A stretch of DNA of 64,000 nucleotides, from the NCBI GenBank assembly GCA_047459655.1, contig JAJREF010000001.1, positions 688,626 through 752,625 on the forward strand, given 5' to 3'. Below the pieces are notes generated by a model. It had not been told where the DNA came from and searched no databases. It was given only the letters and a program-made list of their open reading frames with translations. This document shows positions 1 through 64,000 of the stretch, piece by piece (within the stretch, counting starts at the first letter, position 1; every line of letters starts with the position of its first letter). The translations under genes were made by a program, and so were the position numbers. Source of the DNA: Rhabdochlamydiaceae bacterium (lineage in GTDB: Bacteria; Chlamydiota; Chlamydiia; Chlamydiales; Rhabdochlamydiaceae).

Positions 1-493
1 TTGCAATCGCTGTTTTGTAACCATCGGGGCTTGGTTTGGCTTCTTTGTAATCTTCTCTTGTAACCCAGAGAGGAATGGTCTGTAAAACAGGTTGATGCTT
101 TTTGATCTCTTCTACTTGTTCATACAAAGAATTGGTGACCACACACCTGCGCAGGTTATTTTTCTCCAATCCCTCTAGCAACGCCTCAACGCCTGGCATT
201 AAATTAATTTTTCCTGCATGTAGAAGTGTTTGATAGATATTTTTCTTTTCAGCATAGAGCACCTCCCACTTGGGCTCTTCTGCATACAACTTAGGGAATT
301 CTGCGTAGATCGCTTCCTTAAGTCCTGTTGATTTAAAATGGGCTGCCTCAAAAAAGCGTGGTAAACTCCAGTTCAGCTTATATCCTCTTTTTTTACACAT
401 TTCAACATACGCCAAAAAATGAAGCTCTTCTGTATTGACCAAAAGGCCATCAAAATCAAACAAGAAAAGAGTAAATTTATGTATCCATTTCAT
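1..493 (-). CDS. HAD family phosphatase (3' end outside window)
   Basis: Manual translation from ATG at 493 gives MKWIHKFTLFLFDFDGLLVNTEELHF (HAD motif I DxDG); KPSPDGY near window start; ATG overlaps the S46 stop. Confidence 0.85.
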   Translation of the reverse strand, partial: MKWIHKFTLFLFDFDGLLVNTEELHFLAYVEMCKKRGYKLNWSLPRFFEAAHFKSTGLKEAIYAEFPKLYAEEPKWEVLYAEKKNIYQTLLHAGKINLMPGVEALLEGLEKNNLRRCVVTNSLYEQVEEIKKHQPVLQTIPLWVTREDYKEAKPSPDGYKTAIA

Positions 494-2538
494 TTTTTTG
501 ACACCCGAATCTCTTTTACAAGAGCATCTGCTTGATAGATTTTATCCAGCGCTTCCATGATGCCTTGGGTATGGACGCTAATGGCTCTTCCTTGCTTATC
601 TTCAAAAGCATAATCCCAGATGAGAGAATGAATATTGCCATCAAAAATAAGGCCTACGACCTCTCCTTGCGCATTGATGACAGGACTTCCTGAATTGCCT
701 CCAATGATGTCATTGGTAGATACAAAATTAAAAGCAGAGCCGCTTGCAAGAAGAGGCCCACGGACTTTCCAACTGAGCGGAAGTTCATAAGGGGTTTTGG
801 ATTGGTGCTTTTCCGCACACTTAAAAACACCCCCGAGTGTTGTCATAGGGTTAATAAAAACGCCTTTCTCCTCATACCCCTTTAAAGAGCCAATAGACAG
901 CCTAAGCGTAAATGTCGCATCGGGATATAAACTTTCTCCATAGCGATCAAATAACATCTGCGCAATGGCAGCGTAGCTTTCTTTCTGCACGCTCTCCAGC
1001 AGATCTTCTCGCTTCTCTCTGACGGCTCTTGCATAAGGATCGAGAGCTTTAGCAAGCAAAATAAAGCCATCGGTTGCCTGATTGACTTCTTCAGGATTAT
1101 TGTATAGCTTTTGGCGGTATTCAAGATCTGTTAGCTGTGTAGAGGCTAAGAGCTCTTCCGCTCTTTTGGCAGGCGTCTTTCCTCCCATTGCAAGGACTAC
1201 AGCTGGATGCTCCTTGCCTAATTTAAGTAAAAGGTTGTTTAAATTATTGGTCAGCAGCATGAGCTCTAAATTTTTGTACACAGGCTCTGTTGAAAAAAGC
1301 CTGAGTTCAAGAGCTGCAAGCTGATGATCTGCATACTCTTTCAATCTCTCTCCGCTTGGTTTTCCTCTTTCCTTTTCTAACCGCACAAGGTGCTTGGCCC
1401 ACGTGTAAAGCTTGCAGTATTGAGCCCCATATCCCTCTAACATCACGTAAGAGATCTGATCCCCTTTAAAATCTGCAAGAGCGGTTTTTAATTTTGCCCA
1501 AGGAAGATAACGCTCAGATGCTACATCTCCGTAGAGTGCTTGCTCCTTTTTTCTTTTCTCTGCAATGATCGGTGCTGCCTTCAGCGCTTTCTCTATCCCG
1601 TTGTACACTTTAAAAGCATTCTCATAGGAAAATAATGGATCGAGCGCGATCCGTTTATTCTCTGGGCTTTCGCTAGAGAACTTCTTCAAAGAGACGATTT
1701 TTTCTTTTAGGAAACTAAGTAGAAGTGGGAGCTCTTCTTGCTGAAAAAATTGGACATGGTCTGCTGTGAGCATCCTTTCTGTTCTTCCGGGGTGACCTGC
1801 CACAAAAAGTGGCTCAAGAGCCTTGGGCCCCGAGGCACTCCATTTTAAGTAATGCTCTGGATGAACAGGCTGGTCATTTTCATAGACTCGAAAAAAACAG
1901 ACATCGAGGTTATAGCGAGGGTATTCAAAATTGTCGGCGTCTCCACCAAAAAACGCGATGTTCTTTTCAGGTGCCATCACTAGCCGCACATCGGTAAATC
2001 GCTTGTAGAGATAGAGGTGGTATTTAGCTCCTTGATACAATGTGACAACTTCGGGTTGCAGACCTGTTTTTTCTTTTGCACTATTTGCAATATCTGCACA
2101 GGCTTGCTTGTGTATCTTTTCTTTTTCTGCAGCTGTCATGCCATCTTTCACATCTTTATTGACGTCTTTTGTGATATCTTGAATAGAAATCAAGCTCTCG
2201 ACATACATATTAGGACACTTCAATTCTTGCTCAAAACTTTTTGCAAGAAAGCCCTTCTCCATAAGATCTGTCTCTTCTGTCGATAAATTATAAATTGCTT
2301 TAGACCCGACATGGTGATTGGTCATAATAAGACCTTGAGAAGAGACAAAAGACCCCGATCCCCCCAAACTAATCCTCACGCACGCTTGCTGCACATGCTG
2401 TGCCCAGTCTGGACTTAACTTAACGCCATACTCTTGCTCTATCTTTTCTACCGGCAGCATGTTAAAGGGCCACATCCCCTCTTCTGCTCCTACGCAGCAG
2501 CACACACATAAAAACAGACCCAACCATATCCTTTTCAT
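490..2538 (-). CDS. S46 family dipeptidyl peptidase (DPP7/DPP11-like), secreted
   Basis: Signal peptide then EEGMWP, TNHHV, NFEYPR, YPDATFTLRLS, DIIGGNSGSPV motifs. Confidence 0.93.
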   Translation of the reverse strand: MKRIWLGLFLCVCCCVGAEEGMWPFNMLPVEKIEQEYGVKLSPDWAQHVQQACVRISLGGSGSFVSSQGLIMTNHHVGSKAIYNLSTEETDLMEKGFLAKSFEQELKCPNMYVESLISIQDITKDVNKDVKDGMTAAEKEKIHKQACADIANSAKEKTGLQPEVVTLYQGAKYHLYLYKRFTDVRLVMAPEKNIAFFGGDADNFEYPRYNLDVCFFRVYENDQPVHPEHYLKWSASGPKALEPLFVAGHPGRTERMLTADHVQFFQQEELPLLLSFLKEKIVSLKKFSSESPENKRIALDPLFSYENAFKVYNGIEKALKAAPIIAEKRKKEQALYGDVASERYLPWAKLKTALADFKGDQISYVMLEGYGAQYCKLYTWAKHLVRLEKERGKPSGERLKEYADHQLAALELRLFSTEPVYKNLELMLLTNNLNNLLLKLGKEHPAVVLAMGGKTPAKRAEELLASTQLTDLEYRQKLYNNPEEVNQATDGFILLAKALDPYARAVREKREDLLESVQKESYAAIAQMLFDRYGESLYPDATFTLRLSIGSLKGYEEKGVFINPMTTLGGVFKCAEKHQSKTPYELPLSWKVRGPLLASGSAFNFVSTNDIIGGNSGSPVINAQGEVVGLIFDGNIHSLIWDYAFEDKQGRAISVHTQGIMEALDKIYQADALVKEIRVSKK

Positions 2539-2886
2539 CCCATCTCCCGTGTGATCCAACCCATCATGCAAAATCCTTGCAATCTCGTCAAAAAGTAAAT
2601 AATAGACAACTCTTTGAGTTGTTAATTTACGGCATCAATCCTGTTGTTGATTGCACATTTCTAAGAGATTCTTCAGGAAGGGCCCATCAGATGCAAGTTC
2701 CCTTTGAAGGTTTTCGCTCTGCTAAGCCCATCATATTTACTCGTTAATCTGCAGATAAAAAGATATTTTTGTCTTTGAAAAACTCAGACTATTAATTATG
2801 AATGCTTTAACCTCGACCAAAAATCGATCGATCGTAAAATAGTCACGACTAAAAGACGATCGATCGTAAAACGGTCAAAAAATCTA

Positions 2887-4113
2887 TTAGGATTCGCTAG
2901 TTACAACAACCTTTTTCTCTTTGGCAAGAAGAATGAAAAAGCCACAAGTGCCGATAGCAAGTGCAATCGGGACAACGGATATTCCATATTTCAGCGCTTC
3001 AGACATCTGAGGTCCACCTAAAAGATTAATCACTCCACCCATGGTTGTGTGGAAAGCATAGCCAAAAATCATGATGATCATGTTGGCAATCGCAGTTGCA
3101 AGTCCAGCTACGTGCGCCGGAACATATGTTGACACTTTATAGATGGTCAGAATTTGATAGGCAGAGCAGACTCCGACAAGGATAAAGCTCAAGCTAATCA
3201 TACTCGCTGGCAGCTGAAAGGATAACAGGAGCACAAAGCTTGCAACCATTGCAAGACCTGCCCCAATAATCGTCCCCAAATAACTCCCTGTCTTATCAGC
3301 CACAATGCTCAGTACAGGCCCACCAAAACACATCCCAATAAAGATCATTGAAGGTAAACTAGCTGCTAGCGTGCCTTCGTAGTTATACACCTGTTTTAAA
3401 AAGGCTGTTCCCCATACATCCGCAAAGCCTTCAAGCGGTCCTACCATAAGCCCTGCAAAAATACAGGTCCATATGACTCTAGAATTACATAGCACGGTCT
3501 TGATATCAGAAAAGACAGGCGTTTCAGGAGGCGCCTTCATATCGGGCACAATCCAATAAGTGAGCAACGCTAAAGCAACACCTGCACAAGCAAATATTTG
3601 AACTACCATTTGATAACCCAACATCTCCCGCATAAAGCTCACAGGCCCCCCGCCATAGATCGCTCCAATCAGCCCGATCGTCACAGAAAGACTCAGCATA
3701 CGTGTAAAGCGCTTCTCATCAAACGTCATACGAACAATTTTAAAAACGCCTAAGATCGCAGCCGAAGAACCGATACCTACAAGCACCCTTCCTAAAATCG
3801 GATAGCCCCAGTGTGTTGCAAAAGCAAGGGGCAATATGCCAATCACCGTCAGTAAAATACAACCTGTCATGACTTTTCTAGGGCCGTACTTATCTAACAT
3901 GATTCCTATGGGCAAATGGATCAATGAATAACCTATATAATATACGCCAGAAAACTGTCCAAAGGTGGCCGCATCTATATGGAATTGCTGCATGATGTCA
4001 GTCAGCATGATATTGGGCATCACCCTTAGAATATATTGGTAGGCGTAGAATATAGAAGCGACGATCCACACCATCCATACAGCTAATCGGGTTTTGGGAA
4101 CAGAACCTTTCAT
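2887..4113 (-). CDS. MFS transporter
   Basis: About 12 TM segments, motif A GIMLDKYGPRKV. Confidence 0.9.
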   Translation of the reverse strand: MKGSVPKTRLAVWMVWIVASIFYAYQYILRVMPNIMLTDIMQQFHIDAATFGQFSGVYYIGYSLIHLPIGIMLDKYGPRKVMTGCILLTVIGILPLAFATHWGYPILGRVLVGIGSSAAILGVFKIVRMTFDEKRFTRMLSLSVTIGLIGAIYGGGPVSFMREMLGYQMVVQIFACAGVALALLTYWIVPDMKAPPETPVFSDIKTVLCNSRVIWTCIFAGLMVGPLEGFADVWGTAFLKQVYNYEGTLAASLPSMIFIGMCFGGPVLSIVADKTGSYLGTIIGAGLAMVASFVLLLSFQLPASMISLSFILVGVCSAYQILTIYKVSTYVPAHVAGLATAIANMIIMIFGYAFHTTMGGVINLLGGPQMSEALKYGISVVPIALAIGTCGFFILLAKEKKVVVTSES

Positions 4114-4266
4114 ATAGTCAATCCATTTTTAAAATAAAGTTCGCCAATAGAACACATGCTTTCGTCATAAAACGGGCTGTTTTCTCTCGGAGAGGACATA
4201 GTCTACCCTATTTGAAAATTAAGACTCAAGAGCTATCAAAATAAAAAATAATTTTTACATATCCCT

Positions 4267-4953
4267 TTACTCTTTTCGAAAAATACAGTTTAAAACAGAT
4301 CGGGAATACTCCTTTCCATACATAGGGCTTTTCGACTGTTTCTCCTCTGCTTCTACAAGATGCAGAGTATCTGAAAATTCCTCTATAAGCTCATCCAATG
4401 AATATAGAAAAGAGGGTATTTGAGAGTGGGGATCGATGATGAGCTTGGAAGCAAAGTCAGGCGAAGTAGTCAGCAGGGGCCCATAAAAGCCATCATGGAT
4501 CGAAGCCAAAGAGACAAAATAATAGCCTCCGGGCTTCAGCGCTTGCGCAAGCTCTGCTCTATAAAGTTTTTGAGCCTTCTTATCTACGATATGTTTATAG
4601 CAAAAAATATCAACCGCTATATCCAAAGAATCACTACTAATAGGCCACTTTGCAGCCGCATTCTGCCCATAAGCAGAGAGAGGCAAGTGCCTTTTTTTAG
4701 CTTCTTCATTGATAAGATCCGCATTTTCCTGGAGAAGATCAAGGGCTGTAACAGTAAAGCCCTCTTTTACAAGATAAAAGCTGTTTCTTCCCTGGCCACA
4801 TCCAATGTCTGCAGCATAGCCTGGCTTTAAGTTTCTTCTCTGATACCAAGCCATAAACTCTACTAATGCTTGCGTAGGATCCTTTCTAAAAGAAGAGGGA
4901 ATCCCTTTTCTTTGATACTCTTCCGACCATACTGTGATTAACGATTCATTCAT
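4267..4953 (-). CDS. class I SAM-dependent methyltransferase (TehB-like)
   Basis: DIGCGQGRNS motif I, LKPGG. Confidence 0.85.
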   Translation of the reverse strand: MNESLITVWSEEYQRKGIPSSFRKDPTQALVEFMAWYQRRNLKPGYAADIGCGQGRNSFYLVKEGFTVTALDLLQENADLINEEAKKRHLPLSAYGQNAAAKWPISSDSLDIAVDIFCYKHIVDKKAQKLYRAELAQALKPGGYYFVSLASIHDGFYGPLLTTSPDFASKLIIDPHSQIPSFLYSLDELIEEFSDTLHLVEAEEKQSKSPMYGKEYSRSVLNCIFRKE

Positions 4954-5270
4954 TTGACCTCTCTTACAATTTCCATACAAATTTCTGGAAGCTGTGTTTC
5001 TATACAGTTCTTTAATTCTCGGATAGCTTCCTGGATATCAGGAGGAAAATCAGGATTAATCGCCTCATCTTTTGCAGGCCACGCAGCAGCTCTTGTGGCT
5101 TCATCAGGCCAGCGGGAATAAGCAATCCACATCCCCTCTTTTGTTTTGTGCAATATTGAACCCAAAGCCCCTTTTTCTTTTACAAAATACGTCGCTACTT
5201 TTTTCCAATAGTCTTGGTACGCTGTTTCAAGACCTGCTTTAATAAACCCGCGATAAACCACAGTAAACAT
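4950..5270 (-). CDS. antibiotic biosynthesis monooxygenase (ABM)-like protein
   Basis: 106 aa, GALGSILH...WIAYSRWPD pattern of dimeric alpha/beta-barrel proteins. Confidence 0.6.
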   Translation of the reverse strand: MFTVVYRGFIKAGLETAYQDYWKKVATYFVKEKGALGSILHKTKEGMWIAYSRWPDEATRAAAWPAKDEAINPDFPPDIQEAIRELKNCIETQLPEICMEIVREVK

Positions 5271-5279
5271 TGCTTTCTC

Positions 5280-6204
5280 CTAGATCACAATATGTGCTCT
5301 TGCAATCCCTTCCATCACCTTTATCTCCGCAAGATTTTCTTGTTCTAATTCCGCTAGATAGGCTTGCATAGACGTTTTAGTAAGGACATATGAAACAAGA
5401 TGGTCAGGAATTTGATTAACTTTCATTATTTTGGCAGTTATCTCTTCCAAAGAGTGGGGGTGTTGTTTGAGCATTGCAATTAACATGGCCTTGATCTCCA
5501 AAATCCGCTTTTCATGTTTGTCTATGAGAAGAGATAAGTCAGCCACCCTTCCTCCATGGTAAATAATCGCATCATCTAAAGAAGGAAGCAAAGCCTGCAG
5601 TTTTTTAAATGAGCGCAAGGCGTCCCCGATAAATGTATAATACAAGACTGGATATTTGCTGCAGGTATCTTCCCCAAAAATAGCATCCCCACAATAGAGC
5701 ACATTATCAGGTGTTTTGATGGCAATCATCCCACGGGTATGCCCTGGAAGGGTTATAATGTCAAAAGACTCCGTGCCTATATTAATCTTTTGGTCCTGAT
5801 AAGGAGCAATGATATCTGTCACTTTAGAAGCCTGCTGAGGCGCTAGGGGCTTACATGTTTTGAGAGCTTCAAATGCTTGGGCACCTCCACAAAAACAGGT
5901 CGGGATCATTAAAGGGTCCTCAATAAAAGCTCTCTCTGCTTCTGTGCTAAAGATCTTTATCTGGGGATATTTTTGTTGAAAAAATGCATTCCCCACAATG
6001 ATCTCCATGACAATGAGTGTTGATGATCGCAGTCAATTGCGCATTGAATTGCACAAGAGATTTATCGATCTCTTTTGCAACATCTTTGCTGATACCACTG
6101 TCCAGAAGAACAGCCTGGCTATTTTTGATGTAGACTCCTATAGAGAAAATCCCATCGCAGAAATAGCTATTGCCTTTAACTCGAATGAAATTGATTTTTG
6201 CCAT
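5280..6204 (-). CDS. MBL-fold metallo-hydrolase, frameshift near 5990
   Basis: INTHCHGDHCG in ORF 5947..6204; PGHT, GDA and HGG in ORF 5280..6008; break at a G/A homopolymer. Confidence 0.85.
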
Positions 6205-6207
6205 AGG

Positions 6208-6690
6208 TTATCGACTCATCTCGACAAACTCTCCATTTGTCATTTTTTGTATCTGGCTGGAATGTAACTGAAAAACCGCAAAGGGCGTACCAGCAGCTGC
6301 CCATAGACATTCATAGTTCTTCAAAGTCGGATCAATTAATGTCCTAATTTTTTCAAGATGGCCCACAGGTGGCACTCCCCCAATTGCAAAACCTACCTTT
6401 TCTTTAACAAATTTAGCATCTGCCTTAATCAGCTGAAGACCTGTAGCATCTTCAATTTTTCCAATATCAACCTGGTAAGCGCCTGAAGCGATTACTAGAA
6501 TTGGCAGGCTAGACGCTTTATCGATAAAAATGAGCGATTTTGCAATTTGCGCTACACTGCATCCAATGGCTCTTGCAGCCTCTTCTGCTGTTCTGGTTGA
6601 ATCAGGAAGTTCTTTTACAGCATAAGAAAATCCATTCTCCACCAAAAAATCTTGCACTTTTTTTGCACTGTCTGGAAGTTGCTTATTCAT
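6208..6690 (-). CDS. YbaK/EbsC aminoacyl-tRNA deacylase family protein
   Basis: TRTAEEAA, IAKSLIF, GFAIGGVPPVGH, WAAAGTP. Confidence 0.92.
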   Translation of the reverse strand: MNKQLPDSAKKVQDFLVENGFSYAVKELPDSTRTAEEAARAIGCSVAQIAKSLIFIDKASSLPILVIASGAYQVDIGKIEDATGLQLIKADAKFVKEKVGFAIGGVPPVGHLEKIRTLIDPTLKNYECLWAAAGTPFAVFQLHSSQIQKMTNGEFVEMSR

Positions 6691-6847
6691 CGTTTAATTT
6701 CCATTCTGCATTTTTATAGTCGTTGATATGCCAATCAGAAGCACCTCTGGAGGCTCCAAAACCAAGACACATGTGAGCAAGAGCGTTCACACAAACACCC
6801 CCTTCTATTTGTTTGTTCATTACAACTACCAATTTATTCTCAAACAT
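6683..6847 (-). pseudogene. truncated DUF2000-like protein (N-terminal third only)
   Basis: MFENKLVVVMNK...NALAHMCLGFG resembles the DUF2000 N-terminus; stops after 54 aa, overlapping the ybaK start. Confidence 0.55.
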
Positions 6848-6848
6848 T

Positions 6849-8330
6849 TCAGCCTCCTTGAGCAAGATTAATTTCTGTTGAAAAACAGTGCACTGCCGAA
6901 GCTAATGCTTTGGCGCGGTATATTCCTTTTTTCTTAGAAAATTGCACTTTGACAACCCCAGGTCTCTCTATAAAATGTCCTTGTTCTACCCGAAAGCTAT
7001 GACTCCCTTTTTGTAACAGCCCAAAAGTATCGACATACGCTACAAGCCCTCCTAGCACAGACCCCGTGAAGGGATCTTCAGATATCCCTACCAAGGGCGC
7101 AAAACAGCGCATATGAAATTGATTTTTTCGATCAATAGGCTCTGAGCATATGAGGCAAAGCACCACAATGTCATGCTGCTTAGAAAAGTGAGTCAAAGCC
7201 TTCAAATCACATTCGATTTTTTTTAAATCTGCAAGTGATTTTATGCAAATAAATAAATCTTTATTTGTCTCTTCATACATAACAGGAAAAGCCTTATCCA
7301 CTAAATGCAAATCAAATCCTGCAGCTTTTGCCACCTCTTCATGAAGGATATTTGATTTTTTTAACCTGATAGAAGGTGTTTCGTAAGCTATTTTTATTTT
7401 TCCTTCCTTATCTACTGCAACTTCCATCTTGAGAATGCCCGAAAGCGTCTCCACATGAAATACATATTTATGTGCTCTTTGAATGCCAAATTTTTTCTCT
7501 TTAGCAATCATATAGAGAGCTCCCACCGTAGAGTGACCACAAAAATTAATCTCATGACCTGTAGGGGTAAAGTAACGCAACCGAAAGTCTGCTTTCTGAC
7601 TAGGCAAAACAAAAGCTGTTTCCGACAAATTGAGTTCTCGAGTGATTTTACGCATGGTGGCCTCATCTAGTTCTTCGGCTTCCAGCACAACTCCTGCAGG
7701 ATTTCCTCCAAAATTTTTATCTGTGAAAGCATCAACTCGATGAATTTGAATCTGCCGGAATGTACTGATTGTCTTTAGATAATTATAAATAGTTGCTCTT
7801 GATAGCTGCATTTTCGCAGCAATGTAGATAGAAGCTTCCTTAAACTCAAAAAGCTTTTTCCCATATAGAAGAGAGATCAGCTCCCGTTTTTGCCTACCTG
7901 TTGCAGACTGGATTGTTACCTGTTGTATTTTGAGGTAACTACCTATCAATTGATCGATATTTTCCTGCCACTCATTTACATCTTTGTCTGCTTGCTGGAA
8001 GTGTCTCTGAAGCATCAAATCAAGGTGATCTTTTAAATGTTGTAGCTGGGTTGTATCATAGCGGAAACGTAAAAAACAGCCGGTGTTACCCTCCTCACCC
8101 CTCATAAAATAAACCACCTGCTTAACCTGTTTACCATTAGACAGAACTTTATGGGAAACACCCTCTCTCATTAAAGACTCCAACTCTACCACCTCCTCTT
8201 CTCTAGAAGAAGAAAAGGGATTCAGAATTTCAATGATTTTTCCTTTATAGCTAAACAAAGATATCTCAAGCAGTGGGTAGAAAAAATTCACTAATACCTG
8301 GGCTAGCTGCTTTAACTTCTCGACTTGCAC
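6849..8330 (-). CDS. YheO-like PAS/HTH regulator fused to a PhzF-family isomerase
   Basis: HTH IAAKMQLSRATIYNYL, then VDAFTDKNFGGNPAG, LSETAF, FCGHST, EDPFTGS. Confidence 0.88.
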   Translation of the reverse strand: MQVEKLKQLAQVLVNFFYPLLEISLFSYKGKIIEILNPFSSSREEEVVELESLMREGVSHKVLSNGKQVKQVVYFMRGEEGNTGCFLRFRYDTTQLQHLKDHLDLMLQRHFQQADKDVNEWQENIDQLIGSYLKIQQVTIQSATGRQKRELISLLYGKKLFEFKEASIYIAAKMQLSRATIYNYLKTISTFRQIQIHRVDAFTDKNFGGNPAGVVLEAEELDEATMRKITRELNLSETAFVLPSQKADFRLRYFTPTGHEINFCGHSTVGALYMIAKEKKFGIQRAHKYVFHVETLSGILKMEVAVDKEGKIKIAYETPSIRLKKSNILHEEVAKAAGFDLHLVDKAFPVMYEETNKDLFICIKSLADLKKIECDLKALTHFSKQHDIVVLCLICSEPIDRKNQFHMRCFAPLVGISEDPFTGSVLGGLVAYVDTFGLLQKGSHSFRVEQGHFIERPGVVKVQFSKKKGIYRAKALASAVHCFSTEINLAQGG

Positions 8331-8486
8331 GGGAATCTCCTGAAAAAATAAAATAATATTCTAAATTGTAATTTTATTCTAGATAAATAACTGCAAATAA
8401 AATTTTTACAACACAACGGGTTATAGGTTAGAATAAACCTCTTGAACAATCACCGCTTTTCCATTCAAATAGGAGCTAGATCCATC

Positions 8487-10073
8487 TTAAGGAGCCTCTG
8501 GACAATTGCTTTGTCGGAGATTGCTGATCAATTTTTCGAAGACGACGATTTTGGGAAACGCAGCTAACATGCAGAATGTTAGCGAGTTTGAAAAATCTAG
8601 TGTTCGCAAAAATTGGCAGCAAGATTCGGCAAATGACCTGTCCAGAGGTTTCTTAACAAACTGCGGAATGAATTGAGAAGAATCACTTTGATAAATAGAG
8701 GAAACTACAACAGCCCCAGCTTTTACCCACTTTAGAATATAAGCAGGCCCGAATAAATCTTGAGGAAGGATGATTTCATTGCCCTCCATTAGGTAATGTT
8801 GAACCTCATATCCTGCTCTTTCTTGGAGAAAGAGAGCCGCACATTCGATAATAGCCTTTTTTGTAACCTCCTTTCCGTTTGTTTTGTGTCTTAGAAGGAG
8901 CATGACATTATCTAGGCTGAATATACCTTGCATCCTCAATTGAATTTCTCGATCCCAACAAGCAGCCAAAAGAGCACCCCGAAAATAATCGATATCCCAA
9001 ACTTTATTATCCGCTTTAAATTCTTTTGCCACTTGAGAATTGGAATATTTTTTTGCTGGAGAAGTAAAATATTTATGAATGATCGCATTCATTTTCTCTA
9101 CATACTCCTCTTGAGTAATCACCCCAGCTGATTGATTAAGTTTATGGGTATAATACTCTGTAAAACCCTCAGTAAACCAAAATAACTCGCTCTTTGGATC
9201 TGCTGGCGGCATTTTAATCCCATTCCACGTGTGAAAATGTTCATGGCTGATGGTATGCACCATTTCCTGTGGGTGCTGCATCCAGTAATCATTCGCGCAA
9301 ATAGAAAAAGAGTCGTAAAGCCCTCTTCCCATACAAACTTCTACAGGCCCTAAGGGTAAAACAGTGATGAGGTAGTGAGGGAAAGAAAAATCATTCCAAA
9401 AGGAACGTTGGGCCTAAATGATGGCTTCCGCCTTTTCCAAAAATTGCTGAGCAAAGGGCAGAAATTGTTTTCTGGTCATGAGAGTGATAGAAGGGTCGAC
9501 ACTACTCTGAAAGATTTGAAAGTCACCTCCTACAAAAACAGTGGTGAGCAATCCGTCTAAGGTTTTGTGAACAATTTGCTCTTGCAATCCAATACCAAAA
9601 CTATTGCCAAAGACCCAATCAGCAGGCCAACCTTCCCAAGACAAGGTGACGCTCACCTTTTCAGCGGAAGGTAGATCAGGACACACCAATAAGTGATCCC
9701 CATAACAATGGAAATAAGATGCATCTCCTTGGGGATACATAAACCAGTCAAGCGCATCTGAAGAAAGCGATCGGATACGATAAGAGATATCAATAGAAGT
9801 CTCCACAACTGCTACACTTACCAAGCCTTCTAGGTTAGGCAATAGCGGTTGGTTTTGGAGATTAAAAATAATGGGTCCTGCCTCAGGTAATGCGATTTTA
9901 AGAAGCACCTCTGGCTTTTCCACATGTTCAATATGTAAGTCTACTTCACATAAAAAGGGTTGAAGGGCAGGACGGATGGTGTAATGCAGCCCTAAAGACT
10001 CTGCTTTAAGGAGCGACATAAAAAGACAAAAGAAAAGTAAAAATCGAAAACTCATGGGGCTAGTATAATTCAA
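8487..10073 (-). CDS. M61-like zinc metallopeptidase, frameshift near 9420, C-terminus supplied by an inserted repeat
   Basis: N-terminal half with signal peptide (9414..10073); HEHFHTWN...WFTEGFTEYY...YFRG in 8487..9332. Confidence 0.8.
8491..8652. mobile_element. 162-bp palindromic MITE-like element, copy 1
   Basis: Ends GGAGCCTCTGGACAA / CTGTCCAGAGGTTTC; TTAA on both sides (8487-8490, 8653-8656); central GCTAACAT-GCAGA-ATGTTAGC hairpin; near-identical to 58057..58219. Confidence 0.9.
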
Positions 10074-10162
10074 ATCGAGAACTTTCCCAAGTTAATAGAA
10101 GTTTTGACTGGGAGAAATTAGAAGAATCGAGTAGGATGCTTCCAATTTTTTGGAGGCTAACT

Positions 10163-10882
10163 ATGAGAGCATTCACACTGCTGGTTCTTCTCGTTGTAAA
10201 TCTAACTGTAAATGCTAACAAACAAGCAATTGACCAGCTTGTTTATGAAATCCGCAATCCCCAAACCGAGCCTTCTTTGTTCCGCCGGGCCTTAGAAAAA
10301 ATTGGCGAATATCTAGCTTTGAATATCTTAGAAGAATTGAGCACAAAAGAAACAACCATTCGAACTCTTACCGACACCGAAGCTACCCATCAACTTCTCG
10401 ATGAAACTCCTGTTTTAGTGACCATTCTTCGAGCAGGACTTCCCCTGAATGCAGGCGTACATAAGGTGTTTCCAAAAGCAGAAGTTGGATTCCTTGCGAT
10501 GTCAAGAAATGAAGAAACATTAAAAGCGCAATTAGACTACGTAGCGCTCCCCTGCTTAAAAGATCGGACCGTTATCCTTGCTGACACTATGCTAGCTACA
10601 GGAGGATCGATACTCGATGCTATCCAAATCGTCAAGCAATATGAACCCAGACAAATCTTTATCATTGCTGCGATTGCCTCAGAACCCGGCATAAGACGCC
10701 TCTTAGACTATGATTCTACTATCAAAATTTTTACAGCCGCTGTCGATCCCTCTCTAAATCATAAGGGATACATCATTCCGGGACTAGGTGATGCTGGAGA
10801 TCGATCTTATGGTAAAAAACATCCAGCAGAAAGCCTACTAAAATGTTCGCAAGAGACTCTTCCCGACAAATCAGATATCTAA
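10163..10882 (+). CDS. upp: uracil phosphoribosyltransferase
   Basis: ILRAG, DTMLATGGS, GYIIPGLGDAGDR; GGAGG RBS at 10152. Confidence 0.93.
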   Translation: MRAFTLLVLLVVNLTVNANKQAIDQLVYEIRNPQTEPSLFRRALEKIGEYLALNILEELSTKETTIRTLTDTEATHQLLDETPVLVTILRAGLPLNAGVHKVFPKAEVGFLAMSRNEETLKAQLDYVALPCLKDRTVILADTMLATGGSILDAIQIVKQYEPRQIFIIAAIASEPGIRRLLDYDSTIKIFTAAVDPSLNHKGYIIPGLGDAGDRSYGKKHPAESLLKCSQETLPDKSDI

Positions 10883-10887
10883 AAAGA

Positions 10888-10915
10888 AGAAGGCCGTAAG
10901 AGCAGCCTTCTTTTA
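10888..10915 (+). terminator. probable intrinsic terminator after upp
   Basis: AGAAGGC-N10-GCCTTCT followed by TTT. Confidence 0.5.
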
Positions 10916-10943
10916 ACGATCGTGTTGGGGTGTATTTGCTTAA

Positions 10944-11008
10944 GGAACCTCTGGACAAGCCATTTGCCAGATCTTGGTGCCAATTTTTGCGAATACTAGA
11001 TTTTTCGA
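10944..11008. mobile_element. half copy of the palindromic MITE, cut by the group II intron
   Basis: TTAA(10940-10943)+GGAACCTCTGGACAAG...GAATACTAGATTTTTCGA aligns with the right arm of copies 1 and 2 and stops exactly at the intron 3' end. Confidence 0.88.
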
Positions 11009-12940
11009 ATCGCGTAGGAGGGAGCCTTTAGGCTCCCGTCCTCGCACACCACCGTACGTACGGGACCGTATACGGCGGTTCCTGATCACTATGACCCAGC
11101 TCGCACTATGTTCATCATAGGTGTGTATCCCATTGCTTCAATAACCCTATTTGATACCCCTTTGTGCATGCAGTAGGTCTTTGCCATTCTCCATGGCCCT
11201 TTACTACTATATGCATGCTTTCTGGCGGTGCTATCTTTAAGTCCAAGTTCTTCTAGTCGTTTATGTCGCGTTCTAGGTTGCTTCCACTGTCGCCAGAGGA
11301 TAGACCTTATCTTGCGCCTTATCCATCCATCTAATTTCTCAAAGATTCCTCGTTCATCCGCTATGCCAAAGTAATTGGCCCATCCTCTTGTAAGTGGCAT
11401 GAGTTGTTTTCGGATGCTATTCGTTAACTTGCTGCCTCTCATCTTTTTAGTGAGTCCTTTTACTTTGTCTTTAAGGCGTTTCACTCGGCTTTCGTGAACT
11501 ACAATCCGATGCGGCTGTTTTTCCGCTTTGAAGGTAAACCCTAAGAACGTGCGCTTCCATGGGTTATCCACAGCACTTTTCTGCTCATTGACTTTGAGTT
11601 TGAGCTTCTTAGTCAGATATCTGACTGCTGCTTCCATTACGCGTTTGCCTGCTCTTTCTGTTTTAACATAGATATTGCAGTCATCAGCATATCTTGAAAA
11701 TCGCAGTTTTCTCTTCTCTAATTCTCTATCAAAGTCGTCTAGCATGATGTTGGATAGTAATGGTGAGAGGGGCCCGCCTTGCGGCGTGCCCTCTTCTGTT
11801 ACTTTTACAAGTCCATCCTCCATGACTCCTGCTTGGAGATATCTCCTGATCAGAAGGAGGATTTTCTTGTCCTTCACTCGTCTTGCTACTCTTGCCATCA
11901 ACATGTCATGGTTGACTTTATCGAAGAACTTTTCCAGGTCGATATCTACAACCCATGTGCATCCTTCTTGGATGTATGCTTGGGCTTGTAGCACGGCTTG
12001 CTGAGCGCTTCGATTGGGTCTAAATCCATAGCTATGTTGGGAGAATGTTGGATCGAATACAACGACTAGCTCTTGATGTATGGCCTGCTGGATGATCCTA
12101 TCCATGACGGTGGGGATTCCCAATTGTCGAACCCCTTTTCCATCTGGTTTTGGTATTTCCACCCGTCTTACGGGGCTTGGCAAGTATTTTCCATCAAGGA
12201 TGTCTTGTTTGATCTTGGGCCATTTCTTATGCATGACCTCTTTGATCTCTTCTGTGGTGATACCATCTATTCCAGGTGCTCCTTTGTTACGTATTACCGC
12301 TTCAATGGCTTTCTGGATATTGCTATCCTTCGTGACTCCTTCTATCGTTGCGATAGGGGCGTCATAAGGATCGCTAGGTAGGAGAGATGTTTTCCTTTCT
12401 GCCTTGTCAACTGTCGCACTTTTCAGAAGCTGTGAGGGACTCTCTCCCGGGTCTTCTGTTTGAGCTTTGGATTTTTCCTCTTTTCTGCGATTATTTGTTG
12501 TCATAGAAGTTTGGTTCTCTCCTTTGTTTTCATGTTCGGACCTTCAGTGTCTTAAAAAAAACACCTACTACGTCGTCTGCTGACTGCTGTACCGTTCGCG
12601 TCGTCTCTCCGAGACACCGCTAGCGCTGTCGTTCCCCTCTTTTGTCGGGTACTAGTCAGGCGTGGATACAGCTCTCACCGGGTAATTCATCATACTTTCC
12701 TACTAGCCTGTCGCATCTACATGAACCCTTCCGAGCAAGTATAGGACTTTGGATTCCAGTGCATCCTTATCCTAGGGTTACTGCCTCATATGCGCTTCCT
12801 ATTCGTCGGGCCAGCATTTTTGTATACGGCTTTCTTCAGATCCCGCTTCACGGCGGGCACCCTTGCCTTCTCTAATGGTTCTCCTTGCTAGAGTCCATAG
12901 AGGACTTTCACCTCCTAGTGTGATGACATACCGGTCGCAC
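11009..12940 (-). mobile_element. group II intron, class IIC
   Basis: 5' GTGCG at 12940; domain V GAACCGCCGTATACGGTCCCGTACGTACGGTGGTGTG; domain VI ending CCTACGCGAT at 11009; inserted just after a stem-loop; RT has no En domain. Confidence 0.93.
11089..12504 (-). CDS. ltrA: group II intron reverse transcriptase/maturase
   Basis: NKGAPGIDG, RQLGIPTVMDR, GTPQGGPLSPLLSNI, RYADD, X domain GWANYF; no HNH. Confidence 0.96.
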   Translation of the reverse strand: MTTNNRRKEEKSKAQTEDPGESPSQLLKSATVDKAERKTSLLPSDPYDAPIATIEGVTKDSNIQKAIEAVIRNKGAPGIDGITTEEIKEVMHKKWPKIKQDILDGKYLPSPVRRVEIPKPDGKGVRQLGIPTVMDRIIQQAIHQELVVVFDPTFSQHSYGFRPNRSAQQAVLQAQAYIQEGCTWVVDIDLEKFFDKVNHDMLMARVARRVKDKKILLLIRRYLQAGVMEDGLVKVTEEGTPQGGPLSPLLSNIMLDDFDRELEKRKLRFSRYADDCNIYVKTERAGKRVMEAAVRYLTKKLKLKVNEQKSAVDNPWKRTFLGFTFKAEKQPHRIVVHESRVKRLKDKVKGLTKKMRGSKLTNSIRKQLMPLTRGWANYFGIADERGIFEKLDGWIRRKIRSILWRQWKQPRTRHKRLEELGLKDSTARKHAYSSKGPWRMAKTYCMHKGVSNRVIEAMGYTPMMNIVRAGS

Positions 12941-13157
12941 ACAGAAGCCAAACTCTTGGCTTCTTTCATAGGCAAAAAAAAGCTTCCCCGTCGGGGAAGC
13001 TTTTGTTTTGCCGATGACCGGCTCCGGGCTACCCGCCGGTTCGTGTCCTGCATGACACTTCACTTCGAGTCCGGACAGAAGCCAAACTCTTGGCTTCTTT
13101 CATAGGCAAAAAAAAAGCTTCCCCGTCTGGGGAAGCCTTTGTTTTGCCGATGACCGG
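12941..13157 (-). repeat. tandem ~81-bp repeat of tRNA 3' end + terminator + hairpin (12941..13021 and 13075..13157)
   Basis: Both copies read CCGGTCATCGGCA-AAACAAA-GCTTCCCC..GGGGAAGC-T8/9-GCCTATGA-A-AGAAGCCAA GAGT TTGGCTTCT-GT; 53-bp spacer. Confidence 0.92.
13107..13137 (-). terminator. intrinsic terminator of tRNA-Leu(CAA)
   Basis: GCTTCCCC-AGAC-GGGGAAGC followed by T9. Confidence 0.85.
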
Positions 13158-13227
13158 ACTCGAACCAGCACCTTATTGCTAAGAGTAGATTTTGAGTCTA
13201 CCGCGTCTGCCATTTCGCCACATCGGC
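13145..13227 (-). tRNA. tRNA-Leu(CAA)
   Basis: GCCGATG acceptor, anticodon arm GTAGA-CTCAAAA-TCTAC, long variable arm, GGTTCGAGTCC. Confidence 0.95.
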
Positions 13228-13244
13228 ATGATAGACGTGGCGGT

Positions 13245-13273
13245 AAGTTAGCAGTAAAACTAAAAAAAAGCAA
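13245..13273 (-). promoter_or_regulatory. putative sigma66/sigma70 promoter of tRNA-Leu
   Basis: TTGCTT-17bp-TAACTT with TG extended -10; the IS target duplication starts directly upstream of the -35. Confidence 0.5.
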
Positions 13274-13289
13274 TAGACCTCTTTCGAAA

Positions 13290-14753
13290 TGTTAGCCCAA
13301 AATGATAATGTCCTCTTTCTGCTAAATAGAAATGTCCTCTTTTGAAGATACTGACCTCATTCAAATTTGTTTTTGAAAGGAGGTGAGAGTGAAGGAGTTG
13401 ATAACTATGAGCAGAAGAGAATTAGAAAGAGTTGAAATGATGCGCAATTTAAAAAGAAAAAGCTTTTCCCAGATAGAAGTGGGACAACGTCTGGGGATAA
13501 CAGCCAGACAAGTTAGACGTTTAAAACAAGCTTACGAACTGCATGGAGAAGCTGGCTTAGTTTCCAAAAAGAGAGGGCAGCCTAGTAATCGCAGGTTAAC
13601 AGAAGCTTTAGATCACAAGTCCTAAAGCTGATTTCCGCTCATTATGCAGATTATGGCCCTACGTTAGCTCAAGAAAAGTTAGAGGAAAAACATAAGCTTA
13701 CATTGTCTATAGAGACGCTTAGGAAATGGATGATAGAAGAAAATATTTGGTCTCCTAAAAAAGCTAAAAAGGCAGTTATCCACCCGATGAGACCAAGAAG
13801 GAGTCAGTATGGAGATCTTGTACAAATAGACGGATCTCCCCATGACTGGTTTGAAAATAGAGGACCCAGGTGTACCCTTTTAGTATACATTGATGATGCA
13901 ACTAGTAGACTTGTCGAGCTGTTTTTTCTCTTGGTGAAACAACAGAATCTTATTTTAAAGCGACAAAAAGGTATCTAAAGAGATGTGGAAAACCACTTGC
14001 TTTCTACAGCGATAAATATGGAGTTTTTAGAGTCAACCACAAAGAAGCTGTATCTGGTAATGGAGTGACAGAGTTTGGAAGAGTCCTAAAAAAACTCGAT
14101 ATCAAGCTCATTTGTGCCAATACACCCCAGGCAAAAGGAAGAGTTGAAAAAGCCAATCAAACATTGCAAGATCGTTTAGTCAAGGAGATGAGAGAAAAAA
14201 ATATTTCAACTATTGAAAAGGCAAATGAATGGATTCCCGAGTTCATAGAGAAGTATAACAAAAAATTTGCCGTAGCTCCTAGAAACGCAGAAGATGCTCA
14301 TCGAGCTTTAAAACCAGAAGAGAACTTAGAAGAGATTTTCAGTTACCAGGAAATCCGATGTCTCTCTAAAAACTTAAGCTTCCAATACAAAAACAGTCTT
14401 TATCAGATCGATAGTGAAAGATCATCATACACTCTAAGGAAAGCAAAAGTCATGCTTCTAGAAGATCTCAATGGACGGGTAAGAGTGCTGTATAAGGGCA
14501 AGGAGTTAAAATACAAGATATATGGGGAAGAACCGCAAGGGAAAATTGTGATGTCCAAAGAAATAGATTTAGCACTTAATTGGATAAACAAAAAACCTCA
14601 AAAACCTTCAAGGAGTCACCCGTGGAGATAAGAGAAGAGCTTTTGAAAATGGGTATTTTAGATAAAAAACGGACAAGTCCAATGAAGATCAGAACATCCA
14701 AAGAGGACATTTCTAAATTGGAGAAAAGCGGACATTTCTATTTTGCGTTGACA
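13290..14753 (+). mobile_element. IS1202-family (ISNCY) insertion sequence, 1464 bp, 16-bp target duplication
   Basis: TGT...ACA ends; imperfect IRs with two AATGTCC sub-repeats per end; DR TAGACCTCTTTCGAAA at 13274-13289 and 14754-14769. Confidence 0.9.
13383..14631 (+). CDS. ISNCY/IS1202-type DDE transposase, two frameshifts
   Basis: N-terminal HTH, LVQIDGSPHDWFE, IDDATS, YSDKY, PQAKGRVEKANQTLQDRL across three ORF fragments. Confidence 0.9.
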
Positions 14754-14778
14754 TAGACCTCTTTCGAAATTCTAACGC

Positions 14779-14994
14779 TTAACGCTTTTCTTGGGGAGTC
14801 TCTTCCCAGGGATAGGGTTCTCTAGTGCAGGGCTTGGGGGCTTCTACTTGGTAGAAGACCTCGTTTGCCTTGCGATAGATGTACTCCCCCTTGGCATTTT
14901 GTTCGCGTATTTTTTCTTTTTCCGTCTTTTCTAGCCCAGAGCAAGAAAAAAATAAGGGGAAAACGATAAATAGCCGTAGCGTATTAATAAACAT
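14779..14994 (-). CDS. small putative lipoprotein
   Basis: Hydrophobic leader ending LFFSC followed by a hydrophilic tail. Confidence 0.5.
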   Translation of the reverse strand: MFINTLRLFIVFPLFFSCSGLEKTEKEKIREQNAKGEYIYRKANEVFYQVEAPKPCTREPYPWEETPQEKR

Positions 14995-15042
14995 TTTTTT
15001 AGATTGCGATTTAAGGGACGGTAAAAACCCTAAGAGGACATC

Positions 15043-16341
15043 ATGCTGGGCAGGGTCTTGGTACAAGATGAGGATAGACTTCTTTTTTGTTTTTTAGAAG
15101 ATAAAAATTTCGGCGTTCGCTTGGCTAAAAATAAGCAAATGGCTTTTTCCCTCCTCCAGGAAGAACCCTTTGATCTTATTTTTTGCGAAGAAATAGAAGT
15201 CCTAAAAATGGCCAAGACCCTCTACCCTGAATCAATTGTCATTGTGCTGGCCTCTATTCCCAATGTTGGAAGTGCCATAGAAGCGATGCGCCTAGGAGCT
15301 TTTGATTATTTAACAAAACCTATTGCCTCTGCTGCCTTAGAAAAGGTGCTAGAAAGAGTAGAAAGTGCGCTTGTTCTGAAAAAAGAGGTGGTCTTTCAGG
15401 CAAGGGGCAAGTTAGAGAGGATCATGACGGAGAGCTCTGTCATGAAACAAATCCTGGCAGATATCGCTAAAATTGCAAAAAGCAACGCCTCTGTTTTTAT
15501 CTGCGGAGAGTCAGGAACAGGTAAGGAAGTGATTGCGCATGCAATCCACTTTCACTCCCATAGAGCCTCCTCCCCTTTTATCAAGGTTAATTGTGCGGCG
15601 ATTCCAGAGTCTCTGATCGAATCAGAATTTTTTGGACATGAAAAAGGCTCTTTTACAGGAGCAATTGAAAAGCGTCTAGGTAGGTTTGAACTCGCACACA
15701 AGGGAACACTCCTTCTAGATGAAGTCTCTGAAATTCCTCTTAGCCTCCAAGCTAAGCTTCTGCGGGCTGTGCAAGAACAAGAGTTTGAGCGAGTGGGTGG
15801 ATCAAAAGCCCTCCAAGTCGATGTACGCTTTATTGCCACCTCTAATCGCAACATGAAAGAAACAGTCGAAAAAAAATTATTTCGAGAAGATTTGTACTAC
15901 CGTCTCAATGTAGTCCCTATACAACTCCCTCCCCTAAGAGAGAGGAAAGAAGACATTCTGGGGCTAGCAGAACATTTTCTCCATAATTTCTGCTTAGAAA
16001 ACCATAAAAGTCGCAAACAGCTATCTATGGAAGCAAAAAAAACACTTCTTGATTACCACTGGCCCGGTAATATCCGAGAACTGGCCAATGTGCTGGAAAG
16101 AACGGTTGTAATGGATCTGAGTGATGTGATTGAATCGGCTCATTTAAGGCTGGAGATCTCTTGTCCGATTATTCCTCATCTGACATCTTTAAAGGGGTTA
16201 ACGCTAGGAGAGGTAGAAAAAAAACACATCCTAGATACCCTTGTAACTCACAATCACAATCGCACGCAGGCAGCAAAAGCGCTAGGAATTAGCTTACGCA
16301 CGCTCAGAAACAAGCTTGCTCAATACCGTCTAGAGAGGTAA
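15043..16341 (+). CDS. atoC: sigma-54-dependent activator (AtoC/CtcC/NtrC family)
   Basis: Receiver-like N-terminus, GESGTGKE, GSFTGA, LLLDE, WPGNIREL, Fis HTH. Confidence 0.9.
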   Translation: MLGRVLVQDEDRLLFCFLEDKNFGVRLAKNKQMAFSLLQEEPFDLIFCEEIEVLKMAKTLYPESIVIVLASIPNVGSAIEAMRLGAFDYLTKPIASAALEKVLERVESALVLKKEVVFQARGKLERIMTESSVMKQILADIAKIAKSNASVFICGESGTGKEVIAHAIHFHSHRASSPFIKVNCAAIPESLIESEFFGHEKGSFTGAIEKRLGRFELAHKGTLLLDEVSEIPLSLQAKLLRAVQEQEFERVGGSKALQVDVRFIATSNRNMKETVEKKLFREDLYYRLNVVPIQLPPLRERKEDILGLAEHFLHNFCLENHKSRKQLSMEAKKTLLDYHWPGNIRELANVLERTVVMDLSDVIESAHLRLEISCPIIPHLTSLKGLTLGEVEKKHILDTLVTHNHNRTQAAKALGISLRTLRNKLAQYRLER

Positions 16342-18055
16342 TCTCTTTTTCAATGCACTCTTTTAAGTGCATCCACCGCGCTCTTTCAAAGTTGGAAGCT
16401 CTTTCTAGATATAAAGGGTGATCTTTCTCTTCAGGAATCAAAAAACTGTGTCGGTAGGCAAGCTCAAAAGCAAAGAGCGTGCCGGCAAGGAAGGGTTTGT
16501 AGGCTTCTTCCTCTTCTAAATCCATTTCTAGAACGATTTTAGTCCCGCTATTTAGCCTTTCTTCTAAAATCTTCTGCGTGAGTGTTAAGCACCTTTTGAG
16601 ACTCTCTTGAAGTCTAGAAAAGAGCTTCTCGATATCTGCAGAAGAAATCGCTAATTGGGTATGCTCGATGTTCTTTTGAATTTCTTTTCTTAAGTTGCGT
16701 GGCCGAGGGGCATACTCTTGCAGGATATCTCCTAAATTTTTATAGGGAATATGGGTAAATCCAAGACCTCTAGCGGATGCATCGAAAAATTGCCTATCTG
16801 AGCGCTCTTTTGCGTACTGCGAGAGTGTATCTGACTCCATGATCCACTTGACGAGGGTCGCAACAGGATTCCCCTGACGATTTTTTCGGACAATGAGCTG
16901 ATCTGACACTTTTGTCTCTTGTAGGAGTTTTTCCATGGTCATACTTCCTGTACTTACAACGCCTGGTGCATACATCTGCATGCCAGCATAGGAAAGATCA
17001 ACGCCTACAAAAATGATGGGATTGCAGCCCCATGCATAGGCAAGTGCAGCTGTTAATGTTGTAATAGAAAGCGCCTCTCTACCTAGAGAAGGTCCTATAG
17101 ATAGCTCATCGAGCCCTAAAGCAGCTTCTAAATGAGCTTCTAAAGGCCCTCCTGTTTTGGAAGATAAATATCCTAAAGGCCCTGAAAAAAGATCGAGCAC
17201 CTTAGGAAACAGTCTAGAAGAAAAAATCAAAGGTGTGTCGGGGCATTTGAGATGTTTGAGGTGTTCATACTCTTGAGGGTTAGGATCGATTGCTAGAGCA
17301 AAATGGGGCTGAATGTTAAGCGCTCCTAGTGCTGAGATGGCAGAACCTGCCGCCAGAATGAGCGCCTTCTCTTCACAGGTTTTTAAAATGTCTTGCGCCT
17401 CTGCCAGGGAAGGCCCTGCGCCGCAGATGATCGCCGGAGTCCCTTTGAAGATCCCCTGCCACTTATTCACATAAAAAGTCTCCGGCAAATGGAGAATATT
17501 TTGTAGAATATTTCTATGGAAAAGAGGGGAAAGGAGCTCTTCCGACAGGAGGGCATTCCAAAGAACTGTCTTTCTCTGAAGACTCAGCTTAATTTGCCTT
17601 AGCCGGCTACTTTTCTTCCTAGCATAAGAAGGAAGGGCTATGACTTGAATATGGGCAGAGGAAAAGCGTTTGGCGCAATCCTCCAAAGCAGAATCCCACA
17701 TGCTAGAGTGAGGGATAAACTTAAGAAAGACCTGAGGATGATTGAGAATCTCTTGAGATGTTTTCCAAAAAGCATCTAAAACCCCTAAATCATCTTCCAA
17801 AATGACAACCACACGTGAGGATTTCTCTGTCAGCCACGCCTCAACGGAATAAAGGTGGTGACCAAGCCCTATACCATAGACATAAAGAGTATCTATGTGA
17901 GAAGTAAATGAGAGAAGCTCTGTCTGCTTTTCTACATGCAATACAAAATTGCCACGGCGTGCGTTGCATTTACCATCCTGGTCCTGAAATAATTCAAAAG
18001 GCTCAAAGGGAGTAAGGCGTAAGTGAACGTCTATGTCAGCGTAGTTAGCCTGCAT
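16304..18055 (-). CDS. Maf/DUF115 (MptE-like) putative glycosyltransferase
   Basis: PAIICGAGPSL, IDPN, GCNPIIFVGVDLSY. Confidence 0.8.
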   Translation of the reverse strand: MQANYADIDVHLRLTPFEPFELFQDQDGKCNARRGNFVLHVEKQTELLSFTSHIDTLYVYGIGLGHHLYSVEAWLTEKSSRVVVILEDDLGVLDAFWKTSQEILNHPQVFLKFIPHSSMWDSALEDCAKRFSSAHIQVIALPSYARKKSSRLRQIKLSLQRKTVLWNALLSEELLSPLFHRNILQNILHLPETFYVNKWQGIFKGTPAIICGAGPSLAEAQDILKTCEEKALILAAGSAISALGALNIQPHFALAIDPNPQEYEHLKHLKCPDTPLIFSSRLFPKVLDLFSGPLGYLSSKTGGPLEAHLEAALGLDELSIGPSLGREALSITTLTAALAYAWGCNPIIFVGVDLSYAGMQMYAPGVVSTGSMTMEKLLQETKVSDQLIVRKNRQGNPVATLVKWIMESDTLSQYAKERSDRQFFDASARGLGFTHIPYKNLGDILQEYAPRPRNLRKEIQKNIEHTQLAISSADIEKLFSRLQESLKRCLTLTQKILEERLNSGTKIVLEMDLEEEEAYKPFLAGTLFAFELAYRHSFLIPEEKDHPLYLERASNFERARWMHLKECIEKEITSLDGIEQACF

Positions 18056-19456
18056 GGTCGATTAATTGAGGTTGCAGATTTTTATAAAAGAGTATTTTGT
18101 GTAAAAATAGGCCAGCTTCCCCATCTTTATTGTGACGTAAGATCACCTGTTTCCATACATCCCAAATAGGAAGCAATAAAACCTTGTAACTTATCTCTTC
18201 AGAAAGCTCCTGCTCTAAGAGAGCCGACGCCCCACTTTCATGAGCAGAATAGGGATATACACGCTCTATCTCTTTAAACAAACTATCCACGATTTTAAAA
18301 GAGCGGAGTAGAGAATTTTCGAGAGTTTCGAGTAGGGTCCCTTTTTGGACCGCTGTCAAGTAAGAGATAGGCACTCTCAAATCCTCTTGGGGTGTTAAAG
18401 AAGCGATCACATCGCGCAAAGGCTTATCTTGTACGCCAGCAAACCCAAGCCCCCCTCCGTTGCGTTGATCCAGGTGGTATCAGGGTGCTGCCTGGCAAAA
18501 TTCTCTACCCACTCAGCGGCTAAGATCCAGTCGATCTGTGCAAAGAGAACCTCTCCTTGTTTGCTGGTCACTGCCTTTCTTTGAGCTGTTCCCCCTCCTT
18601 GGACTCCTGCTGCATATGTGTGCTCTTGAGAGGCGGCAAAATCCATCCCTACAAAAATAATTGGATTGCATCCTAACTGATAGGCAAGTGCAGCACAAAA
18701 AGTTCCAACTGTCCAGCCTCCATCAAAAGGGGATGGCAATCCCATTTCTTTTTCCAACCACATCTCTAAAGGATAGTTTCCGTTGCCCCCGACGATTAAT
18801 TTGGGGCCTTTTGCGCATGCTACTGCTTGGCTATCAGTCCGCAGTTGAAAAAATACGGGGTTATTAGTGGGAGAAAATGTGTGAGCAGAAGCCGGGTCAA
18901 CGTGTGCTTCTAAATGGGGCTCTATACCTATTTTTTTCAGCGCTTGCGTTGCTCCTCCTCCAGCTATAAGAAGGGCTTTAGAAGAGAGTTCTTTTAAGAG
19001 CTCCCCATTTTTGCGTAAAGAAGGCCCTGCTCCGCATATAACGGCGGGAACTCCCTTGTACTTTCCAAAAAGTGCATCTGCTCGACAAAAATCGGTTTGT
19101 AAATTGTGTTTGATATTTTTAAAGACCTGTACGCCTTGATCCGCACAATCAGATACTCTGAAACCCACTTCTGCCTGCACACGGATAAAAGCATCTAACG
19201 CCTCTACACTCCCACCCGTTTTTTCATAAGAAAAAGGCATAAATAAGTACTTCCAAGCTACACTCTCAAACACTTCTTGTTGATTATGTTCATTAAAAAT
19301 ATAGATATCGACTTCAGAAAAAAGGGCCTTCTTAAGAAGAACAAGGGAATCGGTTTCCAAGACAACAATACATCGATCTTTTTGAGCACGCGCCCATGGC
19401 AAAAGTTTTTTAATCCTTGCTTCATCCCATCCACATAGGCACACCACACCGCTCAT
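18045..19456 (-). CDS. Maf/DUF115 paralog, frameshift near 18450
   Basis: PAVICGAGPSL, GCNPIIFVGMDFA, INATEGG; C-terminus in ORF 18045..18419. Confidence 0.78.
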
Positions 19457-19876
19457 TTTATACCCTTTTTAAGCTGTTCATAAGAGGGCATACAATTGCT
19501 CTCTTGCGTTCCATCCAAAAATAACACTTCTTTTTTGCTGACGACAGCAACATACAAAGCACCTACAAACATGTTGTAGCCCAGCACCTGCTGCAATGCC
19601 TGAGATGTTAATGAAATGGCCTTACATTCGATCATAAGCAGGGGAAACAAAACATGCTCTGGATGGCAGAAAAAACCATAATATCAGCTCTTCTTTCAGG
19701 AACGCGCTCACGCGAATTTTGGAGATGAGGGAGCGTTTTCAACTCTTTTCTACAGCAAATAACTCTTTGGGATACCCTAAGACGTCTATCATCTTTTTAA
19801 GCCACAGCTGGCGCACAATCTCTTCAGGCGTGGCAGCAACCCACTGCTTACGTACGCAGTCATAGATCTGTTTCAT
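19453..19876 (-). CDS. HsdR N-terminal-like (PD-(D/E)xK) protein, frameshifted
   Basis: Manual translation MKQIYDCVRKQWVAATPEEIVRQ; C-terminal part LMIECKA...QVLGYN. Confidence 0.75.
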
Positions 19877-20502
19877 TCGGGCAAGATGATTCCGTAATTC
19901 CCATCTGTTCGGCGATAAATCACTTTCAGCCTACTATCTTCTTCCCCACGAAATAACATAAAGGGGTCTCCTGAGAGCTCCATTTTCATGACAGCCTCAG
20001 CAGAAGTTAGCATCTTCATCGGGCGCGTTTCATTGCCGATTGTCTTGGGTGGGCGGTATTCTTCAAGAGTTGCCTGTTTATTAGCACTCTCAATTTCATC
20101 ATTGATCTCATCGAGATCGGTATAAGGTTTTTGTAGAACACTCACCTGCAGATCAACAACAGATGGTTGTTTTTTATGGTGATCATGGATCTTATCTTTC
20201 CAGCGTCTTAGCTGCCCTTGCAGCTTATCCACTGCTTTATCAATTGACACGTACATATCCGTGCTCGTTGCGCCAACTTTAATTTTAAAATGATTAAACT
20301 TAAGCACGATCATCACAGCATGCTCTAGCTTTTGAATGTCCATTGTCACATGCATATCAAGCACATGGCTATGAAAACGATCTATCTTCGCTAGTTTCTC
20401 CATTGCATACTGCTTCATGGCATTGGTGACAAATACTTGCCTGCCAACAATGGTAATACGATATCCTGCCTCTTCTGCTAGAAACTTAGCTTTATCAACC
20501 AT
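19873..20502 (-). CDS. hpf: ribosome hibernation promoting factor (long HPF)
   Basis: ITIVGRQ..VTNAMKQY, DMYVSIDKAVDKL, C-terminal VIYRRTDGNYG. Confidence 0.9.
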   Translation of the reverse strand: MVDKAKFLAEEAGYRITIVGRQVFVTNAMKQYAMEKLAKIDRFHSHVLDMHVTMDIQKLEHAVMIVLKFNHFKIKVGATSTDMYVSIDKAVDKLQGQLRRWKDKIHDHHKKQPSVVDLQVSVLQKPYTDLDEINDEIESANKQATLEEYRPPKTIGNETRPMKMLTSAEAVMKMELSGDPFMLFRGEEDSRLKVIYRRTDGNYGIILPE

Positions 20503-20597
20503 ATACCCACCTTTTAAGACACACTGCTCGCCTTTTCTCAAATTCTCACTATACGCTTTTCAAGATTTATAAACTAGACTCCTAAAAAAGAGCTCAT

Positions 20598-20671
20598 CGC
20601 ACCGAACAGGACTCGAACCTGTAACCACCCGGTTCGAAGCCGGGTACTCTATCCAATTGAGCTATCAGTGC
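20598..20671 (-). tRNA. tRNA-Arg(TCG)
   Basis: Cloverleaf with CCCGG-CTTCGAA-CCGGG anticodon arm. Confidence 0.95.
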
Positions 20672-20828
20672 ATATCCATTTAACTCCTCACTGGAGGTAA
20701 AGCAAAAGAGTACCAAAGATGAGATTTTGATACCACATAAGAACCCCAAAAGAGACCTTAAATTAAAAATCGAGACCTCTGCACAACTCTGGTAAAACGA
20801 AAAAACCGAAGATTTTTGCTTTTACCAT

Positions 20829-21869
20829 TCACGAAAAACCTTGGCCACTCTTGCCCAAGCCTTCTGAATCTAGAGGCTCTCCTAAAAATGGAGTAGGAGG
20901 GTTAGCCCGATGGGGCTTTCTAATTGGCGATAAAGGAGGTATGGATACATTGCCGCCTGAGTTAAGATTTAATAAGAACTCCGCCATTTCCTTTTTCTGA
21001 GCGAGCTCTTCTTGATAAGGCTCTAAGAGATCTTGATGGAGCTGTAAGATTTGTTGGACATCTTCGAAGGTTGCGGCTGGACCTTTATGAAGATCTATTA
21101 AGCTGCCCAGGCCTTCCAATTCATGACATGCCGCTTCTATCAATGGTATTTCTGTTTGTTTGTATATTCTTATTTCCTCCCCCGCATCTCCTTCGTACTC
21201 TTTTATACTCAATAATTGATCCTTTCTTTCCTGAAGCATTGAATATCTCTTTCTTGCCAGATACTCAATGGATTGGATCGTAGTATCTCTTATATTTAAT
21301 AGCATTTGTTGGGAATCATCAACGAAATGACCAGGCGCACCCTTTACATCTCTACGTAAAGAATCTAGAGCAACGCGCTCTTTACGCAGAGTTTGGAGTC
21401 CCTCATTTAGGTGATTAATAAACCCTCTCAACACTACCAATTCTTCTGGCTTCAAACTCTGACCCTGGTTTGTTTCAATTGTTTGTTTGAGATCCTTCCA
21501 ACATTTTTCTAAAGTTTCATTCTTAGCGATTACAGCTTGAAGCTCACCTTTTTTTAATTCCAGCTCCTCTTGTAAGGAATGTGTTTGAGATTTGAGATCC
21601 TTCCAACATTTTTCTAAAGTTTCATTCTTAGCGATTACAGCTTGAAGCTCACCTTTTTTTAATTCCAGCTCCTCTTGTAAGGAATGTGTTTGAGAGCGGT
21701 AGTACTTAATAACACACACAACAGCTCCTAAGGCCAGGGCTATGGCAGCGCAACCCAGCCCTTGAAAAGAAGAACATCTTCTTAGGGCATTGAAAGCTGT
21801 AGTTGTGATTTCCAAACGCACCTCTGCAGAAGGGATGTAAGCAGCAATACGACTAAAAACTCTTTCCAT
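20829..21869 (-). CDS. hypothetical membrane-anchored coiled-coil protein
   Basis: One hydrophobic segment near the N-terminus, heptad-rich body, Pro-rich tail. Confidence 0.7.
   Translation of the reverse strand: MERVFSRIAAYIPSAEVRLEITTTAFNALRRCSSFQGLGCAAIALALGAVVCVIKYYRSQTHSLQEELELKKGELQAVIAKNETLEKCWKDLKSQTHSLQEELELKKGELQAVIAKNETLEKCWKDLKQTIETNQGQSLKPEELVVLRGFINHLNEGLQTLRKERVALDSLRRDVKGAPGHFVDDSQQMLLNIRDTTIQSIEYLARKRYSMLQERKDQLLSIKEYEGDAGEEIRIYKQTEIPLIEAACHELEGLGSLIDLHKGPAATFEDVQQILQLHQDLLEPYQEELAQKKEMAEFLLNLNSGGNVSIPPLSPIRKPHRANPPTPFLGEPLDSEGLGKSGQGFS
21486..21695. repeat. perfect 105-bp tandem duplication (35 aa x2)
   Basis: SQTHSLQEELELKKGELQAVIAKNETLEKCWKDLK twice; copies at 21486 and 21591. 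Confidence 0.95.
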
Positions 21870-22074
21870 GGAGATCCTATATTTAACTTGGGAGAGATTT
21901 TAAACGACTTAAGCTTTCTATAAAAGCAAGAAGATTGAGAGGGGGGCTCTTGACAAGTTGCCTTCCGAAAGTTCCTGCCAATTTTGGGACCTGTGCACAA
22001 CTCAAATCGAAAAAATTTTCGATTTGCCATAGTTCTTATTTTTGCGAAATCGCTTAGGCAAAAGCCCTTTTGTA

Positions 22075-22683
22075 CTAATTGTCTATAAAAGCAAGAGATA
22101 TTTTACTTTTTAGTTTATCGATCAGGGCGGGGGTTAGAGACATGCTGTGCATTTCTTTGAACGAGCGCGTAAGGGCTAACTGTTTTAAGCTATTCCATTC
22201 TATATCGGTGACAGTGAATGGAAAGAGGTGTGAGCTCTCCCAAGAAAGGAGACCTTCGTGCATCAATAATTTGAGATAAAAAGATCCGATTAATGTAAAA
22301 GTGTCTGTAAAATGAGCAAGCTGAGAAAGGCAGGCAAGGAGCAGGGCATATAATTGGGGAGCTGGCTTACCGGGGAGCTGGGATTTTAAAACAATTTTTA
22401 CCATTTCAGCAGCGGCCTGCAAATGTGGAAGGCTCCTTCTTAAAAAATGGTGGTCATTCAAAATAGTGCCGTCTTGAAGCTTGCATAGATCTGATTTGCC
22501 CTTGGTAAAAAGAAACTCTGCCTGACAGAAGGGAGTTGTAAGAGCAATCTTATTTTGATTTTTAATGTGCTTAGCAATGAGTGCTATTACCCCCTCATGG
22601 GAGGTAAAAACAGTGACAATTCTTTCATTTTCTTTATAATCGAAGGTCTTTAGAACAATCCCCTCTGCGCGCTCTTCTTTCAT
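22075..22683 (-). CDS. recO: DNA repair protein RecO
   Basis: EGIVLKTFDYKENERIVTVFT OB-fold N-terminus; ORF track start extends into the tRNA. Confidence 0.88.
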   Translation of the reverse strand: MKEERAEGIVLKTFDYKENERIVTVFTSHEGVIALIAKHIKNQNKIALTTPFCQAEFLFTKGKSDLCKLQDGTILNDHHFLRRSLPHLQAAAEMVKIVLKSQLPGKPAPQLYALLLACLSQLAHFTDTFTLIGSFYLKLLMHEGLLSWESSHLFPFTVTDIEWNSLKQLALTRSFKEMHSMSLTPALIDKLKSKISLAFIDN

Positions 22684-22720
22684 AGCCGCAGTATAATGCA
22701 CCGTAGGATTTTTAAACGAT

Positions 22721-22802
22721 TGCGAAAGGTGGGACTCGAACCCACACAAGTTTCCCCACTACCACCTCAAGGTAGCGCGTCTGCCAATTCCGCCACTTCC
22801 GC
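22721..22802 (-). tRNA. tRNA-Leu(GAG)
   Basis: CTACC-TTGAGGT-GGTAG anticodon arm, variable arm, TTCGAGTCC. Confidence 0.95.
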
Positions 22803-22885
22803 AAGAATAAATCGATGGAAATCTTATCCGGTCTATTGAAAAGAAATCAACACTTTTAATCAAAAATCAGATATCGTCTGGAATT

Positions 22886-23680
22886 ATGCGATGCACGACC
22901 TACTGTACGGCCTCTACGTATGACATCCCGAGGCTTTTCCAATCTCTGCAAAAATTTGGCTCTGTTCAACTTTTCCGAGACTGTATTCACATTCTGATCA
23001 AAGAAGATAAAAAACCTAAGGGTGATATTTTTTACTTTGCTTATGGGTGCGTGGTTTTCTGGAGCTTTTCAGAAGAAGAAGAGCAGGCGGTTTTATCCTC
23101 TCTGAAAGAGTTTGAAAAAAATTCTAATACTAAATTGGAGATGGATGAATTCACGTTTGTATATGGCGAAGGGATGCATATAGAAGAAGATGAAATCACC
23201 CTCCATACAAAAAACACTTTGACAAAACTCGCCATTTCCCATGGCCTTGCACAGTCTGTGAAGTTAACAACTTTCGAAGATACGATCCAGACTACCATTG
23301 ATAAAACAAAATACCTCCCTGAAGATCTTTCTCTAAAAGGAAAGATTTCAATGTCTCGGAAAGAGATTTCCAAAAAAATGGGAGAGCTATTCATTGAACG
23401 TAACTTCATCAATCTACATTCTGACATTTTAGACACGCCTGAATTTTTCTGGAACTATCCAGAGCTGGAGCCTTTCTACCGCAGAACAGCCCATTATCTC
23501 GATGTCAATAAACGCATAGAAGTGTTGAACAAACGGCTGACCGTTGTGCATGAACTCTTTGAAATCTTAAGCAATGAACTCAACCATCAACACTCTTCCC
23601 GCTTAGAGTGGACTATTATTATCTTGATCGTCATAGAAGTCGTGATTGCCCTTCTGCGTGATCTGTTCCATTTGATCTAA
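22886..23680 (+). CDS. RMD1/DUF155 family protein
   Basis: YGCVVFW, SHGLAQSVKL, DTPEFFW, RLEWTIIILI. Confidence 0.9.
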   Translation: MRCTTYCTASTYDIPRLFQSLQKFGSVQLFRDCIHILIKEDKKPKGDIFYFAYGCVVFWSFSEEEEQAVLSSLKEFEKNSNTKLEMDEFTFVYGEGMHIEEDEITLHTKNTLTKLAISHGLAQSVKLTTFEDTIQTTIDKTKYLPEDLSLKGKISMSRKEISKKMGELFIERNFINLHSDILDTPEFFWNYPELEPFYRRTAHYLDVNKRIEVLNKRLTVVHELFEILSNELNHQHSSRLEWTIIILIVIEVVIALLRDLFHLI

Positions 23681-23691
23681 TAGAAACCTTT

Positions 23692-24711
23692 CTAATAACT
23701 ACTTTTATCTAGTTTTACTTTGCCGCGGAAGAGGCGGTAAACGTAGACACCGTAAGCAAAGACGAGAGGAAGGCCTATTGCAACAATAATGAGCAAAACT
23801 TTGAGTGTGAGATCGGATGAGACAGCATTAGCCACGATGAGGCTGTTTGCTTCAGGATCAATGCTAGAACGGATGAGCATTGGAAATGTTCCAATTGCAA
23901 AAAGAACTGTTAACATGGCAATGCTTAGGCAAGAATAGATAAAAGCCCACCCATCTCTTCCTTTATACATCTGGAGAGGAATATTGACGATCATCCCAAA
24001 AGCAACGAGAGGAATCAATACCAGCCAGGGACTCTCATGCAAGAATGCAAGCATATGGGGCATATAAAACTGCGTGATAAGCGTTGTGGTTACATAACAT
24101 ACAATAAACACGAAAATTGTTTTTTTGACCCATCTTCTCAAGCGATGGTGAAGCGCGCCTTCCGTCTTCATGACAAGATAAATGGCTCCATGCATCATAA
24201 AAAGAGCAAGGGTAGTGATGCCTACCAAAATAGAATAAGGGTTGAAAAAACCGCTGAAGGATCCAACAAAATCTCTATGTGAATCCAAGGGGATACCTAC
24301 AATAAGGTTGCCGACAACAAGGCCTACTCCAAAAGCGATAATAACGCTACCTGCAAAAAAAACACTATCCCATAGCTTGCGCCATCTAGGAGATTCTAAC
24401 TTACTGCGAAATTCAATACCCGCTGCCCGAAAAATCAAAGCAGCTAGCAAGATCATTACGAGGTTATAAAAGGCAGAAAAAATGGTGGCATAGGCTTCTG
24501 GAAATCCTGCAAATAAAGCCCCCCCAACGATCACTAGCCAAACTTCATTTCCATCCCAGACAGGACCGATGGCGTTTAAAAATACGCGTCTATCCGTATC
24601 TTTTTTTGCAAACAGGTGGAGGGAGCCAACTCCTAAATCAAAACCATCTAACATCGCATAACAAACCATGCAGGCAATTACAACAATGTACCAAAGATCT
24701 CCTAAGTTCAT
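23692..24711 (-). CDS. cydB: cytochrome bd oxidase subunit II
   Basis: LDGFDLGVG, IGPVWDGNEVWL. Confidence 0.96.
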   Translation of the reverse strand: MNLGDLWYIVVIACMVCYAMLDGFDLGVGSLHLFAKKDTDRRVFLNAIGPVWDGNEVWLVIVGGALFAGFPEAYATIFSAFYNLVMILLAALIFRAAGIEFRSKLESPRWRKLWDSVFFAGSVIIAFGVGLVVGNLIVGIPLDSHRDFVGSFSGFFNPYSILVGITTLALFMMHGAIYLVMKTEGALHHRLRRWVKKTIFVFIVCYVTTTLITQFYMPHMLAFLHESPWLVLIPLVAFGMIVNIPLQMYKGRDGWAFIYSCLSIAMLTVLFAIGTFPMLIRSSIDPEANSLIVANAVSSDLTLKVLLIIVAIGLPLVFAYGVYVYRLFRGKVKLDKSSY

Positions 24712-26076
24712 TGGACCTCTTGTGTACCAAGGTTTTGATAGATGACATCATCATTTTCAGCACCTTCTACAGGACCATGTTTAATTTTACGGTCGAGAAG
24801 AAAAATAAAAAGCCCAAAGAGCAGGCAATAGATAATAATAAACATGATGATCGATCCTACCACTTGAGGAGCCTGGATAGATTTAGAAACCCCATCGACG
24901 GTTTTTAAAAGTCCATAGACGATCCAAGGCTGCCTGCCGACTTCAGCCGTGATCCACCCTACTTGGTTGGCAACTTGGGGGAAAAGAACTGAGATAAGGA
25001 GAAGGCGGAGTGTCCACTTGCTTTTTTCTAGACTTTTTTCTCCAAAAGAAAAATCCCATTCCTGCAGCAAGAGCCATCAAGCCCCACATGAGAACCATCA
25101 TATGGTAAGACTGGAAAGTAAGCTGTATAGGAGGCCTTTCATCTGCAGGAATCTGATCAAAGCCCGTTACAGGTGTCTCCAAATCACGAGAAGTAAGTAA
25201 GCTGAGCATCTTAGGAATTTGAACACCGACAACTTTTTGATTTGCTTCATCGACCCATCCAAAGAGTGTGATGGGCGTCCCAGGTTCTGTGTGATAGACG
25301 CCTTCCATTGCAGCAAATTTTGAAGGTTGATTTTTAGCCACTCCCCTTGCCGTCGAATCAGCAGATATCAGCTGCAGCACAAGCGTGATTAAGGTGGTAA
25401 TAAGCCCGATCTTCATAGAAATACGCGCAAAGGGAAGGTGTGTTTTTTTCAGAAAATAATAGGCACTCACACTTAACACAAGACAAGAGCCTGCTAGCCA
25501 ACATCCTAAAATGACATGGATCACTCTATCAACAGATGTAGGATTAAAAATCATGCCCCAAAAATCTGTAACGATTGCTTTCGCATCTTCTCCCGCCCCT
25601 ACAATTTTATACGCAGTCGGTGTCTGCATCCAAGAATTAGCAACGACGATCCAGATCGCACTAAAATGCGCTCCGAGGGTAACTAGAATTGTAGCCAGGT
25701 AATGCATCTTTGCACTCACCCTTTCCCACCCAAATAACATCACGCCCAAAAATCCTGCTTCGAGGAAAAAAGCAAAGATCCCTTCTGCTGCCAAAGCACT
25801 ACCAAATACGTCCCCGACAAAGCGTGAGTACCTTGCCCAATTTGTTCCAAAGCCAAAAACCTGCACAAGGCCTGTTGCAACTCCTAGCGCAAATGTTAAG
25901 GCAAAGATCTTCACCCAAAATTTCGTGATGGTTTTATAGAGAGGATTTTTTGTTTTAATATACATCCCTTCTACGATGACTAGTACCAGCCCTAAACCAA
26001 TGCTTAAGGGTGGATAGATGTAGTGAAACATGCTGGTGAGTGCGAACTGGATTCTTGAAAGAAAAACAACGTCCAT
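24708..26076 (-). CDS. cydA: cytochrome bd oxidase subunit I, frameshift near 25040
   Basis: [39 protein letters not shown] in the second fragment. Confidence 0.95.
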
Positions 26077-26103
26077 AAAAAAAGATTACTAGAACGGATA
26101 ATT

Positions 26104-27063
26104 TTAAGATAGCCCGGCGTGAATGATATCATGCATGCGTAGAAGGCCCACGACTTTGTTATTATCTAAAACAGGCGTGACCATGATCCATTTTTTAGGG
26201 TCTTTTTGCATGACTTTGAGAGCATCCCATGCTAGATCATTGCTTTGAACAACGATAGCGGTGCGAGTCATGAGCTCTGCAACTGTCTTTTCGAGAATAT
26301 CAGAGCCGAGCCTCTGTAGAGATCTGCGTAAATCGCCATCTGTAAAAATTCCAAGGAAGGAATCTTTTTCTCCTGTTACAACTAAGCAACCACATTTTTT
26401 ATTGGTTAGTTCTGTTAGAACGTCTGCGACTTTGTCCTCAGGCTTGCAAAAAGGCACATGAGAGCCTTTCATCATGAGATCTTCTACTTTTAAGAGTATT
26501 TTTTTTCCGATCGAGCCAGAGGGGTGGTTGTCCCCGTAGTCACTTAAAGTAAAGTTGCGGGCCTTCATAAGAGCAACAGACAAAACATCCCCAAATAACA
26601 GTTGTACTTCTGTAGAGGTCGTCGGCGCTAAGTCAAAGGGGCAAAGTTCTCTATCAACGGGAAGGCAGAGAGCTAGGTCTGCTTGTTGCGATAGACGGCT
26701 CTGCAAGTTGGATACAATTGCAATTATCTTAGCAGCTTTCTTCCTGATGAAGGGTATTAATGCAATCAGCTCTTCTGTCTCTCCACTTTTAGAAAAGAGA
26801 AGAACGGTGTCATCTTGGGATAGAATACCGATATCACCGTGCAAAAAATTCACAGAAGGAAGGTATAAAGCTTTTGTCCCTGTTGAGATAAGCGTCATGG
26901 CAATTTTTTCTGCAATCATGCCACTCTTGCCAATCCCAGTTAAAACAAGAAAGCCTTTTGTCTGCAAACAACTCTCTACAACTTTCTCTACTTGCGCAAT
27001 ATCGATTGCACTAAAGAAATGCTGGATAGACTGCTGTTGCTGTGTAAATAATTCTCTTAACAT
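26104..27063 (-). CDS. kdsD: arabinose-5-phosphate isomerase (SIS + 2 CBS)
   Basis: GIGKSG, HGDIG, SKSGET, APTTST, HPSG. Confidence 0.92.
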   Translation of the reverse strand: MLRELFTQQQQSIQHFFSAIDIAQVEKVVESCLQTKGFLVLTGIGKSGMIAEKIAMTLISTGTKALYLPSVNFLHGDIGILSQDDTVLLFSKSGETEELIALIPFIRKKAAKIIAIVSNLQSRLSQQADLALCLPVDRELCPFDLAPTTSTEVQLLFGDVLSVALMKARNFTLSDYGDNHPSGSIGKKILLKVEDLMMKGSHVPFCKPEDKVADVLTELTNKKCGCLVVTGEKDSFLGIFTDGDLRRSLQRLGSDILEKTVAELMTRTAIVVQSNDLAWDALKVMQKDPKKWIMVTPVLDNNKVVGLLRMHDIIHAGLS

Positions 27064-27164
27064 ATGTGTAACCTATTGTAAAAGATCGACGATTTTTATA
27101 CACAAACAACTTATAGCTCGTGAAAAATTAAAAAATTTATTATATTTACTTTAGGAGATCTAGC

Positions 27165-28603
27165 ATGAAACACACGATAGCTGTCGCTTATGGAGATGGA
27201 ATTGGGCCTGAAATCATGAAAGCTGTTCTTTTTATTTTGAAAGAAGCGGGCGCACAGCTAGAGCTCCAGGAAATCGAGATTGGGGAAAAGGTATACAATA
27301 GAGGCATGAAAACGGGAATAGAGCCGAGCAGCTGGGAGATCATCCGCAAGGCAAAAGCCTTTCTCAAAGCCCCCATTACAACACCTCAGGGTGGCGGTTT
27401 TACAAGCCTGAATGTCACTGTGCGAACAACGATGGGCCTTTTTGCAAATATCCGCCCTTGTGTTGCATATTTTCCTTTTGTAAGCACAAAACACCCCAAA
27501 TGGACTTGGTGATTGTAAGAGAAAATGAAGAGGATCTCTACTCAGGGATTGAATACAGACAAACACCGGATGTGATGTGCTCTCACAAAATCATTTCACG
27601 ACAAGGCTCTGAAAAAATCATTCGATATGCCTTTGAGTACGCGCGCCATCATGGAAGAAAAAAGGTTACCTGTTTTATCAAAGATAACATCATGAAGTTT
27701 TCCGACGGCTTATTTCATGCGATATTTGATACAATCGCTAAGGAATACCCTGACATTCAAAATGAGAGCTGGATTGTTGACATTGGCGCTGCCAAGCTAG
27801 CCGATACCCCTGAGATTTTTGATGTGATTGTGATGCCTAACCTATATGGTGATATTCTTTCTGATGTCGCAGCGCAAATTTCTGGATCAGTCGGCCTTGC
27901 AGGCTCTTCCAACATTGGGAATCATGGAGCGATGTTTGAAGCAATCCACGGCTCTGCTCCCAAACGAGCAGGGCAAAATGTTGCAAACCCCTCAGGCCTA
28001 CTCCAAGGAAGCATCATGATGCTTGCCTATCTCAATGAATCAGAAATTGCAACGCGTGTCCACGAAGCTTGGCTTTGCACCCTAGAGCAAGGGATTCATA
28101 CCTATGACATCTTCAATGAAAAAACAAGCACTCTTAAGGTGGGAACCAAAGAATTTGCAGAGGCCGTGGTAAAAAACTTAGGAAATAGCCCTAAAAAGCT
28201 CAAAAGCCCCATTTATAAATCGGCTACAAAAATCGTGGCTCTCTCCCCTGAGCACCCAACCAAATGTAAACGAGAACTTATAGGTGTTGATCTTTTTATC
28301 TACGCCAAAGAAACGGCAAAAAAATTTGAGGAAAAGATGTGCGAGCTAAACCCCACACCTCTTAAACTTCAGATGATCTCTAACCGAGGAGCGCGCATTT
28401 GGCCCGATGGGCATCCTGAAACATTTTGCATCGAGCAGTGGCGCTGCAGGTTCTTCCATAAAGAGAAAAACCACGCTGTATCTCACCAAGAGATCCGCCA
28501 TCTTTTAGAAAATTTAGAAAAATCAGGCTACGATGTTTTCAAAACAGAAAACCTCTACCTTTTTGATGGAAAGCCTGGATTTTCTTCTGCGCAGCCTATT
28601 TAG
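27165..28603 (+). CDS. icd: NADP-dependent isocitrate dehydrogenase, frameshift near 27500
   Basis: GDGIGPEI, KAPITTPQGGG, RENEEDLY, NLYGDILSD, FEAIHGSAP. Confidence 0.93.
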
Positions 28604-29790
28604 GTCGTCTGATCTTTCTCTAAATGCTCTTTGAGTGCCTTCAGAAAGCCGCAGCCATACATCCCGTCTAACACCCTATGGTCGAAAGAGAGTGAGATAT
28701 TCATCATCGAGCGTACTCCAAAGAGATCATCCTCTAGCACAACCACCTTCTTGTGGATGGCGCCCATACCAACAATCGCAACTTCTGTATGCCGGATGAT
28801 GGGAATCCCAATTTCCACACCTGAGATCCCGAAATTCGTGAGAGTGATCGTACCATCTTGCACTTCGTGAGGAGCCAGAGTGCCTGCACGGGCGCGGGAA
28901 GAAAGGTCCCCGATATTTTTTGCCATTTCTGCAAAAGAAATCGTCTGACAATTTTTGACAACAGGCACCATGATGCCTTGGTCAACACTCACCGCAATGC
29001 CAATATTTACAAAACGTTTGACGCAAATGGTATCCCCTTCTAACGAAGAGTTAAGAAGAGGATATTCCCTTAAGGCTTTAGCAATAGCTCGTGCAGCAAA
29101 AGCTGTAATAGTCAGTTTAACCCCGTTTTTGGCCAAAAAGGCCTCTTTTTCTTTTTGGATTAACTTGACAATGTCTGTGACATCGACTTCTGTGATGAGC
29201 GTGGCATGCGGGGCTTCATAAAAAGAGCGCACCATGTTGTCAGCAATCGCTTTACGCATCCCACTCATTTTCACACGTTCAATATCGGGAGCATTGCTCT
29301 GTTTAAAAGGGCAATTTTTCTCAGGCGGTTTTTTATTTTCTAAGTAGATCTCCACATCTCTTTTTGTAAGTCTTCCGGCAGCGCCTGTCGAGGGAATTCT
29401 TTCTAATTCTTCTAGGGAGATTCCCTGTTCACGGGCAAGTCTAAGAAGAGCTGGGGAAAATACATCTTTCATATCTCCTGTGGTAGTCGCAGGGCTCGGT
29501 TGTTTTTGAATAGCAGCTTGAAGAGGTGCGTCTGCGTGATGCCCTGCATGTAGTTGAATCGTTGCTAATAGATCACCGACTTGGAGCTCTTGATCAGGAG
29601 CCGCTGTAATACTCGTAATCACACCTGCAGCGGGAGCGGGAATCTCACTATTTACTTTATCGGTTGACACTTCTAGAAGAGGTTCATCTAAATTAACGGT
29701 GTCCCCTTCTTTTTTAAACCACTGAACAATTGTTGCGCTGACAATACTTTCTCCAAGCTTAGGGAGAGTCACTTTGTATTCTTCACTCAT
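28600..29790 (-). CDS. dihydrolipoamide acyltransferase E2 of a 2-oxoacid dehydrogenase
   Basis: Lipoyl EVSTDKV, E3-binding domain, DHRVLDG. Confidence 0.92.
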   Translation of the reverse strand: MSEEYKVTLPKLGESIVSATIVQWFKKEGDTVNLDEPLLEVSTDKVNSEIPAPAAGVITSITAAPDQELQVGDLLATIQLHAGHHADAPLQAAIQKQPSPATTTGDMKDVFSPALLRLAREQGISLEELERIPSTGAAGRLTKRDVEIYLENKKPPEKNCPFKQSNAPDIERVKMSGMRKAIADNMVRSFYEAPHATLITEVDVTDIVKLIQKEKEAFLAKNGVKLTITAFAARAIAKALREYPLLNSSLEGDTICVKRFVNIGIAVSVDQGIMVPVVKNCQTISFAEMAKNIGDLSSRARAGTLAPHEVQDGTITLTNFGISGVEIGIPIIRHTEVAIVGMGAIHKKVVVLEDDLFGVRSMMNISLSFDHRVLDGMYGCGFLKALKEHLEKDQTT

Positions 29791-30790
29791 AAAGACGCCT
29801 TTTTAATTTTTGCCACTCTTCCTTTCCCGATACAATCTCAAACTCTCCTTGGAGAGGTAAAATCGGTAATGAGCAGGAAAATTGGCGTGGGATTTTTACA
29901 TAATCTTTTTGGGTACACACGATAGCATCTGCACCCGACTTTTGTGCAAACAAAGATAATTCTTCGGGCAAAAAGGGGTCATGATCAGGTTTAAAAAAAG
30001 TAGATAGCACCTCAGCACCCGCATCCTTGACCGATTGCAAAAAGCGTGTTGGTTTTCCAATTGCACAAAATACACCAACCCGTTTTCCCTTTAAATTCTC
30101 TTGTAGCTTCATTCTCACAAACATAAGAGGAGCGTTCGTGTAAGAAGAGAGCTTTTCTTTAATTTTTTTATGGCACTTAGCGTCATTGACTACAATAAGA
30201 GCAGCTTTTTTTAAGCGCCCGGGATTATCTCTCAGTAGCCCTCTGGGAAGAAAGTACCCTTTGCCAAAAAGATCTTCCCCATCCATCACTACAATTTCCA
30301 TATCTCGCTGAAGATCGCGGTACTGCATTCCATCATCAAGGATCAGCACCTCTGCTCCTTTTTCAATAGCTCTATTAGCGGAGGCAACTCGATTTTTACC
30401 GACCCATATGGCAACTTGCGGAAGCTCACAGGCAAGCCAAAAAGGCTCATCTCCACACATCTCAACAGGAGTTTCTGCATGGATGCAAAGAACATCTCCA
30501 GAATTCTCTACTTTTGATCTGTAGCCTCTTGATAAAACAGCCACTTTTAATGTTTTAGATAGTTCTTGTGCTAACATTTTAACAAGGGGAGTCTTCCCCG
30601 TTCCACCAGCCACAATATTGCCAACAGAGATCACAGGAACTTTCACTTTGGCAGATGAACAAATTTTTGTATCATAAGCTAAGTTGCGAAGAGCTACTCC
30701 TCCTTGGTAAAGATAGCTCAGTGCATGTAAAAGAGTTTTTCCCTTCCTCTTTCCATCCATCACCTCCAACACATAGCTCTCAAGTGTCAT
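29783..30790 (-). CDS. lpxK: tetraacyldisaccharide 4'-kinase
   Basis: SVGNIVAGGTGKTP, LSRGY, GDEP, DDGMQ. Confidence 0.95.
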   Translation of the reverse strand: MTLESYVLEVMDGKRKGKTLLHALSYLYQGGVALRNLAYDTKICSSAKVKVPVISVGNIVAGGTGKTPLVKMLAQELSKTLKVAVLSRGYRSKVENSGDVLCIHAETPVEMCGDEPFWLACELPQVAIWVGKNRVASANRAIEKGAEVLILDDGMQYRDLQRDMEIVVMDGEDLFGKGYFLPRGLLRDNPGRLKKAALIVVNDAKCHKKIKEKLSSYTNAPLMFVRMKLQENLKGKRVGVFCAIGKPTRFLQSVKDAGAEVLSTFFKPDHDPFLPEELSLFAQKSGADAIVCTQKDYVKIPRQFSCSLPILPLQGEFEIVSGKEEWQKLKRRLYE

Positions 30791-31376
30791 AAAAGAGCCC
30801 TTTTTCAACCATTTCAATGATGATGTGAATCGCTGTCATATGCGCTTCTTGGATCCGATCAGAATAACGAAAACCCTCGACAATCCACTCAAGATCTGCC
30901 ATCCCCCTTGACTTTCCACCAGTCTTTCCTAGGAAAGCAATTGTTCCAAGACCCATCTCTTTTGCAACACTCATCGCCTCAATGAGATTGGGAGAGTTAC
31001 CACTTGTTGTAAGAGCGATAAAAATATCCCCCTTTCCTCCAAAAGCCTCTACCGACCTTGAAAAAACGCCCTCATAACCTAAATCATTTCCCACACACGT
31101 CAAGTGACCAGGATCGGATAAAGCGATAGCAGGTAGAGCTCTTCTCTTGTGTCTAAAAAAACCAGTGAGCTCTTCTGCAAAGTGCATCGCATCACAAAGG
31201 CTTCCACCGTTGCCTGCAATCAAAAGCTTGTTACCATTTTGGAAACACTCTATGATTTTTTCAGCAGCATCTGCAATAAACTGAAGACTCATTGGACGCT
31301 TAAGGTACTCAATGGCTCTTACACCATCTTCCACAGCCTCCAAAATCGATGTCTCTACAGATACCTTGGTTTCCAT
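30780..31376 (-). CDS. gmhA: phosphoheptose isomerase
   Basis: GNGGS, HFAEE, TTSGNSPN, RIQEAH. Confidence 0.94.
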   Translation of the reverse strand: METKVSVETSILEAVEDGVRAIEYLKRPMSLQFIADAAEKIIECFQNGNKLLIAGNGGSLCDAMHFAEELTGFFRHKRRALPAIALSDPGHLTCVGNDLGYEGVFSRSVEAFGGKGDIFIALTTSGNSPNLIEAMSVAKEMGLGTIAFLGKTGGKSRGMADLEWIVEGFRYSDRIQEAHMTAIHIIIEMVEKGLFYDT

Positions 31377-31486
31377 ATGCGCAATCCAATTTTTTGCTTG
31401 TCAAGCACCCATGATAACGCAATGGAAATTAAGAATCTAGTCTCTTCAGTTGACGAATTGAGGTTAGATCTCGATAATCAGATGCC

Positions 31487-32509
31487 ATGAAGAAACACTA
31501 CCGCATTGCAGTTGTTGGCGCAACAGGCGCCGTTGGGCAAGAGATGCTCAGAATACTCGACTCTAGGGATTTTCCCATAGAGGAAATCAGATGTTTTGCA
31601 TCCCCTAACTCGGCAGGAAAGTCTCTCTTTTTTAGAGGAAAAAAAATTTCCTTACAGACACTTGACAACTCTTCCTTTAAAGACCTTGATATTGTTTTAT
31701 TTAGCGCAGGCAAAAAAATTTCTTTAGAATTTGCACCTAAAGCTGTCCAAGAAGGGGCCGTTGTTATTGACAATAGCTCGGGGTTTCGAATGTGCCCAGA
31801 AGTTCCTCTCGTGATCCCTGAAGTCAACCCTGAAGCTCTCTTGCAACACAAAGGTATCATCGCTTCTCCCAACTGCACAGCAACCATCCTGTTAACTGCG
31901 CTTGCTCCTCTCCATAGACTATTTCAGATCAAGCGGATGATCTTATCGACATACCAGGCAGCAAGCGGCGCTGGAGCAACTGCCATGCATGAGCTCCAAG
32001 AAGAAACAAAAGCCTTTTTATCAAAAGAGCCTTTTCAAAGAACCGTGATGCCTCATCCGTACGCGTTTAACCTCTTCTTACATAATGCTCCTATGACAGA
32101 TGATAACTACAATGAAGAAGAGAGCAAAGTCATCGAAGAGGCGCGTAAAATTTTACAAGAGCCAGCCCTTCCGATTGCTGTTACGTGCGTGCGCGTTCCC
32201 ATTTTGCGTGCCCATTCTGAATCGATCAATGCTGAATTTCATAAGCCCATTACCGCAGATACAGCACGCTCTATTCTAGCAAAAGCTCCTGGCATCACGC
32301 TCCTAGAAGATTGGAAAAGTAACCGCTTTCCTATGCCATCTGATGCCTCTTTTCAAGATAATATCTTTGTCGGCAGAATCAGAAACGATCTTTCCCAAAA
32401 AAACACACTCGACCTCTGGGTTGTCGGCGACCAACTCTTAAAAGGTGCCGCCCTCAATGCTGTGCAAATCGCAGAGATGCTCGTTGCCTCTGAAATCATG
32501 CAAAATTAA
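31487..32509 (+). CDS. asd: aspartate-semialdehyde dehydrogenase
   Basis: GATGAVG, PNCT, YQAASGAG, KGAALNAVQIAE. Confidence 0.95.
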   Translation: MKKHYRIAVVGATGAVGQEMLRILDSRDFPIEEIRCFASPNSAGKSLFFRGKKISLQTLDNSSFKDLDIVLFSAGKKISLEFAPKAVQEGAVVIDNSSGFRMCPEVPLVIPEVNPEALLQHKGIIASPNCTATILLTALAPLHRLFQIKRMILSTYQAASGAGATAMHELQEETKAFLSKEPFQRTVMPHPYAFNLFLHNAPMTDDNYNEEESKVIEEARKILQEPALPIAVTCVRVPILRAHSESINAEFHKPITADTARSILAKAPGITLLEDWKSNRFPMPSDASFQDNIFVGRIRNDLSQKNTLDLWVVGDQLLKGAALNAVQIAEMLVASEIMQN

Positions 32510-32553
32510 ATAAATCTTTTACTTTTTCCGCACGCCAATATTTAACAGTTTTG

Positions 32554-33222
32554 TTAAGTATTAGGGTTTCGCAAAGAATCTTTCGTGCATTCAAACACAC
32601 ATTTTTCATGCGTGATCGGATGCTCAAACTCCATTCTAACGTGGCGCAAGGCAATCCCTTCATGAAAGTTATGTTTGCTCCCATACTTTCTATCTCCGAG
32701 AATAGGATGCCCCGTAGCCGCGAACTGGGCTCTGATCTGGTGATACCTACCTGTTGCAAGATCAATAGATACAAGCGTTGTGCCATTTTTTTCTTCTAAG
32801 ACATGGTAGTGTAAAATGGCCTCTTTACCCTGGGGATCTACAAAGGCTTTGTGGTCGCCATGCACGAGATAGTGAGTGAGAGTCGCTTCTTTTTTTGGCA
32901 ACAGACCTTCAATAAGAGCCTGGTAGATTTTCGAGATCTTTCTCTCACGCATAAGAGCTTGGAGGCGTGAGAGCGCTTTACTGGTTCTAGCAAAGAGGAC
33001 AAGTCCTCCCACCGATTTATCAAGACGGTGGATGGGCTCTAGAAAGACATTGCCTGGTTTCTGGTATTTTTTTTTCACCCACGCTTTAGCAAGGATCTCT
33101 AAATCTGGTTGCGTAGCAACGCCTGGCGGCTTGTCTACGACGAGAAGGTGGTTATCACAGTAAACGATGTTTGCGCTGTCGAAGGGCTTCATATAAGAGT
33201 AATGTGGTTGCGGTTGCGACAT
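32554..33222 (-). CDS. RluA-family pseudouridine synthase
   Basis: HRLD, TGRYHQIR, HPILGD. Confidence 0.92.
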   Translation of the reverse strand: MSQPQPHYSYMKPFDSANIVYCDNHLLVVDKPPGVATQPDLEILAKAWVKKKYQKPGNVFLEPIHRLDKSVGGLVLFARTSKALSRLQALMRERKISKIYQALIEGLLPKKEATLTHYLVHGDHKAFVDPQGKEAILHYHVLEEKNGTTLVSIDLATGRYHQIRAQFAATGHPILGDRKYGSKHNFHEGIALRHVRMEFEHPITHEKCVFECTKDSLRNPNT

Positions 33223-33955
33223 TCAAAGAATCAGCAATCCCCTTCATGGGAATTTTTACCTGTATATCGGCCGCTTTCATCCAAAGATCTGTCAAACCTA
33301 ATTGTTCTGTCCCTACGACGATAGCTACAGGGCCTGACAAGTTAGCCTCTGTGTACTCGAGTTGAGCTGAGGGTGTAGCTGCTACAATTTGTATGTTATG
33401 ATTTCTTAGCCATGTGTATACATCAGGGCTTTTCGCTTCGATCACAGGAATGGTAAATAGAGTACCCACACTTGCCCGTACGACGTTCGGGTTATAAATA
33501 TCTGTGCATCTATCACAGACAAGCACACCGGCTGCACCGACGGCATCTGCAGAACGAAGAATAGTGCCGAGATTGCCAGGCTTTTCAATCGACTCTGCAA
33601 CCACAAAAAGAGCAGACTTGTGCACTCCTACGAGATCTTTAAGGCCTAGCTGCATCTGATGCGCAACAGCTACAAGGCCATCAGGGCGATCACGGTAGGA
33701 AATTTTCTCAAAGAGATGTTTAGGCAGCTCGCATATATCGCACTCTATCTGGTTGATAAGAGCTTCTTCATTACTACCTAAGAAAAAGTCAGGACAAATA
33801 TAGAGAGAGTGGAAGTGTACATTGCCATCTGCTGCTCGTTTGATCTCACGGTATCCCTCGATGAGAAAAAGTTCTGTCTCATCCCGCTCTTTCCGATCTT
33901 TTAGACGAACGAGTTGTTTGATTTTTGGGTTCTGAGCGCTTGTTATTTTATCCAT
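33155..33955 (-). CDS. TrmH/SpoU RNA methyltransferase
   Basis: KPGNLGTILRSA, GTEQLGL, SLNVA. Confidence 0.92.
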   Translation of the reverse strand: MDKITSAQNPKIKQLVRLKDRKERDETELFLIEGYREIKRAADGNVHFHSLYICPDFFLGSNEEALINQIECDICELPKHLFEKISYRDRPDGLVAVAHQMQLGLKDLVGVHKSALFVVAESIEKPGNLGTILRSADAVGAAGVLVCDRCTDIYNPNVVRASVGTLFTIPVIEAKSPDVYTWLRNHNIQIVAATPSAQLEYTEANLSGPVAIVVGTEQLGLTDLWMKAADIQVKIPMKGIADSLNVATATTLLLYEALRQRKHRLL

Positions 33956-34765
33956 GCCATCTCGCATAAGTTCCTGAAGGAAGATCAAGCTCACCTGGTA
34001 TCACCATTTCCCCTGATTCTATGTTCCCTTTGAGTCCTTCTGTGACTTGCCTCATCAGATGGTGCATCACAAGGGGTGTATAACCTGGGGTGTGAGACGA
34101 TAATATAAAAAAAGTGGCTTTGGAGAAAGCAGCTTTCTACAGAGTTCTAAGATGGGTAAAAGATCCCGCTCTATTTTAAAAATCTCTCCATTATTCCCTC
34201 TTCCGAATGTCGGAGGATCGAGCAAAATGCCATCATAGAGCACACCTCTTCTCACTTCTCTTTGTAAGAACTTCACAACATCGTCGACAATCCAGCGGAT
34301 CTCAGCATTTTTTAGATCGTTGAGTTCTGCATTTTCCCGGGCCCATGCAACGACTGTTTTAGAAGCGTCGAGGTGACACACTTTAGCGCCCGCTTTAGCA
34401 ATTGCTAGCGTTGCGCCACCTGTGTAGGCAAAAAGATTCAAGATGTTAGCGCCCTTATGCAACCGCGGCACCATCCATGACCATAAAGATGCATGCTCAG
34501 GAAAAATCCCCAGGTGCCCAAAATCGGTCGGCACAATTTTAAATTTAATCCCCATGCAGGTCACCGTCCATGAGGCAGGTAACTTTGTTTTGTGTTTCCA
34601 CTTGTTCACAGGCTCTCTTGTAAAAATTGCATCGGCACTTTCCCATTCTTTTCTTTCTATTAGGGGTTGCCAGACAGCTTGAGAACAAGGTCTTACAAGG
34701 GTAAACTTCCCAAATTTTTCAAATTTATGCTCGTGGCCACTATCTAAAAGAGCGTATTCAGACAT
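33948..34765 (-). CDS. SAM-dependent methyltransferase (RlmI/RlmK-like), frameshift near 34110
   Basis: GHLGIFPE, LNLFAYTGG, LDPP; corrected C-terminus ...LPSGTYARWHG*. Confidence 0.85.
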
Positions 34766-35243
34766 ATCCCATCACGTAGTGTAAAAGTTTTTCTATCAGT
34801 TGGTTGCACGTCGATAGCATAATTGTTTGCCGATTTCCTTGAATAGAAAAAGATCCCGATTCTATTCTGCCTCCCTTTGCACCGATTGTATAAAAAATAG
34901 TGCCTACAGGTTTCTCTACAGAGCCACCGGAGGGGCCTGCAATGCCGGTAACTGCCACTCCAAAATCTGCAATTGTCACCTTCAAAAGCCCTGCTAACAT
35001 CTCTTTTGCCGTTTCAGAGCTGACAGCCCCTTCTACAGCAATCGTCTTGGAAGAGACGTTTAGGATCTTCTCTTTCAGAGTATTAGAATAGACAACAAGC
35101 GATCCCAAAAAATATTGGGAAGCCCCTGGATAAGCCGTAATCTGGCTTGCAAGAAGCCCGCCTGTGCAAGATTCTGCAAAAGCAAGAGTCTTCTTACTTT
35201 CCATGAACCATTGATGTAGAGTTTCTGCAGTTTTAGTAGACAT
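34758..35243 (-). CDS. cinA: CinA C-terminal domain protein (PncC-like)
   Basis: AESCTGG, GAVS, TGIAGPSGG, KPVGT. Confidence 0.9.
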   Translation of the reverse strand: MSTKTAETLHQWFMESKKTLAFAESCTGGLLASQITAYPGASQYFLGSLVVYSNTLKEKILNVSSKTIAVEGAVSSETAKEMLAGLLKVTIADFGVAVTGIAGPSGGSVEKPVGTIFYTIGAKGGRIESGSFSIQGNRQTIMLSTCNQLIEKLLHYVMGYV

Positions 35244-35913
35244 GGACTTGTATCCCTTTTTCTTGAAGCTGAGGGTGTCTATTTATCCAAGAAAAACACT
35301 CTTTCCCAAGCCTAATCGGCACAGCTGTTTTCTTCCCTTCCCAGATAAATGTAGTGGGCGTGCTAAAGTTGCGCAACCACTTAGTGAGCTTATCAAATAA
35401 GAGCGTATTAGGAAATTGTTCTGACACCTTAGAAAATAAATTTGTTTTTGGATCTTGGCAGATTTGGGGATAAGAAAACTGCACTCCCCAGGAAACACTG
35501 TCTTGACTAAGGACCATCGGATGAAACTTCCCATCTAATTTAGAAGGAAGGAATTGATGGAGTTGCATCTGTACCACGGGCTGAATGGTTTTGATGAGGT
35601 ACTGTCCTGCCTTTACCTCCATCTTATAAAAAGCATCTGGAGTTGCCGAAAGAGCTCCTGAAAATAGCCTACGGGGCTCTAAAATCTTTCCTGCCTGTAA
35701 AATCTCGGCATACTGAGCATAAGTCTCTAAAAAAAGCTCTTGGGGTATTTCCCCTTCGGGAACTAATTCGCTCACGTTATAAAGTGCGCATGGCGCAAGG
35801 TGGGCAAATAACTGGCGCATCTCTGCACCACTCAAGAGAACTTGCGTCTTGAGCCACTTAGAAACATTTAAAACCCCTTCTTGAGAAGGATGACTAACTT
35901 TTAGAAGGGACAT
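35233..35913 (-). CDS. hypothetical protein
   Basis: Long ORF coupled between lspA and cinA. Confidence 0.7.
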   Translation of the reverse strand: MSLLKVSHPSQEGVLNVSKWLKTQVLLSGAEMRQLFAHLAPCALYNVSELVPEGEIPQELFLETYAQYAEILQAGKILEPRRLFSGALSATPDAFYKMEVKAGQYLIKTIQPVVQMQLHQFLPSKLDGKFHPMVLSQDSVSWGVQFSYPQICQDPKTNLFSKVSEQFPNTLLFDKLTKWLRNFSTPTTFIWEGKKTAVPIRLGKECFSWINRHPQLQEKGIQVHVY

Positions 35914-36412
35914 AAGCCTTAGAAACAAAAGAACGCAAGATCATCCACGCAATACCACAAAAGATTGCACTGTCGGCAACATTGAAGACTGCAAAAGAAT
36001 GACCCCAAAAGATAAAGTGAAACATATCGACCACATGACCATACACAAAATAATCGACCACATTGCCGATTGCGCCTCCAACAATCAAACTTAAAGGGAA
36101 ATGATACTTTGTCGATTTAGGAGAAAAAATCATGTAACTAATCAATCCTACAATCACCCCTATCCGTACAACTAACAGAATATTTTGCATAGAGCTAAAC
36201 AAACCCCAGGCAGCACCGTGATTAAACACATGATTAATACAAAAATCGATGCCTAAAAAGTTATGAAAGATGGGGATTCCCCCAAAAGGAAATACGTCAC
36301 GTCCAAAATAAACAGGTGAAATAGAAAAATTCACCCATGCCTTAGAAACATAATCGAGGGCAAAAATAGGAACAATCAGGGCAAGGAGTTGGAATAAGCG
36401 CCTCCAATTCAC
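35894..36412 (-). CDS. lspA: signal peptidase II
   Basis: NHGAAWG, GAIGNVVD, VVDMF, FNVAD. Confidence 0.94.
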   Translation of the reverse strand: MNWRRLFQLLALIVPIFALDYVSKAWVNFSISPVYFGRDVFPFGGIPIFHNFLGIDFCINHVFNHGAAWGLFSSMQNILLVVRIGVIVGLISYMIFSPKSTKYHFPLSLIVGGAIGNVVDYFVYGHVVDMFHFIFWGHSFAVFNVADSAIFCGIAWMILRSFVSKAYVPSKS

Positions 36413-36777
36413 TGGATCAATCCTTTTTCCATCATTTCTTGGGCCTTTACAGTCATTGTGGCGTAAGGAATAGCATCTAGACGAGCCATAGGAATGGCTT
36501 CTCCTGTTACATCGCAAACACCATAAGTATGGTCGTCAATTTTCTCTAAAGCTCTGTCGATTTGACGTAAAATCTTAAACTCTTCATCAGACACTTGGAG
36601 GCTAATGCTGCGATTAAAATCATCTGTTCCTTCATCTGCTTGATGCTGAGAATACCCCTTCGATTCCTCTGGAGTTTTCACTTCATCTGCTACGTGTTTA
36701 GCAAGCTGCGTCATTTGAGCTTTCATATCTTCTAAACGCTTTTTAAATCTCTCGATGTCTTGTTTTTTTAGTGTCAT
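36409..36777 (-). CDS. dksA: DksA/TraR family protein
   Basis: HQADEGTD coiled-coil tip, YGVCDVTGEAI..RL; partial zinc site. Confidence 0.9.
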   Translation of the reverse strand: MTLKKQDIERFKKRLEDMKAQMTQLAKHVADEVKTPEESKGYSQHQADEGTDDFNRSISLQVSDEEFKILRQIDRALEKIDDHTYGVCDVTGEAIPMARLDAIPYATMTVKAQEMMEKGLIQ

Positions 36778-36792
36778 AAAGATTCCTTATCT

Positions 36793-37266
36793 TCAGTTAA
36801 TCGGGCACTTTCCTTCTTCTGAGGAAGCAATACTTTGAATTTCGCCCATTAGTTCATCCATATCCTTAAACCTGCGATAAACGCAAGCAAAACGAATATA
36901 GGCAATTGTATCCCTTTCTTTTAAATGACGGATGACAATTTCTCCCAGTTCCGTCGTTTCAATCTCTTTAACCTGCCGCTCCATTAAATCCATTGCAATC
37001 TGGTAAGCAATAGATCTCACTTGGTCATGGCTAATCCGCGTATGGCGGCAAGCTGCATCAAGACCCCTGATGAGTTTGTCTTGTTGGAAATCCTCATACC
37101 TTCCATCGCGCTTATGGACTTGGATGATCAAGTCAACGGTCTCAAACGTAGTAAAACGTTTTTGACACTGCAAACACTCACGCCTGCGTCTAATCGCATT
37201 TTGCTCAACGGCATTTCTAGAATCCGTGACTTTCGACTCTTCATGATGGCAAAAAGGACAACGCAT
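36793..37266 (-). CDS. nrdR: transcriptional repressor NrdR
   Basis: MRCPFC, IRRRRECLQC, RFTTFE, AYIRFACVYR. Confidence 0.97.
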   Translation of the reverse strand: MRCPFCHHEESKVTDSRNAVEQNAIRRRRECLQCQKRFTTFETVDLIIQVHKRDGRYEDFQQDKLIRGLDAACRHTRISHDQVRSIAYQIAMDLMERQVKEIETTELGEIVIRHLKERDTIAYIRFACVYRRFKDMDELMGEIQSIASSEEGKCPIN

Positions 37267-37351
37267 AAATGACGGCCTCTACTGCAAATAGGTTATTTTA
37301 TAACTTAAAAGTTAAAAAATCCATTCAAATATAGCACTGCTCTTGTAATCT

Positions 37352-38011
37352 TCAAAGACAAGTGATGAAATATTTCTTTAAGCTAGAAGAAGCCATATAT
37401 GCTAAGCAGGTACTGACCATTGTCAGAAATAGAAGCCCTTTTGTTTCTAGACGTTCTGCTTTTGTTAGAGCCCATCCCATTCCAGGCCTGAATAAAGAAA
37501 GAGTGGGAATGCCCAGCCTAGGACTAGTAAACTCCATGATTTTCCAAGCTACACACATAGAAATAGACTTTTGCACAACAGCTATAGCTTCAAGATACGC
37601 ACGCCTGTCAAGATACTCAACGATAATGGCGCTTCTAGCAGAGGAGCCTTTAGCTTGTCGAAGTCGTGAAACAGAATGAAGATCATAATCAACCTTTAAA
37701 CAATCTCTTTCAAAAGCCTCAGGAGTATAACCCCGTTGCAGCTCTTTAACACCAACGGTAAGCCCAAAAACTCGCTCAAAAGGGTTAATAGCTTGTGCAC
37801 ACTTTAACCCAAAAAAATGTTGCCCTATAACCTCAAAAATACCACACAACCCACTAGCAGTTATCATCAGCGCAGCCCCTGCAATCATTGAACCAAAAAG
37901 CGGCTTGGAGACAGAAGATACTTTTCTAGCTGCAGCCCCCAGTAAAGCTCCCACGATAACGTCCGCTGCAACAGATCCTAATACACTCCGGCTGAGCTTT
38001 GCGATATCCAT
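37352..38011 (-). CDS. hypothetical membrane protein
   Basis: 219-aa ORF with several hydrophobic segments, no recognised motif. Confidence 0.6.
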   Translation of the reverse strand: MDIAKLSRSVLGSVAADVIVGALLGAAARKVSSVSKPLFGSMIAGAALMITASGLCGIFEVIGQHFFGLKCAQAINPFERVFGLTVGVKELQRGYTPEAFERDCLKVDYDLHSVSRLRQAKGSSARSAIIVEYLDRRAYLEAIAVVQKSISMCVAWKIMEFTSPRLGIPTLSLFRPGMGWALTKAERLETKGLLFLTMVSTCLAYMASSSLKKYFITCL

Positions 38012-38103
38012 ACCCTATCCCTTCCTAAAATGGGAACTAATTTAAAAACTTAGCAAATTTATTTCAATTAATACTTAGAGCCATTAGAATCAGTCAGGCG
38101 TCT

Positions 38104-38277
38104 ATGAAAAAATTATTTATAACTGCATGTTTTTTAATGTTATCTACCTTGGAAGCAAATATGTTAGCTCATGACAAAGCAGCCTGTTTGGAACAATTAG
38201 AAAAAGCTACTGACGCCGAGCTTTGGGATGTCTTTCTTGAAGGCCAATTCAAACTTTTTTTGATGCTGAATTCATAA
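38104..38277 (+). CDS. small secreted peptide or truncated gene (57 aa)
   Basis: MKKLFITACFLMLSTLEA signal-like leader; ends 11 bp before the VOC gene. Confidence 0.4.
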   Translation: MKKLFITACFLMLSTLEANMLAHDKAACLEQLEKATDAELWDVFLEGQFKLFLMLNS

Positions 38278-38288
38278 GGATCAACTAA

Positions 38289-38657
38289 ATGCGCAAATAC
38301 CACCACTATGGAATTCCCACGCAGGAAAAAAGAGAAGATGAAACCCTGGTAGAAGCAGGAGGATTTAGGTTTTATTCTACCCCTTTCGAAGGCAATAAAT
38401 GGCATATCCAATGGCATCGGTTTCCAGAAGGCCATGGCCTTCCTGAACGATTAACACAAGTTCCTCATATTGCTTTCCAAGTCGATAACCTAGATGCGGA
38501 AATCAAGGGATGTAAAATTCTTTTGGGCCCCTATAGCCCCCTAGAAGGGTACCGCGTTGCCATCATCGAAGAGCAGGGCGTACCAATCGAACTCGTAGAA
38601 ACGACGCTGACCGATGCAGAGCTATCACAGCTTGAGCAAGAAAAATTTGGAAAATGA
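38289..38657 (+). CDS. VOC/glyoxalase-like protein
   Basis: YHHYGIPT, PHIAFQVDNLD, PIELVE. Confidence 0.75.
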   Translation: MRKYHHYGIPTQEKREDETLVEAGGFRFYSTPFEGNKWHIQWHRFPEGHGLPERLTQVPHIAFQVDNLDAEIKGCKILLGPYSPLEGYRVAIIEEQGVPIELVETTLTDAELSQLEQEKFGK

Positions 38658-38668
38658 AAAGCGTTGCA

Positions 38669-38716
38669 TTATCTGCATTTTATCTGCATAATAAAGGCAA
38701 CGTTAAATGCAGATAA
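38669..38716. promoter_or_regulatory. putative operator upstream of fic
   Basis: TTATCTGCAT at 38669 and 38680, inverted ATGCAGATAA at 38707. Confidence 0.5.
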
Positions 38717-38728
38717 CTTGCTGATATT

Positions 38729-39823
38729 ATGCCGATAAACTTTAAACCGCTCTATAACCTGACTCCAAAAATTGCTTTAAGCCTTATTCGTATCGAGGCA
38801 GCTAAAGAAAAAATTCTACACCTTCCTTTAACACCGATAGTCTTGGCCTCTTTACGAGAGACAGCCCGCCTATATACGACGCATTATTCTACAATGATTG
38901 AGGGGAATGCCCTCTCTCCAAAAGAGATTGAAAAAGTACTTAAACATGAAGGGCACTTCCCTGGACGTGAACGGGATGAAAATGAAATAAAAGGATACTA
39001 TGCAGCTCTCATGCAGGTAGAAAAGTTAGCTGCTACAAACCGCCCAGTAACTGAAAAAATAATCCAAACTTTGCATGCCACTGTCATGGCAAACGGGAAA
39101 ACGAAAGTAGCGCCTACCCCCTATCGAGATGGTCAAAATGTCATCCGCGATGGAAGAACGAAAGAAATCATCTATATGCCGCCCGAGGCCAAAGATGTGC
39201 CAGGCCTTATGGGCGGGCTAGTCGATTGGATTGATAAAAACAGCCACCTTCCCTGTGCAATTGTAGCTGGTATCGCTCATTATCAATTTGCTACTATCCA
39301 CCCTTACTATGATGGGAATGGGAGAACGGCGAGGTTGCTGACAACCCTCCTATTGCATTTAGGTGGATATGATCTAAAAGGCCTCTACTCATTGGAAGAA
39401 TACTACGCTCGCAATCTGGGCGCCTACTATGAAGCAATCACCGTTGGTGAATCTCACAACTACTACCGAGGTAGATCGCAAGCAGATATCACTAAATGGA
39501 TCGAATATTTTGTAGAGGGAATGGCCGTCGCGTTTGAAAATGTCTTGAAACGCATGAGCGAAGCCAACATCCAAGGATCCCCTGACCAAAGCGCGCTGAT
39601 CCGTAATCTAGACCCAAGACAGCGTAAAGGCCTTGAACTACTCCAAGCATTTGAAACGATTACATCTAGTCAAATTGGCGAATTATTTGGATTCAAACCC
39701 CGCACCAGCGCACAGATCTGCAAGCTATGGGTAGCAGGTGGCTTTTTAGAAATTGCCAACCCCTCTAACCGAGCGCGTAAATACAAAATTTCTAAACAGT
39801 ATGAGTGCTTGATTAAGCAATAA
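38729..39823 (+). CDS. Fic family protein with C-terminal winged HTH
   Basis: STMIEGN inhibitory helix, HPYYDGNGRTAR catalytic motif, C-terminal HTH. Confidence 0.93.
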   Translation: MPINFKPLYNLTPKIALSLIRIEAAKEKILHLPLTPIVLASLRETARLYTTHYSTMIEGNALSPKEIEKVLKHEGHFPGRERDENEIKGYYAALMQVEKLAATNRPVTEKIIQTLHATVMANGKTKVAPTPYRDGQNVIRDGRTKEIIYMPPEAKDVPGLMGGLVDWIDKNSHLPCAIVAGIAHYQFATIHPYYDGNGRTARLLTTLLLHLGGYDLKGLYSLEEYYARNLGAYYEAITVGESHNYYRGRSQADITKWIEYFVEGMAVAFENVLKRMSEANIQGSPDQSALIRNLDPRQRKGLELLQAFETITSSQIGELFGFKPRTSAQICKLWVAGGFLEIANPSNRARKYKISKQYECLIKQ

Positions 39824-39827
39824 AGAA

Positions 39828-39915
39828 CGGAGGAGGTGGGATTCGAACCCACGATACGTTTATCACGTATACACGCTTTCCAAGCGGGCTCCATCAGCCA
39901 CTCGGACACTCTTCT
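39828..39915 (-). pseudogene. degenerate duplicate of tRNA-Ser(GGA)
   Basis: Matches 42874..42961 except 3 substitutions; 5' strand AGAAGAG creates two A-C mismatches in the acceptor stem. Confidence 0.8.
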
Positions 39916-39977
39916 ATGAAGAAGATGAAACCATGACTTTAGGTACACAACAAGGCTCATATTTACCCCGCAGGCAG

Positions 39978-42801
39978 CTACTCTCCTAGCTCACCAAGCA
40001 AATATAAATCGCCATCGTCTTGCCATTGGAAGCCGTTAATACGAGCTCGAAATGTTAGAGCTAACTGGTATAAAATCTTCTCTTCTTCTGTTTCATAATG
40101 AAATAGAATTATTTGATTGTTCGACAAACGCCCAACTACTACACCTGGTTCATTGATAGGAAAGTATAGCAATTCGGCATCAACAATTTGATCTTTTCTC
40201 CAGCGTAGACAATTTAAAATAGCCTGCCCATTTGATACCGTCTCACCCCAGAAGTAACCCCTGCCTTCGTTCCCAATAGCGCCTTCTTTTGTATGGAGCA
40301 ACACTATTTCCCCGCTTGGCAAAAAACCATAAGGCTGGCCAGAATTGCTGAATCCTACGATTATAAAAGCCAACTCCTGGTTGACCTCAATAATAGTTCG
40401 TAAAGGGAGCTCGGGAGAAGAACAGCTTAAGTGAAGTATTCCATTCTCAACGGTTTTTCTAACTATTTCAGCCTCAACTGTATTGCCACTTTCAATTAAT
40501 CTTCTAGCGGCAGTTGGTTGTACCCCATAAAACTCAACAACAGTTCCATCATCCATTGTGGCTATGGCTGTAAATTGGACATCGTCAAAGTCTGTGACGG
40601 TAATTTGAATGGTCTGTCCAGGCACATAATTAACGATTGTTACATCCGCCGCCCCGAAATCTCCTATCGTAACAGAAAGCTCGTCTTCAGCTGATGCTGC
40701 CCCACGACAAACTGCACAGTTAGGCAATATCTCTTGATCAACACAGGCTTTATAGTTAACAAAGATGTTCTGTGAATTAACAGGTTCAAAAAGTGGGTCT
40801 GTAAATTAACAAGTTTAAGTGCTGCCATTTTTTCATTAAAAACTGTGGTTAAGCAAGGCTCGCAAAATAAGTGGGTAGCTTTACATATAGAATACAACAC
40901 TTCTGAAGATTCAAAACAAATAGGACATTCTTCCTCACTCAATGTAGGCTTAAAAGTAGCATGATATTTCATTTGTATGCGCCAGGGCAACGAGGATAGC
41001 TCAACCACCCGTTCAAAAATTATTCTTTTCGGGTTAGGGAGGAGGGCATCCGAAGAGCATTCTAAATGAAGAAAGCCATTTTCTACATGCTTTGAAATAA
41101 TCTGAGCTTCAATCGTTCTTCCTTTTAACGTTTTTGCAAGCTCTAAAAATGCTCTGGTAAAGCGAATGATTGTTCCATCTGGACAAGACCCGTAAACAAC
41201 CTTTGCTATTTCATCAACCCTTTCAATTTTTACTTCCAAATCGCCTGAGACTTCATAATCTATCCATGAGACTTCAGCAAGGCACCATCCCCATTGATCA
41301 TCCTTAACCCAAACTAATAATTGATCACAGAAAGGGCGAGAATCCTTCTCCGCATAAACTTCATACCTTGCCCCTACTTCTTTTCCCCTTACAGTAAGAG
41401 GAACTCTTCTTACTTGATTGACAAGACGAAAACCTTTAAAGCCCTCTTCAGAATCAACCTCTCCAATAAAAACATCGCCTTCAATTTTGACAGACACACC
41501 CCCATGTTCCATTGAGCGCGCCATCAATCCTTTCCCCTCTTTTAGACGCCCTTGCAAAGAACAGACTAAGTATAAGTTATTATCTCGAGTAAATTTTGAA
41601 ATAATTTGAGCCCCGACCTCTGCCTGCTCCAATCTTTGAGCTTTTTCAGGATGTATATTAGGAAAATGGACAATCGTTCCATCCTGTAATTTTCCATGCA
41701 ATGTTTGTGTTGTGTGATTAAACCCTTCAACAAAAACTGAAATTTCTTTTCCGGAAGAGTAATCAAGTGGAATCAATTTTAATTTTTTTCCATCCAATGA
41801 AACAGAAAGCTCTCTCTCCACTACTTGCCCACCTTCTTGGAGTTCTTGGAGGAGATCTTTTTCAGCATATACAGGGTCAGCTTTAACTGAGTTGATAATC
41901 TCAAAAGCTTCGATGGCTCTTAGAAAAGACTCCAGCTGCGCACGCACACCTTCTTTTCCCTTTGTTCCAATAAAAGATGTGGCATTCCACCTAAAATCCA
42001 CGTTCCCCTGTCTAGAAAATTTGCTAAACCGCCAGTCGACCGACATCCACCGCGGGTAAGCAACTACATGATATAGCGTATACAAATTGAGAACAGAAAG
42101 AGCTGTAAAAGCAATATGCGACTTAGAAAAAATTGCAAGAGAAACATAAACTATTTGCTGAGAAACTAAAATCAATAAAGTACCTAAAGGCAGTGGTCTG
42201 TAAGAAAAATCCAAGCTTTTCTCTCTAAGCTTTCTTTGTAGATCTCCATCTAAATCCTTTAATTGCCACTGATTAAGATTAGTTAGTTTTCTGATTCCGT
42301 GCATCATCAGGCAATCAATAAAAATAAAAAAAGAGCAGAAAGAGCAGCATAGGATACCCAAACAATAGTCAACAGCATATTAGCTAGAAGAAATTTCTTA
42401 TTTTTAGCCCACATGATTTCTTTTGAAATCTTCATGATCGCTGCTTGCCCAACCCTGATAAGCAGTAGAAGAGAAATCTGCGATCCTGTAAAAAGACGAT
42501 CTGCCATCAACGTAAGAACAGAAAAGCGGCAACTTAAGACAACTAGCTCATCAGCTCGCTTAGATAAATTCAGGTTATTTCTAGAAACATACTGAAAAAC
42601 GGCATCGGCAGCCGTCATTACTCCAGCCATAGATTGCAAAGAAATAAAGCCAACGGATTGAACCCCAGCAGCTATTAAAGCTGGGTTATATAAGATTTCT
42701 TTGATACGCGCTTGGTTAGGAAGAGCCCGACAAACGGCATCTACATAACCACTTCCGTTCAATTGCTGTATGAGAGAATTCATACTGGATACAAACATCA
42801 A
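39978..42801 (-). CDS. large membrane protein with RING finger and three internal repeats, in three ORF fragments
   Basis: CPIC...CKATHLFCEPC at the end of 40664..42361 is completed by CAVCR at the start of 39978..40727; 42307..42801 overlaps upstream. Confidence 0.7.
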
Positions 42802-42873
42802 ACCTCTGTTTTTCTTCCGGTGGATTTTAACTAATTATTAATTAGATATCAAAAAGATTTCAGGCAAAAAGAA

Positions 42874-42961
42874 CGGAGGAGGTGGGATTCGAACCCACGA
42901 TACGTTTATCACGTATACACGCTTTCCAAGCGGGCTCCATCGGCCACTCGGACACTCCTCC
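42874..42961 (-). tRNA. tRNA-Ser(GGA)
   Basis: GGAGGAG/CTCCTCC acceptor, TTGGAAA loop, long variable arm, G discriminator. Confidence 0.93.
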
Positions 42962-43072
42962 ATAAAGAAGAGCAAGAGCTTATCCGAAGTAGTTATTAAC
43001 CAGCAAGGGTAGTATTTTCAGCAAAAAAGCCTTGCTGAAAAGAACTCAAAACGTGATCATATAAACCTGCAT

Positions 43073-43927
43073 ATGAAAAAATTTTTTTATTTAGCTTCTC
43101 TTCTACTCTTTTTCCTGCGAGCAAGGTCAAAAGCAGCCACGCCATTCTGTCCTTGTTACGCTACCCCCTTATGCCTATTTTGTTGAAAAAATAGCTGGCT
43201 CAGTGGTCGATGTAGAAATTTTGGTCCCCCCTGGAACTAACCCTCACGTGTATGAGCCAAACCCTAGACAAGTGGAACATCTTTTGGATGTTACCGTATG
43301 GTTTCAGATAGGAGAAGGGATGGAGGGAAAACTAATGAATGTCCTCCAGCAGCATAATCCCCACATCCTTGCTGTTGATCTATCTGAAGGAATCCCCCTC
43401 ATTGAGGAACACTCTTGTCACGATCACGTCCATAGCGATGAAGGAAAAGATAGACATATCTGGCTCAGTCCAAGGCTAGCGGAAGTCCAAGCACGCACCA
43501 TTGCCAAAGCTCTGGTTGCTACCTACCCCGAGCATCAAGAGCAGTTTGTGATGGGACTAAACGAGTTGATAAATGAGCTACAAACACTCGATGCCCAAAT
43601 AGCGCAAAAGCTAGAACCCTTTAAGGGACAAGCAATTTTAGTCTCTCATCCTGCGTTCGGATATTTTTGCCAAGAGTTTGGCCTCAAGCAGATCTCCATT
43701 GAGAGTGAAGGGAAAGATCCTCTTCCTAGGCATATTGAACACATTTTACAAGAGGCAATAGCTCTGGGTGTAAGAGACGTCTTTACACAAGTCCAATACA
43801 ACAATAAAGCGGCTCTCTTATTGGGGAAACAATTGGAGATTCCCGTCCATGATGTCGATCCTTATGCCCCTGACTATATTCCTAATTTACTCCACATCAC
43901 TCAGCTGATTTCTCATGAAAAAAATGA
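43073..43927 (+). CDS. znuA: Zn/Mn ABC transporter substrate-binding protein, frameshifted leader
   Basis: PHVYEP, His-rich loop, HIWLSP, HPAFGYF. Confidence 0.88.
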
Positions 43928-44630
43928 AGCCATCCTACTACAGAACGTTGATTTTTCCTATGATAATACTCAGATTTTAGAGAAGGTTAATTTATCCATC
44001 TCTATAGGAGAACTCATCGGGATTTTTGGGCCCAATGGAGGAGGAAAGACCACTTTTTTAAAACTCTTGATGGGCTTTTTAAAACCTTCCCAGGGCTCGA
44101 TTGAAATTTTAGGAAAATCCCCTAAAGAAGCACGCAGAGATATCGGATACGTTCCACAGTCTACTCACATAGATAAGCAATTTCCTATTTCCGTCTTAGA
44201 AGTTGTCCTAGGGGGAGCTCTCTCTCTTATCCCCACTTGGGTTCTACCCGAAAAAAGTGAAAGAGCAAGCAGAAGAAGCCCTTGTAAAAGTGGGACTGAT
44301 CGATTACAAGCATCGACCTTTTGGCACTCTTTCTGGGGGCAAGCCCAAAGGGTTTTGATTGCCAGGTCTATCATCTCTAGACCAAAGATTCTTTTGCTAG
44401 ATGAGCCTACCGCTAGCATCGATCCTGAAGCTGAACAAGAAATCTATGATCTAATCCTACAGCTCAAACAATCAATGACAATTCTTATGGTCACGCATGA
44501 TCTGCAGATCGTGGTGAATATGGTAGAGCGCCTTCTATCCATTAAAAGAACCGTCTCATCTTGCGCTCCAGAAGATGTCTGCGGACATTTTGCCATGGGA
44601 CTTTATCACACACCCATCAAGAAGGTCTAA
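43915..44630 (+). CDS. znuC: metal ABC transporter ATPase with compensating frameshifts
   Basis: GPNGGGKTT, GYVPQ, LLDEP, VTHDL; LSGGQ signature sits in a shifted frame. Confidence 0.88.
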
Positions 44631-44631
44631 G

Positions 44632-45463
44632 ATGTTAACATCCTTTTTTAGCCACCCGTTCCTTCTCCTTGCCTTATTTGCAGGTTTGGCAGCTTCCGTT
44701 ACATCGGGCATCATTGGCTCCTATGTGGTGGTCAAAAGGATTGTCTTCATCAGTGGCAGCATCGCTCACTCTGTCCTAGGAGGGATGGGCCTTTCTATTT
44801 GGCTTAAAAGAACATATGGGATTATGTGGCTCTCTCCTCTGGGAGGAGCCCTGCTAGCCGCGCTTGTTTCTGCTATTTTGATTGGATGGATCCACTTGAA
44901 ATATAGACAAAGGGAAGATACGGTCATTGCGGCGATTTGGTCGACAGGGATGGCTATCGGGGTGATCTTCACAACTCTTACGCCGGGCTATAGCGTTGAG
45001 CTCATGAATTTTCTCTTTGGCAACATCCTTTGGATTACCTCGAGTGATCTTAAAATGCTGCTTTGCTTAGATGGTATTGTTTTGATCGTTACCCTTCTAT
45101 TTCATCAAAAATTTTTAGCCCTCTGCTTTGATGAAGAGCAAGCCTCTCTCCAAGGTATATCTGTACCCCTTTACTACCTCTTATTGCTCAGTCTAGTAGG
45201 AATATCCGTTGTAATTTTGATTCAGCTTGTTGGAGCAGTGCTTGTGATTACAATGCTGACTATTCCCCCTGCGATTGGAGGAAGGCTGACACACCTTCTG
45301 GGCAGGATGATGCTAATTGCTATCTTACTCGGCAGCGTATTTACATTTCTTGGACTGCTAGCATCCTGACCAGCTCAATTGGCCACCGGGAGCAACAATT
45401 GCCCTCGTGTCAGCCCTATTTTATCTATTGAGCTTAGTCATACCGCGTAAAATTAAGACATAG
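44632..45463 (+). CDS. znuB: metal ABC transporter permease, +1 indel at 45368
   Basis: SIAHSVLGG, FLFGNIL, FDEEQA; corrected end SYQLNWPPGATIAL. Confidence 0.9.
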
Positions 45464-45512
45464 ACCTCCTAGGCGCTCTTTGATGAGACATAGGAGGATC
45501 TAAAAATTTTTA

Positions 45513-45628
45513 TTATAGAGCGCAGTAGCGGTCTATGAATGCGCGCCAGTTACCCCATTTTTTAGAAAAAGGTTTTTCTTGTTTCATGGGTTTTTTCATA
45601 TTTTTAGCTTGTTTTTGATTCTTTTCAC
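45513..45628 (-). CDS. candidate small basic protein (38 aa after one homopolymer correction)
   Basis: AAGGGAGGG RBS + GTG; MKRIKNKLK(N)MKKPMKQEKPFSKKWGNWRAFIDRYCAL. Confidence 0.4.
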
Positions 45629-45647
45629 AATTCCCTCCCCTTGGGTA

Positions 45648-45788
45648 TTAACTATATGTTACTTTGTTCTCCAGACTGAACCCGGAGTTATTAGTAAACT
45701 CTTTATTTTGTTCTTTGAGCGAAAGCTTATGTTTCTTATGGGTCTTTAAAGTAATTTTTGAAGCCTTTCGTTTCCCGACACGCTTCAT
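45648..45788 (-). CDS. candidate small basic protein (46 aa)
   Basis: AAAGGAGGGG RBS + ATG; MKRVGKRKASKITLKTHKKHKLSLKEQNKEFTNNSGFSLENKVTYS. Confidence 0.55.
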   Translation of the reverse strand: MKRVGKRKASKITLKTHKKHKLSLKEQNKEFTNNSGFSLENKVTYS

Positions 45789-45914
45789 AACGACCCCTCC
45801 TTTTAAGATCCAACTCTATAACTTGATGTTAAAACATTTTTTTATTTTTTGCAATTGAATAGAATAAGCTATTTGTTTATGATGCCTCTTAGATTTATTA
45901 TTTTTGGGGTTAAA

Positions 45915-46228
45915 ATGTACGCAATTATTGAAAACGGCGAGAAGCAATACCGGGTTGAAAAAGACGATGTGATTGATGTTGAGCTAATTGATGCAAAAGA
46001 TGATGGACAAGTTGAGTTCAAAAACGTCCTCTTTATCGGCGGCGGATCTGCTATTAAAGTAGGCGCTCCTTATATTAAACAATCGATGGTAAAGGGAGAG
46101 CTCTTAGGCACAGTCAAAGGACCTAAAGTCATCGCATTCAAGTACAAACGAAGAAAAGGTAGCACTCGTAAAAAGTGGGACACCGTCAGAAGTATTCCCG
46201 TGTTAAAATCACTGAAATTATAGGATAA
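45915..46228 (+). CDS. rplU: 50S ribosomal protein L21, frameshift near 46170
   Basis: [25 protein letters not shown] in the shifted frame. Confidence 0.95.
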
Positions 46229-46233
46229 CTCAT

Positions 46234-46485
46234 ATGGCACATAAGAAAGGTCAGGGTTCTACACGCAACGGTAGAGATTCTCATTCACAACGCCTCGGCA
46301 TCAAAGCAACAGGTGGACAATTCGTCTCAACTGGAAGCATCATCGTCCGTCAGCGCGGAACGAAATGGTATCCAGCTAAGAATGTAGGTGTTGGTAAAGA
46401 CCACACTCTATATGCCGAGATCGATGGGGTTGTCACATTCCGTAAGGGAGCAAAAACGTTTGTTTCTGTTCTTCCTGCGAACTAA
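46234..46485 (+). CDS. rpmA: 50S ribosomal protein L27
   Basis: [24 protein letters not shown]. Confidence 0.98.
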
Positions 46486-46499
46486 ACTAACCACTCTAT

Positions 46500-47504
46500 A
46501 TGTTTGTTGACAAAGTGACATTGACTCTCAGAGCTGGTTCAGGTGGCGATGGAGTCGTTGCATGGCGTCGAGAAAAATTCATTCCGAAAGGAGGCCCTGC
46601 AGGCGGCGATGGAGGAAAAGGTGGAACCATCACACTCCAAGCAGATCCTCAGGTTGTTTCCCTAGAAGATTTCCGCAATAGGCGCATCATTGCAGCGCGC
46701 AATGGAATGCCTGGCAGTTCAAGCACAAAAAGGAAAAGACGGAGAGGATCTTATCCTCAAAGTTCCTTGCGGCACATTTGTAAAAGATGTGCTCACAGGA
46801 GAAATCATTTTTGATCTCACCACTCCCTCTCAACTCTTCTTATCTGCAAAGGTGGAAAAGGTGGCAGAGGCAATTTTCACTTCAGATCTCCTACCCACCA
46901 AGCTCCGAACATCTGTGAAGAAGGCGTCCCTGGCGAGTCTAAAGAAATCGAACTAGAGCTCAAGCTCATTGCTGATGTCGGACTCATTGGCATACCCAAT
47001 GCCGGCAAATCCTCTCTCATGTCTCAATTAACTCCTCTAGAAGTCAAAATTGGCGCCTACCCCTTTACCACTCTTTTCCCCAACCTCAGCTATATCCAAT
47101 TTGAAGATCAGTCTCGCATTCTCGTTGCCGACATTCCTGGCATCATCGAAGGAGCTCATGAAGATAGAGGACTCGGCCTTGCCTTTCTAAAACACATTGA
47201 GAGAACCTCTGTACTTGTCTACGTGATCGATATCTCCGGCATTGAAGAAAGAGATCCCCTGAGGAGACTTCGAGATCTTACGCAATGAACTCGCTGCCTA
47301 TGACCCTGCTCTCATGGATAAACCATCGATCATCGTCTTGAACAAGATCGATGTAGAGGGAGCACAAGCCCACACCAAGCGCTTCCGCAAGAAGTTTTCC
47401 TCTTATCCCATCTTTGAAATCTCAGCCCTAGAAAAAGGGGCCTAAAGCCCCTCGTAGAAAAACTCCGCTCCGTTGTCGCGCAGGAAAAGACCTCAATGAG
47501 TTAA
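46500..47504 (+). CDS. obgE: GTPase ObgE, several frameshifts
   Basis: [44 protein letters not shown]. Confidence 0.93.
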
Positions 47505-47540
47505 CCCATAGCCAGTAGAATTGAGCATAAACGCCTTTAG

Positions 47541-47620
47541 GAAACCTCTAGACAATTCATTTTCCAAATCTTGCTGATCAATTTTTGTGAATACTAGGTT
47601 TTTTGAACTCTCTAACATTA
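47541..47620. mobile_element. half copy (right-arm type) of the palindromic MITE
   Basis: TTAG+GAAACCTCTAGACAATTCATTT...GAATACTAGG...CTCTCTAACATT, ending at the central hairpin. Confidence 0.8.
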
Positions 47621-47986
47621 CACGAATCTAATTCCTATAGAATGTGTTTGTGAAAATATCCCGTTCAATACCGCTTCAGCAGAAGTAGCTTCCGCTTCCC
47701 TTGCTTGGCTTTCTTTAACGGATTCCCGGAAGTGTGATATAACTCGATAAGATGGCCATGCACCTTCTTGATTAGGGTTGATCTTATCTGAAGCAACCTT
47801 CGAGATGAGCAACCAAATTTCTTTACACTCAATAAAATTAATGGCACTCCTACCACCTTCTAAAACAACAGTAACCTGATGTCTACAAGAAGATTGTGGA
47901 CACTTGCGGTGAATAACAATAGATTTAACATGGTCTAGCCCAATAGGATCCACAAAAACTCCAATAAATTTACCACCAACATTCAC
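47618..47986 (-). CDS. hypothetical protein between two MITE ends
   Basis: 122-aa ORF whose stop coincides with the inner edge of the MITE half. Confidence 0.5.
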   Translation of the reverse strand: MNVGGKFIGVFVDPIGLDHVKSIVIHRKCPQSSCRHQVTVVLEGGRSAINFIECKEIWLLISKVASDKINPNQEGAWPSYRVISHFRESVKESQAREAEATSAEAVLNGIFSQTHSIGIRFV

Positions 47987-48119
47987 ATACGAACAACCCT
48001 GTAGTTGTTTGCAAAAAGACCCCTTTCGAAAGAGGTCTAAAGTTGATTCCGCGGAATCTTACTACTTAGAAGATATTAAAAAAGGAAAAATCACCCGATC
48101 TTAGCAACAAATAGAAATG

Positions 48120-48181
48120 TCTAGTTGTTGCGCAAGAAAAGGGAAAGGATCGATTTGGCAAATGAATTGTCCAGAGGTTCC
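48120..48181. mobile_element. degenerate MITE terminus
   Basis: GATTTGGCAAATGAATTGTCCAGAGGTTCC, inverted relative to 47541. Confidence 0.75.
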
Positions 48182-48302
48182 ATAAGCGCCCTGATTCAGA
48201 AAAGTGGCCATGGCCTTATTTGCTGCATTAAAGCTGCCCTCTCTCCACCTTTTATTATTATACCAAAAGCTAAGGGCAAAGATTGTTATTAAACGAATAA
48301 AT

Positions 48303-48375
<73 letters not shown>

Positions 48376-48506
48376 ATTAAACATTTACTAGAAATGTGAC
48401 CACCTAACATAGAGGCTCATCTTTTTTTTGGCAATAGACAACATTCAAATAGGTTGCTATTCTTGCCTATTTATAATAGATCTCTGGATAATTAAGGTTC
48501 TGTTGA

Positions 48507-49547
48507 TTGAGCACCCCACAACCTAAAAATATTATTGTTCGGATGCCTAACTGGATCGGTGATCTTGTGATGGCAACCCCTATTTTAACCGACCTTCGGA
48601 AAGCTTTTCCTGAGGCCCATATCACGGCTATGTGCAGGGCCCCGATTGCAGAGCTTTTAGAAGAGGACTATGATATCAACGAATTATTTACCTTTCATAA
48701 GATCAATGGGCTGGGGCACAGGGCTCAAAAAAGAGATATCGTCCAAAAAATCCGTCAAGGCAAGTACGATTTAGGTATTCTTTTAACCAATTCTTTTTCC
48801 TCTGCATGGTGGTTTTGGCAAGGAAAAGTTAATCGCATCGTTGGGTATAAAGGGCAGTTACGCTCTCTTTTTTGACAGATAGAGTCTCCCTACCAAAAGC
48901 CCTTGAAACCCAACACCTGGTTGTTTCCTATAAAATGCTTTTAAAGCCTTTGGGCATCCCTGTATCTGAAAGCGCCCCCCGCCTCTACTTAATGGAAAGA
49001 GGTGAGCGAAGCACGGGCCTTGCTGACCCGTATGGGCGTAGATAAAAATCATGTCATCGTTGGGATCAACCCAGGAGCTGCTTATGGATCCGCCAAGTGT
49101 TGGTTGCCTGAGAGGTTCCGAGCAGTCACCGAAAAGCTCCTCAAAAATAAATCAATAACAGTGATTTACTTTGGAGACCCTAATACAGCGCCGCTGATTA
49201 AACAGATTTGTGAAAACCTTCCTTCTCGTGTGATCAATCTGGCAGGACTCACCTCTATCCGGCAGCTCGCCTGTCTCATCAAATTATGCGATGTCCTGCT
49301 AACCAACGATAGTGGCCCGATGCACATGGCAGCAGCTATAGGGACACCTCTTGTTGCTCTATTTGGATCCACGAATGACGTCACGACAGGGCCCTATAAA
49401 GGAGGTACTGTTATCCATAAACACGTCGATTGCTCTCCTTGTTACAAACGCATTTGCCCTCTTGATTTTCGGTGCATGAAAAGAATAGAGGTGCAAGAAG
49501 TGATTGAGAAGGTCTTACAAAATCTCCCTACACATAGCAGTTTATGA
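48507..49547 (+). CDS. waaF: LPS heptosyltransferase II, frameshift near 48870
   Basis: PNWIGDLVMA, PGAAYGSAKCW, NDSGPMH, LFGST. Confidence 0.9.
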
Positions 49548-50410
49548 ACTTAAAACAACTGTGGCGTAGATTTGCTCCCAATCCTCTTGATCGAAAGCTT
49601 AAGAAAGCAGCTCGGCGTGGACAAAAAAAGATCTTAATTCCCTGGAATAGAGGCCTTGGAGATATCCCACTGGGACTCTATGCTATTGTAGCACGTATCC
49701 GGGAATTTATCCCTGATGCCGATATTACGTTTATGACAAGATCTGATCTAGCCGATGGCTTTTCTCTATTGGAAAACGTAGAGACAAAAGTGCAACCTGA
49801 ATGGAAGCGAAAAACACCCTATACCCTTCCTTCTGATCTCTCTTCCTACGACTACATCCTTGAAAACCCCGATCCCACATACTGGGTTTCCTGGCAGCTG
49901 GGGAAGTTAGTGCCCAAGCTCAAGTGGAATGCTGCATGGGATGCTCTCCATGAGAAATTCGATCTCCCTGAAAGATGCCTTGGCGTCCATGTAAATTCAG
50001 AGACAAGCTATGGGTATGAAAAAAATTGGCCCGCTCATAAATTCGAAGAGCTTTTTTCCTCGGTCTCTTCTCCTATTTTACTGTTTGGACTGCACAAAAC
50101 ACACATCTTTACTCACCCTAACATCATTGACTTAAGAGGAGAGATGACTTTACCTGAGCTCCTATCTATTATTAAAAATAGATGCTCTACCCTTTTAACG
50201 CCCGATTCAGGCATTCTCAGTTTGATTTACTACCTTAATCTTCCCTTTCCTCTTCGTATCATTTCTCTTTGGGCAGACCCCAACCAAGGGATTCTTAAAC
50301 AAAATGTCCCCTCTCCTGAACCCTCTTCTGCAACACACACCTATTGTTAGCTTAGACCCCAAAACAGCAGCTGTAATTCCTTTAGATGTTGTAAAAAAGG
50401 CCCTAAAAAT
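49544..50410 (+). CDS. GT9-like glycosyltransferase, +1 indel at 50318; end approximate
   Basis: RGLGDI, KNWP, DLRG, PDSG. Confidence 0.75.
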
Positions 50411-51492
50411 CCTAGAGCCTCTCCCTTCTTATGACAGATCGGGTAATCGAGGCAACTTGGCACAAGGAAAGAAACTCCTTTCACAAGGGAAAATCGGCTG
50501 TTTAATTTTAGCAGGAGGGCAAGGGACAAGGCTCTCTTCTAAAACAGCCAAGGCCTTAACACCTGTTACGCTTGTGACACATAAAAGTCTTTTGCAACTG
50601 TTTTGCGAAAAACACTCGCTGCCTCACGAGAAAGCAATCGCCCCTTCCTCTTGCCATCATGACCTCGCCTCTCAATCACCAAGAGATCAAAACTTTCTTA
50701 GAAGAGAACCGTTTTTTTGGACTAGACACTTCCCAAGTCTCTCTTTTCCCCCAAGAAATGCTCCCCTTGCTGGATGACCAAGGTCATGAAGTATCCTATG
50801 GGCCTGATGGAAATGGCCACAGCTTAAAACTCTTTGTACAATCTGGCATCTATCAAAAATGGAAAGAGCAAGGCGTTACCTATCTTAACATGATCCCCAT
50901 CGACAATCCTCTTGCAGACCCGTTCGATGCAGAACTCTTAGGATCCCATGCTCTATCTCATGCCGACATCTGCATTAAAGCAATGGCAAGAGAAAGCTCT
51001 CACGAGCAGGTCGGTATTCTTGGCATGTGCAACGGTAAAGTTGCAATCCAAGAATACTCTGAAATGCCTAAAGACTCTTCTGCTTTTATGATCGGCAACA
51101 CAGGGCTTTTCTCTTTTGCCTTTCCCTTCATTGAAAAAATTGCTCCTATTACACTCCCTTTACATGGAGCGCGCAAAAAATTAGGAAGCACTTTCATCTG
51201 GAAGTGTGAGCGCTTTATCTTTGATCTCTTTCCGTACGCCAATAAAATGACCGTGCTTGTGTATCCGCGCGCAGACATCTATGCGCCCATCAAAAACGCC
51301 TCCGGCACTAAAAGCCTCAAAACAGCGCAAGAGGCGCTCCTTGCGTTTGATCAACGAACGTATGAAAAGATTTCTGGTCTCAAAGTTCCTGACAGGACCT
51401 TTGAACTCTCCCCTGCTTTCTACTACCCCACAAACGAGCTCTTAGAAAAATGGAGAGGAAAAGAGCTTCCTTCTAAAGATTATATCGATTGA
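50410..51492 (+). CDS. eukaryote-type UDP-sugar pyrophosphorylase (UDPGP/UAP family), frameshift near 50610; start approximate
   Basis: LAGGQGTRL, MTSPLNH, PDGNG, DNPL, QEYSE, KCERFIFD, PIKN. Confidence 0.87.
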
Positions 51493-53089
51493 TCGGGAAG
51501 AAACTGCTTTCTAATTCTTAAAATGCTATCTGCTTTTACAATCCATGCATAAAAAAATAAAAGCCCTCCAAATGCTACAGAAAGAGATAAAAACTGAAAA
51601 CACTGATGAAGCAGGGCACGGGGAAACGCTACTTCTTTTCCATGCAATAACATGTTAACCGTAGGATCATTTAAAAAATAATGACCAACAGCAAGGGTGG
51701 ATGCACCTGCAAGCAGCGAACACACCATTACCTTCATGCAAGCATTTCTTGATTCTTGGTCAAAAATAGGCCCTATGGCATTGGATAATTTACGAGATAG
51801 AAATTTATAATTAGCAAATGCAGCAACACTCGTTGCAAGAGCAATACTAGCCGCTCCAAGCCCAAGCCAAAAAACTAAAATAGCATTCAAAAAAAGGCTG
51901 AGCGCAACAGAAAGCAGAGAAGCTTTTAAAGGTGTTTTAAAATCCTTTTTGGCATAGAAGGCTGGCGCCAAAAGAAGCACCAGCACCGCCGGCATAAGAC
52001 CTATCCCATAGGCCCATAAACAAATCGTTACTTGAACTGTTGCTTGAAAATCAAAAAGCCCATGCCCATAAACGAGATTCACTGCAGAAGCCCCAAGGAC
52101 TAACACAGCTACGCTACAAGGGAAAATCAGCGTAAAACTTCGACTCAAAGCAAAATGTAATAGTTTGAGATACTCTGCAATCTTTCCTCCTTGCATGGCC
52201 CGTGAAAGAGGGGGCAGAAGCGCAGAGGCAAGCGCAATACCAAACAAAGAAAGCGGTAAATGGTGTAACCGAATAGCGAAATTAAGATACGCAGGCCCCG
52301 AAAGGGAAGCTGCATGAGCAAAAAGCGTATCAATAGCTGTGTTAATCTGGACAGCACCCACACCAATCACAGTATAAATAATCCCTTTCACCATCTGTAT
52401 AAATTGTGGAGAAAAAAGTTTTGGGCTTAACCACTCTTTCCAAGACAGATACGGCTTCAATAACTTCATAGTCCCTGGGATTACCATCAACCACTGACAC
52501 AAAAAAGCAGCCACAACTCCCAAAGCAAGCCCCTGCATCGCATCTGCAGAAATCCAATCCTTCACCCACCAAATCGCTACTAAAAATATCAGATTGTAAA
52601 TCAGAGGAGATGCAGAAGAAACAAAGTACTTGCGCTCTGATTGCAAGAAGGCGCTAAAAAGCGCATATAAACAAATAAATAAAACCCCTGGCAACATCGT
52701 CATCGTCAAATACAGGATCTCTCTTGTCTCTTGAGCCAATGCCACATGGCGTAAAAAAACAAACAACCCACCTTCTGCAAGAGCAATGATCGCAATAAGA
52801 CAAAAACTAACCGAGGCTGTGAGATCCCGAAAAAAGCAGCCCCCTCTTTTGCAGAAACAGCTCTTGCAGCTTCAAAGTTAGGACTAAAGCCCGCCAGCAA
52901 AGACCCTTCTCCAAAAAGACGCCTCATCAAAATAGAAAAACGCTGTGCAAGAAAAAAATTTGCAATCCCAACACCAGCTCCAAAGCAAGAAGCGATGGCT
53001 ATCTCGCGCAGAAATCCCGTGACCCTGCTTAAAAAAGTCCCTGAAAAAAAATGCATCGCTGAACGCACGATCGATTTAGGCTGGTCCAT
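51480..53089 (-). CDS. murJ: lipid II flippase MurJ, frameshifted
   Basis: SRVTGFLRE, RRLFGEGSL, QINTAID, LPLSLFG, FYAKKDFKTP. Confidence 0.92.
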
Positions 53090-53135
53090 TTAGATCCCTT
53101 GAACAGATGTTGAACTTTCTCTATAATCTAATAAT

Positions 53136-54005
53136 ATGCAAAAAAAATCCACTCAAGAACTGCTGATTGGAGCGCATACTTCTTCGCAAGGAGGAGCATT
53201 CAATGCGTTACTAGAAGGGAAAGAAATTGGCGCAACAACTATCCAATGCTTCACGGCTAACCAAAAAAGATGGGAAGGGAAAGAGATCTCAGAAAAAGAT
53301 ATCGAGCTTTGGGAAGAAGCCCTTCTTAAAACCGACATTCAAAAAGTCATGAGCCACGACAGCTACCTCATCAACCTAGGCTCGCCGAACAAAGAAGGCC
53401 TCGTAAAAAGTAAAAATGCTTTTAAAAAAGAATTGCACCGCTGCCACCAACTAAAAATTTCTTTTTTGAATTTCCACCCAGGGGCTGCCCTCGACTCTTC
53501 TGAAGAGGAATGCTTGAAAACCATTGTCTCATCCCTATCTGAAATGGAGACCCTAGCAGAAAAAGGCCCTACACGGCTTCTCATTGAGACAACCGCTGGT
53601 CAAGGGTCGACTGTAGGATGGAAATTCGAACAGATTGCTTACCTCACAGATAAGCTCCATAAAATAGTTCCTATAGGTGTCTGCATTGATACCTGCCATA
53701 TCTTTGCTGCCGGCTACGACATCCGCACCAAGGCAGATTGGGACAAAACATTAAAAGAGTTTGATAAAATTATCGGTCTTAAGTACCTTTATGCGCTCCA
53801 TGTGAATGATTCTATGAAACCCTTAGGATCAAAAAAAGACCGCCACGCTCCATTAGGGGAAGGGGAAATAGGGATTGAAAGCTTCAAAGCGATGATGAAA
53901 CATCCAGACTTGATAGAGATCCCAAAATACCTAGAAACACCCGATGGGCCACCACTCTGGAAAAAAGAAATTAAAATGTTGAGGGAATTTGCATATTCGC
54001 ATTAA
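53136..54005 (+). CDS. nfo: endonuclease IV
   Basis: GAHTS, HDSYLINL, HPG, ETTAGQG, DTCH, DRH, ETP. Confidence 0.96.
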   Translation: MQKKSTQELLIGAHTSSQGGAFNALLEGKEIGATTIQCFTANQKRWEGKEISEKDIELWEEALLKTDIQKVMSHDSYLINLGSPNKEGLVKSKNAFKKELHRCHQLKISFLNFHPGAALDSSEEECLKTIVSSLSEMETLAEKGPTRLLIETTAGQGSTVGWKFEQIAYLTDKLHKIVPIGVCIDTCHIFAAGYDIRTKADWDKTLKEFDKIIGLKYLYALHVNDSMKPLGSKKDRHAPLGEGEIGIESFKAMMKHPDLIEIPKYLETPDGPPLWKKEIKMLREFAYSH

Positions 54006-55372
54006 AAATATTGATCCTTCTTATTTAGGAAAAACGCTCACACTCGCTGGCTGGGTCCGCACTCTGCGCGACCAGAAAAATTTTGCCTTCATCGAACTCA
54101 ATGATGGCTCTACTTTCCACGGCATTCAAATTGTGATGGATAGCTCCATCTCTTCCTATGAAGAGCTCCTGAAAAACATATCGACAGGCGCCTCTATCGT
54201 TGTTAAAGGTACACTCGTAGAAAGTCCTGGAGCAAAACAAAAGTGGGAAGTGAAAGCCACAGAGATAGAAATTCTTGGCACTTGTTTAAGCGAAGACTAC
54301 CCGCTCCAAAAAAGCGTCACTCCTTTGAATTCTTAAGAACCATTGCACACTTAAGAGCTAGAACAAACACCCAAGGCGCTGTTTTACGTGTCCGTAACGC
54401 CCTAGCCTTTGCAACTCACCTATTTTTCCAAGAGCAAGGCTTTCTCTACATCCAAACTCCCATTATTACTGCTTCTGACTGTGAAGGCGGTGGCCAACAA
54501 TTTCTAGTCACAACGCTCGACCTTAACCGCCTTCCTAAGCTCTCTGATGGCTCTACCAACTTCTCTAAAGACTTTTTCCAGAAGCCAGCCTACCTCACCG
54601 TCTCTGGTCAGTTAAACGGTGAAACTATGGCCTGTGCACTCGGGAACATTTACACTTTTGGCCCTACCTTCCGCGCTGAAAACTCGAACACCTCCAGACA
54701 CCTTGCAGAATTTTGGATGATCGAACCAGAAATGGCCTTTGCTGATTTAAAAGACAACATGGCATGCGCAGAAAACTATCTCAAATACGTAATACGGTAT
54801 GTCCTAAAAACCTGCCCCCAAGATATGGAGTTTTTCGACTCGTTGATTGAAAAAGGGCTCATCGCGCGCCTAACGCACGTCCTTGAAACTCCTTTTGCAC
54901 ACCTCACCTACACAAACGCGATTGCAATATTACAATCTTGTGGAAAATCCTTTGAATTCCCCGTTGAGTGGGGCATCGATCTTCAATCGGAACACGAGCG
55001 CTACCTCTCAGAAGAGCACTGCAAAAAACCTGTTATCCTCACTGACTACCCCGCTAAAATCAAAGCCTTCTACATGCGCGCCAATGAAGATGGAAAGACC
55101 GTAGCTGCTATGGACGTTCTCGTACCAAAAATTGGAGAACTCATCGGCGGCAGTCAACGAGAAGAACGCCTTGAGATCCTCGAGAAAAAAATCACAGAGT
55201 TCGGCTTAAAAGCAGAAGATTATTGGTGGTATCTCCAACTGAGAAAATATGGCTCCGTTCCCCACGCAGGTTTTGGCGCAGGCTTCGAAAGACTCGTCCA
55301 ATTCATCACCGGCATGGAAAACATCCGCGATGTCATTCCTTTCCCCGCTTCCCTGGCCACGCCGAATTTTAA
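53989..55372 (+). CDS. asnS: asparagine--tRNA ligase, two frameshifts
   Basis: [46 protein letters not shown]. Confidence 0.96.
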
Positions 55373-56337
55373 GGAATCAGAACAAACTGCTGTTTATAGT
55401 GAAAAATCTCGATTTGCCTTTCGACACGGCCTGATACTTGCTTTTGGATAGATGTTATTTCTCTTGCCCTTTCTTTCCTTTCATGTTCAACAAGTTTGCC
55501 GACCTCTTCCATGTTGAGGAGCGTTAGGAAAGGGCAGCGATTGAGTTCAGGACTGATCCCACGAGGAACACTTAGATCTAGAATAAGACGCGTTTTCACA
55601 GATTGTGGCACCTCGGAAATCACATACCCTGTATTTTGCGTCCCACAAATCACCAGATCATACTGATGCCATATACCTAAAGAAGACCAGTCAATGATTG
55701 ACACACCATGATCTAAAGCAAAAGGTTCTGCCGCATGGGGCGATCTTGTACAAAAAGTCATTTTAACCAACGCTCTCTGCAAAAGAGCTTTTGCTATTTT
55801 GCGGTTGATCTCAGAAAAACCAATCATCAAAATTGTCAGCGGTATTCTTTCATAGAAAAAGTTATGCACTAAACGCTGCACCGTTCCTTCAAGCGTCATC
55901 GGAGAGAGAAATGTCGAGCGAATCTCCTTCCCAAGCTTCAAGCTCTTCTGAAATAGAAAATGTAGCGCAGAAGGCAGGTGGTGGCGCTCGCACGCCTCTC
56001 CATAGGCTAATTTCACCTGCCTTTGAATATCACTTTCTCCTAAGATCGCACTCTCAAGACCCGCTGTGACCATGGCTAAATGCTCAAAACATTCCCTTCC
56101 GAAAAAAGAATACATCGCATGATCAAATGACGATACCACAACTTTTTTTAGCGCATGAAAAATATCACTGTGAGTGCTTGCTAGATCCGTTGAACTAAAA
56201 TAAATTTCCGTCCGATTGCATGTGGACAGAATAACAAAATGTTCATTTTTAAGAAAAAGATGGCAAGCTTCAGCAATTTCTTCTCGCAGTCCAAGCTCTG
56301 CCGATTCATAACTGATCCCTATCACACCAACATGCAT
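55369..56337 (-). CDS. hemA: glutamyl-tRNA reductase (short chlamydial form)
   Basis: [25 protein letters not shown]. Confidence 0.88.
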
Positions 56338-56371
56338 CCCTTCCCCCTAAAAGAGCCAGTTATAATTTAGG

Positions 56372-56773
56372 TTATGAAATAACCGCAAGAATACAATGCA
56401 TATCAAATCCTCGCCGTTGCAGAGCAGCCATTTTTTTGATACGATCTTTTTTCTTCCATGCTTCTTTTTTCAAGAGCTCCCTGATTGCTTCCTTTTGATC
56501 TTCCACAGAAAGCCTCTTCTCTTTTAAGCCAGCGCTTTTCATCTTGTAAGCAATCAAGCCAGGGCCATAGCCCTTTCTCTTAAATCTTTCCGTTCTTCTT
56601 TCCGCTTCCCCTTCATCATTTAAAAATCCGAGACGTTTGCACTCTTCTACAGCCCATGCCACTTCTGCTTCTGCGAACCCTCGCAAATTCAATTTTTTAA
56701 TTAACTCTAAAGAGGAATAGCTTCTAATACTCAGTAATCTTAATGCTATTTTTTTGACTTCTTTATTTTCCAT
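56372..56773 (-). CDS. recX: regulatory protein RecX
   Basis: ALRLLSIRSYSSLEL, GFLND, LQRRGF. Confidence 0.85.
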   Translation of the reverse strand: MENKEVKKIALRLLSIRSYSSLELIKKLNLRGFAEAEVAWAVEECKRLGFLNDEGEAERRTERFKRKGYGPGLIAYKMKSAGLKEKRLSVEDQKEAIRELLKKEAWKKKDRIKKMAALQRRGFDMHCILAVIS

Positions 56774-56845
56774 AGAACACTTGTTTGACAATGATATAAC
56801 TTTAATTTATAATGAAACAAAAAGATATTAAAAATAAGAGTAACT

Positions 56846-57139
56846 ATGGGCGTAGATCCTATCAATTCTCCCGGATATAATTCTAGCCCTGGTGGCAAAA
56901 CTGAAAACTGGGGCAAAGGCGTTATGCCGCCTGGCAAACCCTTGCCTGCCGATAGTACATGGGTTAAATCTTTACGCCGCCTCTTCCCTCATGCTTCTGA
57001 AGCAGAGATTATGGAATACGCTTCTCGCTTCCGAGATAATATGTTTACTGCAGTCCAAGATCAGATAAAACATGATGCAAAAAAACAAAAAGAAGCGGCA
57101 GACAGACTCAAAAGAGTGGCGCAAGGACAAGACGATTAG
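56846..57139 (+). CDS. hypothetical protein
   Basis: 97-aa ORF abutting rluD. Confidence 0.6.
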   Translation: MGVDPINSPGYNSSPGGKTENWGKGVMPPGKPLPADSTWVKSLRRLFPHASEAEIMEYASRFRDNMFTAVQDQIKHDAKKQKEAADRLKRVAQGQDD

Positions 57140-58042
57140 ATGGAACCACAAAAGCCTAACTCTTTAACCGTGTCAGGATCTGAAGCAAGAGTCCGCCTTG
57201 ATAAGTTTCTCGCCTCCCACTTCCCCGATTATTCCCGTTCCTATTTCCAATACCTGATTGAAAATGGATTTGTCCTTGTCAATGGAGAAAAACTCAAAAA
57301 AAGAGAAATTCCGCTACCTGGAGATGAGATTGAAGTCTGCTTCCAGCTCACACCTGAACTATCTCTTGAGCCAGAAAACATTCCCCTTGATATTCTCTTT
57401 GAAGATGAACACCTCATTGCTGTGAATAAACCGATAGGGATGGTTGTGCATCCAGCTCCAGGCAGTCCCAATCACACCTTTGTCAATGCCCTTCTTTATC
57501 ACTGCAAAACACTTCCCGACAGTGGCAACCTACGCCCAGGGATCGTTCATCGCCTTGATAAAGATACTTCAGGTGTACTAATCGCTGCTAAAACGCACGA
57601 GGCCCATCAAAAGCTCGTTTCCATGTTTTGTGATCGAACCATACACAAAAAATATATCGCCGTCTGCCTGGGCAATCCTGGCACACTCGAAATTTCCGCT
57701 CCCATTAAAAGACACCCTACAAGACGGCAAGAGATGGCTGTCTCCTCTGAAGGAAAAATAGCCATCTCCCGCGTGAAAACATTAGCATCAGACGGCCTCT
57801 CTTGTCGAAATCGAACTTGTAACTGGAAGAACCCATCAAATCCGCGTGCACCTTAAACACCAAGGAACACCTGTGTTAGGAGATCCCGTATATGGCTTCT
57901 ATCTCTTCCAACCAAAAATATAGCATCCATCGTCAACTTCTTCACGCCCACGAACTCTCTTTTGTACATCCATGTACCAACAAGCCCCTCCGGCTTGTAG
58001 CACCTCCCGCTCCAGACATATTGCATTTTTTTCCTTCCCTGA
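57140..58042 (+). CDS. rluD: RluD-type pseudouridine synthase, frameshifted
   Basis: S4 domain [30 protein letters not shown] in the shifted frame. Confidence 0.9.
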
Positions 58043-58353
58043 ACCTATCCCATTAAGGAGCCTCTGAATAAGTGCTTTGTTCGGAGATTGCTGATCAATT
58101 TTTTGAAGACGACGATTTTGGAAAACGCAGCTAACATGCAGAATGTTAGCGAGTTTGAAAAATCTAGTATTCGCAAAAATTGGTGGCAAGATTCGGCAAA
58201 TGACTTGTCCAGAGGTTCCTTAATAAGTTTCAATCGATTTTTGGGATTATTTTGATCGATTTTCAATTCTTTTCGGGGAGCCACATCAACATTCGTATAT
58301 GGCTCCCCGAAAAAAAAATCGAAAATCGACGAAAAATATTGCTAGGATAGGTT
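58041..58353. mobile_element. second palindromic element (GAACCTATCC ends) interrupted by MITE copy 2
   Basis: GAACCTATCC at 58041 and GGATAGGTTC at 58344; central TTTTCGGGGAGCCA-N16-TGGCTCCCCGAAAA stem. Confidence 0.75.
58057..58219. mobile_element. 163-bp palindromic MITE-like element, copy 2
   Basis: TTAA at 58053-58056 and 58220-58223; near-identical to 8491..8652. Confidence 0.9.
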
Positions 58354-58425
58354 CCTCTTTAAAATCTAAAGAAAAAGTTTAAAAAGACTTGCTTAATATA
58401 AGATTTGTAAATTATATTCGCCAGA

Positions 58426-58471
58426 GAACCTATACTGATATTGAGATTTTCTCTATTCTCAGTATAGGTTC
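58426..58471 (+). promoter_or_regulatory. 13-bp perfect inverted repeat in the khpA leader
   Basis: GAACCTATACTGA-N20-TCAGTATAGGTTC just after a TTGCTT..TATATT promoter-like sequence. Confidence 0.55.
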
Positions 58472-58508
58472 GAAGATTTCTAATTCTGAGTAAATGAAGG
58501 ATCGAAAT

Positions 58509-58766
58509 ATGAAAGAATTTGTCGAATATATTGTTAAGAATCTCGTTGATAATCCAGACCAAGTGCGTATTAGTGAAGTGGGTGGAACGCACTCCCTCAT
58601 CATTGAACTTTCAGTAGAAAAGTCGGATATCGGCAAAATTATTGGAAAGAAAGGCAAAACTATCAATGCAATCCGGACCCTCCTTATGTCTGTTGCTAGC
58701 CGGAATGGGATCCGTGTTAACCTGGAAATTCTAGAAGAGCCAAAAGTGCCTGAACAGACTGTTTAG
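58509..58766 (+). CDS. khpA: KH-domain RNA-binding protein
   Basis: IVKNLVDNP, DIGKIIGKKGKTINAIR. Confidence 0.92.
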   Translation: MKEFVEYIVKNLVDNPDQVRISEVGGTHSLIIELSVEKSDIGKIIGKKGKTINAIRTLLMSVASRNGIRVNLEILEEPKVPEQTV

Positions 58767-58805
58767 TTTTATATAGACGCGTAATGATTTTTATCATATC
58801 TAGTA

Positions 58806-60199
58806 ATGGCTATGGGCACACAAGATCGCTTCCGCTTCAGATGGTGGACTCTTCTGGGAATATCGATCCTTGCGTTCACGGCATTTCTAGATTTTACGAT
58901 TGTTAATACTGCTTTACCCTTTATTCAAACCGCCTTAAAGGCAGATATACTGCACCTGCAGTGGATCGTAAACATCTTCATTATCATTCTCAGTATGACA
59001 ATGATCGCAATGGGGAAATTTGCAGACCTATGGGGCAGAAAAAAGGTGTTCTATAGCGGCGTGTTTGTTTTTGCCATTGCAGCTTTAGGTGCAGGCTTCA
59101 GCCAAACAATAGAAGTGTTGATATTTTTTCGCGCTCTGCAGGGACTCGGAGCTGCTGTTCTTTTTATCGTTTCTGTTGCCTTGTTATCAGATGTATTTCC
59201 CGAACAAGAAAGAGTAAGAGCCATCGGCATTTATGGTGGAGTCACAGGCTTTGGGCTGATGATCGGCCCTTTCTTCGGAGGCCTTTTAGTGAATGTTCTA
59301 GATTGGCGATGGGTATTTTGGATTAATCTCCCATTCATTGTAGCAGGTCTTTTGGCTTGTTCTTTTAGTCTAAAGGGTCACATCGATAAACAACATTCTA
59401 CCAAGATCGATTGGTGGGGACTTTCTCTTTTGATTTGCGGTCTTGGATCTTTGATGTATGGGATCATTACAGGTGCAGAGGAAAACTGGACTTCCATTCC
59501 AGCATGGATTTGTCTCGGATCCGGTATATTAGCCCTGACCAGTTTGATTATCCTTGATAAGATAAAAAAGAATCCCCTACTTGACCTTCAAATTTTCAAA
59601 GACAACTTGGTTTCTCTTGCAGCTCTCAGCAGCGCCATGGCAGGAACTGTCTCTACGGTGTTCATGTTTTTCGACCCCCTGTATTTACGCACACTCCGGG
59701 AGCTACCCCCTTTTCTGATAGGGCTTCTCATCGCCGCTATTCCTGCAGCTCAAACACTCATCGCATTTGTCTTTGCACGCTCCATGAAATGGTTTGGGAA
59801 TACAAACCTACTTTTTGTTTCAGTAGTTGCAGCCTTTTTAGCTACAGCTTCCCATCGCCTCATCGCCCTTCACACCCCATTTCTCTTCTTGATCCTTCCC
59901 TTTTTCTCATAGGGATCAGCTGGGGACTCGGCAATTCCGCTACAATGACAGCTGTAACACGCGTCGTTCCACCCCACAAAATTGGCGCCACCATCGGAAC
60001 GATCGGAACGATTTGGAATATTGCAGGCTCACTTCTTTTGGCAATAAGCACAGCTATTTTTCACACCGTAGAAATAAAAACCTCATTCTTACCCGCCTTT
60101 CATAGAACGATTGATTTCAATATTGCCTTTGCAACACTTGCTCTCATCGCAGCAATCTGGCTACGCAGCTGCATCCACATAAACAACACAAAAATTTAA
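58806..60199 (+). CDS. DHA2-type MFS efflux transporter, frameshift near 59900
   Basis: DFTIVNTALP, GKFADLWGRKK, WRWVFWINLP. Confidence 0.88.
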
Positions 60200-60659
60200 C
60201 TATCTCATGTAGATGTGCCCTCCTTCTGTACGCAAGGGCAGTTTTAAGGTGAACATGGGGTGTTGCGAAGAAGTCTTATATTCAATTAAGTTTTCTGGAG
60301 ATTAGGTTAAAATTTTTCGATAAAACTGAAAAACCCTGGAGGAGACATATGCCGCGCAAAGAAAGTCATAGGGTTTGACAAAGCAAATCCCGCTTCCTTA
60401 GCAAGGTCTTTAAAGCGGTCATATTCTTCACTCTCACTAAGAATGGTTCGATTTGGGTCAGGGTATTGCCGATGGTCAGCACCAGCAGCTAATAATGGAG
60501 AAGATCAATACATTCATATTCTCTTATATTATGTGAAGTTGCGTTGTTATTTTATCATTAAACTCAAGACTACAAAGCAAAAAAAACATTGCTTAAATTA
60601 AAAATAATTCATACTATCGTCTGAAGATTTTTTAACTGTATCAAGAAAATAAGGTAGAT

Positions 60660-63600
60660 ATGGAATATGTGAATGCACCTAGATCTGCTGAACGATTTAA
60701 CGCTTTATCAGCTGGCTTAGAAGCTACGGAGCATGAAGAATTAAGTAGATCGATCATCGGTCTGTACGCAATTGATTCAGTAATGAGGGAGGTTATTTCT
60801 TTGCGAGGTCGAACTGTTGAGTGCCTCTTTGGAAGCGCTAGAAGAGCTCGAAACAAGACCTTCTGCATACACGAACTTTTTTGGTTTTTTCTGGCATTCT
60901 TCAGCCCCTAGTTAATCGAGATACGAGAAGGAAATCATGAACCGATTTTGAGACTCGTTATAGTCTGCTAGAGAATTCGTTATGGAGGGTGGCCAATATG
61001 TTCCACATCGATGAAATCAAAGAGGGAAGAGTTGAAGGTTGCTTTTGCAGACTACCCTAAGGAAGACAATTTTAGCTTTTCAAGAAAAAGTCTTAGGTTT
61101 TTCTTCTGATAAATTTAGATGAGATCGTTGGAATTGTCAAATACAACGACAGCCAAATGGAATGAAGAAAAAACAAAGACTCACTGAAATCTATTATCAA
61201 ATGCTTGATAATAAAACAGCAGCTAACGGATGAATTGGAGCGATTGGGCTGCTCAGCAAAGAATGGATATTAGCCATCCGCACATCGTTAGCCCGACCTT
61301 CTAAGAATCAGTGGAATGCAGCTCAAGGTGGAGATCTTTCTTATTTGCAAGCTGCTTACCGGCAAAAATGGTTTTGGCAAAGAGAAGCATTTCTCAATGA
61401 GCTGAAAGATGGAAGGACCTTGCTTCACTTTGTCATGTCTCAGGACGCCATTTCACATGTTACTCGTTGGCTCCTAGATTGTCGGAGCGAATCCGCGCTT
61501 GCAGAGATATCGGATGGATATATGCCTCTCCATTGGGCTGCAAAGGTTGGAGATTTGGACAGCGTTCAGGCACTTGCTGGGCTAGCACGCTGAATGGCAA
61601 GGGGGCTATATGCCAGAACTCCTCTTCATATGGCGAGCTCACAATGGGCATCACCTAGTTGTCAGATGCCTTCTTGATACATGGGGCTGACATCAACGCT
61701 CAGACAAATAGAGGAAGATGCATGAAAAGACTCCTTTGCATGATGCAGTGACCTTAGAAACCGAAGTCTTGTTGTTTCTGCACTTGTCAGACATCCTCTT
61801 CTTAATCCTAACCTAAGAGACTCTTCAGGACACTCTCCATTTTATCATGCAGTTTGCGATGGTTTAGTTGATATCGCCACTTTGATTGTAGGCCACGTAA
61901 AGTGGAAGCCTATTACTGATCCAACAGATCCTGACTATTCAAGATTTTTAGGAAGACCCCTAGGGATAATGCAGATGCAATGAGAGAGTTTCTTGAAAAG
62001 CTTACAGGAACTCCACGCTCTTGAGAGGTCTTTTGTCAGAATATAAACAAAGGTGTATTTTATGACTTTTCCTGACTCTATTACTGCTTTTGCAACAGTT
62101 TCTCTACCCCCCTCACTATGTATGAGCAAAGCAAGGTCCTTGAGAACTTTGAAAGCTTGCTCAGAGCAGGAGGCTTTCTAGAGCAGGAGGCTTTGTAGAT
62201 AAGTATCATTCACCTTCCGAAACTCTTTTTTTACGACTCTCTTCGGAAGAGAAAGCCGCGGAAATTGATCAGCTCGCAGGCTTGTTTTTGATTCTGTCTG
62301 ATTTTGATTGCGATAACATAAAGAAAATTTACAACTATTTGTTTTATTTATTTCCTTATTTTAAAGAGCAGGACATCGCTCGTTTTTTTAATGAGAGCTT
62401 GACTCCAGGTGGCTCTTCTGCCCCTCCCTTCCAAAAATTGATCAACTATGCCCCAGCGTTAAAAGATCAACAAAGAGATCTCTCTTTGTTTTTAGCCCTT
62501 TGGCATAAAAGGCAAGCCGCTCTTGTCCCCATAGAGCAGCGGCTAATTTTTTACTCTGAAGCAATGCACTACTTTGCCACAGCTTCTAATATAGCAAAGA
62601 CACAAGGTGGTATTGCTCTTGTAGAAGAAATAACCCTAAGTGCTTCCAACATATTGATAAAAATAGCAGAAACTCATGCTGAATCCTTTGAAGAAAAACT
62701 GGAAAGAGCAGGCAGGGGTGGAAGACACGAAGACGTTGCTGAACTTTTTATGCATGTAGATAGCTTAAAAAGACTCTGCATTCAAAAAAAGATCAAGTTC
62801 TTCCCCAAAGATTTTATAATTGTTTTATTAGAGTAGCCACCGCATTTTCATCAACTTTACAAGAAAAATATGCTCAACATATAAGGTCTGCCCAAAGAGC
62901 TCTCGCAATTCCACATGAACTTTCTTCCACAAACACCCCTAGAGAGGTATACTCAACAACTACAGACATACCGAGCCTCATTTAAGTGTTTTCTAACGGA
63001 TAAACCAGACGTGAGAGGATTCCAGAAGAGAGTAACCGAAGCAACTCTTTGCCTTTGTTCAAGATATCCTCTGCAGACACTTTTGCCATTTTAGGTCCCC
63101 CTCCTTGCCACTATGATATCCGTGCAATGGGCTCTATTGCAAGAGAAGAGGCAACCCCATTTTCTGATCTTGAACTCATGATTCTCGTAGAAAAAGAGGA
63201 AGTAAGGCCCTATTTTAAGCAACTTGTAAAAATTCTTAACCTTCAAATTATCTCCCTAGGAGAAACTGCCAGCCCCAAGCTCACTTTCACCTGTCTTCAC
63301 GCAAAAAACTCTTCAGGATTCCATATCGATTTTAATGTCAACCCCGATCAAGATCCAGATTTGATGGGAACACCTGAGCAAGTTAAGCAAACACCAAAAA
63401 AACCTTGCAGAGCCAGGAACAGCTGCACAAATGGTTCGCACATCCCTGTCTCTTCATAGAAATGAGCCCTTAGATTCCTTATTTCAAAAATACCAGTCGT
63501 GGTATGCGTGCTATCTTTGATGCTCCAGAAGAGAGACCCACTAGACACACGCTAGCCTTCCATATACTGAAAATAAGATTAGAAGACTATCATAAGACCT

Positions 63601-64000
63601 GGGGAATAGCCCGCTATTCCTCCTGTTTTCAATCTAAAAACACACTACATTCAACCCCTCCATCTTTGCCTTGCTGATATCGGTCTCTATTTTAAAATAG
63701 AGGCCACCAATACCATAGACATTGTAGATGGCCTTTTCCAAGCCAAAATTTTTACCAAAGAAACAGCTGATCTTATCAAAGAGGCTCTATCGTTCACCTA
63801 CCAGATGAGAATCCGTACACATGATTTTTACAGAGAACAAAGGGATGATCTCTGCATAGATGCTAACGCTGCTATGAACTGCAGGATGCTCTCCCTAGAA
63901 GAAAAAGAACAGCTCGAAAAAATCTACTGGCTTGTTTTACGTCCTCTCTATCAATCGTTAGGGAAGGGGCTGTCTTTGTCGCAAGAGATAACATCAAAAC
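60660..64000 (+). pseudogene. heavily disrupted ankyrin-repeat + DUF294-like nucleotidyltransferase gene (runs off window)
   Basis: Ankyrin motifs GRTLLHF, GYMPLHWAA, KTPLHDAV; NTase motif GPPPC...MGSIAREEATPFSDLE; many stops and frameshifts. Confidence 0.7.

Follow-up and report, generated by a model that had tools for sequence, protein, structure and literature searches.

An intact group IIC intron between halves of two different repeats in a Rhabdochlamydiaceae genome, probably joined by local deletion

The stretch of Rhabdochlamydiaceae DNA analysed here (64,000 nt, the window) carries an intact group IIC intron with unlike exons, which probably arose through a local deletion between two intron copies lying in the same orientation. 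A truncated unit of a tRNA-linked repeat serves as the 5' exon, and the right arm of a MITE, here called MITE-A, serves as the 3' exon (Table 1). A reading of the letters alone, made before this analysis (the sequence-only reading), had reported this mismatch, and both the boundaries and other copies of the repeats confirm it. The assembly containing the window, G000 (contigs cited as C1, C2 and so on), is a metagenome bin with 82% completeness and 5.8% contamination; other G numbers denote further genomes, L numbers denote loci and X1-X4 denote sequencing runs. Relatives of the intron were collected by pattern scans that returned 55 metagenome and 43 genome loci, and 28 of the 43 genome loci bearing an intron 5' end belong to Chlamydiae. 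Together with further loci these gave 109 intron 5' ends. Distinct ends of at least 330 nt numbered 69, and both the EBS1 loop and the exon could be read in 56 of them.

Table 1. Features of the intron locus and its surroundings (window positions)
Feature	Position	Strand	Remarks
HAD-type hydrolase gene	2..493	-	synteny marker after tRNA-Leu(CAA) in some relatives
upp	10136..10882	+	convergent with the intron
MITE-A right arm (3' exon)	10940..11008	-	left arm and central hairpin absent at the locus
Group IIC intron	11009..12940	-	1932 nt; 5' G at 12940, 3' end at 11009
Domains V and VI	11009..11080	-	DV of 32 nt with CGC triad; DVI with bulged A
RT/maturase encoded by the intron	11089..12504	-	471 aa, open frame, YADD present
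EBS3 (G)	12717..12717	-	pairs C or T at exon +1
EBS1 (ACUG)	12757..12760	-	loop of predicted ID3 hairpin, directly past delta C
Unit 2 of the tRNA-linked repeat (5' exon)	12941..13009	-	truncated; remainder of the unit absent
5' exon hairpin	12943..12964	-	9-bp stem, 2-nt gap (GT) before the intron
Unit 1 of the tRNA-linked repeat	13010..13143	-	complete; 134-bp period
tRNA-Leu(CAA)	13144..13228	-	

Judged from its sequence the intron belongs to group IIC (class C), and the earlier assignment to this class is borne out by the RT matches, a domain V with a CGC triad, the EBS/IBS pairing and the upstream hairpin. The RT/maturase scores 421 bits against TIGR04416 (cut-off 300), and its best match in the PDB is the GsI-IIC RT (6AR1, E 9e-140, residues 52-459 of 471); the E. 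rectale protein (7UIM) is also matched at E 2e-109, whereas LtrA is far weaker at 7e-42. These matches place the protein in the class C grouping of endonuclease-free RTs, and an endonuclease domain does not fit into its 471 residues. Rfam models of intron domains I-IV match at 12686-12857 (RF02001, 123 bits) and at 12539-12621 (RF01998), and the DV-DVI model RF00029 matches at 11009-11080 with 40.7 bits, obtained with relaxed filters and just over the gathering score. The shortened DV with its CGC triad agrees with the definition of the class in a passage of PMC1702495, covariation gives an EBS1-IBS1 helix of 3-4 bp with a single EBS3-IBS3 pair, and a stem-loop stands immediately upstream of the junction both at the 5' exon and in MITE-A. 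The intron reads as complete with an intact RT, whose open frame keeps the YADD motif; a copy search found it to be the sole ORF-bearing copy in G000. Contigs of run X1 leave gaps within the intron, which carry no weight either way.

The RNP of IIC introns recognises a hairpin in single-stranded DNA together with 3-4 nt of IBS1. The sequence-only reading had proposed ACUG at 12757-12760 as EBS1, and both a partial fold of domain I, which places it in the ID3 loop, and covariation in 56 relatives confirm this choice; the position after delta C is also the layout described for the E. rectale structure (in part of PMC10190682). Exon positions -1 to -4 are Watson-Crick to EBS1 nucleotides 1-4 in 50, 47, 42 and 29 of the 56 relatives (permutation, ~16), and the column identified by covariation as EBS3, a G in the window intron, pairs with exon +1 in 31 of 36 relatives when wobble is allowed (permutation expects 18), these being descriptive counts rather than a formal test because the rows are related. 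Three of four EBS1 pairs form at each of the two window targets, CTGT/C in the tRNA-linked unit and GAGT/T in MITE-A (the slash marks the junction), matching the earlier observation that each 5' exon end differs from CAGT by one base. Both targets consist of a hairpin, GT and then C or T, and the GT of both occupies the two best-kept EBS1-pairing positions, so that both repeat sites are predicted to be valid targets for EBS1 ACUG with EBS3 G. Across the clade, EBS1 differs between genomes, and 54 of 82 distinct 5' exons contain a stem of at least 7 bp against a shuffled expectation of 4. G000 itself offers 214 sites at which a perfect 8-bp hairpin ends 0-5 nt ahead of GT/Y, 75 of them in MITE-A.

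The repeat that supplies the 5' exon follows tRNA-Leu(CAA) directly. Its complete unit 1 contains two hairpins and an inverted copy of the tRNA T-arm, followed by the tRNA 3' end copied in direct orientation, and the unit folds as DNA into a three-way junction closed by the inverted T-arm copy (z -10.6). The intron-free copy of the target that had been reported 134 bp from the occupied site is present in unit 1 of the window (junction 13075/13074), but the X1 contig that bridges the 5' junction runs from the intron into the tRNA-proximal unit and skips the second 134-bp unit, reflecting either variation in unit number or graph collapse; X1 thus gives the unoccupied copy no corroboration. In G000 the unit occurs only at the window locus, and the 11-nt 3' half of its target site is confined to the tRNA, unit 1 and a single unrelated position. 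Homologues were detected in 53 of 128 host-family genomes, often in tandem arrays, and two successive units are therefore normal for this family; a tRNA gene was present at 20 of the 24 loci that were fetched. No window-type intron occurred in the tRNA-repeat loci of relatives (0 of 26, namely the 24 loci and two longer regions), and no Rfam family matched the unit at gathering level. Among these relatives (L206-L229) the arrays reach seven units (L228), and the inverted arm tracks the T-arm of the local tRNA, which is tRNA-Leu(CAA) in the window and a different tRNA-Leu in L036. By description, the units resemble the tRNA-linked repeats (TLR) of E. coli in their tandem arrangement after a tRNA, their inverted and direct 3'-end copies and their hairpins, the sequence family of the window unit being the one seen in the host family.

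MITE-A, the source of the 3' exon, is short, gene-less, bounded by terminal inverted repeats and dispersed in many copies, as expected of a MITE. Its modal length is 170 bp including both terminal TTAA, and the 162 bp given earlier hold when these are left out. G000 contains 95 non-overlapping matches, 66 of them full-length, making up 0.9% of the genome; the ends are TA/TTAA, common to tandem copies, and none of seven longer candidates proved to be an autonomous element with MITE-A ends. The distribution is patchy, with matches in 2 of 128 other family genomes and absence from both congeners. Intact copies confirm the earlier placement of the junction, since the 3' exon starts exactly 4 nt past their central 8-bp hairpin, and GT/Y is read by 61 of the 68 copies that span the junction. 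The abundance of MITE-A alone would draw many insertions, and the intron would often land there without specificity. Elsewhere in the window, the last codons of an ORF (8487-9332) are provided by an intact MITE-A (8486-8660) that lies over its 3' end, and at G000:C2:181787-182055 another element, MITE-B, is nested in MITE-A, apparently at a duplicated TA.

To place the two flanks of the intron relative to each other, the DNA after tRNA-Leu(CAA) was followed in 28 relatives. In six it maps either to the gene at the start of the window (five), which we take to be a HAD-type hydrolase from its DxDG motif, or to the neighbour of that gene (one); the remaining 22 have other genes or too little DNA, and the HAD link is absent. 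In G000 the HAD gene lies 12.6 kb beyond tRNA-Leu(CAA) in the orientation seen in the linked relatives. This kept order puts both flanks of the intron in a single neighbourhood and speaks against a misjoin of distant pieces as well as against an inversion over a long range. The 12.6-kb stretch (window 490-10882, with upp, a PhzF-like gene and others) is missing there in the relatives that retain the HAD link and thus looks like an island behind the tRNA. The congeners did not yield the deleted segment: the G001 contig stops just past tRNA-Leu, G002 has a plain terminator after tRNA-Leu and no upp match, and the genes next to upp differ. On the other side of the tRNA, an ISNCY transposase (window ~13320-14631) that has ten near-identical copies in G000 is represented here by short split ORFs, and one-base insertions in X1 at 13606 and 13921 indicate that the ORF breaks may be sequencing errors.

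We propose that one intron copy entered unit 2 of the tRNA-linked repeat and that another, in the same orientation, entered a MITE-A deeper in the island that follows tRNA-Leu. The two 1.9-kb introns would then have undergone homologous recombination, with loss of the left arm of MITE-A, the terminal part of unit 2 and all DNA in between. This two-copy deletion fits best: it accounts for a 5' boundary that falls precisely at a valid target and for the disappearance of the inner half of each repeat. For IIC-attC introns, a published model already has two IIC copies recombine so that unlike exons are brought together (cited in a passage of PMC7923331), and a section of PMC3522654 discusses ectopic recombination with group II intron copies as its substrates. 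The two-copy step is one that we infer, the second copy, the reciprocal junction, the deleted segment and a pre-deletion allele not having been found. The recombination put forward in the sequence-only reading is retained as the likeliest origin of the mismatched exons. Its further suggestion that the intron drives rearrangement shrinks to one probable local deletion: gene order is kept, and a search of G000 found neither the reciprocal copy nor a second ORF-bearing copy.

A different history could be that of a lone insertion into MITE-A, with the 5' junction re-made at the upstream hairpin-GT either by the RNP (which might use an alternative 5' exon, switch templates or join ends) or through a deletion at the GT common to both sites. 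There is only one ORF-bearing copy today, the 26 other tRNA-repeat loci are free of the intron, and in vitro B.h.I1 accepts an alternative 5' exon at distant stem-loop/IBS1 sites (according to part of PMC1702495). That use by B.h.I1, however, is RNA splicing and not DNA integration, and a random deletion would have had to end at both intron nucleotide 1 and a valid hairpin-GT guided by a microhomology of only 2 nt; we regard a lone insertion as unlikely. An inversion or translocation between distant copies, with the reciprocal junction outside the incomplete assembly, would be in keeping with the 82% completeness of G000 and with the different neighbours of upp in G001 and G008. The preserved order and orientation from tRNA-Leu to HAD across the intron and its single-copy depth speak against such an event, which we consider very improbable.

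The unlike exons could instead be an assembly artefact: a pair of neighbouring copies, or the copies of two strains, all with matched exons, may have been merged into a chimera. G000 does bear signs of strain mixture, with contig ends that overlap other contigs at 95-99% identity and the tRNA-His region of C1 repeated in C4; moreover, L075 and L115 share an intron and 5' exon and differ in the 3' exon, as collapsed repeats would give, and none of the listed X1 contigs bridges the 3' junction. Against this, an X1 contig does span the 5' junction, covering 102 letters of the intron and over 200 on the exon side, and none of four X1 loose ends shows a matched junction. In the same run the intron has a depth of 4.4-5.7 compared with 5.0-5.3 for its flanks and 47.8 for the ten-copy IS used as calibration, consistent with a single copy, although contig depth is not copy number and this is moderate evidence from a run that may be the source of the window assembly and hence not independent. 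Finally, ten near-identical IS copies were resolved within contigs of 224-753 kb, which suggests reads longer than the intron. Taken together, we judge an assembly chimera to have a small chance of being correct. Contigs of X2 and X4 were mostly pieces of 90-95% identity and provided no usable intron junction.

Two identical ORF-less IIC introns of 691 nt accompany the window intron in G000, at C3:40903-41593 (L028) and on C5 from 319182 (L016). Their EBS1 is GUAG and their 5' exons end in CTAC, a perfect IBS1. Compared with the window intron they are 81% identical in domain I and 97% identical in DV-DVI, which hints at sequence exchange between the two types. The copy in L028 lies between matched exons of a second palindrome family, of which intact unoccupied copies exist, and that in L016 is located in a one-off palindrome. 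Since the window RT is the only tblastn match in G000, it may move the 691-nt introns in trans.

The earlier proposal that the intron homes into dispersed palindromic repeats had called for another copy within a MITE hairpin, and a candidate was found in X3, a run from a separate study. There, an intron of ~96% identity, with no listed difference in EBS1, is joined at its 5' end to the MITE-A left arm by an 89-nt contig (depth 9.4) and at its 3' end to the right arm (28 nt) by a 430-nt contig, the junctions being on separate contigs and the 28 exon letters falling below the 31-letter bridging rule. A second 3' loose end leads into unrelated sequence. The two arms suggest a single matched MITE-A insertion in X3 and uphold homing into such repeats; the further notion of a special MITE parasite was not sustained. 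Long palindromes recur among the relatives: 13 of 31 distinct full-length relatives (three from G000, one of these palindrome-resident) have both exons at the centre of a long inverted repeat, a score reached by 0 of 930 mismatched exon pairs. The other 18 lie outside long palindromes, several of them after terminator-like hairpins. The palindromes around the 13 residents are mutually unrelated in sequence, and the residents are dispersed over the RNA tree (midpoint root, without a formal clade test). As these residents are scattered and 18 of 31 relatives lie elsewhere, we interpret the behaviour as ordinary hairpin seeking that exploits abundant repeats. A dedicated MITE-targeting lineage is disfavoured by the same two observations and by the congener G002, in which a 99%-identical intron 3' end adjoins a non-MITE exon in a genome with no MITE-A match.

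In three of five other genomes checked, the occupied palindrome is itself a high-copy repeat. The targets in G061 and G062 have 63 and 80 matches, respectively, with intact unoccupied copies at 5 of 5 fetched loci in each, and the target in G064 is a high-copy repeat with unoccupied copies; in that genome the intron lies behind one repeat in 7 of 8 scan loci, a count that assembly may have inflated since six are at contig ends. Not all palindrome targets are dispersed repeats: G065 has a single copy of the palindrome around L120, and in G063 the one around L119 is low-copy. Copies shorter than 1300 nt make up 8 of the 13 palindrome residents and 4 of the 18 others. At L055, L133/L134 and L103, introns lie directly at or a few bases past the 3' end of another group II intron, in tandem. 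At L057, L125 and L016 (5' exon ~G000:C5 319140-319181) the other strand of the target hairpin closely resembles IIC domain VI (compare L014), as if these introns had inserted into antisense DVI remnants. In L075 compared with L115, and in L077, the 5' exon is repeat-like and the 3' exon is unrelated to it, on short contigs that may be assembly chimeras.

Comparison with known systems indicates that the class and the mechanism are known and that the target variant is new, alongside one probable local deletion. The window intron shares its RT type, CGC triad, short DV and EBS3 with B.h.I1, GsI-IIC and the E. rectale intron. Like terminator-type IIC introns it has a 4-nt EBS1 past delta C and a hairpin in place of IBS2, but its targets are repeat-borne hairpins and its exons come from two repeats; two terminator-like T-run hairpins adjoining the tRNA are not used. 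IIC introns have been described as sitting after terminators 'or other inverted repeats' (Toor 2006, a passage of PMC1702495), and part of a 2015 review names terminators and attC as their specificities (PMC4424553). The IIC-attC introns of integrons are similar in using a hairpin within a multi-copy palindromic DNA element, in still hitting other hairpins and in having a proposed two-copy recombination, and differ in being described as a lineage of their own with the consensus TTGT/T (sections of PMC7923331). In the window clade, by contrast, palindrome residents are scattered and EBS1 is variable, and we rejected membership of the IIC-attC lineage because the targets are not the attC bottom strand TTGT/T. 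Group II introns that target IS elements (E.c.I4, c-Ha.de.I1) likewise live in another mobile element and have a fixed IS site (passages of PMC3522654), whereas the window intron uses a hairpin in a gene-less repeat. A full-text search covering part of the literature returned no paper that places IIC introns in MITEs or tRNA-linked repeats; key IIC studies outside it may list repeat-borne sites.

These observations can be joined, tentatively and with less confidence than we place in the local deletion, in a broader proposal. IIC introns of this mostly chlamydial clade may adjust their 4-nt EBS1 so as to match the central hairpin of any palindromic repeat that the host carries in large numbers, and the repeats would form a self-renewing pool of targets. 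The autonomous intron with EBS1 ACUG would use MITE-A, and its non-autonomous derivatives, the 691-nt introns with EBS1 GUAG, served in trans by the same RT, would use the second palindrome family. Copies borne by repeats might then delete the DNA between them, and MITEs that have been filled by an intron and retain intact ends could carry it onward.

The biochemistry itself seems ordinary. EBS1/IBS1 and EBS3 covariation drawn from natural variants can guide the design of hairpin targets, and the locus would show, in nature, the recombination between two copies that has been proposed for IIC-attC introns. The known set of IIC targets, terminators and attC sites, is widened to dispersed palindromic and tRNA-linked repeats.
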